A stretch of DNA of 64,000 nt from Acidimicrobiia bacterium (lineage in GTDB: Bacteria; Actinomycetota; Acidimicrobiia; Spongiisociales; ZC4RG35), in contig OZ244034.1 in NCBI GenBank assembly GCA_965215185.1, positions 1,376,001-1,440,000 on the forward strand. The letters run 5' to 3'. This document shows positions 1 through 64,000 of the stretch, piece after piece. Every line of letters begins with the position of its first letter. The first letter of the stretch is position 1. The notes under the pieces are model-generated. The model worked only from the letters and a program-made list of their open reading frames with translations, did no database searches and had not been told where the DNA came from. A program made the position numbers and the translations under genes.

Positions 1-10
1 CTAGAAACAT
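1..10 (-). CDS. mraZ: 5' end of probable division/cell wall cluster repressor MraZ (runs off window)
   Basis: Minus strand reads GAGG-CCCG-ATG TTT CTA G (M-F-L-G?), a typical MraZ N-terminus. GTGG-N6 repeats lie upstream, and the dinB-DUF3040-mraZ order is typical of Actinomycetota. Only 3 full codons are visible. Confidence 0.6.
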
Positions 11-66
11 CGGGCCTCAGGTTTATTGGGTGGCGGACAGTTTCACCTATCTTAGGATGAATCTCC

Positions 67-129
67 ATTATATACCACTCATCTCTATTTTATACATATT
101 TTTCTCCACTTTATCCCACCTACATCCAA
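67..129 (-). promoter_or_regulatory. mraZ promoter region with three 10-bp-phased (G/T)TGG MraZ-type boxes and a TATAAT -10
   Basis: Minus strand TTGG-ATGTAG-GTGG-GATAAA-GTGG (129-106) in an AT-rich patch; TATAAT at 72-67. Confidence 0.6.
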
Positions 130-597
130 CAGATCGGTCTTTGCCAGCAAGCCGGGAGCGGTCACCTCCCACGTGAGACCACCACCCATTAACTCCCCTG
201 CCCTCCACCCGACTCCCCCAAGCGACCCGGATCAGACGCGAACCCTGTGCGCAAGCCACATTTTCCCCTCCCAGGTGGGGAAACGTCGCTCTACCCAGCC
301 CTTCATTTTCGGGAAACAGCGACTAACCCGCGAAATTGCCCAATCCCCCCTTCTCCCCACTAGGGCCCACCCCCGCCTCCACCTTGCCATCGGTCAAAGC
401 ACGCTCCGCCAGTCCCCTGAGGGGTGCCTTTTGAGAATATGATCCCTCCGCACGGCGCACGACGCGTCAGAGCAGACCGCAAAGGTTATTCGACTCTTTC
501 ACTCGATAAAGGTCGACCCCTACCCCAGTGAAATTGCGCCATTCTCGGACCTTCTTGCTCTTTGGGCGGGTCTCCACCCGCCTTTTTGGCGCAGAAT

Positions 598-1113
598 CTA
601 TGCGGAGTCGGCCAACAGGTAAGGCTGCCAGGTGGGATCCACCCGATATCCGGAACTGGTGTAGACCCACCCGAATCGCAGAGGAGACCGAGGAGACCTA
701 TGCAACGCGAGCCCCACTTCGTTGAGAAGGTGGTTTCCCTTCTTTATGTTGCAACGACGGCAACAAGCCACCACATTGTCCCAACTGTGAGGTCCCCCGC
801 GGGACCGGGGCACCACGTGATCAAGACTCTCGGCGGCCGCCCCGCAGTACTGGCACGCGTAGCCGTCACGTCCGAACACCGCCCGGCGGGTCAGAGGAAC
901 CGTGCGGCGGAACGGTACTTTCACAAAGTAATTCAGTCGTACCACCGAGGGCACCACAAAGGTCCGCTCAGCCGAGCGCCAAGTCTCCTCCCGGCCTTCC
1001 ACCACCGTCGCCCTGCCCCTCCACACCAGCACCAGGGCACGTCGGGAACTGACCACCGAGAGGGGCTCATAGGTCGCGTTGAGGACTAAGGCTTTGGTCA
1101 TCATCTGTGCCAC
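598..1113 (-). CDS. HNH endonuclease (McrA-like, actinobacterial type)
   Basis: LVLNATYEP N-terminus; RDGYACQYCG...DHVVPRSRGG..SWDNVVACCRRCN..KG motif. Confidence 0.9.
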   Translation of the reverse strand: MAQMMTKALVLNATYEPLSVVSSRRALVLVWRGRATVVEGREETWRSAERTFVVPSVVRLNYFVKVPFRRTVPLTRRAVFGRDGYACQYCGAAAESLDHVVPRSRGGPHSWDNVVACCRRCNIKKGNHLLNEVGLALHRSPRSPLRFGWVYTSSGYRVDPTWQPYLLADSA

Positions 1114-1189
1114 CCGTTGTCAGACTAGACGGCAGCACCCCCTTTGGGGGTGTCAATTATGCAGACGGAGACAGGAAGAGCAGCGTTGG

Positions 1190-1702
1190 TCAGCCTCCCG
1201 CCGCCCAAAATGGATTATCCCGAAAATCCTCATACACCCGATTGAGCGTTCTGCGGAATATCGCACGGTTGAACTCGAAGTGAGAGTGGTCGTCCTCCAC
1301 CTTGTCCGTCACTTCACCCAACACCTCGATGAACACGAATTGCCCGTTCGTCAGCGCGTCCATGACCGCCCTGCTTTCGGGATGGGGAGCCAAAATGGTG
1401 GTTCCGAAAGCGTCGAGGAATAGCCCTGCCTGGGAAATGTGTTGATCCAAATCACCCACGCGGCGCAGGTACTTCCAGGCCCGCTGGATTCTCTGCAGCG
1501 ACATGCCGTTGTCAATCAGGCTCTTGATCACCCGAAGAGCCACCAAGTCCCGAAGATTGTAGATCCTGCGTACGCCCGGCGTACCCCTGGTGCCCTTGAT
1601 GGAAGGCCTGACCAAACCAATCCGGTCCCAATACCGCAACTGATTGTAGCTACAGCCTGTGAATCGCATCGCCTCGGTCGACGTAAAGCCTTCTTCCGGC
1701 AT
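1190..1702 (-). CDS. MerR family transcriptional regulator
   Basis: MerR HTH (GCSYNQLRYWDRIGLVRPS...RRIYNLRDL...GMSLQRI); start moved to ATG 1702 behind an AAGGA RBS. Confidence 0.88.
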   Translation of the reverse strand: MPEEGFTSTEAMRFTGCSYNQLRYWDRIGLVRPSIKGTRGTPGVRRIYNLRDLVALRVIKSLIDNGMSLQRIQRAWKYLRRVGDLDQHISQAGLFLDAFGTTILAPHPESRAVMDALTNGQFVFIEVLGEVTDKVEDDHSHFEFNRAIFRRTLNRVYEDFRDNPFWAAGG

Positions 1703-1736
1703 ATTTTCCTTTTGCACCTCTCCGGTTTCGGCCCGC

Positions 1737-2066
1737 TCAGCGAGGCCAGGAACCAAACCCGTTTGCCCTTGTGTCGCTCCCCCCTTGGACACCCTTCTTG
1801 TGAAGCTTCGTTCGAACCCGCAGGCCCTGCACCAAGAAGGTGGCAGCAACCACCATGATCACAAAACCCGCAAGCGCGATCAACAACCGGGAGGTGAAAA
1901 AGATCAGCACCACCAACATTCCCGCAGCCAGGAGACCTGTGGGCACTACCAAGGAGGCTTTGCTCAAATAGAGCAGCCTCTCCTCGGTGTCTGAAACAAC
2001 TTCCTCTTCGTAGAAGTGGCTTTCGATCTCTTCAAGGATCCGTTGTTCTTCTTCGTTCAGAGGCAC
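1737..2066 (-). CDS. DUF3040 family membrane protein
   Basis: MPLNEEEQRILEEIE N-terminus plus two TM helices; position between dinB and mraZ. Confidence 0.8.
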   Translation of the reverse strand: MPLNEEEQRILEEIESHFYEEEVVSDTEERLLYLSKASLVVPTGLLAAGMLVVLIFFTSRLLIALAGFVIMVVAATFLVQGLRVRTKLHKKGVQGGSDTRANGFGSWPR

Positions 2067-2145
2067 GTCAGCCTAGTCCTCCAGAATTCCGCTTCCGACC
2101 TATCAGTATATGGGCATTCGCCCGAAAGCTAAGCTGTGTTGACGT

Positions 2146-3336
2146 TTACTTTTCTTTAGTAGGGCGGCTGATTCGAGCCGGCATGACCGCCTCGAAGCCG
2201 AACCGGCGACGCAGCCGAAAGACCTCATCCTCCAAACATTCCCATCGTTTATCGCCGTCCAGATCCAATTGGGGCAACGCTTCTCCATGGCTCAAACCTC
2301 CAACCGCGATTCCCAAGAGCCGTACCGCCCTTCCCTCCAATCCGGCCCTGTCGAGCAATTCCGTCACTTGCCGATAGATATCAATCGCCAACCGGGTGGG
2401 TGTCCTCCGGGTGTGGGATCTGGTAATAGTGGCGAAATCACTAAACCTCACCTTGAGAGTTATAGTGGAAGCCCAGGCTTGAGACTGCTGTAGCCGACTT
2501 GCCAGCCGCTCAGCCTGTCCTCTGAGTTTGCCTTCTATCTCAGGTCGACTGTGAAGATCGTGTTCAAACGTATTCTCCACCGAAAGCGACACCCCCACCG
2601 GGTCGGTAACGATGGGACGCTCGTCAATTCCTGCGGCCAGTTTGCTCAAATGCTGCGCCGCCGCACTTCCCACCACCGGACGAAGATGCTCCACCGGAAT
2701 GGCCGCCAAGTCCCCGATCGTGCGGATCCCTAGTCCATGAAGCCGCCGGGCGGTCGCCTCCCCCACTCCCCACAACCTTCGAACCGAAAGGCTGTGAAGA
2801 AAATTCAGGCTCTTGTCGGAGGGAATGAGCAGCAGCCCATCCGGCTTGGCGTCCTGGGAAGCCAGTTTGGCCAGAGTCTTGTTGGCCGCGATCCCCACCG
2901 AAGCAGGCAGCCCCAGCCGGTCATGGACTTCCTTCCTCAACGCCTGCCCCACCTCTGTCACCTCCCGATAGTGATGCCGAAGGCCGGAAACGTCCAAGAA
3001 CGCCTCGTCCACCGACAGCTTCTCCACCCAAGGGGTGAAAGACGAACAAACGGCGAACATCTCTTCGGAGACCTGCCCGTAAAGAGCATGATCAGAAGAA
3101 ACCACCACCAACTGGGGACAGAGCTTGAGAGCTTGCAGGACGGGCATCGCCGAGTGCACCCCCAAGCGTCTAGCCTCATAAGAAGCGGAAGCCACCACAC
3201 CCCGCCGCCCGCTTCCACCCACCGCCACAGCCCTCCTCCGCAGTTCTGGTCGGCGTCGTCGCTCGACCTCCACGAAGAAAGCATCCATATCCACATGAAT
3301 AATGGGTTCCCAAAATCTCGGAGCGCTCATATTCAT
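2146..3336 (-). CDS. dinB: DNA polymerase IV
   Basis: IIHVDMDAFF, ASYEAR, SVDEAFLD Y-family motifs and C-terminal little-finger domain. Confidence 0.95.
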   Translation of the reverse strand: MNMSAPRFWEPIIHVDMDAFFVEVERRRRPELRRRAVAVGGSGRRGVVASASYEARRLGVHSAMPVLQALKLCPQLVVVSSDHALYGQVSEEMFAVCSSFTPWVEKLSVDEAFLDVSGLRHHYREVTEVGQALRKEVHDRLGLPASVGIAANKTLAKLASQDAKPDGLLLIPSDKSLNFLHSLSVRRLWGVGEATARRLHGLGIRTIGDLAAIPVEHLRPVVGSAAAQHLSKLAAGIDERPIVTDPVGVSLSVENTFEHDLHSRPEIEGKLRGQAERLASRLQQSQAWASTITLKVRFSDFATITRSHTRRTPTRLAIDIYRQVTELLDRAGLEGRAVRLLGIAVGGLSHGEALPQLDLDGDKRWECLEDEVFRLRRRFGFEAVMPARISRPTKEK

Positions 3337-3364
3337 TCACAGTACCTATAAGCTGAGGCGGGAA

Positions 3365-3967
3365 ATGGCGGATTTGATCCATTTGGTACGGCACGGAGAA
3401 GTTTACAATCCGCAGCACTTGGTGTACGCCTCACTGCCGGGGTTTCATCTGAGCCCCCTCGGTGTCCGGCAAACCCGAGAGGCTGGACGCTATCTGGCCA
3501 GCCGGCCCCTTCGAGCCGTGTGGTCGTCCCCTTTGCAAAGAGCCAGGGAGACTGCAATAAACCTGGCCGCCCCTCACCAATTAGAGGTGAAAGTTCTCTC
3601 CGATCTGGTGGAATGGAAGCTACTTGATCGGTGGGCCGGCCTTAGGTGGGAACACATACCCAAGCAGTTCCCCGGTGAGGTGGAAGCCTATTTGCAGCAC
3701 CCCTCCGATCTCGTTTTCGCTTCAGAAACCCTCTCGCAGCTGGCGCAGAGGATTGCCCAAGCGGTTGAGAAGGTGGCAGCCACCTCCCCCGCGGGGGAGG
3801 TGGCGGTGGTCGGACACCAGGACCCTATTCAGGCCGGACGGCTCGCCCTAACCGGACAACCTCTCGACCGGTTGTTCCAAGATCGCCCCCAGCACTGCTC
3901 GGTTATAACCCTGCAACCGGGGAATTCCTGGACAGAGGTCAAAAAGTGGGATCCTCCTAACCGATAA
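3365..3967 (+). CDS. Histidine phosphatase family protein
   Basis: [17 protein letters not shown] and VVGH motifs; start moved to ATG 3365. Confidence 0.9.
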
Positions 3968-6020
3968 AGGCATCGGCAAAGATCAAGGAAACGATGGTCA
4001 TCACCTTGATCACGATGTTCATGGCCGGCCCCGAAGTGTCCTTGAATGGATCACCCACCGTGTCGCCGATTACCGCCGCCTTATGGGCATCGGAACCCTT
4101 TCCACCTCGATTTCCCGCTTCGATGTGCTTTTTGGCATTGTCCCATGCGCCCCCGGCATTGGCCATGTAGATCGCCAGAAGGAACCCGGTCACCAGCGCT
4201 CCCGCCAAGAAGCCCCCCAAAGCGGAGATGTTGATGAAACCGATCAGCAGCGGCAGCGCCACCGCCAGCACTCCGGGGAGAACCATCTCTCGCAGAGCAG
4301 CGTCAGTGGCGATCTCCACACAACGTGCATACTCGGGCCGGGCATCGGGTTTCCCCTCTCTCAGCCCAGGGATCTCCCGAAACTGGCGACGCACTTCTTC
4401 GATCATGGCGAAGGCGGCCCGGCCCACTGATGAAATGGTCAAAGCCGCAAACAAGAACGGGAACATCCCCCCTAAAAACAGCCCGATGATCACTTCCACC
4501 GAGACGATGTTGATCACATCCAAACCCACCGCCTCCGTGAAGGTGGCGAACAGCGCCAACGAGGTGACCGCCGCCGACGCGATAGCGAAACCCTTGGCAA
4601 CCGCCGCGGTGGTATTGCCCAAGGAATCGAGGGCGTCGGTCGCCTCCCGCACCTCGGGAGGAAGATGGGCCATCTCGGCGATCCCCCCGGCGTTGTCGGC
4701 GATGGGACCGTAAGCATCCACAGCGATGGTGATGCCCAGGGTGGCCAGCACTCCGATGGCCGCCACCGCCACCCCATAGATTCCACCATCGGCGCCCAGC
4801 GCCCACTCTCCGGCCGAGAATGCTCCGCCGATTCCCGCGGCCACCACCAGCACCGAGTAAGCAGCCGATTTCTTCCCCACCGCAATTCCGGCCAGCACCA
4901 CCGTGGCCGGACCGGTCTCGGCCTGCTCGGCGATGTGTTTTACCGCCCGATAATGGTCGGAGGTGTATATCTCGGAGATCTTTCCGATCAGATATCCCAC
5001 CGCCAGGCCGATCACCACCGCCACCCATAGACCGAGAGGCTGAACCTCGGAGTTGTCTCCAAAAACCCAATACGAGACACCCAGGATCCCAAGCGCCGCC
5101 AGGATCATCGAGGTGTTGGTCCCCCGGTGAAGCGCCGAAGCCAGATCAGAGGCGCTGCGGGGCTTGACGAAGAAGGAACCGATGATCGAGGCCAACATCC
5201 CCACCGTTCCGACCGCCAGAGGAAAGACGATGGCTCCCAACTGATAGGAGGCGCTGGAAAAGGCCAGGGCTGCGAACGCAATCGGAGCCACCAGGGAGCC
5301 AACATAGGATTCGAAGAGATCAGCGCCCATCCCGGCCACGTCACCAACATTGTCTCCCACGTTGTCGGCGATCACGGCCGGATTCCGGGGATCGTCCTCG
5401 GGAATGCCCGCCTCCACTTTCCCGACCAGGTCGGCGCCGATATCGGCCGCCTTGGTGTAGATTCCTCCACCCACTCGGGCGAACAGCGCAATCGACGACC
5501 CGCCCAGCCCAATCGCCGTCAGTATTTCCACTCCTCTGGTCATCTCCAGCCCCCCTATTTCGACAAACACCAAATAGCCGAGCGCCACCCCGGCCAGACC
5601 CAAACCGGCCACGGTGAAACCCATCACCGCCCCGCCCCGGAAAGCGAGGGGAAGGGCCAGTTGCACACCACCCAACCGGGCCGCTTCGGCGGTGCGGGAG
5701 TTGGCGGCGGTGGCCACTCTCATCCCCACGAATCCGGCTGTTGCCGAAAGCACCGCCCCGAACAGATATGCGACCGCCCGCAACCACCCATCGTCGAGCA
5801 CCAGCCCGATCAGAACAAACATCGTCAACACGAACACCGCCAGCCACCGATACTCTCGCCGCAAGAACGCCATCGATCCCTCCCGAATGGCGTCGGCGAT
5901 CTCTTTCATCCGATCATTCCCCATCGGAGCGGCCAACACCTGACGGGTGAACCACACCGCCAACACCAACGCTGCCAAGCCCAAAACCAGGGCGGCGATC
6001 AAAAAGAATGACTGATCCAT
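3957..6020 (-). CDS. hppA: Membrane-integral K+-dependent, probably Na+-translocating pyrophosphatase
   Basis: [34 protein letters not shown] and [14 protein letters not shown] motifs; highly hydrophobic. Confidence 0.95.
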
Positions 6021-6423
6021 AGGGGGAATACCTCTCCTCGGAGAATCGACGGACTGCTTTGCGTGCCATCCGCCAGTTTAGGAAAACGAATCGCCCCTAC
6101 AACCTTCCCCCCCCCAATCCCCCTGCCTTCCCTCCCTGGCGGGTCATGATCTTGAGGGAAAAGCCCGAACACCGCATTGGGTGACCAGCGGTTGTTGGCT
6201 TCCCTATCAACCAAATTGAGTCCAGCTAAGACCTTCGACCCGATGGCAGAGCTCAATCGGTGTGCAAACAACCCGAGATCATCCCGGTAAACATCGGCCC
6301 TTACCGGGGCGCGGACCTGCTTGACCTCAAAGCGGTGGTGGATGCGGATCACCGCCGAGGACAGTGGGCTTGCCCGCTTGCAGCCCAACGGAACAGAACC
6401 CGCCACCCCCTGGAATTCGCGAT

Positions 6424-8175
6424 TCAGCCGAGGTTTTCGCGCTTGGAACGGATCCAGGCTAGGAACTCTTCGCGGGGCAGGGTGTTCAACACCGCCTCAG
6501 GGGTGGCCCATCCGCGCCGGGCATTGGCCGCTCCGTAGGACATTCTCTTCAGCTCCGAGACGTGGTGGGAATCGGTGGAGATGACCAGCATCACCCCCTT
6601 GGCCACCGCCCGGCGGATCACCTCGGGAGAGGCGTCTAGCCGGTCGAGGGCGCCGTTCACCTCCAAGGCCACTCCGCGGACCGCCATCTCCTCCAGCACC
6701 GGGTCCAGTTCCAGTTCGATCCCCGGGCGTCTTCCCAGCATCCTCCCCGTGAGATGCCCGATGGCGGAGACAGCGGGGTCGGCCACTGCCCGGAGAAGCC
6801 GGTAGGTTTGCTGGCGGGGAGTCAGGTCGTAGTGAGAATGAACAGAAGCCACGCACCAGTCAAAGCGCAGCCGAAAGTCGAGGTCATAGTCGAGGCGGCC
6901 GTCGGCGCCAATGTTCAACTCGCACCCGAACAACAACTCGATCTCGGGATTGCGCTTCGCAAGCTCTGAGATCTCTCTGCGATGAGCTTGCATCTCTTCC
7001 CGGGACAGCCCGTTGATGGCCAGATCCTCCCCGTGGTCGGTGATTGCCACGTACTCGAGTCCGGCGTTGATGGCGGCTCGCACCATCTCGGATGCAGTTG
7101 AACGCCCATCGCCGGACCGGTCGGTGTGATAGTGCAGATCACCGCGGATGTGTGCCATCGACACCAACTGCGGCGCCCTGCCCTGCAGGGCCAATTCCAC
7201 CTCTCCCGCGTCCTCTCGGATCTCGGGGGTGAGCCATGTCATGCCCAGGGCGGCATAGATTCCCTCTTCGGTTTCCGAGACCACCGGATGGTCTTCACCC
7301 TGGTTGAACAGTCCGTACTCGTTGAGAAGCTGATCCTGTTCCATTGCCAACTGGCGAAGTCGCACGTTGTGAGCCTTGGAACCGGTGAAATAGAGCATGG
7401 CCGCACCCAGTTGGGAGGGAGCGACCACCCGCACATCGACTCCCAGTCCGCTCTGGGTCAGAACCGAAGTCTTGGTCTTTCCCGACAGAAGGGTCTCTTC
7501 CACTAGATAATGAATGCCAACAGCCGCCATCACTTGCGACCAGTTGGCCGGATCGGCCGCCACCACCAGGTCGATATCAGCCACCGATTCCCGAAAGCGA
7601 CGGGCGCTTCCACAAATCTCCACCGCTTCCACGCCTTCCACTTCCCTCAGATCACCGCGAAACGTCTCGGCGATCGGCAGTGCCCTGACCAAAGGAGTGC
7701 GACGGTCTTTTCCTACCAGGCCAAGCCGCTCCACTGCCCTGGCGATCTTTGCCTCGCTGGTGGGGCCCAATCCGGGAAGGCTCCGAAGTTGCTCTTGCTC
7801 CAAAGCTGCCAAGAGATCATCCAAAGACTCCACTCCCAGTTCCCGCCGGATCATTTTCACGGTCTTTGGCCCCAGTCCCGGGATGCGGGTCAGTTCCTGG
7901 AAAGCCGGGGGGTATTTGGAACGCAGAGCCTCTAGCTTCCTCACCTGACCGGTGTTCGAAAACTCCGCAATGGTGGCTGCGATGCTCTTCCCGATCCCTC
8001 TAATGCTTTGGATCTGGTTGGATTCAAGCCCGGCCACCTCCTCCACCTGATTCTCCACCGCCCGCCGGGCCCGCTCATAGGCCCGCACCTTGAAGGACTG
8101 CGGTGAGCTTTCATCCAAAGTAGTGAGTTGGATCAACTCGTCGAGCATCGCCAGGATTTGTCGGTTGGAAACCAT
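6424..8175 (-). CDS. polX: DNA polymerase X family with C-terminal PHP domain
   Basis: HhH repeats (GIGKS, GLGPKT), GSARR..ADIDL, YFTGSK, NEYG; PHP motifs DLHYHT, TDH, STDSH. Confidence 0.93.
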   Translation of the reverse strand: MVSNRQILAMLDELIQLTTLDESSPQSFKVRAYERARRAVENQVEEVAGLESNQIQSIRGIGKSIAATIAEFSNTGQVRKLEALRSKYPPAFQELTRIPGLGPKTVKMIRRELGVESLDDLLAALEQEQLRSLPGLGPTSEAKIARAVERLGLVGKDRRTPLVRALPIAETFRGDLREVEGVEAVEICGSARRFRESVADIDLVVAADPANWSQVMAAVGIHYLVEETLLSGKTKTSVLTQSGLGVDVRVVAPSQLGAAMLYFTGSKAHNVRLRQLAMEQDQLLNEYGLFNQGEDHPVVSETEEGIYAALGMTWLTPEIREDAGEVELALQGRAPQLVSMAHIRGDLHYHTDRSGDGRSTASEMVRAAINAGLEYVAITDHGEDLAINGLSREEMQAHRREISELAKRNPEIELLFGCELNIGADGRLDYDLDFRLRFDWCVASVHSHYDLTPRQQTYRLLRAVADPAVSAIGHLTGRMLGRRPGIELELDPVLEEMAVRGVALEVNGALDRLDASPEVIRRAVAKGVMLVISTDSHHVSELKRMSYGAANARRGWATPEAVLNTLPREEFLAWIRSKRENLG

Positions 8176-8253
8176 ACGGGAGAAAGTAACAGAAGCGACC
8201 TATATACCTTCCCGTGATTACCAACCATTTGGCCGTTCGCCGACTGGGAACGG

Positions 8254-9033
8254 CTAAACCCAGATGTTCATTGGGTAACAGGTCTCGTCTGCGTCACAGC
8301 AACCTAAAGGTTGCGCGTCTCCCGAGACCAGTCGACGGGCGGTCCATGCCGCCGCGACGGCGTCAAGAACATCATCAAGACCCGGGGAGGGCGGACCGGT
8401 GATCTCCGTCGCCACCGCCGCCTCGACAATATTGGGAAAGTGGCGCTTGAGCAGGGTTAGGCGCTCGGCCACTCCGGCTTGACGGCTCTTGTGAAAGCTC
8501 ATCGGACGCCCAGCCATCCCTGCAAAGCTCACCTCCGGGTGCACCTCAGCAGCCCGCGTTCGTGCTCCAGCGGCGAAGGCGCCCGGTTCAAGGGATCGTC
8601 GTACATCCCAGATCTTTGGCAAGAGTGCGAATGTCTGCCTCGTCATGCCCTTTCCAGTTAGGTCGCGCGACAGATCTTGGGCCTCTCGATAGGTAGTAGC
8701 TCCCAGTGTGCACAGGGGCGGGGCCGGAAACACTGAGGAGGAACGGTTAGGCGGCCCCCTCAATAGGTAGCGGGCTTCTCTATCAGCGGCGCGGCCCTCT
8801 TTGCCCGGCAGCCCGATGAGAATATCCACCGCCACAGCCAAGAGGCCCCTATCGCAGGCGTTCTTCCACAGATCAGCGAACGATGTCCATACCGAAAACT
8901 CCTTCACTGGAGATCCGGGGGCTGCGCCGGTCACCGCCATGACCCAGTTGCTCGACTCTTCCTTCTTTCCGGAAGGGCTCTTGCCCGATACGCCGTCCAC
9001 GCCACCGACCAGCCCCGCTTCAGAGTCCACCAT
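8254..9033 (-). CDS. DUF429 family (predicted RNase H-like nuclease)
   Basis: GVDG, VDILIGL, R.ADREAR, EVHPEVSF and DDVLDAVAAAWTARR motifs; start uncertain (9033 or 9042). Confidence 0.82.
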   Translation of the reverse strand: MVDSEAGLVGGVDGVSGKSPSGKKEESSNWVMAVTGAAPGSPVKEFSVWTSFADLWKNACDRGLLAVAVDILIGLPGKEGRAADREARYLLRGPPNRSSSVFPAPPLCTLGATTYREAQDLSRDLTGKGMTRQTFALLPKIWDVRRSLEPGAFAAGARTRAAEVHPEVSFAGMAGRPMSFHKSRQAGVAERLTLLKRHFPNIVEAAVATEITGPPSPGLDDVLDAVAAAWTARRLVSGDAQPLGCCDADETCYPMNIWV

Positions 9034-9077
9034 GCTGCCCACAATCTTGGCTCACGCCAGTTTGGTGATCGTCAGGA

Positions 9078-9215
9078 TCACGTAGCAACCGAAACCAAAG
9101 CCCCACAGAAACTCAGCAACACGGTGAGAATCGTGATCGCTCCAATCACCACTACCCAGCGGTAGGTCTTCTTGACATAAGCCAACATTTCCTCGAAACG
9201 GTCGTCTTCAAACAC
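9078..9215 (-). CDS. Small single-pass membrane protein (45 aa; not in the ORF track)
   Basis: GTG..TGA encodes VFEDDRFEEMLAYVKKTYRWVVVIGAITILTVLLSFCGALVSVAT, preceded by purine-rich GGGAAAGGGAAAAGA. Confidence 0.55.
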   Translation of the reverse strand: MFEDDRFEEMLAYVKKTYRWVVVIGAITILTVLLSFCGALVSVAT

Positions 9216-9324
9216 TCTTTTCCCTTTCCCGCTGCGCTCTCGACCTTACCAGCGACGCTCAATCCCCCGAGAATAGGGAACCGCCGTCACCGGTGGGCCT
9301 GGTCGGGAGATCCGAATTGCCGAC

Positions 9325-9801
9325 CTACTGAGCTGAAATGCAAGCCGTGGTCGCCCCCAAGAGCCTTACCAACTCGGCGGGATTGATCTCGATCTGCAAA
9401 CCGCGTTTTCCGGCGCTTACCCATATGGTCGAGTACTGCACCACTGCCTCGTCCACGACCACCGTCAGTTCTCGGCGTTGCCCGAAAGGGCTGATGCCGC
9501 CAGGCACATATCCGGTGAGCCGTTCCGCTTCTCTGGGCGACGCCATCCTCACCCGCCGGACGCCCACTACCTTGGCCAACTCTTTGACGCTAAGCCGAGC
9601 ATCGGCCGGCACCAGGCCCACCATGGGCCGCTCGTCAGCGAACACCGCCAGGGTCTTGAAAAGCCTCGCCGGGTCGACATCCAATTGCTCGGCCACCGCC
9701 CTCCCGTAATCGGTTACGGCCTCGAAGTCCACCTGGTAGGAGTGCAACCGAAAAGATACTCCAGCTCTTTTCAGGAAGACCGTTGCTCTCGTTTCTCCCA
9801 T
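9325..9801 (-). CDS. ybaK: Cys-tRNA(Pro) deacylase, YbaK/EbsC family
   Basis: FKTL, AERLTGYVPGGISPFGQ and SAGKRG motifs; start moved to ATG 9801. Confidence 0.9.
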   Translation of the reverse strand: MGETRATVFLKRAGVSFRLHSYQVDFEAVTDYGRAVAEQLDVDPARLFKTLAVFADERPMVGLVPADARLSVKELAKVVGVRRVRMASPREAERLTGYVPGGISPFGQRRELTVVVDEAVVQYSTIWVSAGKRGLQIEINPAELVRLLGATTACISAQ

Positions 9802-9814
9802 CCGCTTGCTGTTC

Positions 9815-10085
9815 ATTGGTCCCAGGGTAGGGAGTGAACTCGGCCCGAGACTGGGCAAAGATTTTGATGTCATCCCAAAGCCACAGCCGGGTGACCACCT
9901 CGGTTCGAACCGACACGATCCTCACTACCGAACGCTGATCGACCTGACATCGGCATCAGACCAAGCGAGCGCCGTTTGCCTCCGCCATCCGCCGCGCCGC
10001 CTCCCGAGGCGTAGAAGCCACACTGAAAGTGGCCGGAGCGGCCGCCAGCACCGCCACGGCGCCCCGCTCGTGGACCCAGTCATCC
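9815..10085 (-). pseudogene. Degenerate Rv3654c-like Tad minor pilin
   Basis: Frame reads HERG-AVAVLAAAPATF...AARRMAEANGARLV*CRC...AQSRAEFTP. In-frame TGA at 9956-9958, and the hydrophobic segment expected after ERG appears deleted. Confidence 0.6.
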
Positions 10086-10450
10086 TTAGCCTTCCCGCTG
10101 CATGACTGCTCGGCCCTGCAGTCGGATGACCAACCGATCCAGGAACGGAGTGACCGGTCGGTATTGCATGGATACCACCACCTCGACGGGGTGACCCACC
10201 ACCTGCGCGCCGGTTACTCCCACCCGGACCTTCTCCGCCAACCGGACCGGAAGGGACGACTTGACGGCCGCTGCCGCCCGAGCCGGATCAGGGTGGGTGG
10301 CCGCCACCCGAGTGCCCTCCCGGGCAGCGGCCTCCATTTCGAGACGGGTGCCCGCGATCATGAACATTTCGGCGACCGCCACCAACACAACAAGATGATG
10401 GGAATCAGCAAAACCGCCTCCACCGCCAAAGAACCCTTCTCGTCGTGCAT
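10086..10450 (-). pseudogene. TadE-family pilin, frameshifted
   Basis: ATG 10450 gives MHDEKGSLAVEAVLLIPIILL (prepilin G/S...E+5 motif), one base out of frame with LVAVAEMF...AAAREGTRVAA of ORF 10086-10388. Confidence 0.72.
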
Positions 10451-10487
10451 CTGTAGGCCCGGTTAGAAACCCAACCCGACCTTGGCC

Positions 10488-10961
10488 TTATAGGGGGAGG
10501 GAAATACCCCGCACCTTGCCTCCGGCGGCCAAGACTTCTTCGACAAGATCGATCCGATCCGCCAAAGTCGGAGAAGAGATCATTCGGGCCAACACTGCGC
10601 GATCAATCAGAATCGGGAGGGTTATCGAAACCACCTCCGAGCGTGGCAAGCTGCCCACCACCCAGCCTTCCTCCACCACCTTCACCGCCTCGGAGACCGG
10701 AAGAACCGAGACCGCCGCGTCAAATCCCTCCCCCAGGGCCTTCTTCAAGGTGTGAAGGACTTCTTCATCCGGCGCGGACCCGCTCGGAGCAAAGCTCACC
10801 GCATTGACGGTATGCGGCAGCCGGTCTAATGCATCCCGGACTTCTTGGCATTCCACCATCGCCATCTTCTGTGCGCCTGAGGCTTGCAACACAGAAAACA
10901 CCGCCACCTGCTGGAAGACACGGATTTGGGCGGGGGGTTGCGACGCTTGTGACATGGTCAC
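10488..10961 (-). CDS. Hypothetical protein resembling the C-terminal half of IspD
   Basis: AAVSVLPVSEAVKVVEEGWVVGSLPRSEVVSITLP resembles the IspD dimerisation arm; lacks the AGG.G.R nucleotide-binding loop. Confidence 0.55.
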   Translation of the reverse strand: MTMSQASQPPAQIRVFQQVAVFSVLQASGAQKMAMVECQEVRDALDRLPHTVNAVSFAPSGSAPDEEVLHTLKKALGEGFDAAVSVLPVSEAVKVVEEGWVVGSLPRSEVVSITLPILIDRAVLARMISSPTLADRIDLVEEVLAAGGKVRGISLPL

Positions 10962-10999
10962 CTCGGCTGGGCTGAGTCACCTACCCTACCTGTTGGCTG

Positions 11000-11725
11000 A
11001 TGAAAACCAACGGCGGTCGGGCGGCGGCAATCCTGCTGGCAGGAGGAAGGGGCGCTCGCGCTCGCGTCTCCACCAACAAGGCGTATGCCCCCGTTGGCGG
11101 ATTGCCCATGATCAGCTATTGCCTGCAAACCCTGGACCGCTCCCGCTGGGTGGTCCAACTGGTGCTGGTCATCAGACCGCAGGACCAGGAATTGGCCCGA
11201 CAGGTGGTGAGACAAGCCGGAGTCACCACTTCCTGGCAGATGGTGAACGGAGGCGGGTCCCGCCACGGAAGCGAATACCGAGGACTGCAAGCCCTTTCTC
11301 AACAGATCGCCAAAGGAGCAATCGACATGGTGGCGATCCATGACGGCGCCCGACCTTTCTTGACCCCCGCTTTACTCGATGCACTCTTCAGGGACGCCTA
11401 TCGCCACGGAGGGGCGGTCCCCACCCTGGCGTTGGAGGTCCCCACCCACCGAATGTCCGATGATCAGGACCTGGTGGCGGTGGGGCAAACCCGACTCCAG
11501 AGAGCGCAAACCCCCCAGATCTTTTCAGCCCCGCAACTGTTTTCCGCCTATCACCGCGCCCAGCAGGCCGGGTTCGAAGGGGTGGACACCGCCGAGACCG
11601 CCGAGCGTTTTTCCGATCTGAAAATAAAGGCCACCCCCGGGGACCCGGAGAACTTGAAGCTCACCTTCCCCGAAGACTTCCAAACAGCCGAGATCCTGGC
11701 CGAACGTCGAAGACTCATTCGCTGA
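11000..11725 (+). CDS. ispD: 2-C-methyl-D-erythritol 4-phosphate cytidylyltransferase
   Basis: LAGGRGAR..NKAY, IHDGARPF, QTPQ and NLKLTFPED motifs. Confidence 0.9.
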   Translation: MKTNGGRAAAILLAGGRGARARVSTNKAYAPVGGLPMISYCLQTLDRSRWVVQLVLVIRPQDQELARQVVRQAGVTTSWQMVNGGGSRHGSEYRGLQALSQQIAKGAIDMVAIHDGARPFLTPALLDALFRDAYRHGGAVPTLALEVPTHRMSDDQDLVAVGQTRLQRAQTPQIFSAPQLFSAYHRAQQAGFEGVDTAETAERFSDLKIKATPGDPENLKLTFPEDFQTAEILAERRRLIR

Positions 11726-11765
11726 CCGGCGTCGAGCCCGACGGGAACCGGTTCTTCTGCGGCGC

Positions 11766-12266
11766 TCAGTGACCGCCGCGCTTCACGCCGCCGTATTTCA
11801 TCCGGGTGTCGCTCATGGCTGCCGCCCTAATGCTGTCCTCGCGAATTCCAGCGTCCACCACCTCTCCCACGAACAGGGTGTGGGTTCCCATATCAATGGC
11901 CTTGCGCACCTCACAATCCATGTAGGCGATGGCGTCTTCGAATATCGGAGCACCGGTTATTCCTCTTCGCACCGCTCGTTTGTTGAGGGTCATCCCCTCG
12001 CGCACGGCAGGCTTGGAGAATTTCACAAAAACGCGTTTGTCGCCAGGATCCCACAGGTTGACAGTGAAACTGCCTCCCTCCGATATCAGCCGATGGGTGA
12101 CCGCGCTGTTGTCAACACTGATCCCGATGAGGACCGGTTCCATGGAAAGCTGCGTTATCCAAGAGGTGGTCATCCCGTTCCAGGTCTCCCCGGAGGCAGA
12201 GCCGACCAAAGCCAGAGCGTTGGGAATTTTCCAAGTTACCTTGTTTAGGAGTTGGTTATCAAGCAT
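11766..12266 (-). CDS. Flavin reductase family protein
   Basis: NGMTTSW...SMEP, GSFTVN, TGAPI and GTHTLFVGEV motifs; start moved to ATG 12266. Confidence 0.9.
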   Translation of the reverse strand: MLDNQLLNKVTWKIPNALALVGSASGETWNGMTTSWITQLSMEPVLIGISVDNSAVTHRLISEGGSFTVNLWDPGDKRVFVKFSKPAVREGMTLNKRAVRRGITGAPIFEDAIAYMDCEVRKAIDMGTHTLFVGEVVDAGIREDSIRAAAMSDTRMKYGGVKRGGH

Positions 12267-12285
12267 TCCCTGTATTCTGGCAGAT

Positions 12286-12771
12286 GTGCGCATCTTGGTT
12301 TGTACATCGGGTGTGCTGCAAGCACCACCGGTAATCGACTTCTGCGCGTCCTTGGTGGGCGAACGCGGAAAAGTCGTGATTCTCACTGTTGTTCAGGTGC
12401 CCAAATCCTTGCTCAGCAAGTTCCGGCGGATGCCCCGTTCGTTTTTCTCCGAGGTGACCGAAGATAGCCCCAAGCAAGCCTCCGCCGCCGAGGATGACTA
12501 CGTCCGGGAGCGGGGAGAGCGGGCCGTGGCCACCCTGGCCAGCGGGTTCCGAGCGGCGGGGATCGACCCGGAGCTCTCCTATGTTTCCGGTCAGGACTTG
12601 GCGGAGGCGATCGTCACCGAGGCCGAGAACATGAGCGCCGATCTGATCGTGATGGGCGCCACTCGTCAGCTCTTTGAGCCGGAAGTGTGGTCGTCGGTGA
12701 CCGCCCGGGTCAGCCAGGAATGCAGGCGCCCCCTGCTCCTGATGCCCACCAGAGGGCCCGACGCGCCATAA
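12286..12771 (+). CDS. Universal stress protein (UspA domain)
   Basis: RILVCT N-terminus, ADLIVMGA and SSVTARVSQECRRPLLLMP C-terminus; GTG start at 12286. Confidence 0.82.
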   Translation: MRILVCTSGVLQAPPVIDFCASLVGERGKVVILTVVQVPKSLLSKFRRMPRSFFSEVTEDSPKQASAAEDDYVRERGERAVATLASGFRAAGIDPELSYVSGQDLAEAIVTEAENMSADLIVMGATRQLFEPEVWSSVTARVSQECRRPLLLMPTRGPDAP

Positions 12772-12779
12772 AGCGCATA

Positions 12780-12804
12780 CCGCCCGGACTGTCGAACCGG
12801 GCGG
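12780..12804 (+). terminator. Stem-loop downstream of the USP gene
   Basis: CCGCCCGG-ACTGTCGAA-CCGGGCGG, perfect 8-bp GC stem 8 nt after the stop codon. Confidence 0.55.
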
Positions 12805-13168
12805 ATTAAGGAACAGGAGGAGCCCTCCCACGTCCGGCGGACTGCCCGCCACCTCTAATTCCTTTAATTCTTTGGGGTTCCCCTCCCGACCCGCCGCCTC
12901 CTGGCCGTCGGACAAATGTCGGACAGGTGCAGGCTTATCCGAAACCGAAGGGTTTTCAGTCGTCGGCTTGAGGCTCGCCCCTGGGAGGACCTTTTACTAT
13001 GTCGCCGTCCTCGGAGGCGACACTTTCGCTGATGATGGCGATCCGGACCGCACGATCATGTTTGTCCCCTCAATATGTGACGTCCCTGCGACATTCGCAA
13101 GCCTTTGACGCCGGTTTGTCACAGCTTCACGACTGCCGGCGGGCGGCTGGCATTCTCCGGGCCGGGAC

Positions 13169-13981
13169 CTAACCAATCCCCCTGGCGCGGTTGATGGCCT
13201 GCCGCAGGTCCGAGGCGGCCCGGGCCATGTCCGGGGCGGTGGTGATTCCCCGGGAACTGTTGATAATCAGTCCCCTCCCGTCGGAAGTGAGGCCGGCCTT
13301 CAGCACCTCTTCCAAGCTGCCACCCTGAGCGCCCACCCCGGGTACCAAAAAGGTGAGGTCGCCAACCAGCCGACGGGCGATGCGCAAATCTTGGGGGCGG
13401 GTGGCGCCCATCACCAGTAGACAATTGCCGAGGCTGTTCCACTCCTCTGCCACCATGCGCGCCACCCGCTGCCAGAGCGGCTCTCCCTCCACCTCCAGAG
13501 CTTGCAGATCGTCAGCGCCCGGGTTGGAGGTACGACACAGGATCACACAGCCCCGCTCCCCGCGGTCCAGGAAGGGCCGGAGAGCTTCCCTCCCCAGCCA
13601 GGGGTTCAGAGTTACCGCGTGGAACCCCAGCCGGTCGAACAGGAACCGAGCGTAGGCCTGACTCGTGGACCCTATGTCAGCGCGTTTGGCGTCTCCGATC
13701 ACCGGGATGTCGGGATACCGGGACGCCAGGTATTCCATGATCTTCTCCAAAGAGGCCACTCCCGCCGACCCCCTCGCCTCATAGAAGGCCAGGTTGGGTT
13801 TGAAAGCGCACACATACCGATGGGTCCGGGAGATAACCCGTCGCGCCCATTCGAACAACGGGTCGCTCCCATCCCGGGTCCCCTCCCCCGACACCAGCCC
13901 GGGGGCGGGGTCCAATCCCACACACAGCAGACTTTCGGCCGATTCCATCCGGGTGGCCAGAAGTTCGGAGAACCCGATCAT
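13169..13981 (-). CDS. pyrF: Orotidine-5'-phosphate decarboxylase (type 2)
   Basis: LCVGLDP, FKPNLAFYE, DAKRADIGST and PGVGAQGG motifs. Confidence 0.95.
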   Translation of the reverse strand: MIGFSELLATRMESAESLLCVGLDPAPGLVSGEGTRDGSDPLFEWARRVISRTHRYVCAFKPNLAFYEARGSAGVASLEKIMEYLASRYPDIPVIGDAKRADIGSTSQAYARFLFDRLGFHAVTLNPWLGREALRPFLDRGERGCVILCRTSNPGADDLQALEVEGEPLWQRVARMVAEEWNSLGNCLLVMGATRPQDLRIARRLVGDLTFLVPGVGAQGGSLEEVLKAGLTSDGRGLIINSSRGITTAPDMARAASDLRQAINRARGIG

Positions 13982-14617
13982 CTAAACCCCCGACTCCCAA
14001 CCGTGGGGGTCTGACCACCATCGCCGCGCCTGCGCCACTGCCCCCGAAGGGAAGTCTCCTCTCTCCTCGGCGGCATCCAACAACTCCATGAAGGGCGCCA
14101 GAAAACATAGTTCCACCCTCACTTGTGCGAAGGCGGCCAGGGTCTCGGGGAAGCCGTATCCGGCCACCGCCATGCAGACCGTCACTTCCGCCCCCGCCTT
14201 CTGAAGGGCGCCTACCGCCTCCAAACTGGAACCTCCGGTGGTCACCACATCCTCCACCAGCACCACCCGCCGTGCTTCGACATCCGCTCCCTCCACTGCT
14301 CTTCCCCGGCCGTGGCGCTTGGCTTCCTTGCGGACGAAACAGGAGGGCAATCCGGCGGCGTATGCCACGGCTGAACTGTGCGGAATGCCCCCCACCGTCA
14401 CTCCCGCCACCACCTGCGGATCCCACCCCGATCCGGTCAACTTCTCTCCCATACCTTCGATCACCGTCCGCCAGGCGTGGGGATCCCCGATCAACCGCCG
14501 GATATCCATGTACACCGGAGAACGGATCCCCGAAGCGAAGGTGATGGGGTCATCGGGAGCGAAGATCAGAACCCCCGCCTCCAACAGAGCCCCCGCAGAT
14601 GTTCGAGCCAAAGTCAT
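13982..14617 (-). CDS. pyrE: Orotate phosphoribosyltransferase
   Basis: FASGIRSPVYMD, RKEAKRHG and VEDVVTTGGS; ATGA overlap with pyrD. Confidence 0.93.
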   Translation of the reverse strand: MTLARTSAGALLEAGVLIFAPDDPITFASGIRSPVYMDIRRLIGDPHAWRTVIEGMGEKLTGSGWDPQVVAGVTVGGIPHSSAVAYAAGLPSCFVRKEAKRHGRGRAVEGADVEARRVVLVEDVVTTGGSSLEAVGALQKAGAEVTVCMAVAGYGFPETLAAFAQVRVELCFLAPFMELLDAAEERGDFPSGAVAQARRWWSDPHGWESGV

Positions 14618-15726
14618 CGCAGTTTTTGTGACTCCGACAGGATCAGCGCCGGAGCGGTCGGTCCACGAAACACCAAAGCGCTCCAATACTGAACCGCCGC
14701 CGCTCCCCGGGCACGAAAGTCCTGGAAACTGGGACCGTCCAGCACTCCCCCACAACCCACTATCTCAAAATCCAGACGCAGTTGCCGACGGGCCGATGCC
14801 AATTCCTGCACCGCCGCGAGGGCCCGAGCGTGAAGAGAGGCGCCCCCCACCCCCACTCCGATCTCAGTCCCCGAAAGCTGGCCCGGCGCGGTATTGGTGG
14901 CAACCACCGCCTCGGCTCCCCCCTCCACCGCCGCTTGGGCGATGGCGCCATATCGCCCCTCGCCCACATCGGGGCCCACCTTCACCCACAGGGCGGTTTC
15001 TTCGGCCAGTTCACCGCGAACCGCCCGGCACAGGCGGTTCACCTCCTCGGGAAGAGCGGCATGTTCATATCCCTGGGGCACATTGGGGCAACTGATGTTC
15101 ACAGTGGTCCAAGCGGGGCGGAGTCCAGCCTCGTGAAACAAACGAGCCGCCTCGGCCACCTCATCATTACGGCGGATGGGATCGGTCTGATCGGGGTCGG
15201 AGGCCAGGCTGATCCCGTAGACATCGGGAAGATCATCCGACCGCCCGGCCAAGAATGCCGAAGCCGCGGCGGCTCCCGGGTTGCGAAGACCCACCCGGTT
15301 AAGCAGGCTGTGATTGGCTGTATCCCGCCACAGCACCTGTCCGGTATTGCCCAACCGCGGGTAGGGGGTGAAAGATCCCATCTCCACCGGTCCCAAGAGA
15401 GCTGCCACCGATCGCCATCCCGGGATGACGTTGCGACCCCCCTCCACCGCCCGCATCGCCCCGTCTTCGGTGGCGAATCCCTCCCCCTTGACCAGCCCGG
15501 CCGCCAAGATGAGCGGCGATTCCAGGCTGACGCGGCCCACCTGGGCGGGAGAAGCGGACCGCAGCCGATAACGGGCCGCGGCCCTGCACAGGCCCGATCG
15601 CCGATCCAAAGCTCCCAAACGCCTGATGATCAGTCGGTGCGCCTCGTCGGCGGATCGGGCGAAAAGAAAACGGCGCAGCACCCGATAGATGGCCTCCCCG
15701 GCCGCGAGTTCAATAGATGTTGGCAT
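14614..15726 (-). CDS. pyrD: Dihydroorotate dehydrogenase (divergent)
   Basis: LAAGLVK, NRVGLRNPG, NISCPN, VKVGP, ATNT and GCGGV motifs; pyr operon context. Confidence 0.85.
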   Translation of the reverse strand: MPTSIELAAGEAIYRVLRRFLFARSADEAHRLIIRRLGALDRRSGLCRAAARYRLRSASPAQVGRVSLESPLILAAGLVKGEGFATEDGAMRAVEGGRNVIPGWRSVAALLGPVEMGSFTPYPRLGNTGQVLWRDTANHSLLNRVGLRNPGAAAASAFLAGRSDDLPDVYGISLASDPDQTDPIRRNDEVAEAARLFHEAGLRPAWTTVNISCPNVPQGYEHAALPEEVNRLCRAVRGELAEETALWVKVGPDVGEGRYGAIAQAAVEGGAEAVVATNTAPGQLSGTEIGVGVGGASLHARALAAVQELASARRQLRLDFEIVGCGGVLDGPSFQDFRARGAAAVQYWSALVFRGPTAPALILSESQKLR

Positions 15727-16792
15727 ATAGGTTCGATCCGAATCCCTTCGGCGCCAAGACTTCACCGTCCTCGAAAACCACCCTACCCCGGATAACCACT
15801 CTTCTCACCACTGCCCGCACTTGCATTCCCGAAAACGGCGTCCAGCCACATGAAGTGTAGAGACCATCGGATGTGACAATCCGGTGGGCGTCGGTGTCCA
15901 CCAGCGTGTAGGTCTCGGCCGGGTCGGGATCCAAACCGAAAATGCGGCGGGGAGCAACCGAGACCAATTCGACCGCTCGCTGCAAAGAGAGCCGCCCCTC
16001 CCGGACCGCCGTGAATAGGACAGGAATGGTGGTCTCCAATCCCGGAACTCCAAAGGGTGTGGGATCGCCCAGTTTCTCTTCCCAGGTGTGTGGGGCGTGA
16101 TCGGACTCCACCACGTCTATCACCCTCTGCCGTATCCCCTCCCACAGCGCCTCTCGGTCCGATGGGGTGCCGAGAGGTGGTTTCATCACCCCCTTGGGAC
16201 CCAGTTCAGAAAGGTCCCCGTCGGTGAAGAACAGGTGATGAGGGCAGACCCCGGCCGTTATTTGAGTCCCCCGGCCCTTGTGTTCAGCCACCTCGGAGAC
16301 CGCCCGGGCGGTGTCGATATGACAAAGATGGCCTCTCTTTCCGTGCCGGGCCAGCGACGCCAGGAACCTGCCCACCATTTCCCCTTCGGCGTGAGCGGCC
16401 AGCACCCCCGGACCCGGCCAGGAGACGACCTGGTGATCCATCTGGGATGGGGTGATGGTCAGCCCTCCGGTAGTGTGCCCGCAATAGAGCTTGATGCCGC
16501 ACACCCCCCGGGAGAGAAGGGCCAACTCTGCGTCACTTCTCACCCCCGAGGGGTGAGCGCCCAGCCATACCCCGTAATCACAGTGGGCGTTTTCCGCCAG
16601 ATCGGCCAGCTTGCGCTCCAGACCGGAACGGTCGGTGGTGGGCGGAGGAGCGTTGGGCATGTCCAAAACAGCCGTGTATCCTCCCGCCAGGGCAGCGGCG
16701 GTCTCGGTTGCGAAATCCCCCTTGTGCGCCCACTCCATCCCCCGCAGGTGAACATGGGGATCAATCGCCCCGACGATACGCACCAGACTCAT
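15710..16792 (-). CDS. pyrC: Dihydroorotase (CAD-domain-like)
   Basis: DPHVHLR, AALAGG..DMPN, HAE, CPHHL and SDHAPHT motifs; pyr operon context. Confidence 0.9.
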   Translation of the reverse strand: MSLVRIVGAIDPHVHLRGMEWAHKGDFATETAAALAGGYTAVLDMPNAPPPTTDRSGLERKLADLAENAHCDYGVWLGAHPSGVRSDAELALLSRGVCGIKLYCGHTTGGLTITPSQMDHQVVSWPGPGVLAAHAEGEMVGRFLASLARHGKRGHLCHIDTARAVSEVAEHKGRGTQITAGVCPHHLFFTDGDLSELGPKGVMKPPLGTPSDREALWEGIRQRVIDVVESDHAPHTWEEKLGDPTPFGVPGLETTIPVLFTAVREGRLSLQRAVELVSVAPRRIFGLDPDPAETYTLVDTDAHRIVTSDGLYTSCGWTPFSGMQVRAVVRRVVIRGRVVFEDGEVLAPKGFGSNLYANIY

Positions 16793-16844
16793 GATCCTCT
16801 CGCCCCCATCTGGCCCAAACACCCAACCGCCAGCCTCGAGAACC

Positions 16845-17528
16845 TCATTTGGCTGCCCGAAGGGCTGCGATCATCTTCATAACCTGCGCCGCTGCTTGGT
16901 CAGGACTGAGAGCGGTGGTATCGAGCACCACCGCATCGGGCATCCGACGCAAGGGTGAAACAGCCCGGGCGGCGTCCTTTTCGTCCCGGCGGGCCAGGCT
17001 TTCGGCTACCTGCCCGGCGTCCGGCGCCGAGGCCAGTTCGGCCGTGCGACGACGGGCCCGCTCGTCCGAGGATGCGGTCAGGTAGATCTTCACCGGGGCA
17101 TCGGGGAAAACCACCGAACCGATGTCCCGTCCCTCCACCACCGCCGATCCTCCCCGATCCCGCACCCAGAGGCGTTGGCGTTCCACCAGAATCTTTCGCA
17201 CCCCCGGCAACGCCGCCACCCGGCTGGTAGCCTCCGTCACCCGGGGGGTCCTGATCTCGGTCTCCACATCCTGGTCATCCAGGCAGGTTCGCCCCTCCCC
17301 CTGACCGATCGACGCTCGGCGCACCACCTCCACCGCCGCCGTTTCATTTTCGGGGTCAACACCCGACCGAAGAACTGCCAATGCCGCAGCCCGGTAAAAA
17401 GCTCCAGTGTCCAGACACGCCAGCCCCAGTTCCGAGGCCACCCGCCGGGCCAAAGTGCTCTTGCCGCCGGCCGCCGGGCCGTCGATGGCGACCACCCCCA
17501 GCCACCCCCCGTCCTGACCGATACTCAC
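16845..17528 (-). CDS. cmk: Cytidylate kinase
   Basis: AIDGPAAGGKST, LDTGAFYR and EGRDIGSVVFP; GTGA overlap with aroA. Confidence 0.95.
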   Translation of the reverse strand: MSIGQDGGWLGVVAIDGPAAGGKSTLARRVASELGLACLDTGAFYRAAALAVLRSGVDPENETAAVEVVRRASIGQGEGRTCLDDQDVETEIRTPRVTEATSRVAALPGVRKILVERQRLWVRDRGGSAVVEGRDIGSVVFPDAPVKIYLTASSDERARRRTAELASAPDAGQVAESLARRDEKDAARAVSPLRRMPDAVVLDTTALSPDQAAAQVMKMIAALRAAK

Positions 17529-18808
17529 AGTGTGTCCAACATAGCGAAAAAGCCGGGCCAGGTCTTGGTTACGCACCCCGGGTTCAAGATCTCCACCCCG
17601 GACTGGCGTAGCCCCACCAGCGCGAACGACATGGCCATGCGGTGATCGTCGTAGGTGTGGAATCGGGCGGGGCGAAGCCTTTTGGGACGGATGATCAGAT
17701 CGTCTCCCTCCACCACCGCCTCGGCCCCGGCCCTCGACAGTTCCCGGGAGAGGGCGGCCAGGCGGTCGGTCTCCTTGAGGCGCAAGGTGCCCAGATTTCG
17801 CAGTCGACTGGGTCCATCAGCGAACAGACACACCACCGCCAGGCCCAGCACCGCGTCGGGCATGCCACCCATATCCCGGTCCACTCCCTGCAGGGCTCCC
17901 TCCGTGGGACCCTCCACCACCAGTCGGGCTCCCAACCAGCGGACCGAGCATCCCATCTCCTCCATGACCTCCGTTATCGCCATATCGGCCTGGGTGGATC
18001 GGGAACAAAGGCCCTCGATCCCCACCACGCCGCCGGTGATGGCCGCCGCAGCCATCGGATAGACCGCCGCCGAGGCATCGGCTTCTATCTCGAAGTGCGA
18101 CGCCCGGTACCCGCCCGGATTCACCCGAAACACGGTGCCCGCATCGCCTTCCACTTCGGCTCCGAAGGCCCGCATTACATCCAGGGTGGTCTGCACATAG
18201 GGACCGGAAACCATTTCACCCCGGGTGTGGATGGTCATCTCCTCCTCGGCCATGGGCGCCGCCATCAATAGCGCCGATAAGAACTGGGAAGATCGGGAGA
18301 CATCCACACTGATCTGTCCACCCGAAAGTCCGCCGCCCCGCACTGTCACAGGAAAATACCCCCCATAAGTTTCGATCCGGACTCCGGCTTCGCTCAAAGC
18401 CGCGGTCAAGTCTTCGATGGGCCGCTCTCTCATCCGCCTCGTACCGTCGATCCTCACCGGGCCGGGCGCCAGGGCGGCCACCGCCGTGAGGAAACGGGCG
18501 GTGGTGCCCGACGCTCCCACGTCCAGCACCCCACTGGGAGCAGACAGTTGTCCGCCGGTTCCCAACACCAGCCAGGGGTCGTCGACATCGTCGATCAACA
18601 CTCCCAATTGCCGCAAGCCCTCTCGCATCACCTCGGTGTCGTCCGCCTCGAGCGGCCCCGCCAGACGACTGGCGCCTCCCTTGGCTAAAGACGCGATCAC
18701 CAAGGCGCGGTTGGTGATGCTCTTGGAACCGGGGGGCCGCACCACCCCCTCTACCGGGTGTCTACGCACCGCTATTTCCACTAACGGGGGGAAGTCTGTC
18801 TCCACCAT
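17525..18808 (-). CDS. aroA: 3-phosphoshikimate 1-carboxyvinyltransferase
   Basis: PGSKSITNR, SGTTARF, SSQFLS, KETDRL and DDHRMAM motifs. Confidence 0.96.
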   Translation of the reverse strand: MVETDFPPLVEIAVRRHPVEGVVRPPGSKSITNRALVIASLAKGGASRLAGPLEADDTEVMREGLRQLGVLIDDVDDPWLVLGTGGQLSAPSGVLDVGASGTTARFLTAVAALAPGPVRIDGTRRMRERPIEDLTAALSEAGVRIETYGGYFPVTVRGGGLSGGQISVDVSRSSQFLSALLMAAPMAEEEMTIHTRGEMVSGPYVQTTLDVMRAFGAEVEGDAGTVFRVNPGGYRASHFEIEADASAAVYPMAAAAITGGVVGIEGLCSRSTQADMAITEVMEEMGCSVRWLGARLVVEGPTEGALQGVDRDMGGMPDAVLGLAVVCLFADGPSRLRNLGTLRLKETDRLAALSRELSRAGAEAVVEGDDLIIRPKRLRPARFHTYDDHRMAMSFALVGLRQSGVEILNPGCVTKTWPGFFAMLDTL

Positions 18809-18815
18809 GCCGAGC

Positions 18816-19568
18816 CTATTGCCCCGACGCCGCCCGATAAAGCGCCGCCACCTCCTGGCTTGACAGCTTGCGCCACCTTCCTGGACGAAGTGACACATCG
18901 CGAAGTGGTCCGATCGCCACCCTCACCAGCCGACGGACCGGATAACCAATCGCCTCCATCATCCGCCTTATCTCCTGGTTTCGCCCCTCGCCCATCACCA
19001 ATTCCAGTTGCGCCTCCCGTGCGGTGCGATCCACCAGCCGGGCCTGCAGCGCCCAGGCCGGTCCGTCCTCCAGTTGCACGCCCTTGGTCAGCCGACGGAC
19101 CGTGGCCGGCCCGGGCACGCCCTCCACCAGCACCCTGTAGGTCTTGGAGACTCCATAGCGGGGGTGGGTGACCAGGTTGGTCAACTCGCCGTCGTTGCTC
19201 AACAGGATCAGACCTTCGCTGCGACGGTCAAGCCTTCCCACCGGCCACACCCGGGGATGGTCAGGCACCAGATCCACCACCTTCTCCGAGGCGTGGGGAT
19301 CAGAAGTGGTGGAGATCACCCACAGCGGTTTGTTGAGCAGGTAGGTAATCAGATGGGGAGCCAGGGGTATGGGCGCCCCGTCCACTTTCACCACCGAGCG
19401 GGCCGGGTCAACCCGATCACCCAGCCGAGCCTGCCGCCCGTCGATGGTCACCCTTCCCTGTGCGACAAGAACCTCCGCCGCCCTCCGAGACATCAACCCG
19501 GCGGCGGAGATGGCCTTCTGCAGCCGTACCCGGCTATCCGGGGCGGAGTGACGCGGCGGCAAGGTCAT
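18816..19568 (-). CDS. rluB: RluB-type rRNA pseudouridine synthase
   Basis: S4 domain (RLQKAISAAGLMSRR), VGRLD, LVTHPRY and EGRNQEIRRM. Confidence 0.88.
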   Translation of the reverse strand: MTLPPRHSAPDSRVRLQKAISAAGLMSRRAAEVLVAQGRVTIDGRQARLGDRVDPARSVVKVDGAPIPLAPHLITYLLNKPLWVISTTSDPHASEKVVDLVPDHPRVWPVGRLDRRSEGLILLSNDGELTNLVTHPRYGVSKTYRVLVEGVPGPATVRRLTKGVQLEDGPAWALQARLVDRTAREAQLELVMGEGRNQEIRRMMEAIGYPVRRLVRVAIGPLRDVSLRPGRWRKLSSQEVAALYRAASGQ

Positions 19569-20088
19569 CCACCACCTCCGGTGAGGGTACGCGATCCGAT
19601 AATGGCGGCAACTCCTCCAAGCTGCCCAAACCCAGCTTCTCCAACAACAATTCGGTGGTTCCGTACAGAATGGCAGAGCCGGGAACCGCGAGTCGTCCAA
19701 CCACCTCGATCAACCCGGTCTTCTCCAGAGTGCGCAGCGGCGAAGTGGACTCTACCCCTCGGATTTCGTTGATCTGGTTTCTCGACACCGGTTGTCGATA
19801 GGTGATCACCGCCAACACCTCCTGAGCGGGAAGTGACAGCCTGCGGATCGGGTCACGACCCACGAATCCCTCCACATAATCAGACAACTCGGGACGGGTA
19901 TAAAGACGCCACCCCCCCGCCACCTGCTCCAGACACAGGCCTCTGTCGGGCGAATTGAGGCGGCGAGACAGCGCCTCCAGTTCCGACTGCACCTCGCTTG
20001 GGGCGATTGCCAGGACCTCGCAAAGGCGCCGGGACGATACCGGCGCTTCCGCCACGAATAAGATGGCCTCCAAGGCGGCGGCTCTCAC
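19534..20088 (-). CDS. scpB: SMC-Scp complex subunit ScpB
   Basis: LEAILFV, VAGGWRLYT, EVLAVITYRQPVSR..IRGV and LYGTT; GTG start overlapping the scpA stop. Confidence 0.93.
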   Translation of the reverse strand: MRAAALEAILFVAEAPVSSRRLCEVLAIAPSEVQSELEALSRRLNSPDRGLCLEQVAGGWRLYTRPELSDYVEGFVGRDPIRRLSLPAQEVLAVITYRQPVSRNQINEIRGVESTSPLRTLEKTGLIEVVGRLAVPGSAILYGTTELLLEKLGLGSLEELPPLSDRVPSPEVVDDLAAASLRPG

Positions 20089-20861
20089 GCTAAACCCGCC
20101 CCGGCCATCATCGAAGCCGCAGCCATGCTCCGTCGAACCCTGATGGAATTCTGGGCCGCCGACTGGGATACCCTCACCTTCCCCTCCCGCACCAACTCCA
20201 TGAGCCCCATGAACCAGGCTGCCTGTTCGACCCGGTCCGCGCAGTGCAGCGCCAAAGCCCCAAAAGAGGAATCGCCCACCTCCCCTATCATGCGCCACAA
20301 CTCTGCCGTCGCCTCTTCCACGGTGGGAAGATCCATGGCCAGATGATCGAGGTCGGGAATGGATGGAGACCGCGACAGAAGCTCGGTGAGCAGATCGACC
20401 AGGTTTTCCGAATCGAGCCTGAACGCCAAATCGGGAGTGGTGTCTATCTTTGACCAGTCGGGACCTACCTGCCGGGCTTTCCAGGCGGACCGGCGCTTCA
20501 GCCGCTCGGCCATTTCCTCCATCACGCCGGCGAAGGTGACATGGGCCAACCTGAACCACAGTTCACGGTCGGGATTGGCGATGGGTTCCTCTTCGGTCAG
20601 ATCCCGACCCGAACCCAACATCCTGCGGGCCTTCAGCCGACAAAGCAAGGCCAGCACCAGTACGAATTCGCTGATGTGCTCCAACTCCACCGGGGTTCCC
20701 TCGGCAAGCTCAGTGAGAAACCCCTCCACCAACCGGGAGAGGCTCAGTTCGGACGGGTCTATTCGATCAGCGACGACCAAATCGTAGAACAGATCGATGG
20801 GCCCCTCATAGGCGTCGGTGGAGATGTGATAGCTGGTGGTCACCAACCGGGATGCTATCAA
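20085..20861 (-). CDS. scpA: Segregation/condensation protein ScpA
   Basis: YEGPIDL N-terminus, LKARRML and FMGLMELVREG C-terminal winged helix; upstream of scpB. Confidence 0.88.
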   Translation of the reverse strand: MIASRLVTTSYHISTDAYEGPIDLFYDLVVADRIDPSELSLSRLVEGFLTELAEGTPVELEHISEFVLVLALLCRLKARRMLGSGRDLTEEEPIANPDRELWFRLAHVTFAGVMEEMAERLKRRSAWKARQVGPDWSKIDTTPDLAFRLDSENLVDLLTELLSRSPSIPDLDHLAMDLPTVEEATAELWRMIGEVGDSSFGALALHCADRVEQAAWFMGLMELVREGKVRVSQSAAQNSIRVRRSMAAASMMAGAGLA

Positions 20862-21355
20862 AAACCGGCCTCTTTGTGGGGCTTATCGGTTTCACACAAC
20901 GCATCCCAGACCTGCCGTTTGATTCCCGGGGGCCGGACCCCGTGATGACAGCGGGCGAACTCCACCACCAGAGGCTCGGCGCCCCAGCCAGACAGTTCCT
21001 CTGATCCGATCGGGCCATGATCGCGGTATAGGCGAGCGCTCCTCCAAAGCGGCAACCGCAGTCGAATGGCCACCGACGCCACCGCCCGGCCCACCAACCC
21101 CAACCCCGCATGTCGCTTTCCGATGTCGTGCAACAGCGCCGCCCGAACCGCGCTAGGGTCGGCGCCCAGAGCTATCTGCACCGCGCGGGCCGCGTCATGC
21201 CCGTGCCGCTGGTCGGCCACCGATTGTTCACCAAAGGCCGACCACTCGGTTTCGGTCAGCCAACTCTCCACCCACACCCGTTCTGCGGTCTCAAGCGGCG
21301 CCGAACGGGTGGCCTCCCAGAATCGCTTGGCCAGATGAGGCCAGGTTCCCGGCAA
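20858..21355 (-). CDS. HD-domain hypothetical protein
   Basis: DQRH...AALLHDIGK...H motif. Confidence 0.7.
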   Translation of the reverse strand: MPGTWPHLAKRFWEATRSAPLETAERVWVESWLTETEWSAFGEQSVADQRHGHDAARAVQIALGADPSAVRAALLHDIGKRHAGLGLVGRAVASVAIRLRLPLWRSARLYRDHGPIGSEELSGWGAEPLVVEFARCHHGVRPPGIKRQVWDALCETDKPHKEAGF

Positions 21356-21361
21356 CGCCCC

Positions 21362-21712
21362 TCAGTTCCGAGTCGACTTGCAGGAAACGCAATAAACCGA
21401 CTCGGGGCGGAAATCCAAACGGGCGGCGCCGATCAGTTTGAAGCATCGCATGCAAGATCCGTATTTACCATTCTCCACCCTCGATAGCGCCAGATCCACC
21501 GCGTCGAGTTTCTTCTTGAGCGCCCGGATGACTCCGATCCGTTCGGTTCGCTCGGCAGTGATCGCCGGTGCGTCGGAAAACCCGTGGCCCTGATTGAGAC
21601 CGGCCCGCAACTCTCCGGTCTCGGTGGCCCCCAACTCATTGAGTTGGTGCACCAGACCGTGGCGGTCGGCAGTCAGGGTGGCCCTGGCTCGGGTTAAATC
21701 AATCTCGCTCAT
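21362..21712 (-). CDS. TraR/DksA C4 zinc-finger protein
   Basis: ALSRVENGKYGSCMRC..I..ARL..P....CVSCK. Confidence 0.88.
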   Translation of the reverse strand: MSEIDLTRARATLTADRHGLVHQLNELGATETGELRAGLNQGHGFSDAPAITAERTERIGVIRALKKKLDAVDLALSRVENGKYGSCMRCFKLIGAARLDFRPESVYCVSCKSTRN

Positions 21713-22590
21713 CGGCTTCTAGGATGTGATAGTAGGTAGACCTCCTGCAAATAGCCGGGGGATATGCGGGTATAAACTTCGGTGGTGGCGAGACTGGCAT
21801 GTCCAAGAATCTCCTGAACAGCCCTCAGGTCCGCCCCGCCCTCCACCATATGGGTGGCGGCGGAGTGTCGCATAACGTGGGGTGAGACCTGATCGGTAGA
21901 TAATCCGGCTCGCTCGGCCGCCTTTTTGACGATTCCCCAAGCTCCGATTCTGGTTAACCGAGAGCCCCGCAGATTCAAGAAGACCGCTTGGGTTCCTCCT
22001 TTGGCAAGCTCCAGGCGGTCCACAAGCCAATGGCGCACCGCCCGGCGGGCTGCTTCGCCCAACACCGTCACCCGCTGCCGGGAGCCCTTGCCGGTAACCA
22101 GCGCAATCCCCTCTTCTGTGTCGAGTTGGCCAAGGTCGAGACCGACCGCTTCGCTCACCCGACATCCGGTGCTGTACAGAAACTCCAGTAACGCGGCGTC
22201 TCGGCGCCCCCCAACCGTGGTCAACTGCGGCGTCTCCAACAAAGCAAACACCTCATGGGTGCTCAACGCCTTGGGAAGACGCCGGGGTTGTTTGGGCGCC
22301 GTTATCCCGATGGTCGGATCATCTTCGGCGCCTTCCTCCTCGCACAAGAAGCGATGAAACCCCTTCACTGCGGCGAGCTTGCGGGCAACAGACCCCGGGG
22401 AGAGTCCCAGTTCGGTGAGCCACTCCAAAAAGGCCCCCACCGGGGCGGCATCCACCCGACCTTCCCCCACAAACTGCAAGTACTGACCCAGATCCCGCCG
22501 ATAGGCCATAAGGGTGTTGTCCGCCAAACCCCGCTCGTAGGCCAGGGAGGTCAAATAGTTCTCAAGCATGGTGTGAGAGTCTGTACCCAT
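21709..22590 (-). CDS. xerD: Tyrosine recombinase XerD
   Basis: GCRVSE, GKGSRQR, HVMRHSAATH, LGH and TTEVY catalytic residues; pyrG-NUDIX-xerD-scpAB order. Confidence 0.9.
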   Translation of the reverse strand: MGTDSHTMLENYLTSLAYERGLADNTLMAYRRDLGQYLQFVGEGRVDAAPVGAFLEWLTELGLSPGSVARKLAAVKGFHRFLCEEEGAEDDPTIGITAPKQPRRLPKALSTHEVFALLETPQLTTVGGRRDAALLEFLYSTGCRVSEAVGLDLGQLDTEEGIALVTGKGSRQRVTVLGEAARRAVRHWLVDRLELAKGGTQAVFLNLRGSRLTRIGAWGIVKKAAERAGLSTDQVSPHVMRHSAATHMVEGGADLRAVQEILGHASLATTEVYTRISPGYLQEVYLLSHPRSR

Positions 22591-22813
22591 CCATCTGATT
22601 ATTGGGGTGAACAAGCCTCTGATCACGGATTTAGGCGCCGGAGACCTCTAAACGGCGGGCGGCAGGGCCTCGGTCCTGTGTTTTTGTGTATTCGGACCGG
22701 GGATTTGGCGAAAGAAAGGAAGTTATTGCTTCACAGATCGCAGACGCATGAAATATATTGAAAAGGCAAGGTCCCACCAGAGACAACGCCACAAGACGCT
22801 AGGAGAGGGAACA

Positions 22814-23148
22814 ATGTCGATAGGTATACCGTCTGTTGAGGAAGACTGTTCGGCGCCCGCCACCAAGGGAGATCTGAAGTTGGTCAATGCCGATCTGCAT
22901 ATGGTCAAAGCGGACCTGAAGACGCTCGACTCGGACCTGCGGGCGGAAATGGCCAAGATGGACCGCAACTTGAGGGGAGTGATCGGTAGGCAAAGCGACA
23001 ATCTGAACAACAGAATTGACGATCTGAAAGACAAAATCAGTGATCTTAGAGAAGAGATCTCCAAGTTGCGGGGGTCAATGGCCTGGATGACCGTGGCAGT
23101 GGTATGGGACTGGGCGGCTTGATGACCCTCTTCCAGTTTCTGTCATAG
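22814..23148 (+). pseudogene. Coiled-coil protein (DUF1640/CCDC90-like) with a frameshifted C-terminal TM anchor
   Basis: GGAGAGGG RBS, ATKGDL motif and heptad pattern. The ORF stops at 23122, but a shifted frame from ~23101 gives GMGLGGLMTLFQFLS*. Confidence 0.5.
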
Positions 23149-23188
23149 GACCAACCGGCGGGAACAATGAAAGTGGCGCGCCAACCGG

Positions 23189-23731
23189 TCAGGCGCCCGA
23201 TCTCCTCCCGGCGGCCCAGCGCAGCAGCGCCACCACCGTCTTGGCATCGCGGATCTCTTGTGATTCGATCATCTCCAAAGCCTCGCTCAGCTTCACCCGG
23301 ATCACCTGGGCGCTGCGCTCCTCCGCGCCGTCGGGACTTCGCTCCCCCTGGATGAGCCCGTCGGCTGCAAATAGGGTGATGCGCTCATCGGTATAACCCG
23401 GGGAGGGAAGAATCTCCCCCAGGCCGATCAGTCGCTCGGCTCGAATACCCGTTTCCTCCCAAAGCTCCCGCCGGGCCGCCTCCACCGCTGACAACTCGCC
23501 CTCCTCCAGCTTACCGGCCGGAATCTCCACAACATCTTCTCCCACAGCCGCCCGGTACTGACGAATCAATGTCACCTCCGCTCCCCACACCGGCAGCACC
23601 CCCACCCCTCCCCGGTGGCGGATCACATCCCGGACCACCGCGGCGCCGTCTTCGGTCAATAGGTGAAGACGCTGATAGTCGAGGATTCTCCCCCGACCCA
23701 CGGTGCGAACGCCCAGCAGCCGAAAGCTCAC
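23189..23731 (-). CDS. NUDIX hydrolase (ADP-ribose pyrophosphatase-like)
   Basis: [30 protein letters not shown] and DAKT motifs. Confidence 0.92.
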
Positions 23732-25380
23732 TGGTGGCGGGAGGCAGACTCCTCCAATGCGGCCTGCTCGGATTCCCGTCGACGGCGGTGAACCACCGCT
23801 TTCTCGATAAACCCGGCAAACAGCGGATGAGGGTTATCCGGTCGGGATAGAAATTCGGGATGAGCCTGAGTGCCAACGAAGAACGGATGGGTGGGTAGCT
23901 CGATGAACTCCACCAGCACCCCGTCGGGAGACATCCCGGACAACACCATCCCCCCTTCGACCAGAGCTTTGCGGTAGCGCGGGTTTACCTCCCAGCGATG
24001 CCGATGCCGCTCGTAAACCAGATCCGACCCATAGAGTTCCCGCACCAACGATCCACTGGCGAGACTGGCCGGGTAAAGACCCAGTCGCATGGTTCCGCCC
24101 TTGTTCTCCACTCCCTCTTGGCTGCTCATCAGGTCGATCACCGGATGGGGTGTGTCAGCGTCGAATTCGGTGCTGTTGGCGCGGCTCATCTTCAGCCGAT
24201 TGCGGGCGAACTCTATCACCGCGCACTGCAGACCCAGGCACAGTCCCAGGAAAGGCACCTCGGCCCGGCGAGCATAGGCAATCGCCGAGATCTTCCCTTC
24301 AATTCCTCTTCCCCCAAAGCCCCCCGGTACCACGATCCCGTCCAAATCGGACAGCACTCCCGGCACCAGCATCCCGGTGAGATTCTCCGAAAGAATCCAG
24401 TCGATCTCCAGCTTGCGGCCCGCCCCCGCCGCGGCGTGGCGAAGCGACTCGACCACCGAAACGTAGGCATCGGGAAAGTCCACATATTTGCCGACCATCC
24501 CTATCCGCACCGGGTCCGTGGCCGAGTCCATACGGGCCAGCATCTCTCGCCAGCGGTCCAAGGCCGGCGGCAGGGTGTGCAGAGACAAACGCTTGCAGAC
24601 CACCTCGTCCAAACCCTCCTCCTTGAGAACCAGCGGCATGCGGTAGATGTTGTCGGTATCCGCCGCGCTGATCACCGCCTCCGGCGCCACGTCACAGAAC
24701 AAACTGATCTTTTGGCGGATGGCCTCATCAATGTTCCACTCGGAGCGGACCACGATCACATCCGGGGCGATTCCCTTGGAACGAAGCTCGGCAACCGAAT
24801 GCTGGGTGGGCTTGGTCTTCATCTCCTCGGAGGTCTTCAGAAAGGGCGCCAGTGTGACATGAATGTAGGCGATGTTGTCATGACCTAGCTCTTTGCCGAA
24901 TTGGCGGATAGCCTCCAAGAATGGCAGGCTCTCTATGTCGCCGACCGTGCCCCCCACCTCGGTGATCACCACATCGGCGTTCGACTCCTCACCCAGCCGG
25001 CGGATGCGAGATTTGATCTCGTTGGTGATGTGGGGAATAACCTGCACCGTGTCACCCAGGTAGGCGCCCCGGCGTTCCTTTCTGATGACCGCCAGGTAGA
25101 CCGACCCTGATGTGACGTTGGAAAGCTGACGCAGGTGCTCGCCGGTGAACCGCTCGTAGTGACCGAGGTCCAGATCGGTCTCTCCCCCGTCGTCGGTGAC
25201 AAACACCTCCCCGTGCTGGAAGGGGTTCATGGTGCCCGGGTCCACGTTTATGTACGGGTCGAGCTTTTGGATCACCACCTGCAGGCCCCGGCTCTTGAGC
25301 AACCTCCCCAAAGAGGCGGCGGTGATGCCCTTACCGAGACTGGATACCACCCCGCCGGTGATGAACACGTATCGGGTCAT
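23728..25380 (-). CDS. pyrG: CTP synthase
   Basis: [29 protein letters not shown] and QAHPEF motifs. Confidence 0.98.
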
Positions 25381-25426
25381 GGTCGGGGCTCTGTTCTTCT
25401 GGACACGAAGGCCAAGATACCAGAAA

Positions 25427-27034
25427 TTAGTTGATTTTCTTGCTTTTTCCCTCCCACAGGGCGTTCCTCAGCACGTACTTTTGGACCTTTCCTGTGGAAG
25501 TCTTGGGCAAAGCCTCCACGATTTCCACCACATCGGGCGCCTTGAAATGGGCAAGACAGTCGCGAACATGGGCGATGATCTCCTCTGGCTCGGCGCTTCG
25601 GCCCTCTTTCAACACCGCGAACGCCTTGGGACGCTCTCCCCAGTAGTCGTGAGGCATAGCCACCACCGCGGCTTCCAGCACCGCCGGGTGGCTGACCACC
25701 GCTTGCTCGACTTCAATAGTGGAGATGTTTTCGCCGCCGGAGATGATGATGTCCTTGGCCCGGTCCCGAAGCTCTATGTAGCCGTCGGGATGCCAAACCG
25801 CCAGATCGCCAGAGTGAAACCACCCGCCTCGGAAGGCTTCCTCGGTGGCGGCGGGATTGTCGAAATAGCCCGACATGACGATGTTGCCCCGCATCACCAC
25901 CTCGCCCATGGTCTCTCCGTCGCGGGGGACGTCATTCATCTGGTCGTCCACCACCCGGATCGGGTCGGCGCCTACCATCGCCACTCCCTGACGGGCCATG
26001 AGCCGCGCTCGCTCCTCCGAAGACCTAGCGGCCCAGTCCCCCTGGGCTTCACAGACCGTGTAGGGACCGTAGGTCTCAGTCAGACCATAGACATGCACCA
26101 CCTTGGCGCCCAGTTCCTCCATCTGTCCGATGATCGTCGGACTGGGCGGAGCGCCAGCCGTGGTTACCGTCAGGGGAGCATCCAGGGGGCGGGCATCGGG
26201 ATGGTTGGCCATCCCCACCAGCACGGTGGGCGCGCCGTTGAGATGGCTGATCCCCTCACTTTGGATGAGACTCCAGATTCGGTCGGGGCGCACCGCCCGC
26301 AAGCACACATGGCATCCGCCCACCCCGGTCACCGCCCACGTGGTACACCAGCCGTTGCAGTGAAACATGGGAAGGGTCCACAGATACACCGAATCGCTAT
26401 CGAACCCGGAGTGCACCACCTCACACATGGCGTTCAGATAGGCCCCCCGATGGGTGTACATCACTCCTTTGGGGCGGCCGGTCGTCCCCGACGTGTAGTT
26501 GATGGAGATGGTCCGGAACTCGTCGTCGGTGCGCCACGGCAGGGGATCGTTGCTGCCTCGCTCCAGAAACTCCTGAAAGGGAATGGAATCGGCTGGCCCG
26601 GGGATGCCCAATGCATCGATGGTGATTACTTCATCCAGGTCCGAGCAGTCGCCCAGAGGCGGCGCGGCGGTGGTGAGCAGTTCGGTATCCGCCACCAGCA
26701 TCTTGGCGCCGGAGTGGGACAGGATATAGGCGATCTCCGCACCGGAAAGACGGGTGTTGATTGCCACCAGCACCGCCTTTGCCAATGGCACCCCGAAGTG
26801 GGCGATGAGCATCTCGGGGATGTTGGGACACAGATAGGCCACCCGATCTCCAGGTCCGATTCCCGACGCCTGAAGCGCTCGGGCCAGCCGGGTGGCGTGG
26901 TCGGCCATCTCCTGGTAGGTGATCCGCTGTGACCCGTGGACGATGGCGGTCTTATCGCCGAATACCTGGGCAGAGCGCTCCAGGTAAAGAAGAGGAGTAA
27001 GAAGGGTCTCGTCGACCCGCGGCGGGCTGCTCAA
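25427..27034 (-). CDS. Acyl-CoA synthetase / AMP-binding ligase
   Basis: [29 protein letters not shown] and TGKVQK motifs. Confidence 0.93.
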
Positions 27035-27795
27035 CTGCTGCTCCAGACCGGAACCCGTTTTTCGATGAAGGCGCCCATTCCCTCTTGGGCATCGTTCATT
27101 GCCGCGTTCGCCACCATCACTCTCTTGGTATGTTCGTAGGCATCCTCTTCTGCCATCTCCACCTGCTGGTAGAAGGCGGCCTTGCCCAGCCCCACCACCG
27201 CCGGACTGGAGTCGGTGAAGCGGTCCAACAAGGCGTTCACAGTGTCATCCAACTCGGCCGGACTCACCACTCGGTTGACCAGACCCCATTCCCGGGCGGT
27301 CAGGGCATCGATCGGTTGGCCGGTGAGCAGCATCTCAAGCGCTCTCTTTCGTCCCACCGCCCGGCTTAGGGGCACCATGGGGGTGGAGCAGAACAGGCCG
27401 ATCTTCACTCCCGGGGTGGCGAAGGTGGCGGTATCCACCGCCACCGCCAAATCGCAGGAGGCCACCAGTTGGCACCCGGCTGCATAAGCCGGTCCATGCA
27501 CTCGAGCCACCACCGGCTGGGGAATGCGGTGGATAGTGAGCATCATCTCGGTGCAGATGTCGAACAGTTCCTCTACAAATCCGGGAGCGGGATCGATCAT
27601 TTCTTTCAAATCATGTCCGGCCGAGAAGACCGGTCCCTCGCCGGCGATCACCACCGCCTGGCAGTCGGAGTCGAGGCTGTTGAGCGCTTCGATCACTTGT
27701 CGCATGGTCTGCATCCCCAAAGGATTACGGCGACTGGCCTGATTGAGAACGATGCGGGTAACCGGCGGGTCGTTTTTAACTAGTACAAAGCTCAT
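27031..27795 (-). CDS. Enoyl-CoA hydratase (ECHDC3-like)
   Basis: FSAGHDLKEM, AAGCQLVASCD and TPGVKIGLFCSTP motifs; start moved to ATG 27795. Confidence 0.92.
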   Translation of the reverse strand: MSFVLVKNDPPVTRIVLNQASRRNPLGMQTMRQVIEALNSLDSDCQAVVIAGEGPVFSAGHDLKEMIDPAPGFVEELFDICTEMMLTIHRIPQPVVARVHGPAYAAGCQLVASCDLAVAVDTATFATPGVKIGLFCSTPMVPLSRAVGRKRALEMLLTGQPIDALTAREWGLVNRVVSPAELDDTVNALLDRFTDSSPAVVGLGKAAFYQQVEMAEEDAYEHTKRVMVANAAMNDAQEGMGAFIEKRVPVWSSS

Positions 27796-27915
27796 CCCCT
27801 TCAGAATAGGCGTTTTTGCCTCCAAGAGACTCCTACCGTCGGGGATCACCTGTCTCCACAAACCCCGCCTGGCTGATTCTGGGTCGAACGGCGAAGGAGT
27901 CTGATTTCTGGTAGT

Positions 27916-30042
27916 TTGAGGTGCAGGTTGCCAGCATTAACAAAGATCCTGAAGAACTACTTCTCCTTCCCATGGGGGGCGGCTCGCCGCCGGGTTGGCC
28001 TGCTTCTGATGAGTGGTGGTGGCTACCGCCGCGCAGACGATGGTCCCGGTGGGTCCGGTTGGGGCCGCCAACGGGGAGCAGTTTTCGGATATCGAAGAGG
28101 CGGGATCTCACCGACCGGCTGTGGAGCGACTCGCTGAACAAGGAATCCTGGAGGGAACCGAATGCGCCCCCGGAGAGTTCTGCCCAACAGAACCCATCCA
28201 ACGGTGGGTGATGGCCGTGTGGCTGGTCCGCGTAATCGACAAGACCGAACCCACGGCAGTGGAAGCCAGCCGGTTTGCCGACGTGGACAACGACCAGTGG
28301 TGGATGACCTATGTCGAGCGTCTCGCCGACCTGGGCATCACCCGAGGCTGCGCCGCCCAACCAGCGAGGTACTGCCCCACCGAGGAGCCCGTTACACGCG
28401 CGCAGATGGCGTCGTTCTTGGTCCGCGCCTTCCAGCTTCCCCAGGGACCCTCAAACCAGTTCACCGATACCGCGGGCAACACCCACGAAACAGACATCAA
28501 CGCCTTGGCCACAGCCGAAATCACCATCGGATGCGCCACCGAACCGGCTCTCTACTGCCCTTCACAAGACACCACCCGCGCCCAGATGGTCACCTTCCTC
28601 ACCCGAGCCCTTGACCGCAACCCGTCTCAGACGCCGGAGGGCAGTTTCACCTCAGTCTCAGCCGGTTCATTCCATGCGTGCGCACTATTGACCGACCGTT
28701 CCATCACCTGCTGGGGCAACGACTACGACGACCAAGCCACGCCACCAGTTGGCGAGTTCACTTCTATCGCCTCCGGCGACTATCACCCTTGCGGTATCCG
28801 CACCGATCAAACCGCCTCATGCTGGGGAAGCAACACGTACGGTCAGACCACCACACCACCGGGAGAGTTCACCGCCTTGGCCACCGGTTGGTTTTCTTCG
28901 TGCGGCATCCAGGCCAATCGCACCGTCAACTATTGGGGTGACAATACGCACGGGCAGATCGAACCCCCCAGCGGACAGTTCCCCGCTTTGGCATCTGGAA
29001 CCACCCATGCCTGCGGCATCCGCACCATCACCTGCTGGGGAAACAACACGTACGGTCAGGCAATCTCACCACAGGGAGAGTTCACCGCGGTGGCAGCGGG
29101 AGCAGTGCATAGCTGCGGCATCCGCACTGACCTCACTCTCGCCTGCTGGGAAAGTACACCGCCATCGCCACCGGTATCGACCACTCCTGCGGCATCCGCA
29201 CCGACCGGACTATCACCTGCTGGGGAAACAATGACGAGGGCCAGGCCGATCCACCCGACGGGGCGTTTACCGCCGTCACTGCCGGCTGGGATTACACCTG
29301 CGCCTTGGGCAGCAGTCGGACAATCATCTGCTGGGGCCAAAACATCTCCGCTCAGGGCACTCCGCCGGAAGGGAAGTTCACCACCATCGCCGCTGGTTGG
29401 TACTACACCTGTGGATTGCGCTCCGACAACACCCCCGACTGCTGGGGCTCTTTGAGTGGTGACACTCCGCCGGAGGGAGATTTCAGCTCAATGGCTGCCG
29501 GTGGGTACCACGCCTGCCTGCTCCGCAACGATCTCACCGTCAACTGCTTCGGATGGAACAAGTCCGGCCAAGCCGACCCACCAGATGAAACCTTCATTGC
29601 CCTGGCGGCCGGGGAAGCTCACACCTGTGGATTGCGCAACGACCGGACCATCTTCTGCTGGGGCCGAAACGACTTCGGACAGACCGACCCGCCCTCTGGC
29701 AAGTTCCTTACCATCGCCGCCAGTTGAGACTACTCCTGTGGATTGCGCAACGACCTCACCATCACCTGCTGGGGGCGCATCCATCGCTTCTTCGATCCAC
29801 CACCAGGAGAGTTCATCGCCATCGGCGCTGGATCGCGCCATGCCTGCGGCATCCGAACCGACAACACCATCGACTGCTGGGGATACAACTCGGTTGGACA
29901 GGCCAGTCCGCCAGATGGCAAGTTCATCGCTATGGCCACCGGATGGCAGCACTCCTGCGGGGTGCGTGCCGACCAGAGCATCGCCTGCTGGGGTCATACC
30001 AAAACAATTCCCCCGCCCAACGATGTGCGTTTCGTCCCATGA
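27916..30042 (+). pseudogene. S-layer homology (SLH) + RCC1-like repeat surface protein, disrupted
   Basis: Three SLH-like repeats (FSDI, FADV, FTDT; TRAQMASFL), then ~12 repeats of F..I.AG..H.CG.R.D.TI.CWG. Frameshifts at ~28012 and ~29150; in-frame TGA at 29725-29727. Confidence 0.8.
28640..29995 (+). repeat. Coding tandem repeats of ~110 bp (RCC1-like units of ~36-37 aa)
   Basis: Recurring TGCGGCATCCGCACC and (A/G)CCTGCTGGGG motifs at ~110-bp spacing. Confidence 0.8.
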
Positions 30043-30081
30043 CAGACGGGAAACACGGAAAGCTAGGGATCGCAGCAGGAA

Positions 30082-31680
30082 TTACGATCTTGAGGTGGCG
30101 GTCCCCAACAGTTCCCGAGCGGCGCTTCGTCCCGACACGCTGTCGGGATCGCCCGACATCATCCGGGTCAGTTCCGCCACCCTGCCCTCTCCGCTAACCA
30201 GCCTCACCGATGCCGAGGCTCCCTGGCGTTCGATCACCCAGTGCTGATCGGCGAAAGCCGCCACCGAAGCCAGGTGGGTTACGCACAACACCTGCGCGCC
30301 CTTGGAGACCGCCGCCAGCTTGCGGCCCAAGGACAAAGCCGCCGCGCCTCCCAGCCCGGCGTCCACCTCGTCGAAGACCATCGTGGTAGCGGTCCCACTT
30401 CCCGCCGCCAGCCTTAAAGCCAGCACCAGTCTGCTCAACTCTCCTCCCGAGGCGACCCGCCCGACCTCGCCGGGCGCCAACCGCTCGTCAGAGGAGAACA
30501 GCAAGCGAACCCGGTCACATCCGTTCGAACTCGCCGGACCCCCCGAAATCTCAAAGCGCAGGACAGGTCGGCCAAAGCCCAACTCTTGAAGATGCTGCAG
30601 GGCGGTCCCGGCCAGCTCACGGGCCGCTCTCCGTCGTGCCTCCGACAAGGCCTCGCCCCATCGGGTAACCTCTCGTTCAGCGTCAGCCAGATCATCCTCA
30701 AGATCATCGGCGGTGACCAGCAACTCTTGGATCTCATCACGCCGACGAGCCGCCCTGGCGCCGAATTCCAACACCTCGGCCAAGGTGGACCCATACTTTC
30801 GGCGCAGATTACCCAACCGGGCCAAGCGCTGCTCCAACTCCTCCAGCGTCCCGAAATCGGCATCCAAACCCTCAGCGGCGTCCTCCATTTGATATGTGGC
30901 CTCCCCCATTAGACGCTCCACCGAATCGACCACCGACATCACCCCTTCCAATCCCGGATCGAACGCCAGAGCGGCGTTCAATTCGCCCGAGGTCCCCGAC
31001 CAGGCCTCCTGAGCCGCCGCCAACCCTTCACCCGCCCTACCCAGATGCCCCCGCAGAGCCTCCCGATTGCGAAAACGGCGAACCTCAACTATCAGCCGCT
31101 GGTCCTCATCGGGAGAAAACCCCGCCGCCTCAATCTCGTCAGCCTGAAAAGAGACCATGTCCAATTCGCGCTCCAAAGCCGCCCGACCCCCGCCCAGAGC
31201 GGAGCGCATCCCCTCCAACCGGCGCTTTTCTTCCCATCTCTCCCGATAGGAAGCATAAGCCTGTTTTCCCAGCTCGTCCAAAGTTGCGTCCAGTATCTCC
31301 CGCACCTGCCCGGAGCGTCGCAGGCGGAGATGGTCCTGCTGGCCGATGATCTCCACCAAGTCACCCACCGCCTGGGAAAGAGAGGCCGTCGACGCCACCA
31401 TGCCGTCCAGATACCCCCGGCTTCTCCCCTGCTTGGGCACCCGGCGGGTGACAGCCACTTCCTTCCCATCCACGATCCACCGGCCACCCGCCACCGCTTC
31501 TTCTCCAAACGGCCCCACCGCCTTGGAATCGGCGGCGCCGCCGATCAGCAGTCGCAGGGCGCCCAGTAGCAGAGTCTTCCCCGTGCCGGTTTCCCCGGTT
31601 ATCACCACCAGTCCCAGACCGGGCCTCAACTCCGCCCCTTCTATCACCCCCAGGTTCTTGACGATCAGTTCGTCGAGCAT
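30082..31680 (-). CDS. recN: DNA repair protein RecN
   Basis: TGETGTGKT, ASGGELSR, FDEVDAG and QVLCVTH motifs; follows NAD kinase. Confidence 0.95.
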   Translation of the reverse strand: MLDELIVKNLGVIEGAELRPGLGLVVITGETGTGKTLLLGALRLLIGGAADSKAVGPFGEEAVAGGRWIVDGKEVAVTRRVPKQGRSRGYLDGMVASTASLSQAVGDLVEIIGQQDHLRLRRSGQVREILDATLDELGKQAYASYRERWEEKRRLEGMRSALGGGRAALERELDMVSFQADEIEAAGFSPDEDQRLIVEVRRFRNREALRGHLGRAGEGLAAAQEAWSGTSGELNAALAFDPGLEGVMSVVDSVERLMGEATYQMEDAAEGLDADFGTLEELEQRLARLGNLRRKYGSTLAEVLEFGARAARRRDEIQELLVTADDLEDDLADAEREVTRWGEALSEARRRAARELAGTALQHLQELGFGRPVLRFEISGGPASSNGCDRVRLLFSSDERLAPGEVGRVASGGELSRLVLALRLAAGSGTATTMVFDEVDAGLGGAAALSLGRKLAAVSKGAQVLCVTHLASVAAFADQHWVIERQGASASVRLVSGEGRVAELTRMMSGDPDSVSGRSAARELLGTATSRS

Positions 31681-31684
31681 CTGC

Positions 31685-32482
31685 TCACAGTCCGAACCGC
31701 TCGGTTACCATGGCGGCAAACCCGATCTCCTTCAGCGCCACGAACATCGCCGGGCGCGGCCCTCGGCGCACCACCACCTCGTCACCCATACCCAAAGAAG
31801 CGGTGTTTCGGCCATCCACCGACACCTGCACCGGCCGATCACGGGTCACCCGACAGCGGATCACCGAATCGGGAGAGAGCACCAGCGAACGGGAGAACAG
31901 TGAATGGGGAGCGACCGGGGTCATCACCAGGGCATCCACCCGGTTGTCCAAGAGCGGACCCCCCGCCGAAAAGCTGTAGGCGGTGGAGCCGGTGGGCGTG
32001 GAAATCACCAGCCCGTCAGCCCGATAGGAGATCATCGGCTCCGAGTCCACCTCCACTTCCAATTCGACCAGCCGCTGGCTGTCGATTTTTTCCACCACCA
32101 CATCGTTCACGCCCACATCGGTGAGCCCGTTCAGTTCGGCGATCACCGTCATCCGAGGGATTAACCGATAGGTTCCCTCCTCCAACAGGTCGAGCGTTTC
32201 AACCATTAGATGAGGATCAGCAGCCGCCAAGAATCCGATCGTCCCCAGATTGAAGCCCAGCACCGGCCGATCCGCCTCCAGCCCCAGTTTTACCGTTCGC
32301 AGCATGGTGCCGTCTCCGCCGGTGGCGATCAACATGTCCAAATGCAGATCAGGAGCGAGATCCTCCCCCTCCTGGCCATCTACCCACACCTGCCAACCAC
32401 GACGGAGTGCTTCGGCCACCAGCTGGTCGGTGAAATCCAGAGCCCTTTTTCGCACCCGGTTGGGCACCACTCCGATTCTCAT
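31685..32482 (-). CDS. nadK: NAD(+) kinase
   Basis: GGDGTML, GFNLGTIGFL, ND and DGLVISTPTGSTAYSFSAGGP; ATGA overlap with tlyA. Confidence 0.95.
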   Translation of the reverse strand: MRIGVVPNRVRKRALDFTDQLVAEALRRGWQVWVDGQEGEDLAPDLHLDMLIATGGDGTMLRTVKLGLEADRPVLGFNLGTIGFLAAADPHLMVETLDLLEEGTYRLIPRMTVIAELNGLTDVGVNDVVVEKIDSQRLVELEVEVDSEPMISYRADGLVISTPTGSTAYSFSAGGPLLDNRVDALVMTPVAPHSLFSRSLVLSPDSVIRCRVTRDRPVQVSVDGRNTASLGMGDEVVVRRGPRPAMFVALKEIGFAAMVTERFGL

Positions 32483-33243
32483 TGCTCCTCCCATCCCGAG
32501 GCTTGCGCTGCTCCTTTCACCGACCAGATGAAAAACTCCCGGTTTCCCGACTTGGCGCCCCGAAGCGGGGAAGCCACCACTCGCCGGGGACCCAATCCTA
32601 CCTGGTGCAGACACTCCCCCACCTTGCGGATCACCTGAGAATGGACCATTGGATCTTTGACCACTCCTCTTTTGCCGACTAGGCGGCGTCCTGCCTCGAA
32701 CTGTGGCTTCACGAGAGTCAAACAATCTGCTCCCTCCAAGGCCAAAGCACTCAACCGGTCAGCCACCGTACACAACGAGATGAAGGATAGGTCGGCCACC
32801 AGAATATCGAAGAGCCCCACATCCGAAGCCTCCACCTGACGAAAGTTGGTCCGATCCCTCACCTCCACCCGGGGATCCTGGGCGAGCCGCGGATGAAGCT
32901 GCCCGTAACCCACATCCACAGCAGTTACCCACCGGGCGCCTCGCTGCAATAGGACATCGGTGAAACCTCCCGTTGAGGCGCCCACATCCATGCACCGCCT
33001 TCCCTCGGGGTCCACCCCCAGCGTCTCCAAAACGTGATCGAGCTTGTCTCCCCCGCGGGAGACAAAGCGAGGGCCGGCAGGGCTGACCACGATGGGGGTA
33101 GCCGTCGCCACCAAAGTGGCGGGCCGCGGGGAGAGTACCCCTTCCACTCGCACCTCGCCCGCAGTGATCAAACGCTGCGCTTCAGTGCGACTTTCCGCTT
33201 GCCCTCTCTCCACCAGTTCATGGTCGAGCCGTCGCCGATTCAG
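32479..33243 (-). CDS. tlyA: TlyA family rRNA methyltransferase
   Basis: RRRLDHELVERG S4 start, FVSRGGDKL, DVGASTGGFTD, DLSFISL, KPQFE and GNREF; apparent CTG start at 33243. Confidence 0.93.
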   Translation of the reverse strand: MNRRRLDHELVERGQAESRTEAQRLITAGEVRVEGVLSPRPATLVATATPIVVSPAGPRFVSRGGDKLDHVLETLGVDPEGRRCMDVGASTGGFTDVLLQRGARWVTAVDVGYGQLHPRLAQDPRVEVRDRTNFRQVEASDVGLFDILVADLSFISLCTVADRLSALALEGADCLTLVKPQFEAGRRLVGKRGVVKDPMVHSQVIRKVGECLHQVGLGPRRVVASPLRGAKSGNREFFIWSVKGAAQASGWEEQ

Positions 33244-33436
33244 CTTGTCCTCCCCTCCCTCCCTCCAACAACTCCTCCAACAGGTCCGCCAACCGCTCAG
33301 CAGTGCCCAGCGCCTCGACGGGCTCGGCCTCCCTCAGCTCCCCGAGGGCGTGCCGAGCCTCCTCCAGCCGCGCATTGGACTCCGAGGCCCGAGGCGCGCC
33401 GGACGGGACATCCACCGGAAGAGTCTGGTCTTTCAC
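33218..33436 (-). CDS. Small hypothetical protein upstream of tlyA
   Basis: GTG-started acidic helical ORF overlapping the tlyA start. Confidence 0.45.
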   Translation of the reverse strand: MKDQTLPVDVPSGAPRASESNARLEEARHALGELREAEPVEALGTAERLADLLEELLEGGRGGQAESATARP

Positions 33437-33485
33437 ATCCCTGATTATGGCAATATCTGGTGAGCCATCACCACCCAATAGCGGC

Positions 33486-34322
33486 TCAGGTATCCGAAGA
33501 CCACCAGAGGGTGGCGAACGAACGCGGGCCTTCATCGACATAGAGGCGGTCGTTCCTCTCCACCACATGTTCCTCCAGAAGCGGACGAAGTTCGCCCCGT
33601 CTGGCTCGGGGAACCACCACTCTCTTTCCGTAGTAATCCACAATCTCTTCCCAGGTCAGAAACCACAGGTCGGGAGCACGTTCCCATCGCACCACCCCCA
33701 CCTCGGCGCCCAACTCGCCCACGATGATCTCCACGAGGTGCTCCACCGAGGGACCTTCGGGGCGGTCCAGGTCATGGATGGCCCGATACAGGTAATTCAT
33801 TTTTGTCCAGGGGTGGACGTCGGTCATCTCCACCACCGCTCCCCGGCGGCAGTGGTGGCCCAGGGCCCTGATGAAGGGAGCGATCTTCGGCACGTCGTAC
33901 ACAACATGGCTCGACAACACCACATCGGCCATCGGCGCCTTATCCGCTGCCTCCGGGAAGGCGCCAACCACCACTTCCACATCCAATCCTTCCGAGCGCA
34001 CCTCCTCCAACAGACCGGCGGCCATACCGGGATTCTTTTCCACGGCCGTCACCCGGTGTCCAGCTCGGGCAAAGGGAAGACAACTTCGACCGGTCCCCGC
34101 TCCCACATCGATCAGCGTCCCGTCGGCGCCCAGCATTTCCGATACCACCGAAGTGGTGGGAGTGCTCTCCTGCCGGGAGCGGCTTTCCTGGGTGCGACGC
34201 CTCCACAACTCGGCCGGCCAACCGTAGGGCGACTCCTCCGCCTGCTCCAATAGCCGGTTGGGAATGGCCCAAGCCTCCAACTCCGCTTTCCATCGAGCAG
34301 CCGCAGAGGTGGAAGAAGCCAT
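33486..34322 (-). CDS. Class I SAM-dependent methyltransferase
   Basis: LIDVGAGTG motif I; ADVVLSSHVVYDV. Confidence 0.88.
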   Translation of the reverse strand: MASSTSAAARWKAELEAWAIPNRLLEQAEESPYGWPAELWRRRTQESRSRQESTPTTSVVSEMLGADGTLIDVGAGTGRSCLPFARAGHRVTAVEKNPGMAAGLLEEVRSEGLDVEVVVGAFPEAADKAPMADVVLSSHVVYDVPKIAPFIRALGHHCRRGAVVEMTDVHPWTKMNYLYRAIHDLDRPEGPSVEHLVEIIVGELGAEVGVVRWERAPDLWFLTWEEIVDYYGKRVVVPRARRGELRPLLEEHVVERNDRLYVDEGPRSFATLWWSSDT

Positions 34323-34330
34323 ACCAACGC

Positions 34331-35188
34331 CTAGGCGGGACGCTCTCCGCATCCGGTGAACAGATCATCCTCCCGATATGGGCATTCAACTCTGCTGAAT
34401 ATCCGCAGAAAGGTCTCCCTTCCCACTATCTCGGGCAAGAGATCCTCGGGCACCGACATCCACGACCAGTCGGCGGGGACTTGGCTGCGATGGGCTTTCA
34501 GCGCCGCCATTTTGACGGATACCCGTTCGCCGACATCCACCGTGCAGGTGACATCCTCATCGGGAGTTCCGGCATGATGGGCCCGCTCGAATTCTTCCTC
34601 GGTCATATCTCCGCGGGCGAACTGGAGCTTGGCATAGTTGACGATCCTGCTCCTGGGCCACACCGACCAATAGAGTTTGATCGGCTCCCACAACTCCTCA
34701 CCGTCCTCCAGGGGAAAACGCCCCAGATCGGAGGCGCCGAAGAAGGCGGCCGTTCCCACGCGGTGGACATTGATGTGATCGGGGTGGCCGTATCCGCCGA
34801 AGGAATCATAGACGGTCATCACCTCCGGCCGGTAACGGCGAATCAATCTCACCAGCCGGGCAACTGCCTCCATGAAATCGGCCTGCCAGAAGCAATCGGG
34901 ATGGGAATTGGCTTCGGTTCCCATCATCCCCGAGTCGCGGTAGCCCAGGAAAGAATGATGCTCCACCCCCAGGATGGAGAGCGCCTCGGCCAACTCGGCC
35001 GCTCTCACCTCCACCAGCCGAGCGGCAATCTCCTCGGGGTTGCCATAGTTGTGGACCTCCCCCTCGGCGCCGTCGGTAGCGGTCACCACCACCACCTGCT
35101 CTCCCGCCTCTGCATACTTGCTCAGCACACCACCAGTGGACAGCACCTCATCATCAGGATGAGCATGAAACGCCAACAGACCCGACAC
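34331..35188 (-). CDS. PIG-L family deacetylase (MshB/Mca-like)
   Basis: HAHPDDE, LGYRDSGMMG, GGYGHPDH and AHRSQ motifs. Confidence 0.9.
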   Translation of the reverse strand: MSGLLAFHAHPDDEVLSTGGVLSKYAEAGEQVVVVTATDGAEGEVHNYGNPEEIAARLVEVRAAELAEALSILGVEHHSFLGYRDSGMMGTEANSHPDCFWQADFMEAVARLVRLIRRYRPEVMTVYDSFGGYGHPDHINVHRVGTAAFFGASDLGRFPLEDGEELWEPIKLYWSVWPRSRIVNYAKLQFARGDMTEEEFERAHHAGTPDEDVTCTVDVGERVSVKMAALKAHRSQVPADWSWMSVPEDLLPEIVGRETFLRIFSRVECPYREDDLFTGCGERPA

Positions 35189-35425
35189 GCCAGCCCACAA
35201 TAGCACCGTAGGGAACGCCGAAAACTGCCCCTTTCCGGGGCCGACCAGCGGCCCGGGACCATTCACTGTCCGGGTTAGCCCCGGCGTGCCATCTTCTTAG
35301 AAGCTACCCCGGGCCTTTCAACCGGAGCCGACGTTTGAAACCCTCAGCCATTGAAAGTGCTCGAAAGGCATCGCTTTGTCACACCGGGACGGCAATATGC
35401 TGAAGATGGAAGTCGGACCAACATC

Positions 35426-35533
35426 ATGAGAGAGGTTTATCTCGGCTACAACGCTTCCGCGCCCCCTAATCACCACCTGCTTGGGGAGATGCTCTCAATG
35501 CCGGAGGACAGGTGGGGGCCTTCCTCCGCTCAG
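35426..35533 (+). pseudogene. 5' remnant of a cysteine desulfurase (IscS/NifS-like)
   Basis: MREVYLGYNASAP......EML.....WG-PSS resembles the family N-terminus YLDYNATTP...ML.....GNPSS; similarity ends after ~36 codons. Confidence 0.5.
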
Positions 35534-35871
35534 GTTCTTCTCCCAGTGGCGCCTTCGCCACCACCTCCTCTCACGAGGATGTCACTCCTATCTTCGGGAA
35601 CCATTTGATCTAGTTTGATAGCCGCATCTCTAACAGGGACAGAACACAAATATTTGACCTGTTCCTCCACAGAAAGCCGAAGAAACAACGCATCGAAGGC
35701 CGTGTCCAAGTCGGAAACTTCCCGTTGAGTGGGACGCCGCCCTATCTGGGTGTCGGAGGGATTATGAGCCGCATCCAGCATCTCACCCAGTTTTTCCGTG
35801 GAAAACAAGGGTTCACCAGAGACGGCGCAACGCCTACGCCTATCTAGGTCATTCCTATCGCACTCGCTCAT
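35530..35871 (-). CDS. Hypothetical protein
   Basis: 113-aa ATG ORF in a lower-GC patch; no recognised motif. Confidence 0.4.
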   Translation of the reverse strand: MSECDRNDLDRRRRCAVSGEPLFSTEKLGEMLDAAHNPSDTQIGRRPTQREVSDLDTAFDALFLRLSVEEQVKYLCSVPVRDAAIKLDQMVPEDRSDILVRGGGGEGATGRRT

Positions 35872-36204
35872 GTCGCGTCAACATAGCGAGCCCCAAGCAG
35901 CCCCTCCGCCACCCGACGAGCATCACCAACAGTTGGCGCCAGACTCGTCGTTTCCTCAATCACAACCAACAAATGTACCATCAGCCCCCCCCTCCCCGGC
36001 CGCCAAGAACAATTATCGGGGGGGAGAAAATGGATGCATCTCAGGCTGGGATGCATCCGACTGTTCAGGTAGCAGCCTGCGGTTTGTTGTCGGGGCCCGG
36101 ACCCGATGTCGAGACCCGTCCTTCCTCCCCACCATCCCAAGCCAGCCCCTGCCAAAAGGGCATTGGTTCCCCGGGCTTGTAATATCTCTGCCATAGCCGA
36201 CACG

Positions 36205-38283
36205 ATGTACCAGGTTCTTCGATCCGATGGGGCTGTAGCCCTGCCCGAGGTGGCCGCGAGCTACTCGCCCGAGCTTCTTAAACGTCTCTATGCCGAGATG
36301 GTGGCTGGGCGGACGTTGGACCGTCGCATGATCGCCATGCAAAGACAGGGCCGGATGGGAACCTTTGCCCCCATGGAGGGCCAAGAGGCGATATCTGTTG
36401 GATCGGCGCTGGCTCTTCAACCCGAGGATTGGGTTTTCCCCTCCTACCGGGAGCACTCCGCGGTGCTCGCCAAGGGACTACCCCTAAAGACACTTATGGA
36501 GTTCTACCGGGGTCATGGTTACGCCAACTGGGATGTCCGCCGCCTCGGAGTCGGCCTCTACACCATTCCCATCGCAACTCATCTCCCCCACGCCGTGGGA
36601 CGCGCCTACTACGCACAGCTGCGTGGCGACAAAGGCGTAACCGCCGTCTACTTCGGTGATGGCGCCACCTCGGCTTCCGACTTCCATTCCGGCATGAACT
36701 TCGCCGGGGTGTGGAATCTGCCGGTGGTCTTCATCTGCTCCAATAATCAGTACGCCATCTCTTTGCCCTTCCGCTCCCAGACTGCGGCGGAGACCATCTC
36801 GCAAAAAGCCATTGCTTACGGCTTTCCCGGCGTCCGGGTGGACGGCATGGATGCGCTGGCTGTCCATTCTGCAGTGAGCAAAGCCGCCCAACGGGCCCGA
36901 GACGGTAGGGGCCCCACCCTGATCGAGGCGGTCAGCTATCGGTTCGGTCCCCATGCCACCGCCGACGACCCCCGACGCTACCGGTCCGCTGAAGAAGAAG
37001 CCTCTTGGCGGACGCTGGACCCCCTGATCCGCATGCGCCTTCATCTGGAGAACACCGGCCTGTGGGACAACCGTCTCGAGGAGGAGGCCATCGCCGGGAT
37101 CAAAACGGCCATAGACGAGGTCATGGAGGAACTCGAAGCCCGGCCTCTCCCCTACAGAGGCCGGGCGATAACTCAAGTATACAAGCGCATTCCCGCGGCT
37201 CTGGCCGACCAGTTCCACAATTCCCAAAAGGCGCACGATCGGCCGCTCAGTGACCTCTCAGCGATGATCTGGCCAATCGGAGAAGACTCGCCTCCCGATC
37301 CCGAGCCGTCGGAGCATTGGAACATGGCCCAGGCGATCAACGCCGCTTTGGGCGAGGCGATGGACCGCTATCCCGAGGCGATCATCCTGGGCGAGGACGT
37401 GGGACGTACCGGCGGGGTATTCCGCATCACCGAGGACCTGCAGATCAAATACGGCGCCGAGCGGGTGATCGACACCCCGCTGTCCGAGACGGGAATCGTT
37501 GGCGCCGCCATCGGAATGGCCATCGCTGGCGCTCGGCCCATTGTGGAGATCCAGTTCGACGGCTTCCTTTACAACTGCTTCGAGCAGATCGCCACCCATC
37601 TCTCCCGCATGCGCTACCGCACCCAGGGCGGGCTGGACCTGCCCATGGTGGTGCGTTTCCCCAACGGTGGAGGCATAAACGCGCACGAGTTCCACAACGA
37701 AAGTCCCGAGGCGCTTTTCTGTCACCTCCCCGGGATGGTGGTGGTTTGTCCCTCCACGCCCACCGACGCCAAGGGTCTGTTGGCGGCGGCCATCGACTCT
37801 CCGGACCCGGTGATCTTCGCCGAGCCCAAGGTGCTCTACCGGGCGGGCCGGGAATCGGTCCCCAGCAGTTATTACACCATACCCCTCGGCCGGGCCGCCA
37901 CCCGGCGAGTGGGCACCGACGTGACGGTCGTCACCTACGGTGGGATGGTCCCGGTGGCGCTTCGAGCCGCCGCCCAGATGGAGGCCGAGGCTTCGGTGGA
38001 GGTGATCGATCTTCGCACCCTCTACCCGTGGGACAGAGATGCAGTGCTCTCTTCGGTGAGCCGCACCGGACGTTTGGTGATTGTGCAGGAGCCGCCCCAC
38101 ACCGCCGGGATGGCGGCCGAGATCTCCGCCACGGTGGCCGAGGAGGCCATTTACGACCTGGCCGCGCCGGTGGTGAGGGTCACCGGCTTCGATGCGCCGC
38201 TTCCGCCCTTCGCATTCGAGTCCTACGGGGTGTTGGCCGTGCCCGATGTGACCGCCGGCATTATGCGGGCCCTGGCTGACTGA
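36205..38283 (+). CDS. 2-oxoacid dehydrogenase E1, fused alpha+beta subunits
   Basis: Alpha motifs GQEA, YREH, GDGATS..NNQYAIS and HATADD; beta motifs GEDVG..GGVFRIT, DTPLSE, EIQF and EPK; one ORF. Confidence 0.93.
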   Translation: MYQVLRSDGAVALPEVAASYSPELLKRLYAEMVAGRTLDRRMIAMQRQGRMGTFAPMEGQEAISVGSALALQPEDWVFPSYREHSAVLAKGLPLKTLMEFYRGHGYANWDVRRLGVGLYTIPIATHLPHAVGRAYYAQLRGDKGVTAVYFGDGATSASDFHSGMNFAGVWNLPVVFICSNNQYAISLPFRSQTAAETISQKAIAYGFPGVRVDGMDALAVHSAVSKAAQRARDGRGPTLIEAVSYRFGPHATADDPRRYRSAEEEASWRTLDPLIRMRLHLENTGLWDNRLEEEAIAGIKTAIDEVMEELEARPLPYRGRAITQVYKRIPAALADQFHNSQKAHDRPLSDLSAMIWPIGEDSPPDPEPSEHWNMAQAINAALGEAMDRYPEAIILGEDVGRTGGVFRITEDLQIKYGAERVIDTPLSETGIVGAAIGMAIAGARPIVEIQFDGFLYNCFEQIATHLSRMRYRTQGGLDLPMVVRFPNGGGINAHEFHNESPEALFCHLPGMVVVCPSTPTDAKGLLAAAIDSPDPVIFAEPKVLYRAGRESVPSSYYTIPLGRAATRRVGTDVTVVTYGGMVPVALRAAAQMEAEASVEVIDLRTLYPWDRDAVLSSVSRTGRLVIVQEPPHTAGMAAEISATVAEEAIYDLAAPVVRVTGFDAPLPPFAFESYGVLAVPDVTAGIMRALAD

Positions 38284-38834
38284 TGGGTGAATCCCCGGTC
38301 GTCACGGTGTTCGGCGCCTCGGCTCTCAAGCCCGACCAGCCCGGCTGGGAAGCAGCCCGCCGACTGGGACAGATATTGGCGGAAGCGGGTGCCCGAGTCG
38401 CAACCGGAGGTTATGGAGGCACCATGGAGGCGGTGTCGGAGGGAGCGGCCGCAGGCGGAGCAGAGGTGATCGGAGTGACTGCTCCTCACTTGTTCTCCCA
38501 CCGGGCAGGCCCAAACCGCTTCGTCCGCACCGAGATCCCTGCTCACGACATTTACGAGCGCGACCGATATCTGTTGGAACTGGCCTCGGCCACTATTACT
38601 CTTCCCGGCAGCATTGGCACCATCGTCGAATTCGCCGAAGCCTGGAGGGGAGCATCTCTGTCTCCACCAGCACAACGCAAGCCGCATGTGGCGGTGGGAG
38701 AGAGATTCATGAGATTGGCGGAGTTGATGGTTGCGCAGTTTGGCGCCGATCCGAAAGTGATGATCTGCGTGTCCACCGTCGAGGAGGCCGCTCGAATCGT
38801 GCTGGAACGCCTGGGCTTGGAGCATCCGTCATGA
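38283..38834 (+). CDS. LOG/SLOG family protein
   Basis: TGGYGGTMEAVSEGA and PGSIGT..E motifs; coupled to the E1 stop. Confidence 0.85.
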   Translation: MGESPVVTVFGASALKPDQPGWEAARRLGQILAEAGARVATGGYGGTMEAVSEGAAAGGAEVIGVTAPHLFSHRAGPNRFVRTEIPAHDIYERDRYLLELASATITLPGSIGTIVEFAEAWRGASLSPPAQRKPHVAVGERFMRLAELMVAQFGADPKVMICVSTVEEAARIVLERLGLEHPS

Positions 38835-39706
38835 ACGGCACGATCCGAGCGGCGGGCGGAGTGGTGTTCCGATTCTCCCCCCAGGGGGAGCCCGAGGTGT
38901 TGGTGGTGCACCGTCCCCGCTACGACGACTGGTCGCTGCCCAAGGGGAAAAGCGACCCTGGAGAGAACTGGCAGACCACGGCCATTCGGGAGGTGTGGGA
39001 GGAGACCAGCTACCGGTGCCGGGTGATCGCTCGACTCGGACGGCACGAATACATGTACGGGGACATGTGGAAACAGGTCGATTACTACGCCATGACGTCC
39101 TGGTCACACACGGGCTTTCAACCCGGATCGGAAGTGGACGCCATCCGATGGATTTCCCTCTCAGAAGTCGGACTGCTCACCTACACCCACGACCGTCGGC
39201 TTGTGAAAGACACCGACTACCAGATCTTGGGATCGGCCAAGACCCTATTCGTGGTTCGCCACGCGGCCGCGGGAAGTCGACAGCGCTGGACCGACCCCGA
39301 CTACATCCGGCCTCTCACCAAGAAGGGCTGGCGGCAAGCGCACGCCTTGGCCGATCGCCTGGCTCCCGAAGGGATAGAACGGCTGCTGTCGAGCCCCTAT
39401 GTGCGGTGCATGCAGACCCTCGAGCCGCTGGGAGAGAAGTTGGGAATCCCTGTCGAGGCGCATCCGGCGCTGGCCGAGGGGGGAGGCGGGCACGCCACCT
39501 TACAACTTCTCGATGAACTCTCGAACTGCAACGCTGCGCTCTCCAGCCACGGAGATGTAATCCCCTCCACCATCTTCGCGCTGGCCGACGCCGGAACGGA
39601 ACTGTCAGACCCTATCTACTTCTGTAAGAAGGGATCGATTTGGGCGGTGAACATCATCGCAGGGGAGGCGACGTCCGCCCACTACGAGCCTCCGCCGAAG
39701 GTGTAG
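38831..39706 (+). CDS. NUDIX + histidine phosphatase fusion (MutT1-like)
   Basis: HRPRYDDWSLPKGK..REVWEET Nudix box, then VRHA..SSPYVRCMQT..SHG. Confidence 0.88.
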   Translation: MNGTIRAAGGVVFRFSPQGEPEVLVVHRPRYDDWSLPKGKSDPGENWQTTAIREVWEETSYRCRVIARLGRHEYMYGDMWKQVDYYAMTSWSHTGFQPGSEVDAIRWISLSEVGLLTYTHDRRLVKDTDYQILGSAKTLFVVRHAAAGSRQRWTDPDYIRPLTKKGWRQAHALADRLAPEGIERLLSSPYVRCMQTLEPLGEKLGIPVEAHPALAEGGGGHATLQLLDELSNCNAALSSHGDVIPSTIFALADAGTELSDPIYFCKKGSIWAVNIIAGEATSAHYEPPPKV

Positions 39707-39798
39707 GCCAGCCCGGCAGCCCGGACGGGCCCTCCAACCCGGATCAGCGCCCCCTCGGGCGCCGCTTGGCAGGGTCGGTATAATCTGGCGAGCGCTCT

Positions 39799-40476
39799 AT
39801 GGCATCCGGACAGACCACACTTCGAAGAACCTCACTCGGCCTGCAGATATCCCAGGAGTTGCGTCGGCAAATCCTGTTCGGACACCTCAATCCCGGCACT
39901 CCCCTCACCCAGCAGGACTTGTGCGAGCGGTTCGGGACCAGCCGCATGCCGGTCAGAGACGCCATCAACATGCTGGTGATGGACGGCTTGGCCACTCGCC
40001 CCAACAATCGAGACGCGGTGGTGGCCGACATCACTTTGGAGGACATTCTCGATGCGTTCGAAGTGAACGCCCATCTTCACGCCTTGGCGGCGGTGCGAGC
40101 CACAACCAGGGGGACACCCGATGAACGCAACCGGCTGCAGAACATCCATGACGAGATGGGCAAAGCGGTCAAGAACGGCGACTTGCCCAAGAGCGCGGAG
40201 TTGAATGGTCGCTTTCATCGCCAACTCAACCGCATGTCGCACTCCAACCCGATCATTACCGCTCTCAAACGGGTAACCGCTTTCGTTCCCGACGACTTCG
40301 TGAAAGAAGCACCGGACTACGCCTTCCGGGGCTACCAGGAACACGAGTCAATCATGAGCGCCTTCCTGGCCGGCGAGAAAGAACAGCTCTATCAGATGAT
40401 CACTCACCATGTGATGTCAGTGGCCGATCATCTCGTCGAATTGCTCTCCAACCATAGGCGGGAACCCGTCTCCTAG
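39799..40476 (+). CDS. GntR family regulator (FCD/FadR type)
   Basis: LCERFGTSRMPVRDA HTH; FCD motifs N..FH and EH..I. Confidence 0.9.
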   Translation: MASGQTTLRRTSLGLQISQELRRQILFGHLNPGTPLTQQDLCERFGTSRMPVRDAINMLVMDGLATRPNNRDAVVADITLEDILDAFEVNAHLHALAAVRATTRGTPDERNRLQNIHDEMGKAVKNGDLPKSAELNGRFHRQLNRMSHSNPIITALKRVTAFVPDDFVKEAPDYAFRGYQEHESIMSAFLAGEKEQLYQMITHHVMSVADHLVELLSNHRREPVS

Positions 40477-40520
40477 CCCGCACCTGAGGCGATTTCAAAT
40501 AGAGTCGCCATCCGGCAAGA

Positions 40521-41273
40521 ATGCCAATCATGTCATCAAACCAACACGGCGAGCCCGCCGTTCGGATGGTTGACGGCGTCAAGATCTACGGAGAGGGAGA
40601 AACCGCCGTCAGGGCACTTAGGGGGGTTTCGCTTCGGATCGAACGGGGCCAGTTCACCGCCATCATGGGCCCTTCCGGATCGGGCAAGTCAACTCTTTTG
40701 CACACATTGGCCGGATTGGACACCCTGGAGGGCGGCGAGGTGTTCATCGACGGGACCGCGCTCTCCACCCTCAAGGATCGTGATCTGACGCTTCTCCGGC
40801 GAGAGAAGGTGGGCTTTGTGTTCCAAACCTTCAACTTGATTCCCACTCTTGACGCCGAGGAGAACATTCTGCTGCCGCTCTCTATCGCCCGACAGGACGT
40901 GGAGCGGGACTGGTTCGACCAGATTGTGCAGACGCTGGGCCTTGACGACCGCCTCACCCACCTTCCTAGCCAACTGTCCGGTGGACAGCAGCAACGGGTG
41001 GCCGTGGCCCGGGCGCTGATCTCGCGTCCCATCATCGTTTGCGCCGATGAGCCCACCGGCAACCTCGACTCTCGGGCCTCTGACGAACTGTTGGGCTTTA
41101 TCAGAGAGGCGGTGGATGAGATCGGACAGACGGTGGTGATGGTCACCCATGATCCCACCGTCGCCGCCTACGCCGACCAGGTGGTCTTCCTCGAAGACGG
41201 AAAGATCACGGACCAAATGGCTGATCCCAACGCCGAAGCTATCTTCGACTATCTGAAGTCTCAGGGCGACTAG
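40521..41273 (+). CDS. ABC exporter ATP-binding protein (LolD/MacB-like)
   Basis: GPSGSGKST, LSGGQQQR and ADEPTGNLD motifs. Confidence 0.95.
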   Translation: MPIMSSNQHGEPAVRMVDGVKIYGEGETAVRALRGVSLRIERGQFTAIMGPSGSGKSTLLHTLAGLDTLEGGEVFIDGTALSTLKDRDLTLLRREKVGFVFQTFNLIPTLDAEENILLPLSIARQDVERDWFDQIVQTLGLDDRLTHLPSQLSGGQQQRVAVARALISRPIIVCADEPTGNLDSRASDELLGFIREAVDEIGQTVVMVTHDPTVAAYADQVVFLEDGKITDQMADPNAEAIFDYLKSQGD

Positions 41274-43817
41274 ATGCTCCGCGCTGCGGTCAAAGCGATG
41301 TGGGGGCACAAGCTGCGGCTGACCCTCACCGCTTTATCAATCGTGCTGGGGGTGGCGTTCGTGGTGGGCAGTTTTGTGTTCACCGACACCATCCAAGACG
41401 GTTTCGACAAACTGTTCGGGGACGCCTACGCCGGCGTGGACGTACAGGTCGAGGCCGAGGTCTCCGATTTCGCCCAGCAGGGAGAAAATGTCCCCTCCTT
41501 TGACGAAGCAGTATTGGATCAAATCGCTTCTGTCCCCGGAGTGCAAGTGGCGGTGCCGTCGGTGAGAGGTTTCGCGCAACTGCTGGACTCCGAAGGCGAT
41601 CTTCTGGGCATCACCGGGCCCCCCAAATTCGCCTTCTCGTGGGTGGACTCCCCCACTGTTAACAGATTGACCATCCTGGAAGGCGATGGCCGACCGCCCG
41701 AGGGGCCGGGTGAGGTGGTGGTGGATCTCCAAACCGCAGAGGCTTTTGACATAGCCCTCGGCCAGGAGGTGGACGTGGCGTTCGAGGACGGCAAGGGCCG
41801 CTTTCAGGTGGTAGGTCTGGCCACTTCGGTGAGCCAGACCGACTTTGGCTCCAGTTCGCTCCTGCTATTCGAGCACCGAGAGACCCAACGCCTGTTGGGC
41901 TTGGAGGGGAACCTCACCGCCATCGTCGTCCAAGCCGAACAGGGTGTTTCCCCCGAGGCGCTGTTGGAGAGAATCGAGGCGGCACTTCCCGAGGGCTTGA
42001 CGGCGGCCACCGGTGAACAACTCGAGCAATCGGTAACGGAAGAACTGGAGACCGGTCTGGGGTTTTTCAACACCGCCCTCTTGGTGTTCGCGGCGGTGGC
42101 CGTACTGGTGGGCGCCTTCATCATCCAGAACACCTTCCGGATCATCGTCGCCCATCGGCTTCGGGAACTGGCGCTATTGCGGGCGATCGGGGCCACCTCC
42201 CGTCAGATAGTGCGGATGGTGGTTACCGAGGCGGCGTTGGTCGGGGTGATGGCGTCAGCATTGGGGGTGGGCGCCGGGGTGTTGCTGGCCTATGGCATGA
42301 GGGAAGCGCTGGGGCTGGTGGGATTCTCCTTCCCCCGCGGCGACCTGATGGTCCAATCACGCACCATCGTGCTGGGAATGGTGGTGGGGGTGGTGATCAC
42401 GGTGGCTTCGGCGCTGCTACCCGCCATTAAGGCCTCTTCCGTACCGCCAGTGGCCGCTCTACGAGCCGGCACCGGCCACACCAAACGCGCTTCGCTTCGC
42501 AACCGGGCCATCATCGGATCGTCGGTCACCGGACTGGGCATTGCCGGGCTGGTGGTGGGGCTGGTGTGGCTAGGAATTACCTACGTGGGCGCAGGCGCTC
42601 TGCTTCTGTTCCTGGGGGTGGCCATTCTGGCTCCGCTGGTGGCCCGCCCGGCAGGATCATTCTTGGGATGGCCCCTCCCCCGTCTGTTCGGTCTGCCCGG
42701 ACTGTTGGCCAAAGAAAACACCCGTCGTCAACCTCGCCGCACCGCCGCCACCGCCTCGGCGTTGATGATCGGAATCGCCCTGGTCTCTTTCGTGGCGGTG
42801 CTGTCCAGTTCCATTAGCGCCTCGGTGAAACAATCGCTGCTTGAGGCCTTCGCCGCCGATCTGACCATAACTTCGCTCAACTTCAACACCGGGGTGAGTT
42901 CCGAATTTATAGATGACATTTCCCAATTGGACGACCTGGCTGCCGTCTCACCGGTGAGAGTGAGCCAAGTGAGGATCACCACCGCCGACGAGTCACAGGA
43001 GGAGGTGACCACCATCGCCGCTATCGATCCCGCCACCGTTGAGCAGGTGTGGGCAACGGGCGCCGAACCGGGAATCGAAGCGGTGGTGGAAGGAATGATC
43101 GTGGAGACCAACCAGATGGAAGACCGCGGGTGGGCAGTGGGCGACACCCTCACCCTGGAATTTCCCACCGACGAGAGCACCGACCTGCAGATCACCGGGA
43201 CCCTGGCCTCGGAGGCGTTCGGGGGGATCCTCATCTCCGAAGAGCGATTCGTCAAGTATTACCCGGACACCGCACCCACCCTGGTGCTGGTGGCGGTCGG
43301 CGAAGGAATCGTACTGGAAGAAGCACAGCAACGGGTACAGGATCTGGCGGCCGACTATCCGCTGGTGCAGATCCAGACCAAGAGCGAATTCGCCGCCGAC
43401 TTCGAAAACCAGATCAACCAGTTGGTGGCGGTATTCAACGGGCTTCTGGCACTGGCCATCGTCATCGCCATCTTGGGTATCACCAACACCCTGGCGCTAT
43501 CCATCACCGAACGGATCCGAGAGATCGGGTTGTTGCGGGCGGTGGGGATGGTCCGCCGCCAGGTGCGCCGCATGGTCCGATGGGAAGCGGTGATCGTGGC
43601 GGTGTTCGGCGCCGTCCTGGGGGTGCTGCTGGGCGTCGTCCTAGGATGGGCAGTGCGACTCGCCCTCGCCGACGACGGTCTGGAAGTGTTCAGCCTTCCC
43701 ACAACCCAACTGCTCATCTACGTGGCTCTGGCCGGTGTAGCCGGAGTGCTAGCCGCCATCCTCCCCGCCCGGTCGGCCAGCCGCATCAAGATCTTGGACG
43801 CCATCGCCTACGAATAG
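41274..43817 (+). CDS. ABC exporter permease (duplicated FtsX-like domains)
   Basis: Two FtsX-like motifs (RELALLRAIGA; ERIREIGLLRAVG) with large extracytoplasmic loops. Confidence 0.92.
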   Translation: MLRAAVKAMWGHKLRLTLTALSIVLGVAFVVGSFVFTDTIQDGFDKLFGDAYAGVDVQVEAEVSDFAQQGENVPSFDEAVLDQIASVPGVQVAVPSVRGFAQLLDSEGDLLGITGPPKFAFSWVDSPTVNRLTILEGDGRPPEGPGEVVVDLQTAEAFDIALGQEVDVAFEDGKGRFQVVGLATSVSQTDFGSSSLLLFEHRETQRLLGLEGNLTAIVVQAEQGVSPEALLERIEAALPEGLTAATGEQLEQSVTEELETGLGFFNTALLVFAAVAVLVGAFIIQNTFRIIVAHRLRELALLRAIGATSRQIVRMVVTEAALVGVMASALGVGAGVLLAYGMREALGLVGFSFPRGDLMVQSRTIVLGMVVGVVITVASALLPAIKASSVPPVAALRAGTGHTKRASLRNRAIIGSSVTGLGIAGLVVGLVWLGITYVGAGALLLFLGVAILAPLVARPAGSFLGWPLPRLFGLPGLLAKENTRRQPRRTAATASALMIGIALVSFVAVLSSSISASVKQSLLEAFAADLTITSLNFNTGVSSEFIDDISQLDDLAAVSPVRVSQVRITTADESQEEVTTIAAIDPATVEQVWATGAEPGIEAVVEGMIVETNQMEDRGWAVGDTLTLEFPTDESTDLQITGTLASEAFGGILISEERFVKYYPDTAPTLVLVAVGEGIVLEEAQQRVQDLAADYPLVQIQTKSEFAADFENQINQLVAVFNGLLALAIVIAILGITNTLALSITERIREIGLLRAVGMVRRQVRRMVRWEAVIVAVFGAVLGVLLGVVLGWAVRLALADDGLEVFSLPTTQLLIYVALAGVAGVLAAILPARSASRIKILDAIAYE

Positions 43818-43945
43818 GCAGCCTCAAACATACCTCCAGCGGCGGATATACCTTGGCGAGGAGTCGGCACGGGTTGGCGCCGTTGCGTTTCTCCGTGAGT
43901 CGCGCTAGCCCCGCCTTTGCCCACTGGCGGCCTATAGTGCACGAA

Positions 43946-44941
43946 ATGGAACAAATGCTTTTACGCCAACCACTGCCGCAACTCGACCTCGCCCTCACCC
44001 CCACCCCGCTTCATGAGTTCCCCCGATTGAGGGAAGCGTGGGGTGGTCCCCATATCTGGGTGAAGCGCGACGACCTGACCGGCTTCGGCCTGTCCGGCAA
44101 CAAGGTCCGAAAATTGGAGTTTCACCTGGCGGCGGCTCGCGAGGCGGGCACCGACACGGTGATCACATGCGGGGCGTTCCAGTCGAACCATTGCCGGGCT
44201 ACAGCACTGGCTTGCGCCCGGCTCGGTTTCGATGTGCGGTTGGTGCTTCGCACCCCCGACGGAAAGAAACCGACCACGACGGTGGCCAATCTGATCATCA
44301 ACATGCTGGCCGGGGCCACTATCCGTTACATATCACAGGAAGAGTGGAAGGACCGGGATGCCATCATGGCCGATGAAGCGGCCAAGTTGGCCGCCGAGGG
44401 CCGCACGGCGTTTGTGATTCCCCAGGGGGCGTCCGACAGGCTGGGGATGTGGGGGATGTCGCTGGGCTTTCAGGAGTTGGTAGAGCAGATTCCCCGAGAG
44501 ATCGGCGCCGAGGTCGCTGAGGTGTGGCACACCGGCTCTTCGGGAGGCACTACCTCCGGCTTCGGCTGGGCGGCGGACCGGACCGGTTTCCAGACCCCGC
44601 TGGTAGCTCTCTGCATATCGGAGCCGGCCGACTCCTTAGAGGCGCGTGTGCAGCAAATTTGGAAATCCGGGGTCGAAGCCTTCGGAGGGGAGATGCCGTC
44701 ACCACGCCTCGAGTACATAGACCGCTACCTGAGCGGTGGATATGCCATGGCCAGCGACGAACAGCTTGAGGTACAGGCCGAGGCCACCCGGCTCACCGGT
44801 TTGCTGTTCGACTCTACGTACACCGGAAAGGCGATCTATGGCTTGCGGAAGGAGATCGCCGCGGGCCGATTCGAAGACGACGACCATCTTGTCTTCTGGC
44901 ACACCGGAGGAGGATTCGGCGCCTTGGTCGACCTGGGTTAG
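43946..44941 (+). CDS. D-cysteine desulfhydrase / ACC-deaminase family PLP enzyme
   Basis: KRDD..SGNKVRKL, QSNH, SSGGT, YTGK and HTGG. Thr at the two diagnostic positions favours desulfhydrase over ACC deaminase. Confidence 0.88.
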   Translation: MEQMLLRQPLPQLDLALTPTPLHEFPRLREAWGGPHIWVKRDDLTGFGLSGNKVRKLEFHLAAAREAGTDTVITCGAFQSNHCRATALACARLGFDVRLVLRTPDGKKPTTTVANLIINMLAGATIRYISQEEWKDRDAIMADEAAKLAAEGRTAFVIPQGASDRLGMWGMSLGFQELVEQIPREIGAEVAEVWHTGSSGGTTSGFGWAADRTGFQTPLVALCISEPADSLEARVQQIWKSGVEAFGGEMPSPRLEYIDRYLSGGYAMASDEQLEVQAEATRLTGLLFDSTYTGKAIYGLRKEIAAGRFEDDDHLVFWHTGGGFGALVDLG

Positions 44942-45003
44942 TGGAACAAAACCAGGGAATTCCCGGTGCCCAGAGGTGCACCGTTGCCTGCCTCATCATG
45001 GGG

Positions 45004-45552
45004 TCAAGTCTCTTTGAGCATCTCGGCGTAACAAGCGGACCGCTCGGTCGGTGTCCATAGCGAGCAGTCGGCACACTTGGCGCCGTTGCTGACCTCGGTC
45101 TGGTAATAGAGGCAGCAGGCCTTGCGCCCCCACACCCATCGCAGATCCTCGCCGATCCGGACGACCCGACCCGACCGGCGTAGACCGCCGCGCGCGGTGG
45201 CGAAGAAACCCTCGACAAGGCGGCTGATCCGTTCGGCATCGTCTGAGAGCGGCCCAACGAAGGCGCCGAAGGATGCGGCACACGACGACCCGACATTTCC
45301 CCACAGCAACGCCTCACCGATGAGCATCGACCGGTGAACGGCATCGACGAACGAAGCCAGGTGCTCATCGATCAGCACACGATGGAGCACGGCCAAGTCA
45401 CCGTCGGCCTCCACCAACTCCGCGCTGTCCAGTCGGACGGCGTTGAGGCGATGCTGGTCCAAAGCGATCGCCGTGGTCTCCGGGCGGACCGAAAGCACAT
45501 CGCCCGATAGCACAAACGACCCGATAGCAACCGAAGCGATCCGATAGACGTA
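45004..45552 (-). pseudogene. 3' part of FhuF-like ferric-siderophore reductase (2Fe-2S), split by an IS
   Basis: LWGNV and R..CCLYY...C..C motifs; joins in frame to 47493-47284. Confidence 0.85.
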
Positions 45553-45790
45553 CCGTTCCTTTTTGGATAGATGATTGTTCCTATCCCGGCGTCCCGAACG
45601 ATCTTGAACGCCTGTGCAACTCACTAATCAGGGTTCCGTCCCGACGGTCGTAACACCCACAGAATGTGAGCGCTCGCGCCGGTCGTTGTCTGATGTGTGC
45701 GCCATGCCAGTTGCATTAGCGGTCTGCTGGACAGTTGCTTTCCCGTACCGATCCTCCGGTAGGCAAGGGCTCTGACTGCTTTTGCGCTTC
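45553..45790 (-). ncRNA. Predicted omegaRNA scaffold overlapping the tnpB 3' end and the right end
   Basis: Hairpins TACCG/CGGTA (45761-45746), GGCGTTC/GGACGCC (45612-45588) and GGATAG/CTATCC (45586-45565); loop CGTTC is complementary to terminal GAACG. The 5' limit is a guess. Confidence 0.55.
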
Positions 45791-47202
45791 TCGCTATATC
45801 CCTGGCTTCTTCTGCCGATCACCACTGCGGCCGCCTGGTGGCGGTCGCCGCGTTGTCGGCGAGATCTGTCTAAAGGCTTCTTCCAGTATCTGGCTCCCCA
45901 GATACTGGTGTAGGCCGGATCCACCGCTATCACGGTCATACCGTTGCGGTAGGCCGCAGAGGCAATGGTGTGGACGAACTTGGCGGTGGGTAAACCGCAC
46001 ACCTTGCGGCGGGTGGTCTTGCCTGCCTTGCCTCTGCGTCCTCTTTGTCTGGTGCGAATGTCGGTGAAGTTGAGTTTCTCGATAGCTATTACCGTCACAC
46101 CCTGGCGTTGTGCCCACTTGACGAGTTGGCTCACCGTTTCCCTAAGCGCACCGAGACGGTGCGCCGAAGAACCCCTCTCAGGGATGTTCTTTCTGATAGG
46201 CCTGCCTACCGGGTTACCGTGAACATCCAAAATCCGTGCGTCCACATGTCCCGAGTTGAGATCTATCGCCAGACACCTGCCTAACTTAGCGGCCTCTTTG
46301 ACTCCGCGTTTCTCCTTGGGTGGCTGAGACCACGACGCGGTGATGTACCAGCGCTCTCTATCCGCATCAAAGCGGATGGAGTATCCGACCGCCCGGTCTG
46401 CGCTGGCCTGCGCTTCCCACTCGCCAGCGAGGTGATGCCACTGCACCGGATTGGAAAGCCAGTAGGTAGGTGTCCTGCCCGGCGTGTTGGACAGATAAGC
46501 AAGGGGCGAAGGTAGGCGGATAGTCACGGTGTATTCATCGTTGCCGTGAGGGGCCACCCTGATGGTCTCGTTACCGAACGCCTTACCCGCCTCGCCGTCT
46601 GCGGAGATGAACATCCGCTTGGTGTCCCAGTGGTAGCGCCACTCCTCCAAGGTGAGTCCTGCTTCTTTCAGGTTGTGGCGATTGAAAGCCAGGCGGTTGC
46701 CGCCCAAGACTATGGAGAGACGGCCCTCCGCCAGGCGCTGTTCGGTGTCGGACAACCTGGCAGCGAGCTTCTGGCGGCGGCGCTGCTTCTGGTAACGCTC
46801 GGAACGAGTCGCGTATCCTCGCTTCTTCTTCTTTCCCTTGCCGACCGGCAAAGCGAGGCGGCGATCCAACTCGGCCAACTCCTTACGATCCCGATACTCC
46901 AAGTCTTCCAGGTTGAGTAGTTCTCTTTCCCACATGTCATCGGTAGTGCGGGTAATGGCACCCGCCCAGCGGGAAGAACAATGTGGAGTCAGGGAGCGTT
47001 TGCGATTGGCGCGCCCCAGGTGCTTGTCACCCGCTCCGAGGCGACACCGGGTTGCCAGGTCGGAACGCAACAGACCACCCAGGTGGTCACCTATCTCTCG
47101 CAACACTGTCTCGTCGGAGTCCGATGGGAACAGACGAGTTCTGGCGCTCACCGCCCGCGGGGGCCCTACCACAAAAGGATCGATCAGAGCACGCCTGGTC
47201 AC
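45628..47202 (-). CDS. tnpB: TnpB-related RuvC protein (actinobacterial long form)
   Basis: RuvC-I LAIDLN, RuvC-II IAIEKLNF, VDPAYTS, RuvC-III-like DRHQAAAVVIGRR; Arg/Lys-rich. Confidence 0.85.
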   Translation of the reverse strand: MTRRALIDPFVVGPPRAVSARTRLFPSDSDETVLREIGDHLGGLLRSDLATRCRLGAGDKHLGRANRKRSLTPHCSSRWAGAITRTTDDMWERELLNLEDLEYRDRKELAELDRRLALPVGKGKKKKRGYATRSERYQKQRRRQKLAARLSDTEQRLAEGRLSIVLGGNRLAFNRHNLKEAGLTLEEWRYHWDTKRMFISADGEAGKAFGNETIRVAPHGNDEYTVTIRLPSPLAYLSNTPGRTPTYWLSNPVQWHHLAGEWEAQASADRAVGYSIRFDADRERWYITASWSQPPKEKRGVKEAAKLGRCLAIDLNSGHVDARILDVHGNPVGRPIRKNIPERGSSAHRLGALRETVSQLVKWAQRQGVTVIAIEKLNFTDIRTRQRGRRGKAGKTTRRKVCGLPTAKFVHTIASAAYRNGMTVIAVDPAYTSIWGARYWKKPLDRSRRQRGDRHQAAAVVIGRRSQGYSEKRKSSQSPCLPEDRYGKATVQQTANATGMAHTSDNDRRERSHSVGVTTVGTEP

Positions 47203-47255
47203 AACGACACTCGCATCATGGTCTGCTGCAAAAAGGTTCCGCAGCCATCAACAAC

Positions 47256-47283
47256 AGTCTACTGAAACGGGAACAGTTGGCAA
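47256..47283 (-). promoter_or_regulatory. Putative promoter at the element left end
   Basis: TTGCCA-N16-TAGACT beginning at the first base of the element and pointing to tnpB. Confidence 0.45.
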
Positions 47284-47493
47284 CCCCTGGACAAAAAGCG
47301 ACATTGCCACCATGTCGTCGTCGGTGCCCCAGCCTGCGGCAGTTGACCGCCCGACTTCCAGCAGCCGCGGCGGGTGGGCGACCAGATCGTCGCAAGGCAA
47401 CCACTGCAGACCTTCGCTTGCGTCCACCGTGATCTGCAGGTAATCGATGGTCGACAACAGCTCTTCCACGACCTTCCGCCCCCGGTCTTCCAT
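47284..47493 (-). pseudogene. 5' part of FhuF-like ferric-siderophore reductase (70 codons)
   Basis: GGGAG RBS, ATG 47493, MEDRG...VAMSLFVQG up to the IS junction. Confidence 0.8.
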
Positions 47494-47569
47494 GTCGCTC
47501 CCTTCAGTACTGCTGTGGACGCCTTGGCCATCCCGAAGATACAGGTTGGAAACGGAACCTTGTTTTTAC

Positions 47570-47598
47570 TTGTAATCGAACATATGTTCGATTACTCT
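47570..47598 (+). promoter_or_regulatory. LexA (SOS) box inside the promoter of imuB-dnaE2
   Basis: TCGAAC-ATAT-GTTCGA (47576-47591) within a perfect 24-bp palindrome, between TTGTAA (-35) and TACTCT (-10) with 17-bp spacing. Confidence 0.9.
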
Positions 47599-47639
47599 AT
47601 ACGGATTCCCAAGCGGGGGAAGAAACCGAAGGAGGTGCA

Positions 47640-49085
47640 ATGCGGATTGCCTGTCTGCTCGTCTCTCATCTGAGAGCCAAGTCTGAGATGCGCCGCGACG
47701 CGCATCTGAAAAACCAACCGGCAGTGATCATCGATCAGACCGGACCCATCCCCCGGGTGGTAGATCACACTCCCCAAGCCTTTCAGGTGAACGCTGGAAT
47801 GCCATTGGAGCAGGCCATATCCCGCCATGAGAACACCCTCGTCCTAGAGGCGGACGAGCCCTATTACCAGAAAGTGTTTGACGATGTGCTCAAGTCCCTG
47901 GCGGACGTGAGCCAACGTGTGGAGGGTCTGGAACTTGGCACGGCTTATGTGCGCCTTGACGGTTCGAGAGCTCTGTACGGCGGCGAGGACCGTTTGGTGT
48001 ACACCCTCTTGGGAGTCATCCCTCACGATTTGGAACCGGCGGTGGGAGTGGGTGACGCCAAATTCCCCGCCTTCGTAGCAGCGCGGACCGGAAAGGCGCT
48101 GGAAGTGACCTGGGTCCCTTCCAATACCACTCGCTTCCTCTCCTCCCATTCCATCGACCTTCTTCCCCTCTCGGCGGAGATCAAAACAAGCCTGCGCCTG
48201 TTTGGCCTGCACACCATGGGAGAAGTCGCCAAGCTGCCCAAAGGGCTCCTCACCGATCAGTTCGGCTGGGAAGGATGGCAAGCGTGGTCTCTCTGCAACG
48301 GAGTAGACGAGCGTCCCCTGATTCCCATGGAAGCGACAGCGACCATCGTCGAACATACCTCTTTTCCTGACCATGCGGCCTCTTTGGAACTCTTTTTGGT
48401 AACAGTGGACATCCTTTTGAAGAAGGCCTTTCACCGGCCGGGCATGTTGGGAAGACAGGCAACCGGCGTGACCTTGGAATGCACTGCGGAGGGCGCCCCG
48501 TCATGGAAACAGTCGTTCCATTTCAAGCGGGGTATCCACAGGTGGGAGGAAGCCTTTTCGATCATCAGAAACCAACTGAAGATGAACCCTCCCCGGATCC
48601 CCATCGAAGAGATCCGATTGACCCTGACCAATCTCAGCGGAGCGTCAGGCGTGCAGTTGGGGCTCTGGGCGGATCCCAAGAAAATCAAGTGGCGACGGAT
48701 CAGGGAAGTGGAGAAACAACTTCAGGCCCGAATGCGAGGAGACCACATCCTGCACCGGGTGGTACAGGTGGCTCCCTGGCATCCGGCGCCGGAGATGCGG
48801 GCCTTCCAGGTTCCGATTGATCGATCGGGAAGTTACCCCATCAAACCCGTCGTGACGCCCACCCGGGTACCCGTCCAGGAAGGCGCTCATCACCAACCGA
48901 CGGCCGTGCTATTGGGAGACCGATGGCATCAAGTGAACCGAGTGGCCGATCTTTGGACGTTCGACCTGTGGTGGTTGCCGAAACCGATCACCCGCACCTA
49001 TTACCGGCTGAGCGGAGATGACGGGCGGCAGATCACCCTTTTCTATGACCAGAGAGGGAACCACTGGTACAGGCAGAGTGGATAA
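47640..49085 (+). CDS. imuB: ImuB/ImuY-like inactive Y-family polymerase with a C-terminal DUF6504-like domain
   Basis: Y-family fold lacking the catalytic acidic motifs; clamp-like QLGLW; tail W..D.WW...R.YYRL...LF.D...W; upstream of dnaE2. Confidence 0.75.
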   Translation: MRIACLLVSHLRAKSEMRRDAHLKNQPAVIIDQTGPIPRVVDHTPQAFQVNAGMPLEQAISRHENTLVLEADEPYYQKVFDDVLKSLADVSQRVEGLELGTAYVRLDGSRALYGGEDRLVYTLLGVIPHDLEPAVGVGDAKFPAFVAARTGKALEVTWVPSNTTRFLSSHSIDLLPLSAEIKTSLRLFGLHTMGEVAKLPKGLLTDQFGWEGWQAWSLCNGVDERPLIPMEATATIVEHTSFPDHAASLELFLVTVDILLKKAFHRPGMLGRQATGVTLECTAEGAPSWKQSFHFKRGIHRWEEAFSIIRNQLKMNPPRIPIEEIRLTLTNLSGASGVQLGLWADPKKIKWRRIREVEKQLQARMRGDHILHRVVQVAPWHPAPEMRAFQVPIDRSGSYPIKPVVTPTRVPVQEGAHHQPTAVLLGDRWHQVNRVADLWTFDLWWLPKPITRTYYRLSGDDGRQITLFYDQRGNHWYRQSG

Positions 49086-49098
49086 ACAGGAGGGATGT

Positions 49099-52000
49099 GT
49101 GTCTTCGAGCTATGTGGAACTTCACGCAAAAAGCTTCTACTCCTTCGGGATAGGGGCATCGCACGTCCACGAACTCCTCGCCCGAGCCAAGCAGTGCGGC
49201 TACTCAGCCATGGCTCTGACCGACACCAACCTGTGCGGCGCTTTGGAGTTCGCCCGCCTGGCCAACAGCTTGGGCATACAACCCATAACCGGCGGAGAGT
49301 TGACCCTGGAAGACGACACGCGATTGACCCTTTTGGCCCGCACCCGAAAAGGGTATGCCAATCTCTCTCGGCTGTTCACCCTGGCCAATAGCACCGACCG
49401 CCAGAACCCCCGGCTCGATCCCAAGCATCTGCCGACGTACTCGCAGGGACTGATCCTTCTCACCGGAGGGCGCCAAAGCCGCCTCTCTCAACTGACTCTG
49501 TCCGGCCGGTTTCAGCAGGCCCGGGAGCTTCTCCATGGCTATCGGGAGTGGTTCGGCTCAGACCGGGTGTATGTGGAGCTTCAACAGAACCTCTTGCAAG
49601 GTGACACCCGGCGCAACCGGGAACTGTCATCTCTGGCGCACACCATGGGCGTGCCGTTGGTGGCCACCAACGATGTCCACTACCACTCGCCGAAGCGATA
49701 CCGGCTGCAGAACGCGCTGGTGGCCGCCCAACACAACATCACCATGGACGAGGCTCTGCAATTCATCAGACCCAACCCTCACCTCTCTCTGAAGTCTCCA
49801 CAACAGATGAAGCGGCTGTTCCGCCTTTACCCCGAGGCGGTCTCCAACACTGCGACAATCGCCGATCAATGTTCTTTCGATCTCAGTACCGATCTTGGAT
49901 ACAACCTCCCCGAACCGCAAGTGCCGGAAGGGCATACTCCCGACAGCTACCTTCGCGAGCTCTGTCACCAAGCCGCTATCCGGCGCTACGGAGCCATGTC
50001 TCCACCCATCGCAGAACGCTTGGCAGAAGAGTTCCGACTGATACAAATACACCGTCTGGCCGGCTTCCTACTGCTGTATCGGCAGATCGCGCAGATCGCG
50101 CAGAAGATCATGGAAGAAGAGGGTTTGGTGCGTCCTGGCACGCCGCTGGAAAAGCAGCCGCCGGGAAGAGGGCGAGGCTCATCGGTGGCCCTTTTGGTGG
50201 GATATCTGATCGGCATCAGTCATGTTGATCCTCTGAAGTGGAACCTCACTCTGGAACGGTTCATCTCAGAGGACACGAGCCTGCTTCCCGACATCGACCT
50301 CGACTTTCCCCGCCATCTCAGAGACAAGCTCATCGAGCGGATCCATCAGCACTTCGGCGCCGAATACGCAGTACTCACCGGCGCCATCTCCACCTACACG
50401 GTGAAAGGGATCATTCAGGATCTGGGCAAAGCGTTCGGACTGCCCAACCAGGACCTGAGACTTCTATCCAAACAGATCCACTCCCATGACGCGGCGGACC
50501 TCAAAGGAGAGATGTTGGAACTGCCCGCTTTCCGGGACCGGGTGGACGCTTACGGGTGGAAGAACCTGATCGAGATTGCCCCCCAACTGATGGGGGCGCC
50601 CAAACACCTCAGCCAACACGTGGGAGGCATGATTCTCAGCAGCACCCCCATACCGGAGATGGTTCCCATTCGAAAAGGCGCCATCGAAGGGCGTTTCATC
50701 ATGGATTGGAACAAGGACAATGTCGCCGACGCCAACTTCGCCAAGATCGACCTCCTCTCTCTGCCGGCGCTCGACCAACTTCACGAGGCTTTCGATCTGA
50801 TCGAGGAAAGGGAGGGCACAAGACCCGATCTGAGCCGCCTCGACCCCGAAGATCCCCAGGTTTACGGGATGATCACCGAAGGCCGATCCAAAGGGGTCTT
50901 TTTGCTCCAGTCGCCCGCCCAGTTGAAGATGGGACGCCGCCTTCGGCCCAAGAACCTCCTCGATCTTGCCTATCAGGTGGCGCTGATTCGTCCGGGGGTC
51001 GGCGTGCAGGGAAGCGCGGTCTCGCTGTTCGTGGACAGATACCGCCACGGCGCATCCTGGGAGTATGACCATCCCTTGGAAAAACGGGCTCTGGAGCGTG
51101 GATGTGGGGTCATCGTATGGCAGGAGCAAGTGGTCCAGCTCATCATGGATGTGGCGGGAATGACCGCCGCTCAGGCCGATGAGATACGAAGATCCTTCGC
51201 TCGCTCCAACAACCAGCACCTGATCGCCATGCACTGGAAAGAATTCCTGAAAGGCGCCCAGCGCCAGGGTGTTTCCAAGCAAACCGCGCGGAAGATCTTT
51301 TCCAAGATCAACGGTCACTACATGTTCCCAGAATCCCACTCGCATGCCTTTGCCATCACTGCCTACCAGGTGGCTTGGCTCAAGCGCTACCACCCTTTGG
51401 AATTCTTCACGACTCTCATCAACAACCAGCCCATGGGCTTCTACCCGCTGGAAACCCTCAAACAAGACGCCAAAAGCTTCGGCGTGCCGTTTCTGCATCC
51501 ATGCATCAACCGAAGCGGCGTCAAATGCGTTCCCGAAGACGGCGCTGTGCGGCTAGGTCTGGGCATCGTCAAAGATGTGGGAAACCGGTCCGCAGAAGCA
51601 ATCGTTGAAGAGCGCGAACGCAACGGTCCCTATTCGGGCGCTGGAGACCTGGTACAACGCACCGGCCTGAAACCTCAGGCCGTGATCTCTTTGGTGATGG
51701 CGGGAGCTGTAGACGGTATGGTGCCCAACCGCCGGGCCGCTATCTGGGACGCGGGGCTTTCTATCCGCCCCTCTCGCAACGGACAGAGGGTCATGGACAC
51801 GACCAGAGGAATCAAAAAACCCGATCTAGCCGATTTCACCGACTACCAGAAAATGGCGAGCGCTTATGAGGTGATGGCCATCTTTCCGGGAGGCCACCTC
51901 ATGGAATATCTGCGGGAAAGCCTCGGCTCAGACGTGCTGACCACCGCCGAGGTGGAGAACTGCGCCGAAGAGGAAGATGTCCTGGTGGCGGGCTGGCCCA

Positions 52001-52245
52001 TCGCCCGACAACACCCCCGCGGAATAGACGGCACGGTGTTCGTGACCATTGAGGACGAGACCGCAGACGTGCAACTGATCATCTGGCCGGATGTCTTCAC
52101 TCGTTACAAAAAGCAACTCAAGAGCCAGGTGATCCTGGCGCGGGGTGTGATCTCCCGATGGGACGGCACCACCTCCATCATCGTTTCATCTTTGGAAGCA
52201 GTCGACATCCCAGTGTCGATGCCCGCCGCCCACGACTGGCGTTAG
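49099..52245 (+). CDS. dnaE2: Error-prone DNA polymerase DnaE2 (ImuC)
   Basis: PHP domain, GRGSS, PDIDLDF, SQHVGG, FPESH, NNQPMGFY and C-terminal AHDWR (variant of the DnaE2 S[RH]DF[RH] tail); GGAGG RBS. Confidence 0.93.
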   Translation: MSSSYVELHAKSFYSFGIGASHVHELLARAKQCGYSAMALTDTNLCGALEFARLANSLGIQPITGGELTLEDDTRLTLLARTRKGYANLSRLFTLANSTDRQNPRLDPKHLPTYSQGLILLTGGRQSRLSQLTLSGRFQQARELLHGYREWFGSDRVYVELQQNLLQGDTRRNRELSSLAHTMGVPLVATNDVHYHSPKRYRLQNALVAAQHNITMDEALQFIRPNPHLSLKSPQQMKRLFRLYPEAVSNTATIADQCSFDLSTDLGYNLPEPQVPEGHTPDSYLRELCHQAAIRRYGAMSPPIAERLAEEFRLIQIHRLAGFLLLYRQIAQIAQKIMEEEGLVRPGTPLEKQPPGRGRGSSVALLVGYLIGISHVDPLKWNLTLERFISEDTSLLPDIDLDFPRHLRDKLIERIHQHFGAEYAVLTGAISTYTVKGIIQDLGKAFGLPNQDLRLLSKQIHSHDAADLKGEMLELPAFRDRVDAYGWKNLIEIAPQLMGAPKHLSQHVGGMILSSTPIPEMVPIRKGAIEGRFIMDWNKDNVADANFAKIDLLSLPALDQLHEAFDLIEEREGTRPDLSRLDPEDPQVYGMITEGRSKGVFLLQSPAQLKMGRRLRPKNLLDLAYQVALIRPGVGVQGSAVSLFVDRYRHGASWEYDHPLEKRALERGCGVIVWQEQVVQLIMDVAGMTAAQADEIRRSFARSNNQHLIAMHWKEFLKGAQRQGVSKQTARKIFSKINGHYMFPESHSHAFAITAYQVAWLKRYHPLEFFTTLINNQPMGFYPLETLKQDAKSFGVPFLHPCINRSGVKCVPEDGAVRLGLGIVKDVGNRSAEAIVEERERNGPYSGAGDLVQRTGLKPQAVISLVMAGAVDGMVPNRRAAIWDAGLSIRPSRNGQRVMDTTRGIKKPDLADFTDYQKMASAYEVMAIFPGGHLMEYLRESLGSDVLTTAEVENCAEEEDVLVAGWPIARQHPRGIDGTVFVTIEDETADVQLIIWPDVFTRYKKQLKSQVILARGVISRWDGTTSIIVSSLEAVDIPVSMPAAHDWR

Positions 52246-52437
52246 GGGAGATCCGGAACCCAGATCAACCTCCCACCCCACCGACCGAGCAGCTTCGACA
52301 GCTTCTACGGCTTCTTGATTCGACCCATGACTCCTGACCTCGCTGCCGGCTTCGACCGAGTGACGGGCCGTTCCCCACCTGCCAGCCGCGGGATTATGTT
52401 CCTAGCACCCTTCGATCCCCTGATCAGAATCAGGAAT

Positions 52438-52463
52438 AAGGGATCCCCTCCCAGGTTCCCTTT
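52438..52463. terminator. Stem-loop between convergent dnaE2 and uraA
   Basis: AAGGGATCC-N7-GGTTCCCTT with T-rich tails on both strands. Confidence 0.45.
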
Positions 52464-53657
52464 TTAGGAGTCGTCGGCGGGAAGCACCACGTTGAGCACC
52501 ACTCCCACCACCGCAGCCAAGGCCAGGCCGGAGATGGCGATTCCACCAACCTGAAGGTTCTCAAGACCCGAGGTCCCCAGTCCCAGCACCAGAATCACCG
52601 CCACCACGATCAGATTGCGGCTCTTGGACATCTGCACCTGGCTTTCCACCAAAGTACGAAGGCCCACCGCGGCGATCATGCCGAACAAGATGATGGAGAG
52701 TCCACCCAACACGGCCAGGGGTATCGATTGCAAGATGGCCGCCACCTTGGGGATAATCCCCATAAGAATGGCCACCACCGCCCCTATGCGCAGGACAGCC
52801 GGGTCATAGACCTTGGTAACCGCCAGGACACCAGTGTTCTCCGAATAGGTGGTGTTAGCGGGGCCACCGACCAGCCCGGCAATAAAGGTGGCGACTCCGT
52901 CACCCAAGAGCGTCCGGTCCAAGCCCGGATCCTCGAAGAAATCCTTCTCCACCACTCGGCCGTTGGTGATTATGTCCCCAACGTGCTCGATCATCGTGAC
53001 GAATGCCACCGGTGCGATCAGGATGATGGCACCCCACTCGAAGCTGGCAAAGGTAAATTCCGGCAGGCCAATCCAGGCTGCGTCAGCCACTGCGTCGAAG
53101 GCCACCTGCCCAAAGATGGCGGCTACCACATAGCCGACCACCGCGCCGGTGAGAATCGGCAGCATCTTCCACAGGCCCTTGAGGAAAATGGCCGCGAAAA
53201 CGGTTACCAGCAGCGTGAGAATAGCCATCCACCAGTTGGAATTGGACATGTCGATGGCCACCGGCGCCAGGGTGATTCCGATGATCACGATTATCGGACC
53301 GGCCACCACCGGGGGAACCAATTTCTTGATTTTGTCCGATCCGATGAACCGGACGACGAGCGAGATGATCCCGTAGACCACACCAGCAGCGGCGATGCCT
53401 CCCACGGTTGCCGACATGGAAAATCCCTCGGTGTTGAGACTGGCGACTATCGGTGGGATGAAAGCGAATGAGGAACCCAGAAACACGGGGACCATCATCT
53501 TGGTCAGGAAATGGAAGATCAGAGTTCCCACACCAGCGGCCAGCAGAGCTACCGATGCATCCAATCCGGTCAGCAGAGGCACCAGCACCGTGGCACCAAA
53601 CATGGCGACGGTGTGTTGAACCCCCAATACGACCTTGCGTTGAGTATTAAGTTCCAT
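52464..53657 (-). CDS. uraA: Uracil permease (NCS2/NAT family)
   Basis: GVQHTVAMFGATVLVP, LGSSFAFI, EHVGD and TTYSENTGV signature. Confidence 0.92.
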   Translation of the reverse strand: MELNTQRKVVLGVQHTVAMFGATVLVPLLTGLDASVALLAAGVGTLIFHFLTKMMVPVFLGSSFAFIPPIVASLNTEGFSMSATVGGIAAAGVVYGIISLVVRFIGSDKIKKLVPPVVAGPIIVIIGITLAPVAIDMSNSNWWMAILTLLVTVFAAIFLKGLWKMLPILTGAVVGYVVAAIFGQVAFDAVADAAWIGLPEFTFASFEWGAIILIAPVAFVTMIEHVGDIITNGRVVEKDFFEDPGLDRTLLGDGVATFIAGLVGGPANTTYSENTGVLAVTKVYDPAVLRIGAVVAILMGIIPKVAAILQSIPLAVLGGLSIILFGMIAAVGLRTLVESQVQMSKSRNLIVVAVILVLGLGTSGLENLQVGGIAISGLALAAVVGVVLNVVLPADDS

Positions 53658-53783
53658 ACTTTCTCCTCTCTATGGAACCGTGGAGATCTATTCCCTGACT
53701 CCCCCGTACTCTGCAAGGACAGGAGGGTCAATGCAGCGAAACACCTCCTATGACAAGTTACTCTCATGGTAGGCTGTTTTGCG

Positions 53784-55025
53784 ATGAGGCCCCGGCATAT
53801 CCGCCTAACTTCTCACATCGACAGTCACGGTCCCCAACCCCCATCCATCCATTGGGGAGCTGCCACGGCCGCCGCCAGAGGCCCCATCATCGCCACGCTC
53901 AGCAATCCTGAACATCGCAACGTGGTGGGAACCCACAGCGGCTCCTATGCCATCTACCGGGCGGTCTCCATAGCCCAGGGAAAGCTTGACCGCGACTACC
54001 GCGCCGATCTGACCGACACCTCACCCACCTACCGGATCGGACCACACCCTGCTTGGACAGAACCCGACAGGATCGTCTCTCTGGACCCATGGGGAGCAAT
54101 GACCGCAGAGTCCTTTCCGGATCTGTTGGCCGAGGGTTACGACATCCGCCCCACCATTGCCGTCACCTCGGCTCATATCTTCATACCCGAGTTGAAGGAC
54201 GCCATCGAAAAGGGCCGAATCGTCCCTGATGGTTCTCTGTGCCTGTCCGATGGCTCATGTCGGGTTACCAAGGCGGCCATCGAACCGGTTTGGCATTTGC
54301 CCAGCCTGGCGGACAGGCTTGAAGTTGCAGAACGCGATCTGCGGCGGATCCTGTTCGAAGAGACAGGGGGAATGTTCCCGGAGTTGGTCACCCGTTCGGA
54401 CCTGGAAGTGTTCCTGCCCCCCATCGGGGGACAGACCATCTACATATTCGGCGACCCGGAGGGCCTGTCCGATCCCGATCGGACCCTGGCGGCCCGCGTC
54501 CATGACGAATGCAACGGTTCGGATGTGTTCGGATCGGACATCTGCACCTGCCGACCCTATCTGGTGCATGGGATCGAGGTGTGCATCCAAACCGCTTCCC
54601 AAGGAGGGGTGGGACTCATTGTCTATAACCGAAAGGAGGGCCGGGCGCTGGGAGAGGTCACCAAATTCCTGGTCTACAACGCTCGCAAGCGCCAGGAGGG
54701 CGGCGACCGCGCCGATGCCTACTTCGAACGCACCGAATGTGTGGCGGGGGTGCAGGATGCCCGCCATCAGGTACTGATGCCGGACTCCTTGCACTGGCTG
54801 GGCATCACCAGGATCGACAAGTTCGTGTCCATGTCCGATGACAAGTACGGGGCCATTACCGGCTCAGGCATAGAAATCGGCGAACGGCTCTCCATCCCTC
54901 CGGAACTGGTGCCGGCCGATGCCTGGGTGGAGATGGACGCCAAGGTGGCGGCCGGATACTTCAGTGAAGGCGCTGTTCCCGACCGCAGCGAGCTGACCAA
55001 ATCCAAGGGACGCCCTCTTAGTTGA
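53784..55025 (+). CDS. GTP cyclohydrolase II-like protein, Urc1/Urg1 type
   Basis: RGPIIA..RNVVGTHSGSY N-terminal extension, RVHDECNGSDVFGSDICTCRPYL and RKEGRALGEVTK. Confidence 0.9.
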   Translation: MRPRHIRLTSHIDSHGPQPPSIHWGAATAAARGPIIATLSNPEHRNVVGTHSGSYAIYRAVSIAQGKLDRDYRADLTDTSPTYRIGPHPAWTEPDRIVSLDPWGAMTAESFPDLLAEGYDIRPTIAVTSAHIFIPELKDAIEKGRIVPDGSLCLSDGSCRVTKAAIEPVWHLPSLADRLEVAERDLRRILFEETGGMFPELVTRSDLEVFLPPIGGQTIYIFGDPEGLSDPDRTLAARVHDECNGSDVFGSDICTCRPYLVHGIEVCIQTASQGGVGLIVYNRKEGRALGEVTKFLVYNARKRQEGGDRADAYFERTECVAGVQDARHQVLMPDSLHWLGITRIDKFVSMSDDKYGAITGSGIEIGERLSIPPELVPADAWVEMDAKVAAGYFSEGAVPDRSELTKSKGRPLS

Positions 55026-56188
55026 CCCTTTCCGAACTGGCCCGACTCCGTCATCCGGACACCATCCGGCGTCAATCCGAGCGGATACTCGCCCTCGCTG
55101 AGCAGAACAAGCTCAAAGGGTGGGAGATCGACCTGGATAAGCTCCCGAGCCTGGGCCGCCTGGTGGGTGAGGTGACCTGGGCCCGCTACCCGGATTTGGC
55201 CGTGCCAATTCACGGCCGCCGCCTTCATTTCACGGTGGGCGATATCAACCTTTGGCAAACACGCCCCCGCCCCGTTGACCGGGATCGAGCGGGTAGATCC
55301 GACGTGGAACTCATCGTGATCTCGGTGCTGCTCGATGGGGGCAGCGGGACTCGGTGGCGATACACCGACCCGCAGATCAAGCAGGAGTTGAGCCGCTCGG
55401 AAGGACTGGCGGCAGCCAGTTTTAGAGCCTGGGAGCGGGGGGTGTTCTCCGACCACAGTCTTCCCCGAGCCGACTCCCAGTCGCTTTCCAACCTCACCAC
55501 CGGGGAATTGGCCGCAGCCTTTCAGGTAGGAGAGAGCAACCCCCTGGTGGGGATAGAAGACCGGGCCGCACTATTGCGATCCCTGGGAACGGTTTCGTCC
55601 GGCTGGCCGGACCATCGGGTCGGAGGTCTCTACGATCTGCTCGCCGACCGCGCCTCCGCCGACGGACGCCTGTCCGCGGTGGTGCTCTTGGAGATTCTGT
55701 TGAAGGAGTTGTCCCCTCTATGGCCCGACTCCCCAATGGCGGATGGCGAATACCTGGGGGATGTCTGGCCTTATCCACCCCTGGGACTAGTGCCCTTTCA
55801 CAAGCTCACCCAGTGGCTGGCGTATTCGCTGATAGAACCTTTAGGAACGGCGGGAATCACGGTCACCGAAGTAGAACGATTGACTCCTCTGGCGGAATAC
55901 CGAAACGGAGGCCTGCTGATCGACGGCGGTGTCCTGAAGCCCGTGGTACAGGGATGGCACACCACCCGCCATCCGGTCGCCTCTCCCCTGGTGGTGGAAT
56001 GGCGGGCCCTGACCGTGGCCCTGATCAGCCGTCTGGCCGAGGCGGTGCGGGGGTCACTGGGCGCAGACCTATCCATGGCCCAGATCCTAGAAGGCGGAAC
56101 CTGGGCGGCAGGAAGAAAGCTAGCGGCGGACACCCGGCCCGATGGCGGCCCGCCCATACAGGTGATCAGCAACGGGACTATCTTCTGA
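55022..56188 (+). CDS. URC4/Urg3 family protein (DUF1688)
   Basis: SVLLDGG, SRSEGLA, FHKLTQWLAYSLIEP, AEYRNGGL, EWRALT and LEGGTWAAGR motifs. Confidence 0.9.
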   Translation: MTLSELARLRHPDTIRRQSERILALAEQNKLKGWEIDLDKLPSLGRLVGEVTWARYPDLAVPIHGRRLHFTVGDINLWQTRPRPVDRDRAGRSDVELIVISVLLDGGSGTRWRYTDPQIKQELSRSEGLAAASFRAWERGVFSDHSLPRADSQSLSNLTTGELAAAFQVGESNPLVGIEDRAALLRSLGTVSSGWPDHRVGGLYDLLADRASADGRLSAVVLLEILLKELSPLWPDSPMADGEYLGDVWPYPPLGLVPFHKLTQWLAYSLIEPLGTAGITVTEVERLTPLAEYRNGGLLIDGGVLKPVVQGWHTTRHPVASPLVVEWRALTVALISRLAEAVRGSLGADLSMAQILEGGTWAAGRKLAADTRPDGGPPIQVISNGTIF

Positions 56189-56190
56189 TC

Positions 56191-56838
56191 ATGGCGCCCA
56201 CATTGTCGCATCCCCGGCTCCACGTCATCGATCATCCCCTGGTTCAGCACAAGCTGACCCTGATGCGAAAGCGTGAAACCAGTACCAGCTCCTTCCGCAG
56301 GCTGGCTTCGGAGATCTCCGGGCTCTTGGCCTACGAGGTAACTCGCCACCATCCTCTGACGCCCACGCGTATCAATACTCCTATGGGGCCCATGACCGCG
56401 CCCCTCCTGGATGGCAAAAAACTGGTGGTGGTCTCCATCCTCCGAGCAGGCATCGCCATCGCCGACGGCATCTCAGACGCAATCCCCTCGGCGCGGCTGG
56501 GTCACATCGGCCTGTACCGGGACCGGAAGACCGAAATGACCGTGGAGTACTACTTCAAGACGCCCCGGAATATGTCGGATCGCACCGCGCTGGTAGTGGA
56601 TCCCATGTTGGCCACTGGTAACTCGGCGGAGGCGGCCATCGCCCGGGTCAAAAGCACCGAACCCAAAGAGTTGATCTTCGTCTGTCTGATCGCCGCTCCG
56701 CAAGGAGTGGATTATCTGAACAAGTATCACCCCGACGTCCCTATTTACTGCGCGGCGGTAGACGAAGGACTAGACCCCTCCGGGTACATAATCCCCGGCT
56801 TCGGTGATGCGGGCGATCGGATCTTCGGCACCAAATAG
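56191..56838 (+). CDS. upp: Uracil phosphoribosyltransferase
   Basis: HPLVQHKL, SILRAG, DPMLATG and PGFGDAGDRIFGTK motifs. Confidence 0.96.
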   Translation: MAPTLSHPRLHVIDHPLVQHKLTLMRKRETSTSSFRRLASEISGLLAYEVTRHHPLTPTRINTPMGPMTAPLLDGKKLVVVSILRAGIAIADGISDAIPSARLGHIGLYRDRKTEMTVEYYFKTPRNMSDRTALVVDPMLATGNSAEAAIARVKSTEPKELIFVCLIAAPQGVDYLNKYHPDVPIYCAAVDEGLDPSGYIIPGFGDAGDRIFGTK

Positions 56839-57104
56839 AAGCCCGGTCCCAAGCTCGTCGGCTTTTTCGAAGGCAGAAAACCAAGGTCACTCCGCCCCAC
56901 CGACTCTTCTACAAAAACCACCCAGCCTGGTCACCCAACGGCACAAAAATCGGTTAAGCGGCATTTCAACCTGGGAATAGCCAACACCGTTGTCCCTCCG
57001 CTTCCCTGGATGATCTGAAGTATCATCAACGCCAATCCGGTCCTGGGTCTTCGGAGACCAGCGGAGATCCAGTGGCGGGATAGCGAGTAAGCGGCGTTAA
57101 AGGA

Positions 57105-58286
57105 ATGGACATGCTTGGTGTAGAACCTGTGGTAGTGGTTGGAGCGGCTCGAACCGCCATAGGAACCTATGGAGGCTCGCTGAGCGGCATTGATGCATAC
57201 AAGCTTGGCGCCATCACCATCAAAGAGTCGTTGAATCGGGCCGGTGTGGAGCCCGAAGAGGTCGATGAAGTGGTCATGGGCCAGATCGGCCAGGTGGGCC
57301 CCGACGCCTACAACGCACGGCGTTGCGCGCTCGAGGCGGGTCTTCCCACATCCACCACCGCCATGAACGTCAACCGACTTTGCTCGTCCGGTCTTCAAGC
57401 GATTATCACCGGCGCCCAGCAGGTCATGCTGGGGTCGGCCGACATCGTAGTCGCCGGGGGCGACGAGAATATGAGCAGCCAGCCGTTCCTGGACTACCAG
57501 GCCCGTGACGGCTGGAAGCTAGGCCCTCGGAAGGTCATCGACGGCACTATGTCACTGGTCACCGATCCCTTCGGCGGGTATCCAATGGGCGTAACGGCAG
57601 AGCGGGTGGCCGAACGCTACGACGTCAGCCGCGAAGAACAAGACCGGTTCGCCGCCGAGAGCCAGCGCCGCGCCGCCATCGCCATCAAGAACGGTCTTTT
57701 CGAGCAGGACATCGTCGGAGTGGACCGACCCAAGGACAACCCGTTCCTCGTCGACGAACATCCCAGACCAAACACCACCGTGGAAACCCTTGCCCGCCTG
57801 CGCCCAGTGTTCGCCAAAGGCGGCTCGGTAACGGCTGGTAACTCCTCGGGAATCAACGACGGCGCTGCCTCGGTGGTCCTGATGAGCGAGAAAACGGCCG
57901 AAGCCCGGGGCGCCGAACCCCTCCTTCGCCTGGTAGCCTGGGCGGTCAGCGGCATCGACCCGGAGGTGATGGGCTACGCCCCCGCTCTCGCCATCCCTGC
58001 AGTGCTTGATAAGGTCGGCCTGACCCTCGACGACATCGACCTGATCGAACTCAACGAGGCGTTCGCAGCCCAGGCGGTAGCCGTGATCCGGGACGCCGGC
58101 CTCGACCCCGAGAAGACCAACGTTGATGGCGGAGCCATCGCCCTGGGACATCCAGTCGGCGCCACAGGAACGATCCTGACCATCAAACTGATACGAGCAC
58201 TCGAGCGGACAGAAGGCCGGCGCGGCATCGTAACAATGTGCATCGGAGGTGGCCAAGGCATGGCAGCCATCTTCGAGCGCCCCTAA
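57105..58286 (+). CDS. Acetyl-CoA C-acyltransferase (thiolase)
   Basis: NRLCSSG, NEAF, GHPVGATG and CIGGGQG motifs. Confidence 0.95.
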   Translation: MDMLGVEPVVVVGAARTAIGTYGGSLSGIDAYKLGAITIKESLNRAGVEPEEVDEVVMGQIGQVGPDAYNARRCALEAGLPTSTTAMNVNRLCSSGLQAIITGAQQVMLGSADIVVAGGDENMSSQPFLDYQARDGWKLGPRKVIDGTMSLVTDPFGGYPMGVTAERVAERYDVSREEQDRFAAESQRRAAIAIKNGLFEQDIVGVDRPKDNPFLVDEHPRPNTTVETLARLRPVFAKGGSVTAGNSSGINDGAASVVLMSEKTAEARGAEPLLRLVAWAVSGIDPEVMGYAPALAIPAVLDKVGLTLDDIDLIELNEAFAAQAVAVIRDAGLDPEKTNVDGGAIALGHPVGATGTILTIKLIRALERTEGRRGIVTMCIGGGQGMAAIFERP

Positions 58287-58396
58287 CCGGATCCGCCAGT
58301 GCGATCAAGGGCGACATAGCTGATCCCAGGACATGCTCGCCGGCCAGGCTGATTGAGCTAACCCGGACCCTCAACAGCGTGTTTCAGACCAGATGC

Positions 58397-59113
58397 CTAC
58401 CAGTGTCTGGTTCGCTTCCACGGCACCATGAACTCTTGACCATCCTTGGCTACAGCCACAGTGAGGACGGGCATGTCCGGGTGCCGCCACTTACCTATAT
58501 CAGGTGTGTTACCTTTGCGCCTGTTGCAGTAGGAATGAGCGGCTTGGAGATTGTCCAGTCTGTGGAGAAGACTCCTATAACGAGTGCCGGTAACAGCTTT
58601 GCCACCTTTGCGGACATCAAAAACCGCAAACACCTTGGGGACAATGTGCTCTATATGAGCGCCCTTGATTTTCATTTCTCCGCCACAAAATCCGCAACGG
58701 CCGTCGTCGCGGGTGTATATGTAGCGAAGCGCCTTGCGGCGATGATCAGAGTCCCAGCGTCCTTTGCCGTCGGGCTCATCTAACTCCAAGTACCAACGTT
58801 CCACCTTGTCCACAGCTTTGGCCACCTTGACTGCTGCTGCGAAAATCTTGCCGCGCTTTTTTCGATACTCACCTTCAGTGTGGTGATCCTCCAGCCGTGG
58901 TGGTTCAGAATCCGACCGATCCTGATCACTACTCAGCGGCTCGCTGGGCGGAGGATCAAATATCGTGCCTCGGCACTTTGGGTAATCCGGGCATCCCCAA
59001 AACCGCTTTCCCTGGTTTTGACCTCGGCGAGCTGTCCGGGGAACCCTGCCGGAACCGCAACGGGGGCAGTCCGGGGATGCCCCAAGGGGATAAGCCCATG
59101 AACTATCCGGCAT
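58397..59113 (-). CDS. Topoisomerase-type C4 zinc ribbon fused to an HNH nuclease
   Basis: CPRCG...FWGCPDYPKC, then CGFCG..HIEHIVP...NLQAAHSYCNRRKG; AAGGAG RBS. Confidence 0.8.
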   Translation of the reverse strand: MPDSSWAYPLGASPDCPRCGSGRVPRTARRGQNQGKRFWGCPDYPKCRGTIFDPPPSEPLSSDQDRSDSEPPRLEDHHTEGEYRKKRGKIFAAAVKVAKAVDKVERWYLELDEPDGKGRWDSDHRRKALRYIYTRDDGRCGFCGGEMKIKGAHIEHIVPKVFAVFDVRKGGKAVTGTRYRSLLHRLDNLQAAHSYCNRRKGNTPDIGKWRHPDMPVLTVAVAKDGQEFMVPWKRTRHW

Positions 59114-59153
59114 CCGTCTCCTTCCCTAAACGTTGCCTTGCTTTCGTTTCCCT

Positions 59154-59345
59154 TTACGTGACGCCCAGTAACTCCCGATACCGGGCGCCGGACAGGGGAG
59201 TGCGGCCGAGGTTTTCGGCTATGGCTATGACGGCTTTCAGTTGCTCCAGGTTGGAGGCGATCAGGTCGTCGCGGTGGGGGTAGCGCCAGACGGTGTCTTC
59301 CATTCCGAGGCGGACGTGGAGACCCATGAGCATGGCCAGGGTCAC
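59154..59345 (-). pseudogene. 3' remnant of a beta-keto acid cleavage enzyme (BKACE/DUF849)
   Basis: G.HVRLGMED...SN......LGR.......RELLG C-terminal signature; the rest of the gene is absent. Confidence 0.75.
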
Positions 59346-59399
59346 TAGTTGTCACCCTTGGTTAATAGTTGCATTGGGATCGGCTTCCCCGCATCAGTG

Positions 59400-59455
59400 T
59401 GAGGTTGTCCCGGTTTGGTGGACACCATCACGTCCACGAAAACGGGGCAACTCCA
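59400..59455. mobile_element. 56-bp IS3-like miniature element (two terminal inverted repeats only)
   Basis: TG...CA ends, 24-bp inverted repeats matching 19/24, 8-bp spacer, GTG direct repeat on both flanks. Confidence 0.7.
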
Positions 59456-59758
59456 GTGTGCCCAACGGTAAAACGCTTTGTATACCACAACACAATGCCA
59501 AATCCACTCCTCTGACCTGCTGTCCCAACTCGCACAGGTCCTGGTGGGCAAGGCTGATCCGTTTTCCCTCTTCGCGCGGGCCCGCCGCCAGACCTGCCGC
59601 CGCTGGTGCTCTACGATCTAGGTCTCGCTCCAGCTGTTCGCCTCGCCGCCGAAGAACCCCTCTCGGATAGCCAGATCGCCATCGCAGCCAACGCATGCTC
59701 GCGAGCGATCTCCAACCGTTGACTTCGAAAGCTGCGAGGACCCGCAGTGTTAAGGAAG

Positions 59759-61567
59759 TCACCCGGGGGCACTTGAGGGGACACCAGCCAATACAGAGGC
59801 CGGGGTAGCAATCCGTCCAGCGCCGCCTTCGGGGTAGCGCTCGGGTGTGATGATCCCGTTCAGGGCATCTCGGATGTAGGCCACCATCGACTGCTGAGCT
59901 GTTGTTCCCAGCCTGGTGTGTCCTCCACTGCCGAACAGATACTGGTCCCCTCCGTTGGCCAAGAAATCCACGGTGGCGACGGTTACGTGAGAAGCTCCAT
60001 CCACTACCTCTCCACTGCGCACCAGAACGGCGCCACTGTCCAATTCAATCAACAGCACCCGCTCCCCCGGAGTCACCACGGCATTGTCCTCGATAACCTG
60101 GGCAACGGCATCCGGATCGTAGACAAATCTCAACCCTGCAACCTGAGCAAAGCGGCCTGCTGAATCTTCCACTTGCGACACCGCGTTCTCCAGGAGCACC
60201 TTCAGTTGTGCAGGTGAGACATCTTCCACAACAGTCAGGATGTCGTTGAAGGGAACGATGTCGAACGTATCAAGTTCGGTCACCGGACCGGGTGGAAACA
60301 CCGAGTCGTTGCGGATGCCCCCTCCGCTAACGAAACCCACATCCGGTAGGGGAGAACCGAATCCCGATGCCAAGCTGCGGGCATTCCAAAGCACGGCGTC
60401 GGCCACGAGATCACCCAGATTGGTCTCCATGGTGCGCACACCCGGAGATCTCCGTCCATCCAGGGGGTCGGCGTTTATCCCAACCGCAGTAGCAGCCAGC
60501 TTGTCCAGAGCGGCGATCACCGGCTCTGTCACCTGGGCTTGGACTTGAGGGTCGAGCGCCACCGCATCCGGATGGCCATCGCCGGCCACCCGCACCAAGC
60601 CGCTGCCATCCCCAACTGCGGTGACATTCCCGTCGGAGTCGAGGTTCAGAACAAGCCGTCCCAAGTAGGTGTAGTCGCCGGGAGTGGTCACCACCACCAC
60701 CGGACTGCCATCCGCCAGGGTGGCGGTGATCGGATAGGCGTTGTAGGGATCTCCGTCTCCGGGCAGCAGCAAGGTTGTTTCATCGGCCAGCAGGGCGTTG
60801 CTGCCGCCAGCCACTATCGCATCCACACCCGTGAGCTCCCTGGCCAACTCGATCTCATTGTCGAGAGACTGCAGATGAGTGGAGAGAATGATGATGTCAA
60901 TCCCTTCGCTGGTGAGTCGATCGATCTCAGCCTGCAACACCTCGGTGACCATGGTGTTGACCGTCACGTTGCGAAGACTGGAGATAAAGGGCAGATCGGG
61001 AGTGGTGGCGCCGACTATTCCGATGCGGCGTCCCTCTTTGGTCACTACCACAGAGGGAGCGATCAGACCCCGGTCGACCAAAGCTTGCAGGGCCGGTTCG
61101 CCGGACATGTCAAGATTGGCGCTGATGAAAGGAGCGTTTCCGACCTCCTCGACAAGCCGAGCCACCAGGTCGGGCCCCAGATCGAACTCGTGGTTGCCGA
61201 TGGTCAGGGCGTCGTAGCCGATCAGGTTAAGGGCTATGGCGTCATAGAACGGAGCGTCCTCTGTAAGGCTGGCCGACAACTCCGGGCCGCTTAGGACGTT
61301 GTCTCCGGATGAGAGGGTGATAACCGCCGCGCCTTGCTCGAGTGCCTCCGACCGCAACTGATGCACCAGGCTGGCGAAGCGAGCCACTCCCCCGAAATTG
61401 GGGAGATCTCCTGATGCCTGGACGAGCTGTGATTCCCCATCGTTGTGGTGGAGAATCACCAGCCTGAGATCTCCCTCGCTCCGCTGCCATGTCAAGAAAG
61501 CGGCGACCAGCACGGCGACGATCAGTGGAATCAAACTCCAGCGGAGCGGTCGACCGCTATTACTCAT
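59759..61567 (-). CDS. Membrane-anchored/secreted 5'-nucleotidase (metallophosphoesterase + C-terminal domain)
   Basis: N-terminal hydrophobic helix; HHNDGES, SGDN, GNHEFD, ETNLGDLVAD, GGGIR and GGDQY motifs. Confidence 0.9.
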   Translation of the reverse strand: MSNSGRPLRWSLIPLIVAVLVAAFLTWQRSEGDLRLVILHHNDGESQLVQASGDLPNFGGVARFASLVHQLRSEALEQGAAVITLSSGDNVLSGPELSASLTEDAPFYDAIALNLIGYDALTIGNHEFDLGPDLVARLVEEVGNAPFISANLDMSGEPALQALVDRGLIAPSVVVTKEGRRIGIVGATTPDLPFISSLRNVTVNTMVTEVLQAEIDRLTSEGIDIIILSTHLQSLDNEIELARELTGVDAIVAGGSNALLADETTLLLPGDGDPYNAYPITATLADGSPVVVVTTPGDYTYLGRLVLNLDSDGNVTAVGDGSGLVRVAGDGHPDAVALDPQVQAQVTEPVIAALDKLAATAVGINADPLDGRRSPGVRTMETNLGDLVADAVLWNARSLASGFGSPLPDVGFVSGGGIRNDSVFPPGPVTELDTFDIVPFNDILTVVEDVSPAQLKVLLENAVSQVEDSAGRFAQVAGLRFVYDPDAVAQVIEDNAVVTPGERVLLIELDSGAVLVRSGEVVDGASHVTVATVDFLANGGDQYLFGSGGHTRLGTTAQQSMVAYIRDALNGIITPERYPEGGAGRIATPASVLAGVPSSAPG

Positions 61568-61622
61568 CCATACTCCCTCCTGGCAATGCGATGCGCTCAA
61601 CACCTACATAGGCGGAGTGAAC

Positions 61623-62129
61623 TTAGCCGTAAGGGTTGGCGTAAGGGCTTTCGATCTCGAACGGTCTTCCCTCTTCCCCGAACTGGATTAACTCGATCGA
61701 GATGTCGTCGGGGTCACGCAGATAACAAGTGAGAGCTCCCTCATACCTGCCCCAGGCGCAGCGGACCGGCTCCGGCGAGCGGAACTCAGCCCGCCCTCTC
61801 AAGCGTTCGTAGTCCCGATAGATATCTTCGGTCTCCAAACAGATGTGCGTGTTGCCAGCGTTGTAGGTCGCCATGTCCACTCGGCCAGGGGGCGGATTGT
61901 GGTATTGAAGCATCTCCAGCACCGTTCCACCGGGAAGTGTCCAGAACGCGCCCGACATATCGCAATTGGGGTATCCCAGGATGTCGCCCACATAGTCCTC
62001 GATTTCAGCCGCAATCCAGGTGCCCTGCATGAACGGCTCCGAGTCCAGAAAATAGCTCCACCAGGGAACCGATACCTCAAGATCCGTCACGGTGATCCCG
62101 ATGTGGTCAACCGACTTGAAACCCATCAT
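61623..62129 (-). CDS. VOC/glyoxalase family protein
   Basis: DHIGITVTDLE, LEMLQY, HICL and YLRDPDDISIEL motifs; GGAGG RBS. Confidence 0.88.
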   Translation of the reverse strand: MMGFKSVDHIGITVTDLEVSVPWWSYFLDSEPFMQGTWIAAEIEDYVGDILGYPNCDMSGAFWTLPGGTVLEMLQYHNPPPGRVDMATYNAGNTHICLETEDIYRDYERLRGRAEFRSPEPVRCAWGRYEGALTCYLRDPDDISIELIQFGEEGRPFEIESPYANPYG

Positions 62130-62435
62130 TTACCTCCGGGGCGACCCCGTCCACCACCCACTGCAGTGACGGCTTCCACCTTCGTTGTCAACACAGGGCA
62201 TGCTAGCGATGACCCTACTTGCTCGCCGGTCTGCCCTGCGGTCCTCAACTGATCTAACAGTCAGACTGATTCCGCCAGGTCCGTCGCCTGTTAAACCGAG
62301 CGCGTTCTCCTACACCAGGTGACGGCAGAAGGCTAGCCTTCAACAATGCACGAAACTTTCGCCGGCAGCGACACACCTGGGTTACGTGTCACCAACCTCT
62401 ACCAGGCCTAAGCAGAGAACAGGATTGTTCGACGA

Positions 62436-63455
62436 GTGAACCCCACTACCAAGGGGACACTTTGGGCGGTGAGCGCGGTCATCATCGGCTCTTGGCTACC
62501 CCTGTTTTACCTCTTCACCCATGTCAGCGACGACCCCTTCGTGTGGCGCTCCTGGCTATTCGCCTTCCAGGCGGCGGCGTTAGCCCCGGCGTTCGTCCTG
62601 ATTCCGACCGCCAACAAACACTGGAGAGAGAAAGCCCGCAAGCTGCTGTTCTACTGGGGAGACAGCGGAGAACCCGTTCGCATCCGAAATCCGATCGAGG
62701 TGGTTCGAACTCCAGCGTTCTGGATGGTGATCTCCTTTGCTCTCGACCTGACTTTTTGGGTCTGGGCGGCGACTCTGATCGACCCGTTGGTAGTGACCAT
62801 CATCTTCCAACTGGTGGTGATTGGAATAGTGTGGATGGCCGCCAGGCTGGGCAAAAAGCTATCCACTGGACGGCAGACCTCCCCGCACCTCATAGGTCGG
62901 AAACACTGGATGCTGATGACCCTCTCCTTCCTGGGCGCCGCCCTGGTCATCTGGGCAGAGACCGGCACGGTCAGAACCCTCAACTGGCTGGGCATCGCCT
63001 TAGCGTTCGGAAGCGCCGCTACCGCCGTCGGAAGTCTGTGGGGAACCATTTCCACCGGACGCCTCATGGGATGGCCCGGCAACAACCCGCACGATCTGGT
63101 CTGGAACTCCACCTTCTCGGCTGTGGCCGGACGGATTCTCGCCCTCCCCCTAACTCTGACGGGAAGCGTCTTGTTTTTCCCGCCGTCTGACAACAGTTTC
63201 GACCTCACGTGGACGACGGTGGGTTTCCTGAGCCTGATAGGAGCGTTCAACGCCGCCGGGGCGCTCAGCCTCCGATACTCCCTGTATGTGACCTCCAGTT
63301 TGAGCGTCCAGCGGATCATGTTCTTCTCCCCGGTCCTCCAGATGCTTTGGATATGGACTTTCGCCGAAGTTTCCATCACCAACCCCCCAGTTCTTCTGAT
63401 CGGCGCCGGGATCGTGCTCCTCTCCAATTTGGGATCGCAGACCAAAACCATTTGA
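62436..63455 (+). CDS. DMT/EamA-like 10-TM membrane transporter, copy 1
   Basis: About 10 hydrophobic helices; SPVLQMLW...E...LLIGAGIVL C-terminus. Confidence 0.7.
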   Translation: MNPTTKGTLWAVSAVIIGSWLPLFYLFTHVSDDPFVWRSWLFAFQAAALAPAFVLIPTANKHWREKARKLLFYWGDSGEPVRIRNPIEVVRTPAFWMVISFALDLTFWVWAATLIDPLVVTIIFQLVVIGIVWMAARLGKKLSTGRQTSPHLIGRKHWMLMTLSFLGAALVIWAETGTVRTLNWLGIALAFGSAATAVGSLWGTISTGRLMGWPGNNPHDLVWNSTFSAVAGRILALPLTLTGSVLFFPPSDNSFDLTWTTVGFLSLIGAFNAAGALSLRYSLYVTSSLSVQRIMFFSPVLQMLWIWTFAEVSITNPPVLLIGAGIVLLSNLGSQTKTI

Positions 63456-63751
63456 CCCAGGCCCAGATATGGCAAATGGAAGTGGCCTATACCGATTGAT
63501 GGACCGGGTTGACGGAGCGCAGTGAATCACCGCTCTTCCCCTATGACCGGACACTCTCTTCGCTCCCTTCTGATCTGACAGTCAGGCTGATCTTCGTTCG
63601 ACCCACCACCTCCCACATCGGGCATACTCCCAAGCCGGCCGACACCGGAAAGCTAACCTCCGAGAATGGACGAATCCTCGCCAGCCGCAACCCACCGGGG
63701 TCATTTGTCCCCATCCCCCACCAGACCTAAGAGAACAGGATCGTTCGACCG

Positions 63752-64000
63752 GTGAACCCAACCACCAAGGGGACACTGTGGGCCGTCAACGCGGTCGTCA
63801 CCGGCTCTTGGCTACCCCTGTTGTACCTCTTCACCCATATCAGCGACGACCCCTTCGTGTGGCGCTCCTGGTCATTCGCATTCCAGGTGATGGCGTTGGC
63901 CCCGTTGTTCCTCCTGGTTCCAACCGCCAACAAACAGTGGAGAGAGAAGGCCCGCAAGCTGCTGTTCTACTGGGGAGACAGCGGAGAACCCGTTCGCATC
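63752..64000 (+). CDS. DMT/EamA-like transporter, copy 2 (runs off window)
   Basis: GTG start; NPTTKGTLWAVNAVVTGSWLPLLYLFTH...FYWGDSGEPVRI is a close paralogue of 62436. Confidence 0.8.
   Translation, partial: MNPTTKGTLWAVNAVVTGSWLPLLYLFTHISDDPFVWRSWSFAFQVMALAPLFLLVPTANKQWREKARKLLFYWGDSGEPVRI

Follow-up and report, generated by a model that had tools for sequence, protein, structure and literature searches.

A TnpB-like gene with a D-E-H RuvC site and no zinc finger in a tnpA-less IS607-family element of an Acidimicrobiia genome

We describe an open reading frame that is probably the TnpB-type component of an IS607 element lacking tnpA, that belongs to a large lineage with a D-E-H RuvC site, and that would serve the omega-RNA-guided cleavage of the site vacated by the element. 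It lies in a window of 64,000 nucleotides from an Acidimicrobiia bacterium (assembly GCA_965215185.1, contig OZ244034.1, positions 1,376,001 to 1,440,000), and all coordinates given here are those of the window. Our analysis suggests that the product of the gene is most likely an active homing nuclease. A TnpB kind with His at RuvC-III and without a finger is already known (RIIIr-4, 2023), and the gene is a further example of it on the strength of two shared traits, the RuvC-III His and the loss of the C4 finger.

Results

An IS607-family element interrupts a FhuF-like gene

The element is an IS607-family insertion that splits a FhuF-like (iron-reductase) gene. The features of the insertion are the following:

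45553..47283, minus strand: whole tnpA-less IS607-family element, 1,731 bp, with the left end TTGCCAACTG... and the right end ...AGGAACGG
47203..47283, minus strand: left end (LE), joined directly to the tnpB start, from an alignment of five copies
47284..47287, minus strand: target-site GGGG with the GG crossover in it, probably also the place of the TAM, from the empty-site comparison
45533..45552, minus strand: flank (TACGTCTATCGGATCGCTTC) that adjoins the right end on its 3′ side, candidate guide part by inferred function
45004..45552, minus strand: C-terminal part of the FhuF-like gene (Pfam FhuF and FhuF_C), contiguous in sister species
47284..47493, minus strand: N-terminal part of the FhuF-like gene, split off by the element

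In sister species, the orthologous FhuF-like genes run uninterrupted through ..GTCCAGGGGTA.., and compared with this empty site, the occupied one is longer by 1731 nt net, without duplication of the target. Correspondingly, a contig of DNA run X5 jumps exactly 1731 nt, from 45551 to 47283. The element has GG at its terminus, is inserted at GG in G-rich DNA and lacks inverted repeats; a review describes IS607 elements as ending in GG and inserting at GG without inverted repeats or duplication (PMC13565253). Moreover, all 13 insertions whose left end was identified have GGG directly 5′ of the element. At the right end, 68 loci read ..AACGG, 63 of them among the 80 genome-contig loci, a count that is circular because these loci were found by the pattern GGAAC[GA]G, which the other 17 of the 80 do not match; loci found without this pattern likewise end in ..CGG.

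Full-length copies carry tnpA at the point where the LE of the window copy adjoins tnpB, about 80 nt upstream of which it begins, and a 57-bp block of the LE is common to copy B, where it is located ~585-640 bp upstream of the tnpB start. The second copy in the genome of the window, which differs from the window copy by 15%, retains the IS607 serine transposase (164.6 bits, NCBIfam cut-off 110). As tnpA is absent from the window copy and present in this sister copy, the window element is a non-autonomous derivative, and solo-tnpB derivatives are likewise common in the IS607 family. The family members IS607 of H. pylori and IS1535 of M. tuberculosis share the GG ends, the G-rich GG target and a serine-recombinase TnpA as present in the sister copies.

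In the element family, tnpA overlaps the start of tnpB, and the TnpA of the sister copies comprises an N-terminal HTH. A tnpA-type gene was found directly upstream in at least 22 of the 80 loci, a lower bound obtained with one distant query at E 1e-5, and in GenBank an 'IS607 family transposase' adjoins a family member in a Mycolicibacterium plasmid. The genome of one relative harbors nine copies that are ~99% identical over ~2,280 bp, together with one at 88%, all of them with different flanks. Each of these copies is preceded by a gene for a 202-aa protein scoring 138 bits (138.4 for locus L009) against the cut-off of 110 for NCBIfam 'IS607 family transposase'.

The predicted protein adopts a TnpB/Cas12f fold with a D-E-H site

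The reading frame and the codons of its RuvC site are located as follows:

45628..47202, minus strand: tnpB-like ORF of 524 aa with a GTG start, D314-E375-H455 RuvC site, no zinc finger
46261..46263, minus strand: codon of Asp314 (RuvC-I, AIDLN), Asp in 236 of the 239 relatives that have a residue at this position
46078..46080, minus strand: codon of Glu375 (RuvC-II, AIEKL), Glu in 228 of 228 relatives
45838..45840, minus strand: codon of His455 (RuvC-III position), His in 212 of 215 relatives

The frame is present as an earlier note on this DNA had described it, and its translation contains CLAIDLN (D314), VIAIEKLNF (E375), VDPAYTS and RGDRHQAAAVVIGRR (H455). It is not a chance frame, since its homologues are numerous (more than 2,887 among 8,000 candidates scored; 3,333 clusters at 50% identity).

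According to its AlphaFold2 model (pLDDT 79.6), the product is a protein of the TnpB/Cas12f fold and as such the predicted TnpB-type component of the element. VIA-align superimposed 325 residues of the model (15..479) on Cas12f 9i8y_A with Z 15.0 and 283 of 341 on the ISDra2 TnpB 8exa_A with Z 13.3; further matches are 8h1j (Z 12.6), Thermus RuvC (Z 11.0) and ISFba1 TnpB (Z 10.8). The best Foldseek matches are nearly all type V effectors, with probability 1.0 for Cas12f entries, and the WED-REC-RuvC fold spans the whole protein. Profile scores remained below the curated cut-offs, with 35 bits against 100 for NCBIfam guided_TnpB, 30.2 against 32 for TIGR01766, and 16.2 against 26.3 for Pfam Cas12f1-like_TNB, of which profile positions 3-28 only were covered. 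A search of PDB sequences with the single protein returned chance matches to tail-tube proteins alone (E about 1), and a search with the family profile gave weak matches to Cas12f only (E 0.24-1). It is therefore the comparison of folds that connects the protein to solved structures.

The RuvC-III Asp of the D-E-D triad and the C4 zinc finger, both canonical traits of TnpB and Cas12, are absent from the protein. The claims of the earlier note regarding these motifs hold: the RuvC-I and RuvC-II acids are intact and near-invariant among the relatives, a His stands in place of the RuvC-III Asp, and no Cys pair follows PAYTS. In an alignment of 28 relatives D314, E375 and H455 are all invariant, and in the larger set an Asp occupies the RuvC-III position in just 1 of 215. 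Profile-profile alignment (hhalign) with four canonical TnpBs that this genome also encodes placed H455 on the Asp of RDxNAAxNI (probability 52%, E 1.4e-4) and Glu375 on the Glu of ATEDLN, and the canonical CxxC...CxxC finger of these TnpBs falls opposite gaps in the ORF. In line with this, a CxxC between YTS and His occurs in 0 of 217 relatives, where the spacing amounts to 20-27 residues only; where other TnpBs have the zinc-finger (TNB) module, this lineage has a short Trp-rich loop. Thus, the odd motifs are traits of the lineage and not signs of decay.

The earlier note asked whether the Asp of 'GDRH' or the His fills the third site. It is the His that aligns with the canonical Asp, and we rejected the former (residue 453) as the third catalytic residue, because its position is not conserved (Asp in 45 of 216 relatives, Thr in 89, Ser in 72). 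In the model His455, with its putative catalytic role, is located at the N-terminus of the final helix 454-466. A similar interchange of Asp and His at the last-helix position occurs in the PIWI domains of Argonaute, in Thermus RuvC and in the RuvC domain of Cas9.

In 212 of 215 relatives, a His has taken the place of an Asp that would bind metal. Combined with the loss of the module that flanks the RuvC site, this exchange would also be in keeping with a protein that retains nuclease chemistry and has changed its job, acting as a nickase, as a single-strand- or RNA-directed cutter or mainly as a processor of its own transcript into the guide RNA, so that the target would be bound or only nicked. 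Altae-Tran et al. ascribe 'potentially altered substrate specificities' to rearranged sites (PMC10691335), and for TnpB the processing of its own mRNA to omega-RNA has been reported (PMC10278001). We nevertheless consider a changed job unlikely, since with tnpA, GG ends and multiple copies the family has the same life style as IS607 elements with a double-strand-breaking TnpB, and no data demand a different activity.

The modelled protein shares the WED-REC-RuvC architecture with Cas12f and the ISDra2 TnpB of the IS200/IS605 family, and as for these, the 3′ part of the gene together with the right end of the element would be expected to yield a guide RNA. In contrast to these proteins of ~400 aa with D-E-D and CxxC...CxxC, it comprises 524 aa with D-E-H and no finger, and the partner in the family is a serine recombinase instead of the Y1 transposase of ISDra2. 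In the model range 16-470, ~170 residues remain unaligned to ISDra2 TnpB, most of which probably fall within the helical region 28-195. There, helices 77-116 and 133-159 are joined by a Lys/Arg loop (119-132), which bears out the long basic helical insert of the earlier note; the region is conserved family-wide and is no private insertion. We read it as a putative enlarged REC domain. Residues 476-524 are modelled as disordered.

The family is mobile, patchily distributed and conserved in its catalytic positions

The family is mainly actinobacterial; it is frequent in Streptomyces and also occurs on mycobacterial plasmids and in Acidimicrobiia, and its members are mostly annotated as 'hypothetical protein'. 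No match to the family was obtained by tblastn against 50,697 phage records. Among 41 related genomes the gene is present in two, and 39 showed no match with the protein query at E <= 1e-20. Given this patchy presence, we rejected a domesticated, vertically inherited gene. Moreover, the flanking DNA at the would-be guide position differs at every insertion.

These observations bear on the proposal that the protein is catalytically inert and binds DNA under RNA guidance like TldR or the Cas12m-type repressors. The protein indeed lacks the third Asp of the canonical site as well as the zinc finger, and domesticated nuclease-dead relatives of TnpB are known (PMC10705468), which like the protein studied here depart from the canonical RuvC triad. 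TldR proteins are described as immobile, with their catalytic residues lost and their guides directed against fixed promoters. In contrast, the site is conserved here and the element is mobile; the traits of catalytic loss, immobility and a fixed guide do not apply to this protein. D314, E375 and H455 are near-invariant over hundreds of diverged relatives, whereas the inactivated groups in print are described as losing such positions (PMC10691335). Likewise, the gene resides in a mobile element with its own transposase, nine almost identical copies of which occur between unrelated flanks in one genome, and 39 of 41 related genomes lack a match. As the would-be guide is a different flank at each site, there is no fixed regulatory target. 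The DNA binder or repressor envisaged in the earlier note is thus not favoured, and we hold an inert protein to be quite unlikely. An invariant D-E-H site in a large mobile family is, judged from the sequences, the pattern to be expected of a functional transposon nuclease.

The 3′ end of the element would encode a structured RNA

The following features were delineated at the right end:

45553..45790, minus strand: omega-RNA-like structured 3′ region, overlapping the final ~55 codons and 75 nt after the stop, to the element terminus
45587..45613, minus strand: hairpin 'P4' (GGCGUUC / GGACGCC) with the near-invariant loop AAGAUCGUUCG, from alignment A4 and pair counts
45565..45586, minus strand: terminal hairpin 'P5' (GGAUAG...CUAUCC), before AAAAAGGAACGG, from folding

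Covariation was analysed in two sets, A4, which comprises one well-aligned hairpin in all lineages, and A5, one homogeneous subgroup of 28 of the 31 loci in the 371-378-nt spacing group, from which L032, L034 and L039 were excluded due to poor alignment. Both exclude 8 of 10 near-identical Poriferisocius copies, identical stretches were collapsed, and the P4 rows of L040 and L077 were anchored by hand. Over 53 distinct sequences, 89.9% of the P4 cells are paired as compared to 65.4% in shuffles, and double-change cells number 107 as compared to 30.9, with 0 of 500 shuffles as high; in slid controls, 51% or less are paired. The sequence of the P5 stem varies among lineages, while its pairing is kept. 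For 28 Streptomyces-type 3′ ends, RNAalifold predicted 48 pairs, and compensatory changes occur in 19 of these. The helices supported by covariation, five or more over ~230 nt, reach the terminus of the element. When 60 diverse ends of 230 nt were aligned by MAFFT, RNAalifold recovered the CCGUUC/GGAACGG pairing alone, because this alignment is too gappy, and single-sequence folding had only a slight advantage over shuffles (z -2.16 and -1.49).

In 47 of 80 loci, 6-7 nt separate the stop codon from the end of the element, and the tail of the ORF and the RNA therefore coincide. Contigs from two metatranscriptome runs of one study, 95-99% alike and possibly reflecting DNA carry-over, cover 45555-45828. 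RNA-library contigs were absent from 45869-47400 except for 45985-46025 (two runs), an absence that proves nothing and was not taken as a sign of a separate small RNA. The review cited above names RAGATH-18 as the RNA reported to serve IS607 TnpB (PMC13565253). A search of 45300-47500 against 4,227 Rfam families at E <= 1 returned no match; thus, the RNA is recognisable neither as RAGATH-18 nor as another family described so far. The protein and its RNA differ from IS607 TnpB in the D-E-H site, the missing finger and the lack of an Rfam match at the 3′ end.

We also considered whether the loop of P4 (CCGUUC) pairs with the terminus (GAACGG) in a pseudoknot. In locus L026 both partners have changed in a matching way (CCGCUC/GAGCGG), and L019 and L036 are compatible via wobble pairs. 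The mismatches remain uncompensated in L028, L037, L048, L057, L070 and the loci with loop CCGUCC and terminus GAACGG, in a comparison whose termini were found by a pattern fixing GGAAC[GA]G, and the pseudoknot was not adopted.

The P4 loop contains the motif CCGTTC and the terminus its complement GAACGG, both of them near-invariant, and the LE contains the similar CTGTTCC. These motifs could be TnpA-binding repeats, as would suit a protein that is not RNA-guided and acts as a RuvC-like structure-specific accessory nuclease, the 3′ structure being a transposase-binding, terminator or mRNA-stability element. The lack of clear support for the pseudoknot and the presence of Thermus RuvC among the fold matches point in the same direction. 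However, the match to RNA-guided effectors extends over the whole length and includes WED and REC beyond the RuvC core, and since serine recombinases use double-stranded sites, compensatory changes in at least five helices over ~230 nt would be left unexplained. We therefore regard a protein independent of RNA as very improbable. From covariation, the final ~230-275 nt most likely encode a structured omega-RNA scaffold, which the protein would bind and whose 3′ extension into the flank would be the guide.

Discussion

The reading that we favour, omega-RNA-guided cleavage by a TnpB-type protein of a tnpA-less IS607 element, can be drawn as a cycle by analogy with the studied TnpBs of IS605 and IS607. 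The element has lost its serine-recombinase gene tnpA and is inserted at the GGGG of the FhuF-like gene; TnpA supplied in trans by the full-length copy at ~2.414 Mb of the same genome (G000:C1) would excise it. The TnpB-RNA complex would recognise the vacated site by a G-rich TAM, roughly GGG, together with ~16-20 nt of flank, and cut it, and recombination with a sister copy would restore the element. We counted against this reading that the third metal-binding carboxylate is missing, that the protein fails the curated TnpB cut-offs, that the hhalign match placing His455 has a probability of 52%, and that the window copy lacks tnpA and is 15% different from the other copy in the genome.

Altae-Tran et al. 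(PNAS 2023, PMC10691335) describe RIIIr-4 as a major TnpB clade in which the RuvC-III Asp is changed to His and which is devoid of the C4 zinc finger that the other major TnpB clades contain. In their account, the clade was classified and modelled, and was predicted to be active by an argument from conservation. The RIIIr-4 members presented there comprise archaeal RHH/MazE-linked ones and viral representation, whereas the family studied here is actinobacterial and IS607-borne. No biochemical characterisation of RIIIr-4 or of any D-E-H TnpB was found in the literature searched. The earlier note had proposed a rearranged-site nuclease of a poorly characterised clade. This fits a D-E-H site that is invariant in a large IS607-borne family. 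A clade defined by exactly the same two traits, the RuvC-III His and the loss of the finger, is already in print, which in part goes against the note's proposal; the site is not a normal D-E-D one.

A further suggestion is that the finger-less D-E-H site performs a chemistry unlike that of all characterised TnpB and Cas12 proteins, be it in metal preference, in nicking or in a staggered cut, combined with a new ~230-nt omega-RNA architecture and a short GGG-type TAM. We regard it as a doubtful, albeit conceivable, proposition.

Since the borders are clear and both a TAM candidate and a model of the RNA exist, the whole lineage is directly testable. An active D-E-H site would mean that a TnpB can dispense with both the third carboxylate and the zinc finger, which would bear on the use of metals by the RuvC nucleases of the Cas12 lineage. 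If, in addition, the chemistry is distinct, this abundant lineage would represent a separate class of RNA-guided enzymes that are compact and at home in high-GC hosts.

A conserved D-E-H site in a TnpB/Cas12f-fold protein

The protein under study is encoded by the following open reading frame:

45628-47202, minus strand: tnpB-like ORF, 524 aa, GTG start

Its translation contains the motifs CLAIDLN (D314), VIAIEKLNF (E375), VDPAYTS and RGDRHQAAAVVIGRR (H455), and no Cys pairs were found after PAYTS. Curated profiles recognized TnpB only as a fragment: NCBIfam guided_TnpB scored 35 bits over residues 353-433 (cut-off 100), TIGR01766 30.2 bits (cut-off 32) and Pfam Cas12f1-like_TNB 16.2 bits (cut-off 26.3). 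Likewise, a PDB sequence search with the single 524-aa sequence yielded no meaningful match.

Of 8,000 candidates scored in a word-seeded search, more than 2,887 proved to be homologues (520-570 aa), almost all without a name or labelled 'hypothetical'. The profile A1, built from 28 homologues, matched 3,333 clusters at 50% identity (721 with E <= 1e-30), and D314, E375, D428, H455, R464 and R465 are among its invariant residues. Residues at individual positions were then counted in 252 members of the family, each 300 aa or longer, aligned to A1. In line with the earlier note, which had read the RuvC-I and RuvC-II acids as intact, position 314 is Asp in 236/239 and position 375 Glu in 228/228 proteins. 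The same note had named the Asp of 'GDRH' and the His as candidates for the third site; position 455 is His in 212/215 proteins, whereas position 453 is Asp in 45/216 (Thr in 89, Ser in 72), indicating that the conserved residue is the His and not the neighbouring Asp. Moreover, CxxC occurs between YTS and His, 20-27 residues apart, in 0/217 proteins, and loss of the zinc finger is thus a lineage trait. Two homologous proteins are longer: P0100 (711 aa) has an in-frame N-terminal fusion to part of the resolvase domain PF00239, and P0064 (638 aa) a PF20060 region at its C-terminus; both are possibly read-through or fusion gene calls.

The AlphaFold2 model obtained with A1 (mean pLDDT 79.6, pTM 0.68) is of low confidence only at residues 1-4, 379-400 and 476-524. 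Its best Foldseek matches in the PDB were almost all type V effectors (AsCas12f with E 2e-8, CasX, Cas12k/g/m), and structural alignment confirmed a TnpB/Cas12f fold.

VIA-align comparison of the model with known structures
Cas12f 9i8y_A: Z 15.0, 325 residues aligned (model 15..479)
ISDra2 TnpB 8exa_A: Z 13.3, 283 of 341 aligned
8h1j: Z 12.6, 283 aligned
ISFba1 TnpB: Z 10.8, 294 aligned
Thermus RuvC (RuvC core only): Z 11.0, 142 aligned

In the model, His455 lies at the N-terminal end of the final helix (454-466), the position of the RuvC-III Asp in TnpB and Cas12. The profile-profile alignment of A1 with A6, comprising four canonical TnpBs of the same genome (probability 52%, E 1.4e-4), likewise sets H455 opposite the canonical Asp: R-H-x-A-A-x-V-I faces R-D-x-N-A-A-x-N-I, AIEKLNF faces ATEDLNV, VDPAYTS faces VNPRHTT, and gaps face the canonical CxxC...CxxC. 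The extra length is predicted to have two sources, a disordered tail (476-524) and an enlarged helical region (28-195) in which a Lys/Arg loop (119-132) joins two long helices, the latter agreeing with the basic helical insert reported before. Replacement of Asp by His at the RuvC-III position has precedents in the RNase H fold, namely PIWI (DEDH versus DEDD), Thermus RuvC and Cas9 RuvC.

The atypical features first noticed are therefore real. Of the two readings offered for them, a rearranged-site nuclease or an RNA-guided DNA-binding protein, the former is the better one. The traits match a catalogued TnpB lineage. According to Altae-Tran et al. 2023 (PMC10691335), RIIIr-4 is a major TnpB clade that has His in place of the RuvC-III Asp and lacks the C4 finger, and whose activity the authors inferred from conservation. 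The family shows both published traits and is a candidate member of RIIIr-4. In Nety et al. 2023, RIIIr-4 appears only among tree representatives, and the literature searched yielded no biochemical study of a D-E-H TnpB.

Borders and insertion site of an IS607-type element

The element and the gene around it are as follows:

47270-47287: left-end motif, located by search
45553: right end, where the element stops
45004-45552 and 47284-47493, minus strand: two halves of a FhuF-like ferric-reductase gene, with Pfam FhuF and FhuF_C in the C-terminal half

The FhuF-like gene, split by the element in the window, is intact in sister species (open frames of 257-291 aa), where the uninterrupted ortholog reads ...TTCGTCCAGGGGTATGCC... 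at locus L096, or ...CAGGGATAC.... The element is consequently TTGCC...AGGAACGG, 1,731 nt in length (47283-45553), precisely inserted at GGGG without duplication. Independently of the sister genes, one metagenome contig of the public DNA run X5 passes directly from 45551 to 47283, leaving out exactly 1731 nt. As the search (side 30) used a likeness threshold of 90, this contig may come from a related strain; hence public data contain either both the occupied and the empty allele or a close strain that lacks the insertion. GGG directly precedes TTG in all 13 insertions with a left end found, and the base following the right-end GG is T in 61/68 and C in 7/68 loci. These traits agree with the IS607 family as summarized in PMC13565253: ends in GG, integration at GG downstream of G-rich sequence, neither inverted repeats nor duplications, and G-rich TnpB TAMs.

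The immediate neighbour of the element is a gene resembling Y-family polymerases (47640-49085, plus strand; Pfam IMS E 1.3e-11). The next ORF (49018-52245, plus strand; 1,075 aa) resembles an error-prone polymerase of the DnaE2 type, and the pair is reminiscent of an imuB-dnaE2 mutagenesis cassette.

The window's genome harbours two full copies, which share 85% identity, and fragments. The similarity of the full copies begins at the start codon and extends 75 nt beyond the stop. Three short tnpB-like fragments (L003-L005; contig positions 1643551-1643643, 1650865-1650948 and 505860-505973; 74-90% identical over 28-39 residues) probably represent what is left of decayed copies. The related MAG OZ244918.1 contains ten copies, nine of which share ~99% identity across ~2,280 bp and have unrelated flanks, in the order left end GGGTTGGCAACTG..., 202-aa ORF, 545-aa TnpB-like ORF and right end ...AAGGAACGG. 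The 202-aa protein scored 138.4 bits with NCBIfam 'IS607 family transposase' (cut-off 110), and its counterpart encoded ahead of the second copy of the window's genome, with the motif YARVSSSGQ, 164.6 bits, placing the gene in an IS607-type element. A five-copy alignment revealed that the window copy and one copy in the related genome G011, which lie in different flanks, have lost tnpA by deletion, so that the left end is joined to the sequence ~80 nt ahead of the tnpB start. In other genomes, a tnpA-like gene lies directly upstream at no fewer than 22 of 80 loci. In a Mycolicibacterium plasmid record, an annotated 'IS607 family transposase' overlaps a 'hypothetical protein' belonging to the D-E-H TnpB family, and in a Streptomyces plasmid record a solo copy is named 'IS200/IS605 family accessory protein TnpB-related protein'.

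Among 41 genomes (the window's and 40 relatives), the gene is present only in the window's and in G011, the latter with 7 matches, some with internal stops. Canonical TnpB genes with RDxNAAxNI and the CxxC finger also occur in the window's genome, at 7 places above the NCBIfam cut-off (L102-L109; 1844435-1845568, 2450373-2451452, 1952783-1953958, 1862173-1862754 and others), so that two TnpB lineages coexist in one genome.

A structured RNA ends at the transposon end

Streptomyces, Nonomuraea, Acidimicrobiia and others share a conserved element end, with the right end GGAAC[GA]G in 63/80 loci. In 47/80 loci the stop codon (TAG 36, TAA 10, TGA 1) lies 6-7 nt from the element end, within the terminal motif TAGGAACGG (e.g., L021 5650-5659 and L009 5614-5624). 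Consequently, the end of the ORF overlies the last ~230 nt of the element, and translation at these loci runs through the entire RNA scaffold; in the window lineage the ORF stops 75 nt earlier. The peptide PEDR corresponds to the hairpin loop CCRGAG(N)GAU, whose length is off by one base between lineages, indicating that conservation is at the nucleotide level and that of the peptide only apparent.

The 3' hairpin P4 (8 pairs) was assessed in 53 distinct sequences including the window's against 500 shuffles. Paired cells amounted to 89.9% (shuffles 65.4%), double-change cells to 107 (30.9) and the covariation score to 0.665 (0.219), values reached by 0/500 shuffles; double changes occurred in all 8 pairs, as also in 52/500 shuffles. 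Slid controls stayed at <=51% paired. RNAalifold analysis of 28 Streptomyces-type ends of 228 nt gave 48 pairs in ~seven helices, 19 with compensatory changes, and P1-like, P4 and P5 hairpins also form on folding of the window's own sequence and the Poriferisocius copy. Rfam yielded no family match to this RNA. Metatranscriptome contigs from two runs of one study, 95-99% alike on 45555-45828, are only a weak hint.

The near-invariant P4 loop CCGUUC (45606-45596) complements the terminal GAACGG (45558-45553), and the left end holds a similar motif, CTGTTCC. These motifs could form a pseudoknot or serve as transposase-binding repeats, the indications being mixed.

Proposed mechanism and significance

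By analogy with IS605 and IS607 systems, as described in PMC13565253, the 3' RNA would be an omega-RNA with the adjacent flank (TACGTCTATCGG...) as its guide, and the candidate TAM would be the G-rich stretch of target DNA to the left of the insertion. The empty site has GGG there, in contrast to CGG at the occupied right end, a difference that would spare the donor. The TnpB-RNA complex would cut vacated sites, driving restoration of the element. The window copy would have to rely on TnpA from the copy at ~2.414 Mb. The D-E-H traits had already been catalogued for a TnpB lineage that is experimentally unexplored; new here are where the element begins and ends, its empty site, its tnpA-less structure, a candidate TAM and an RNA model.
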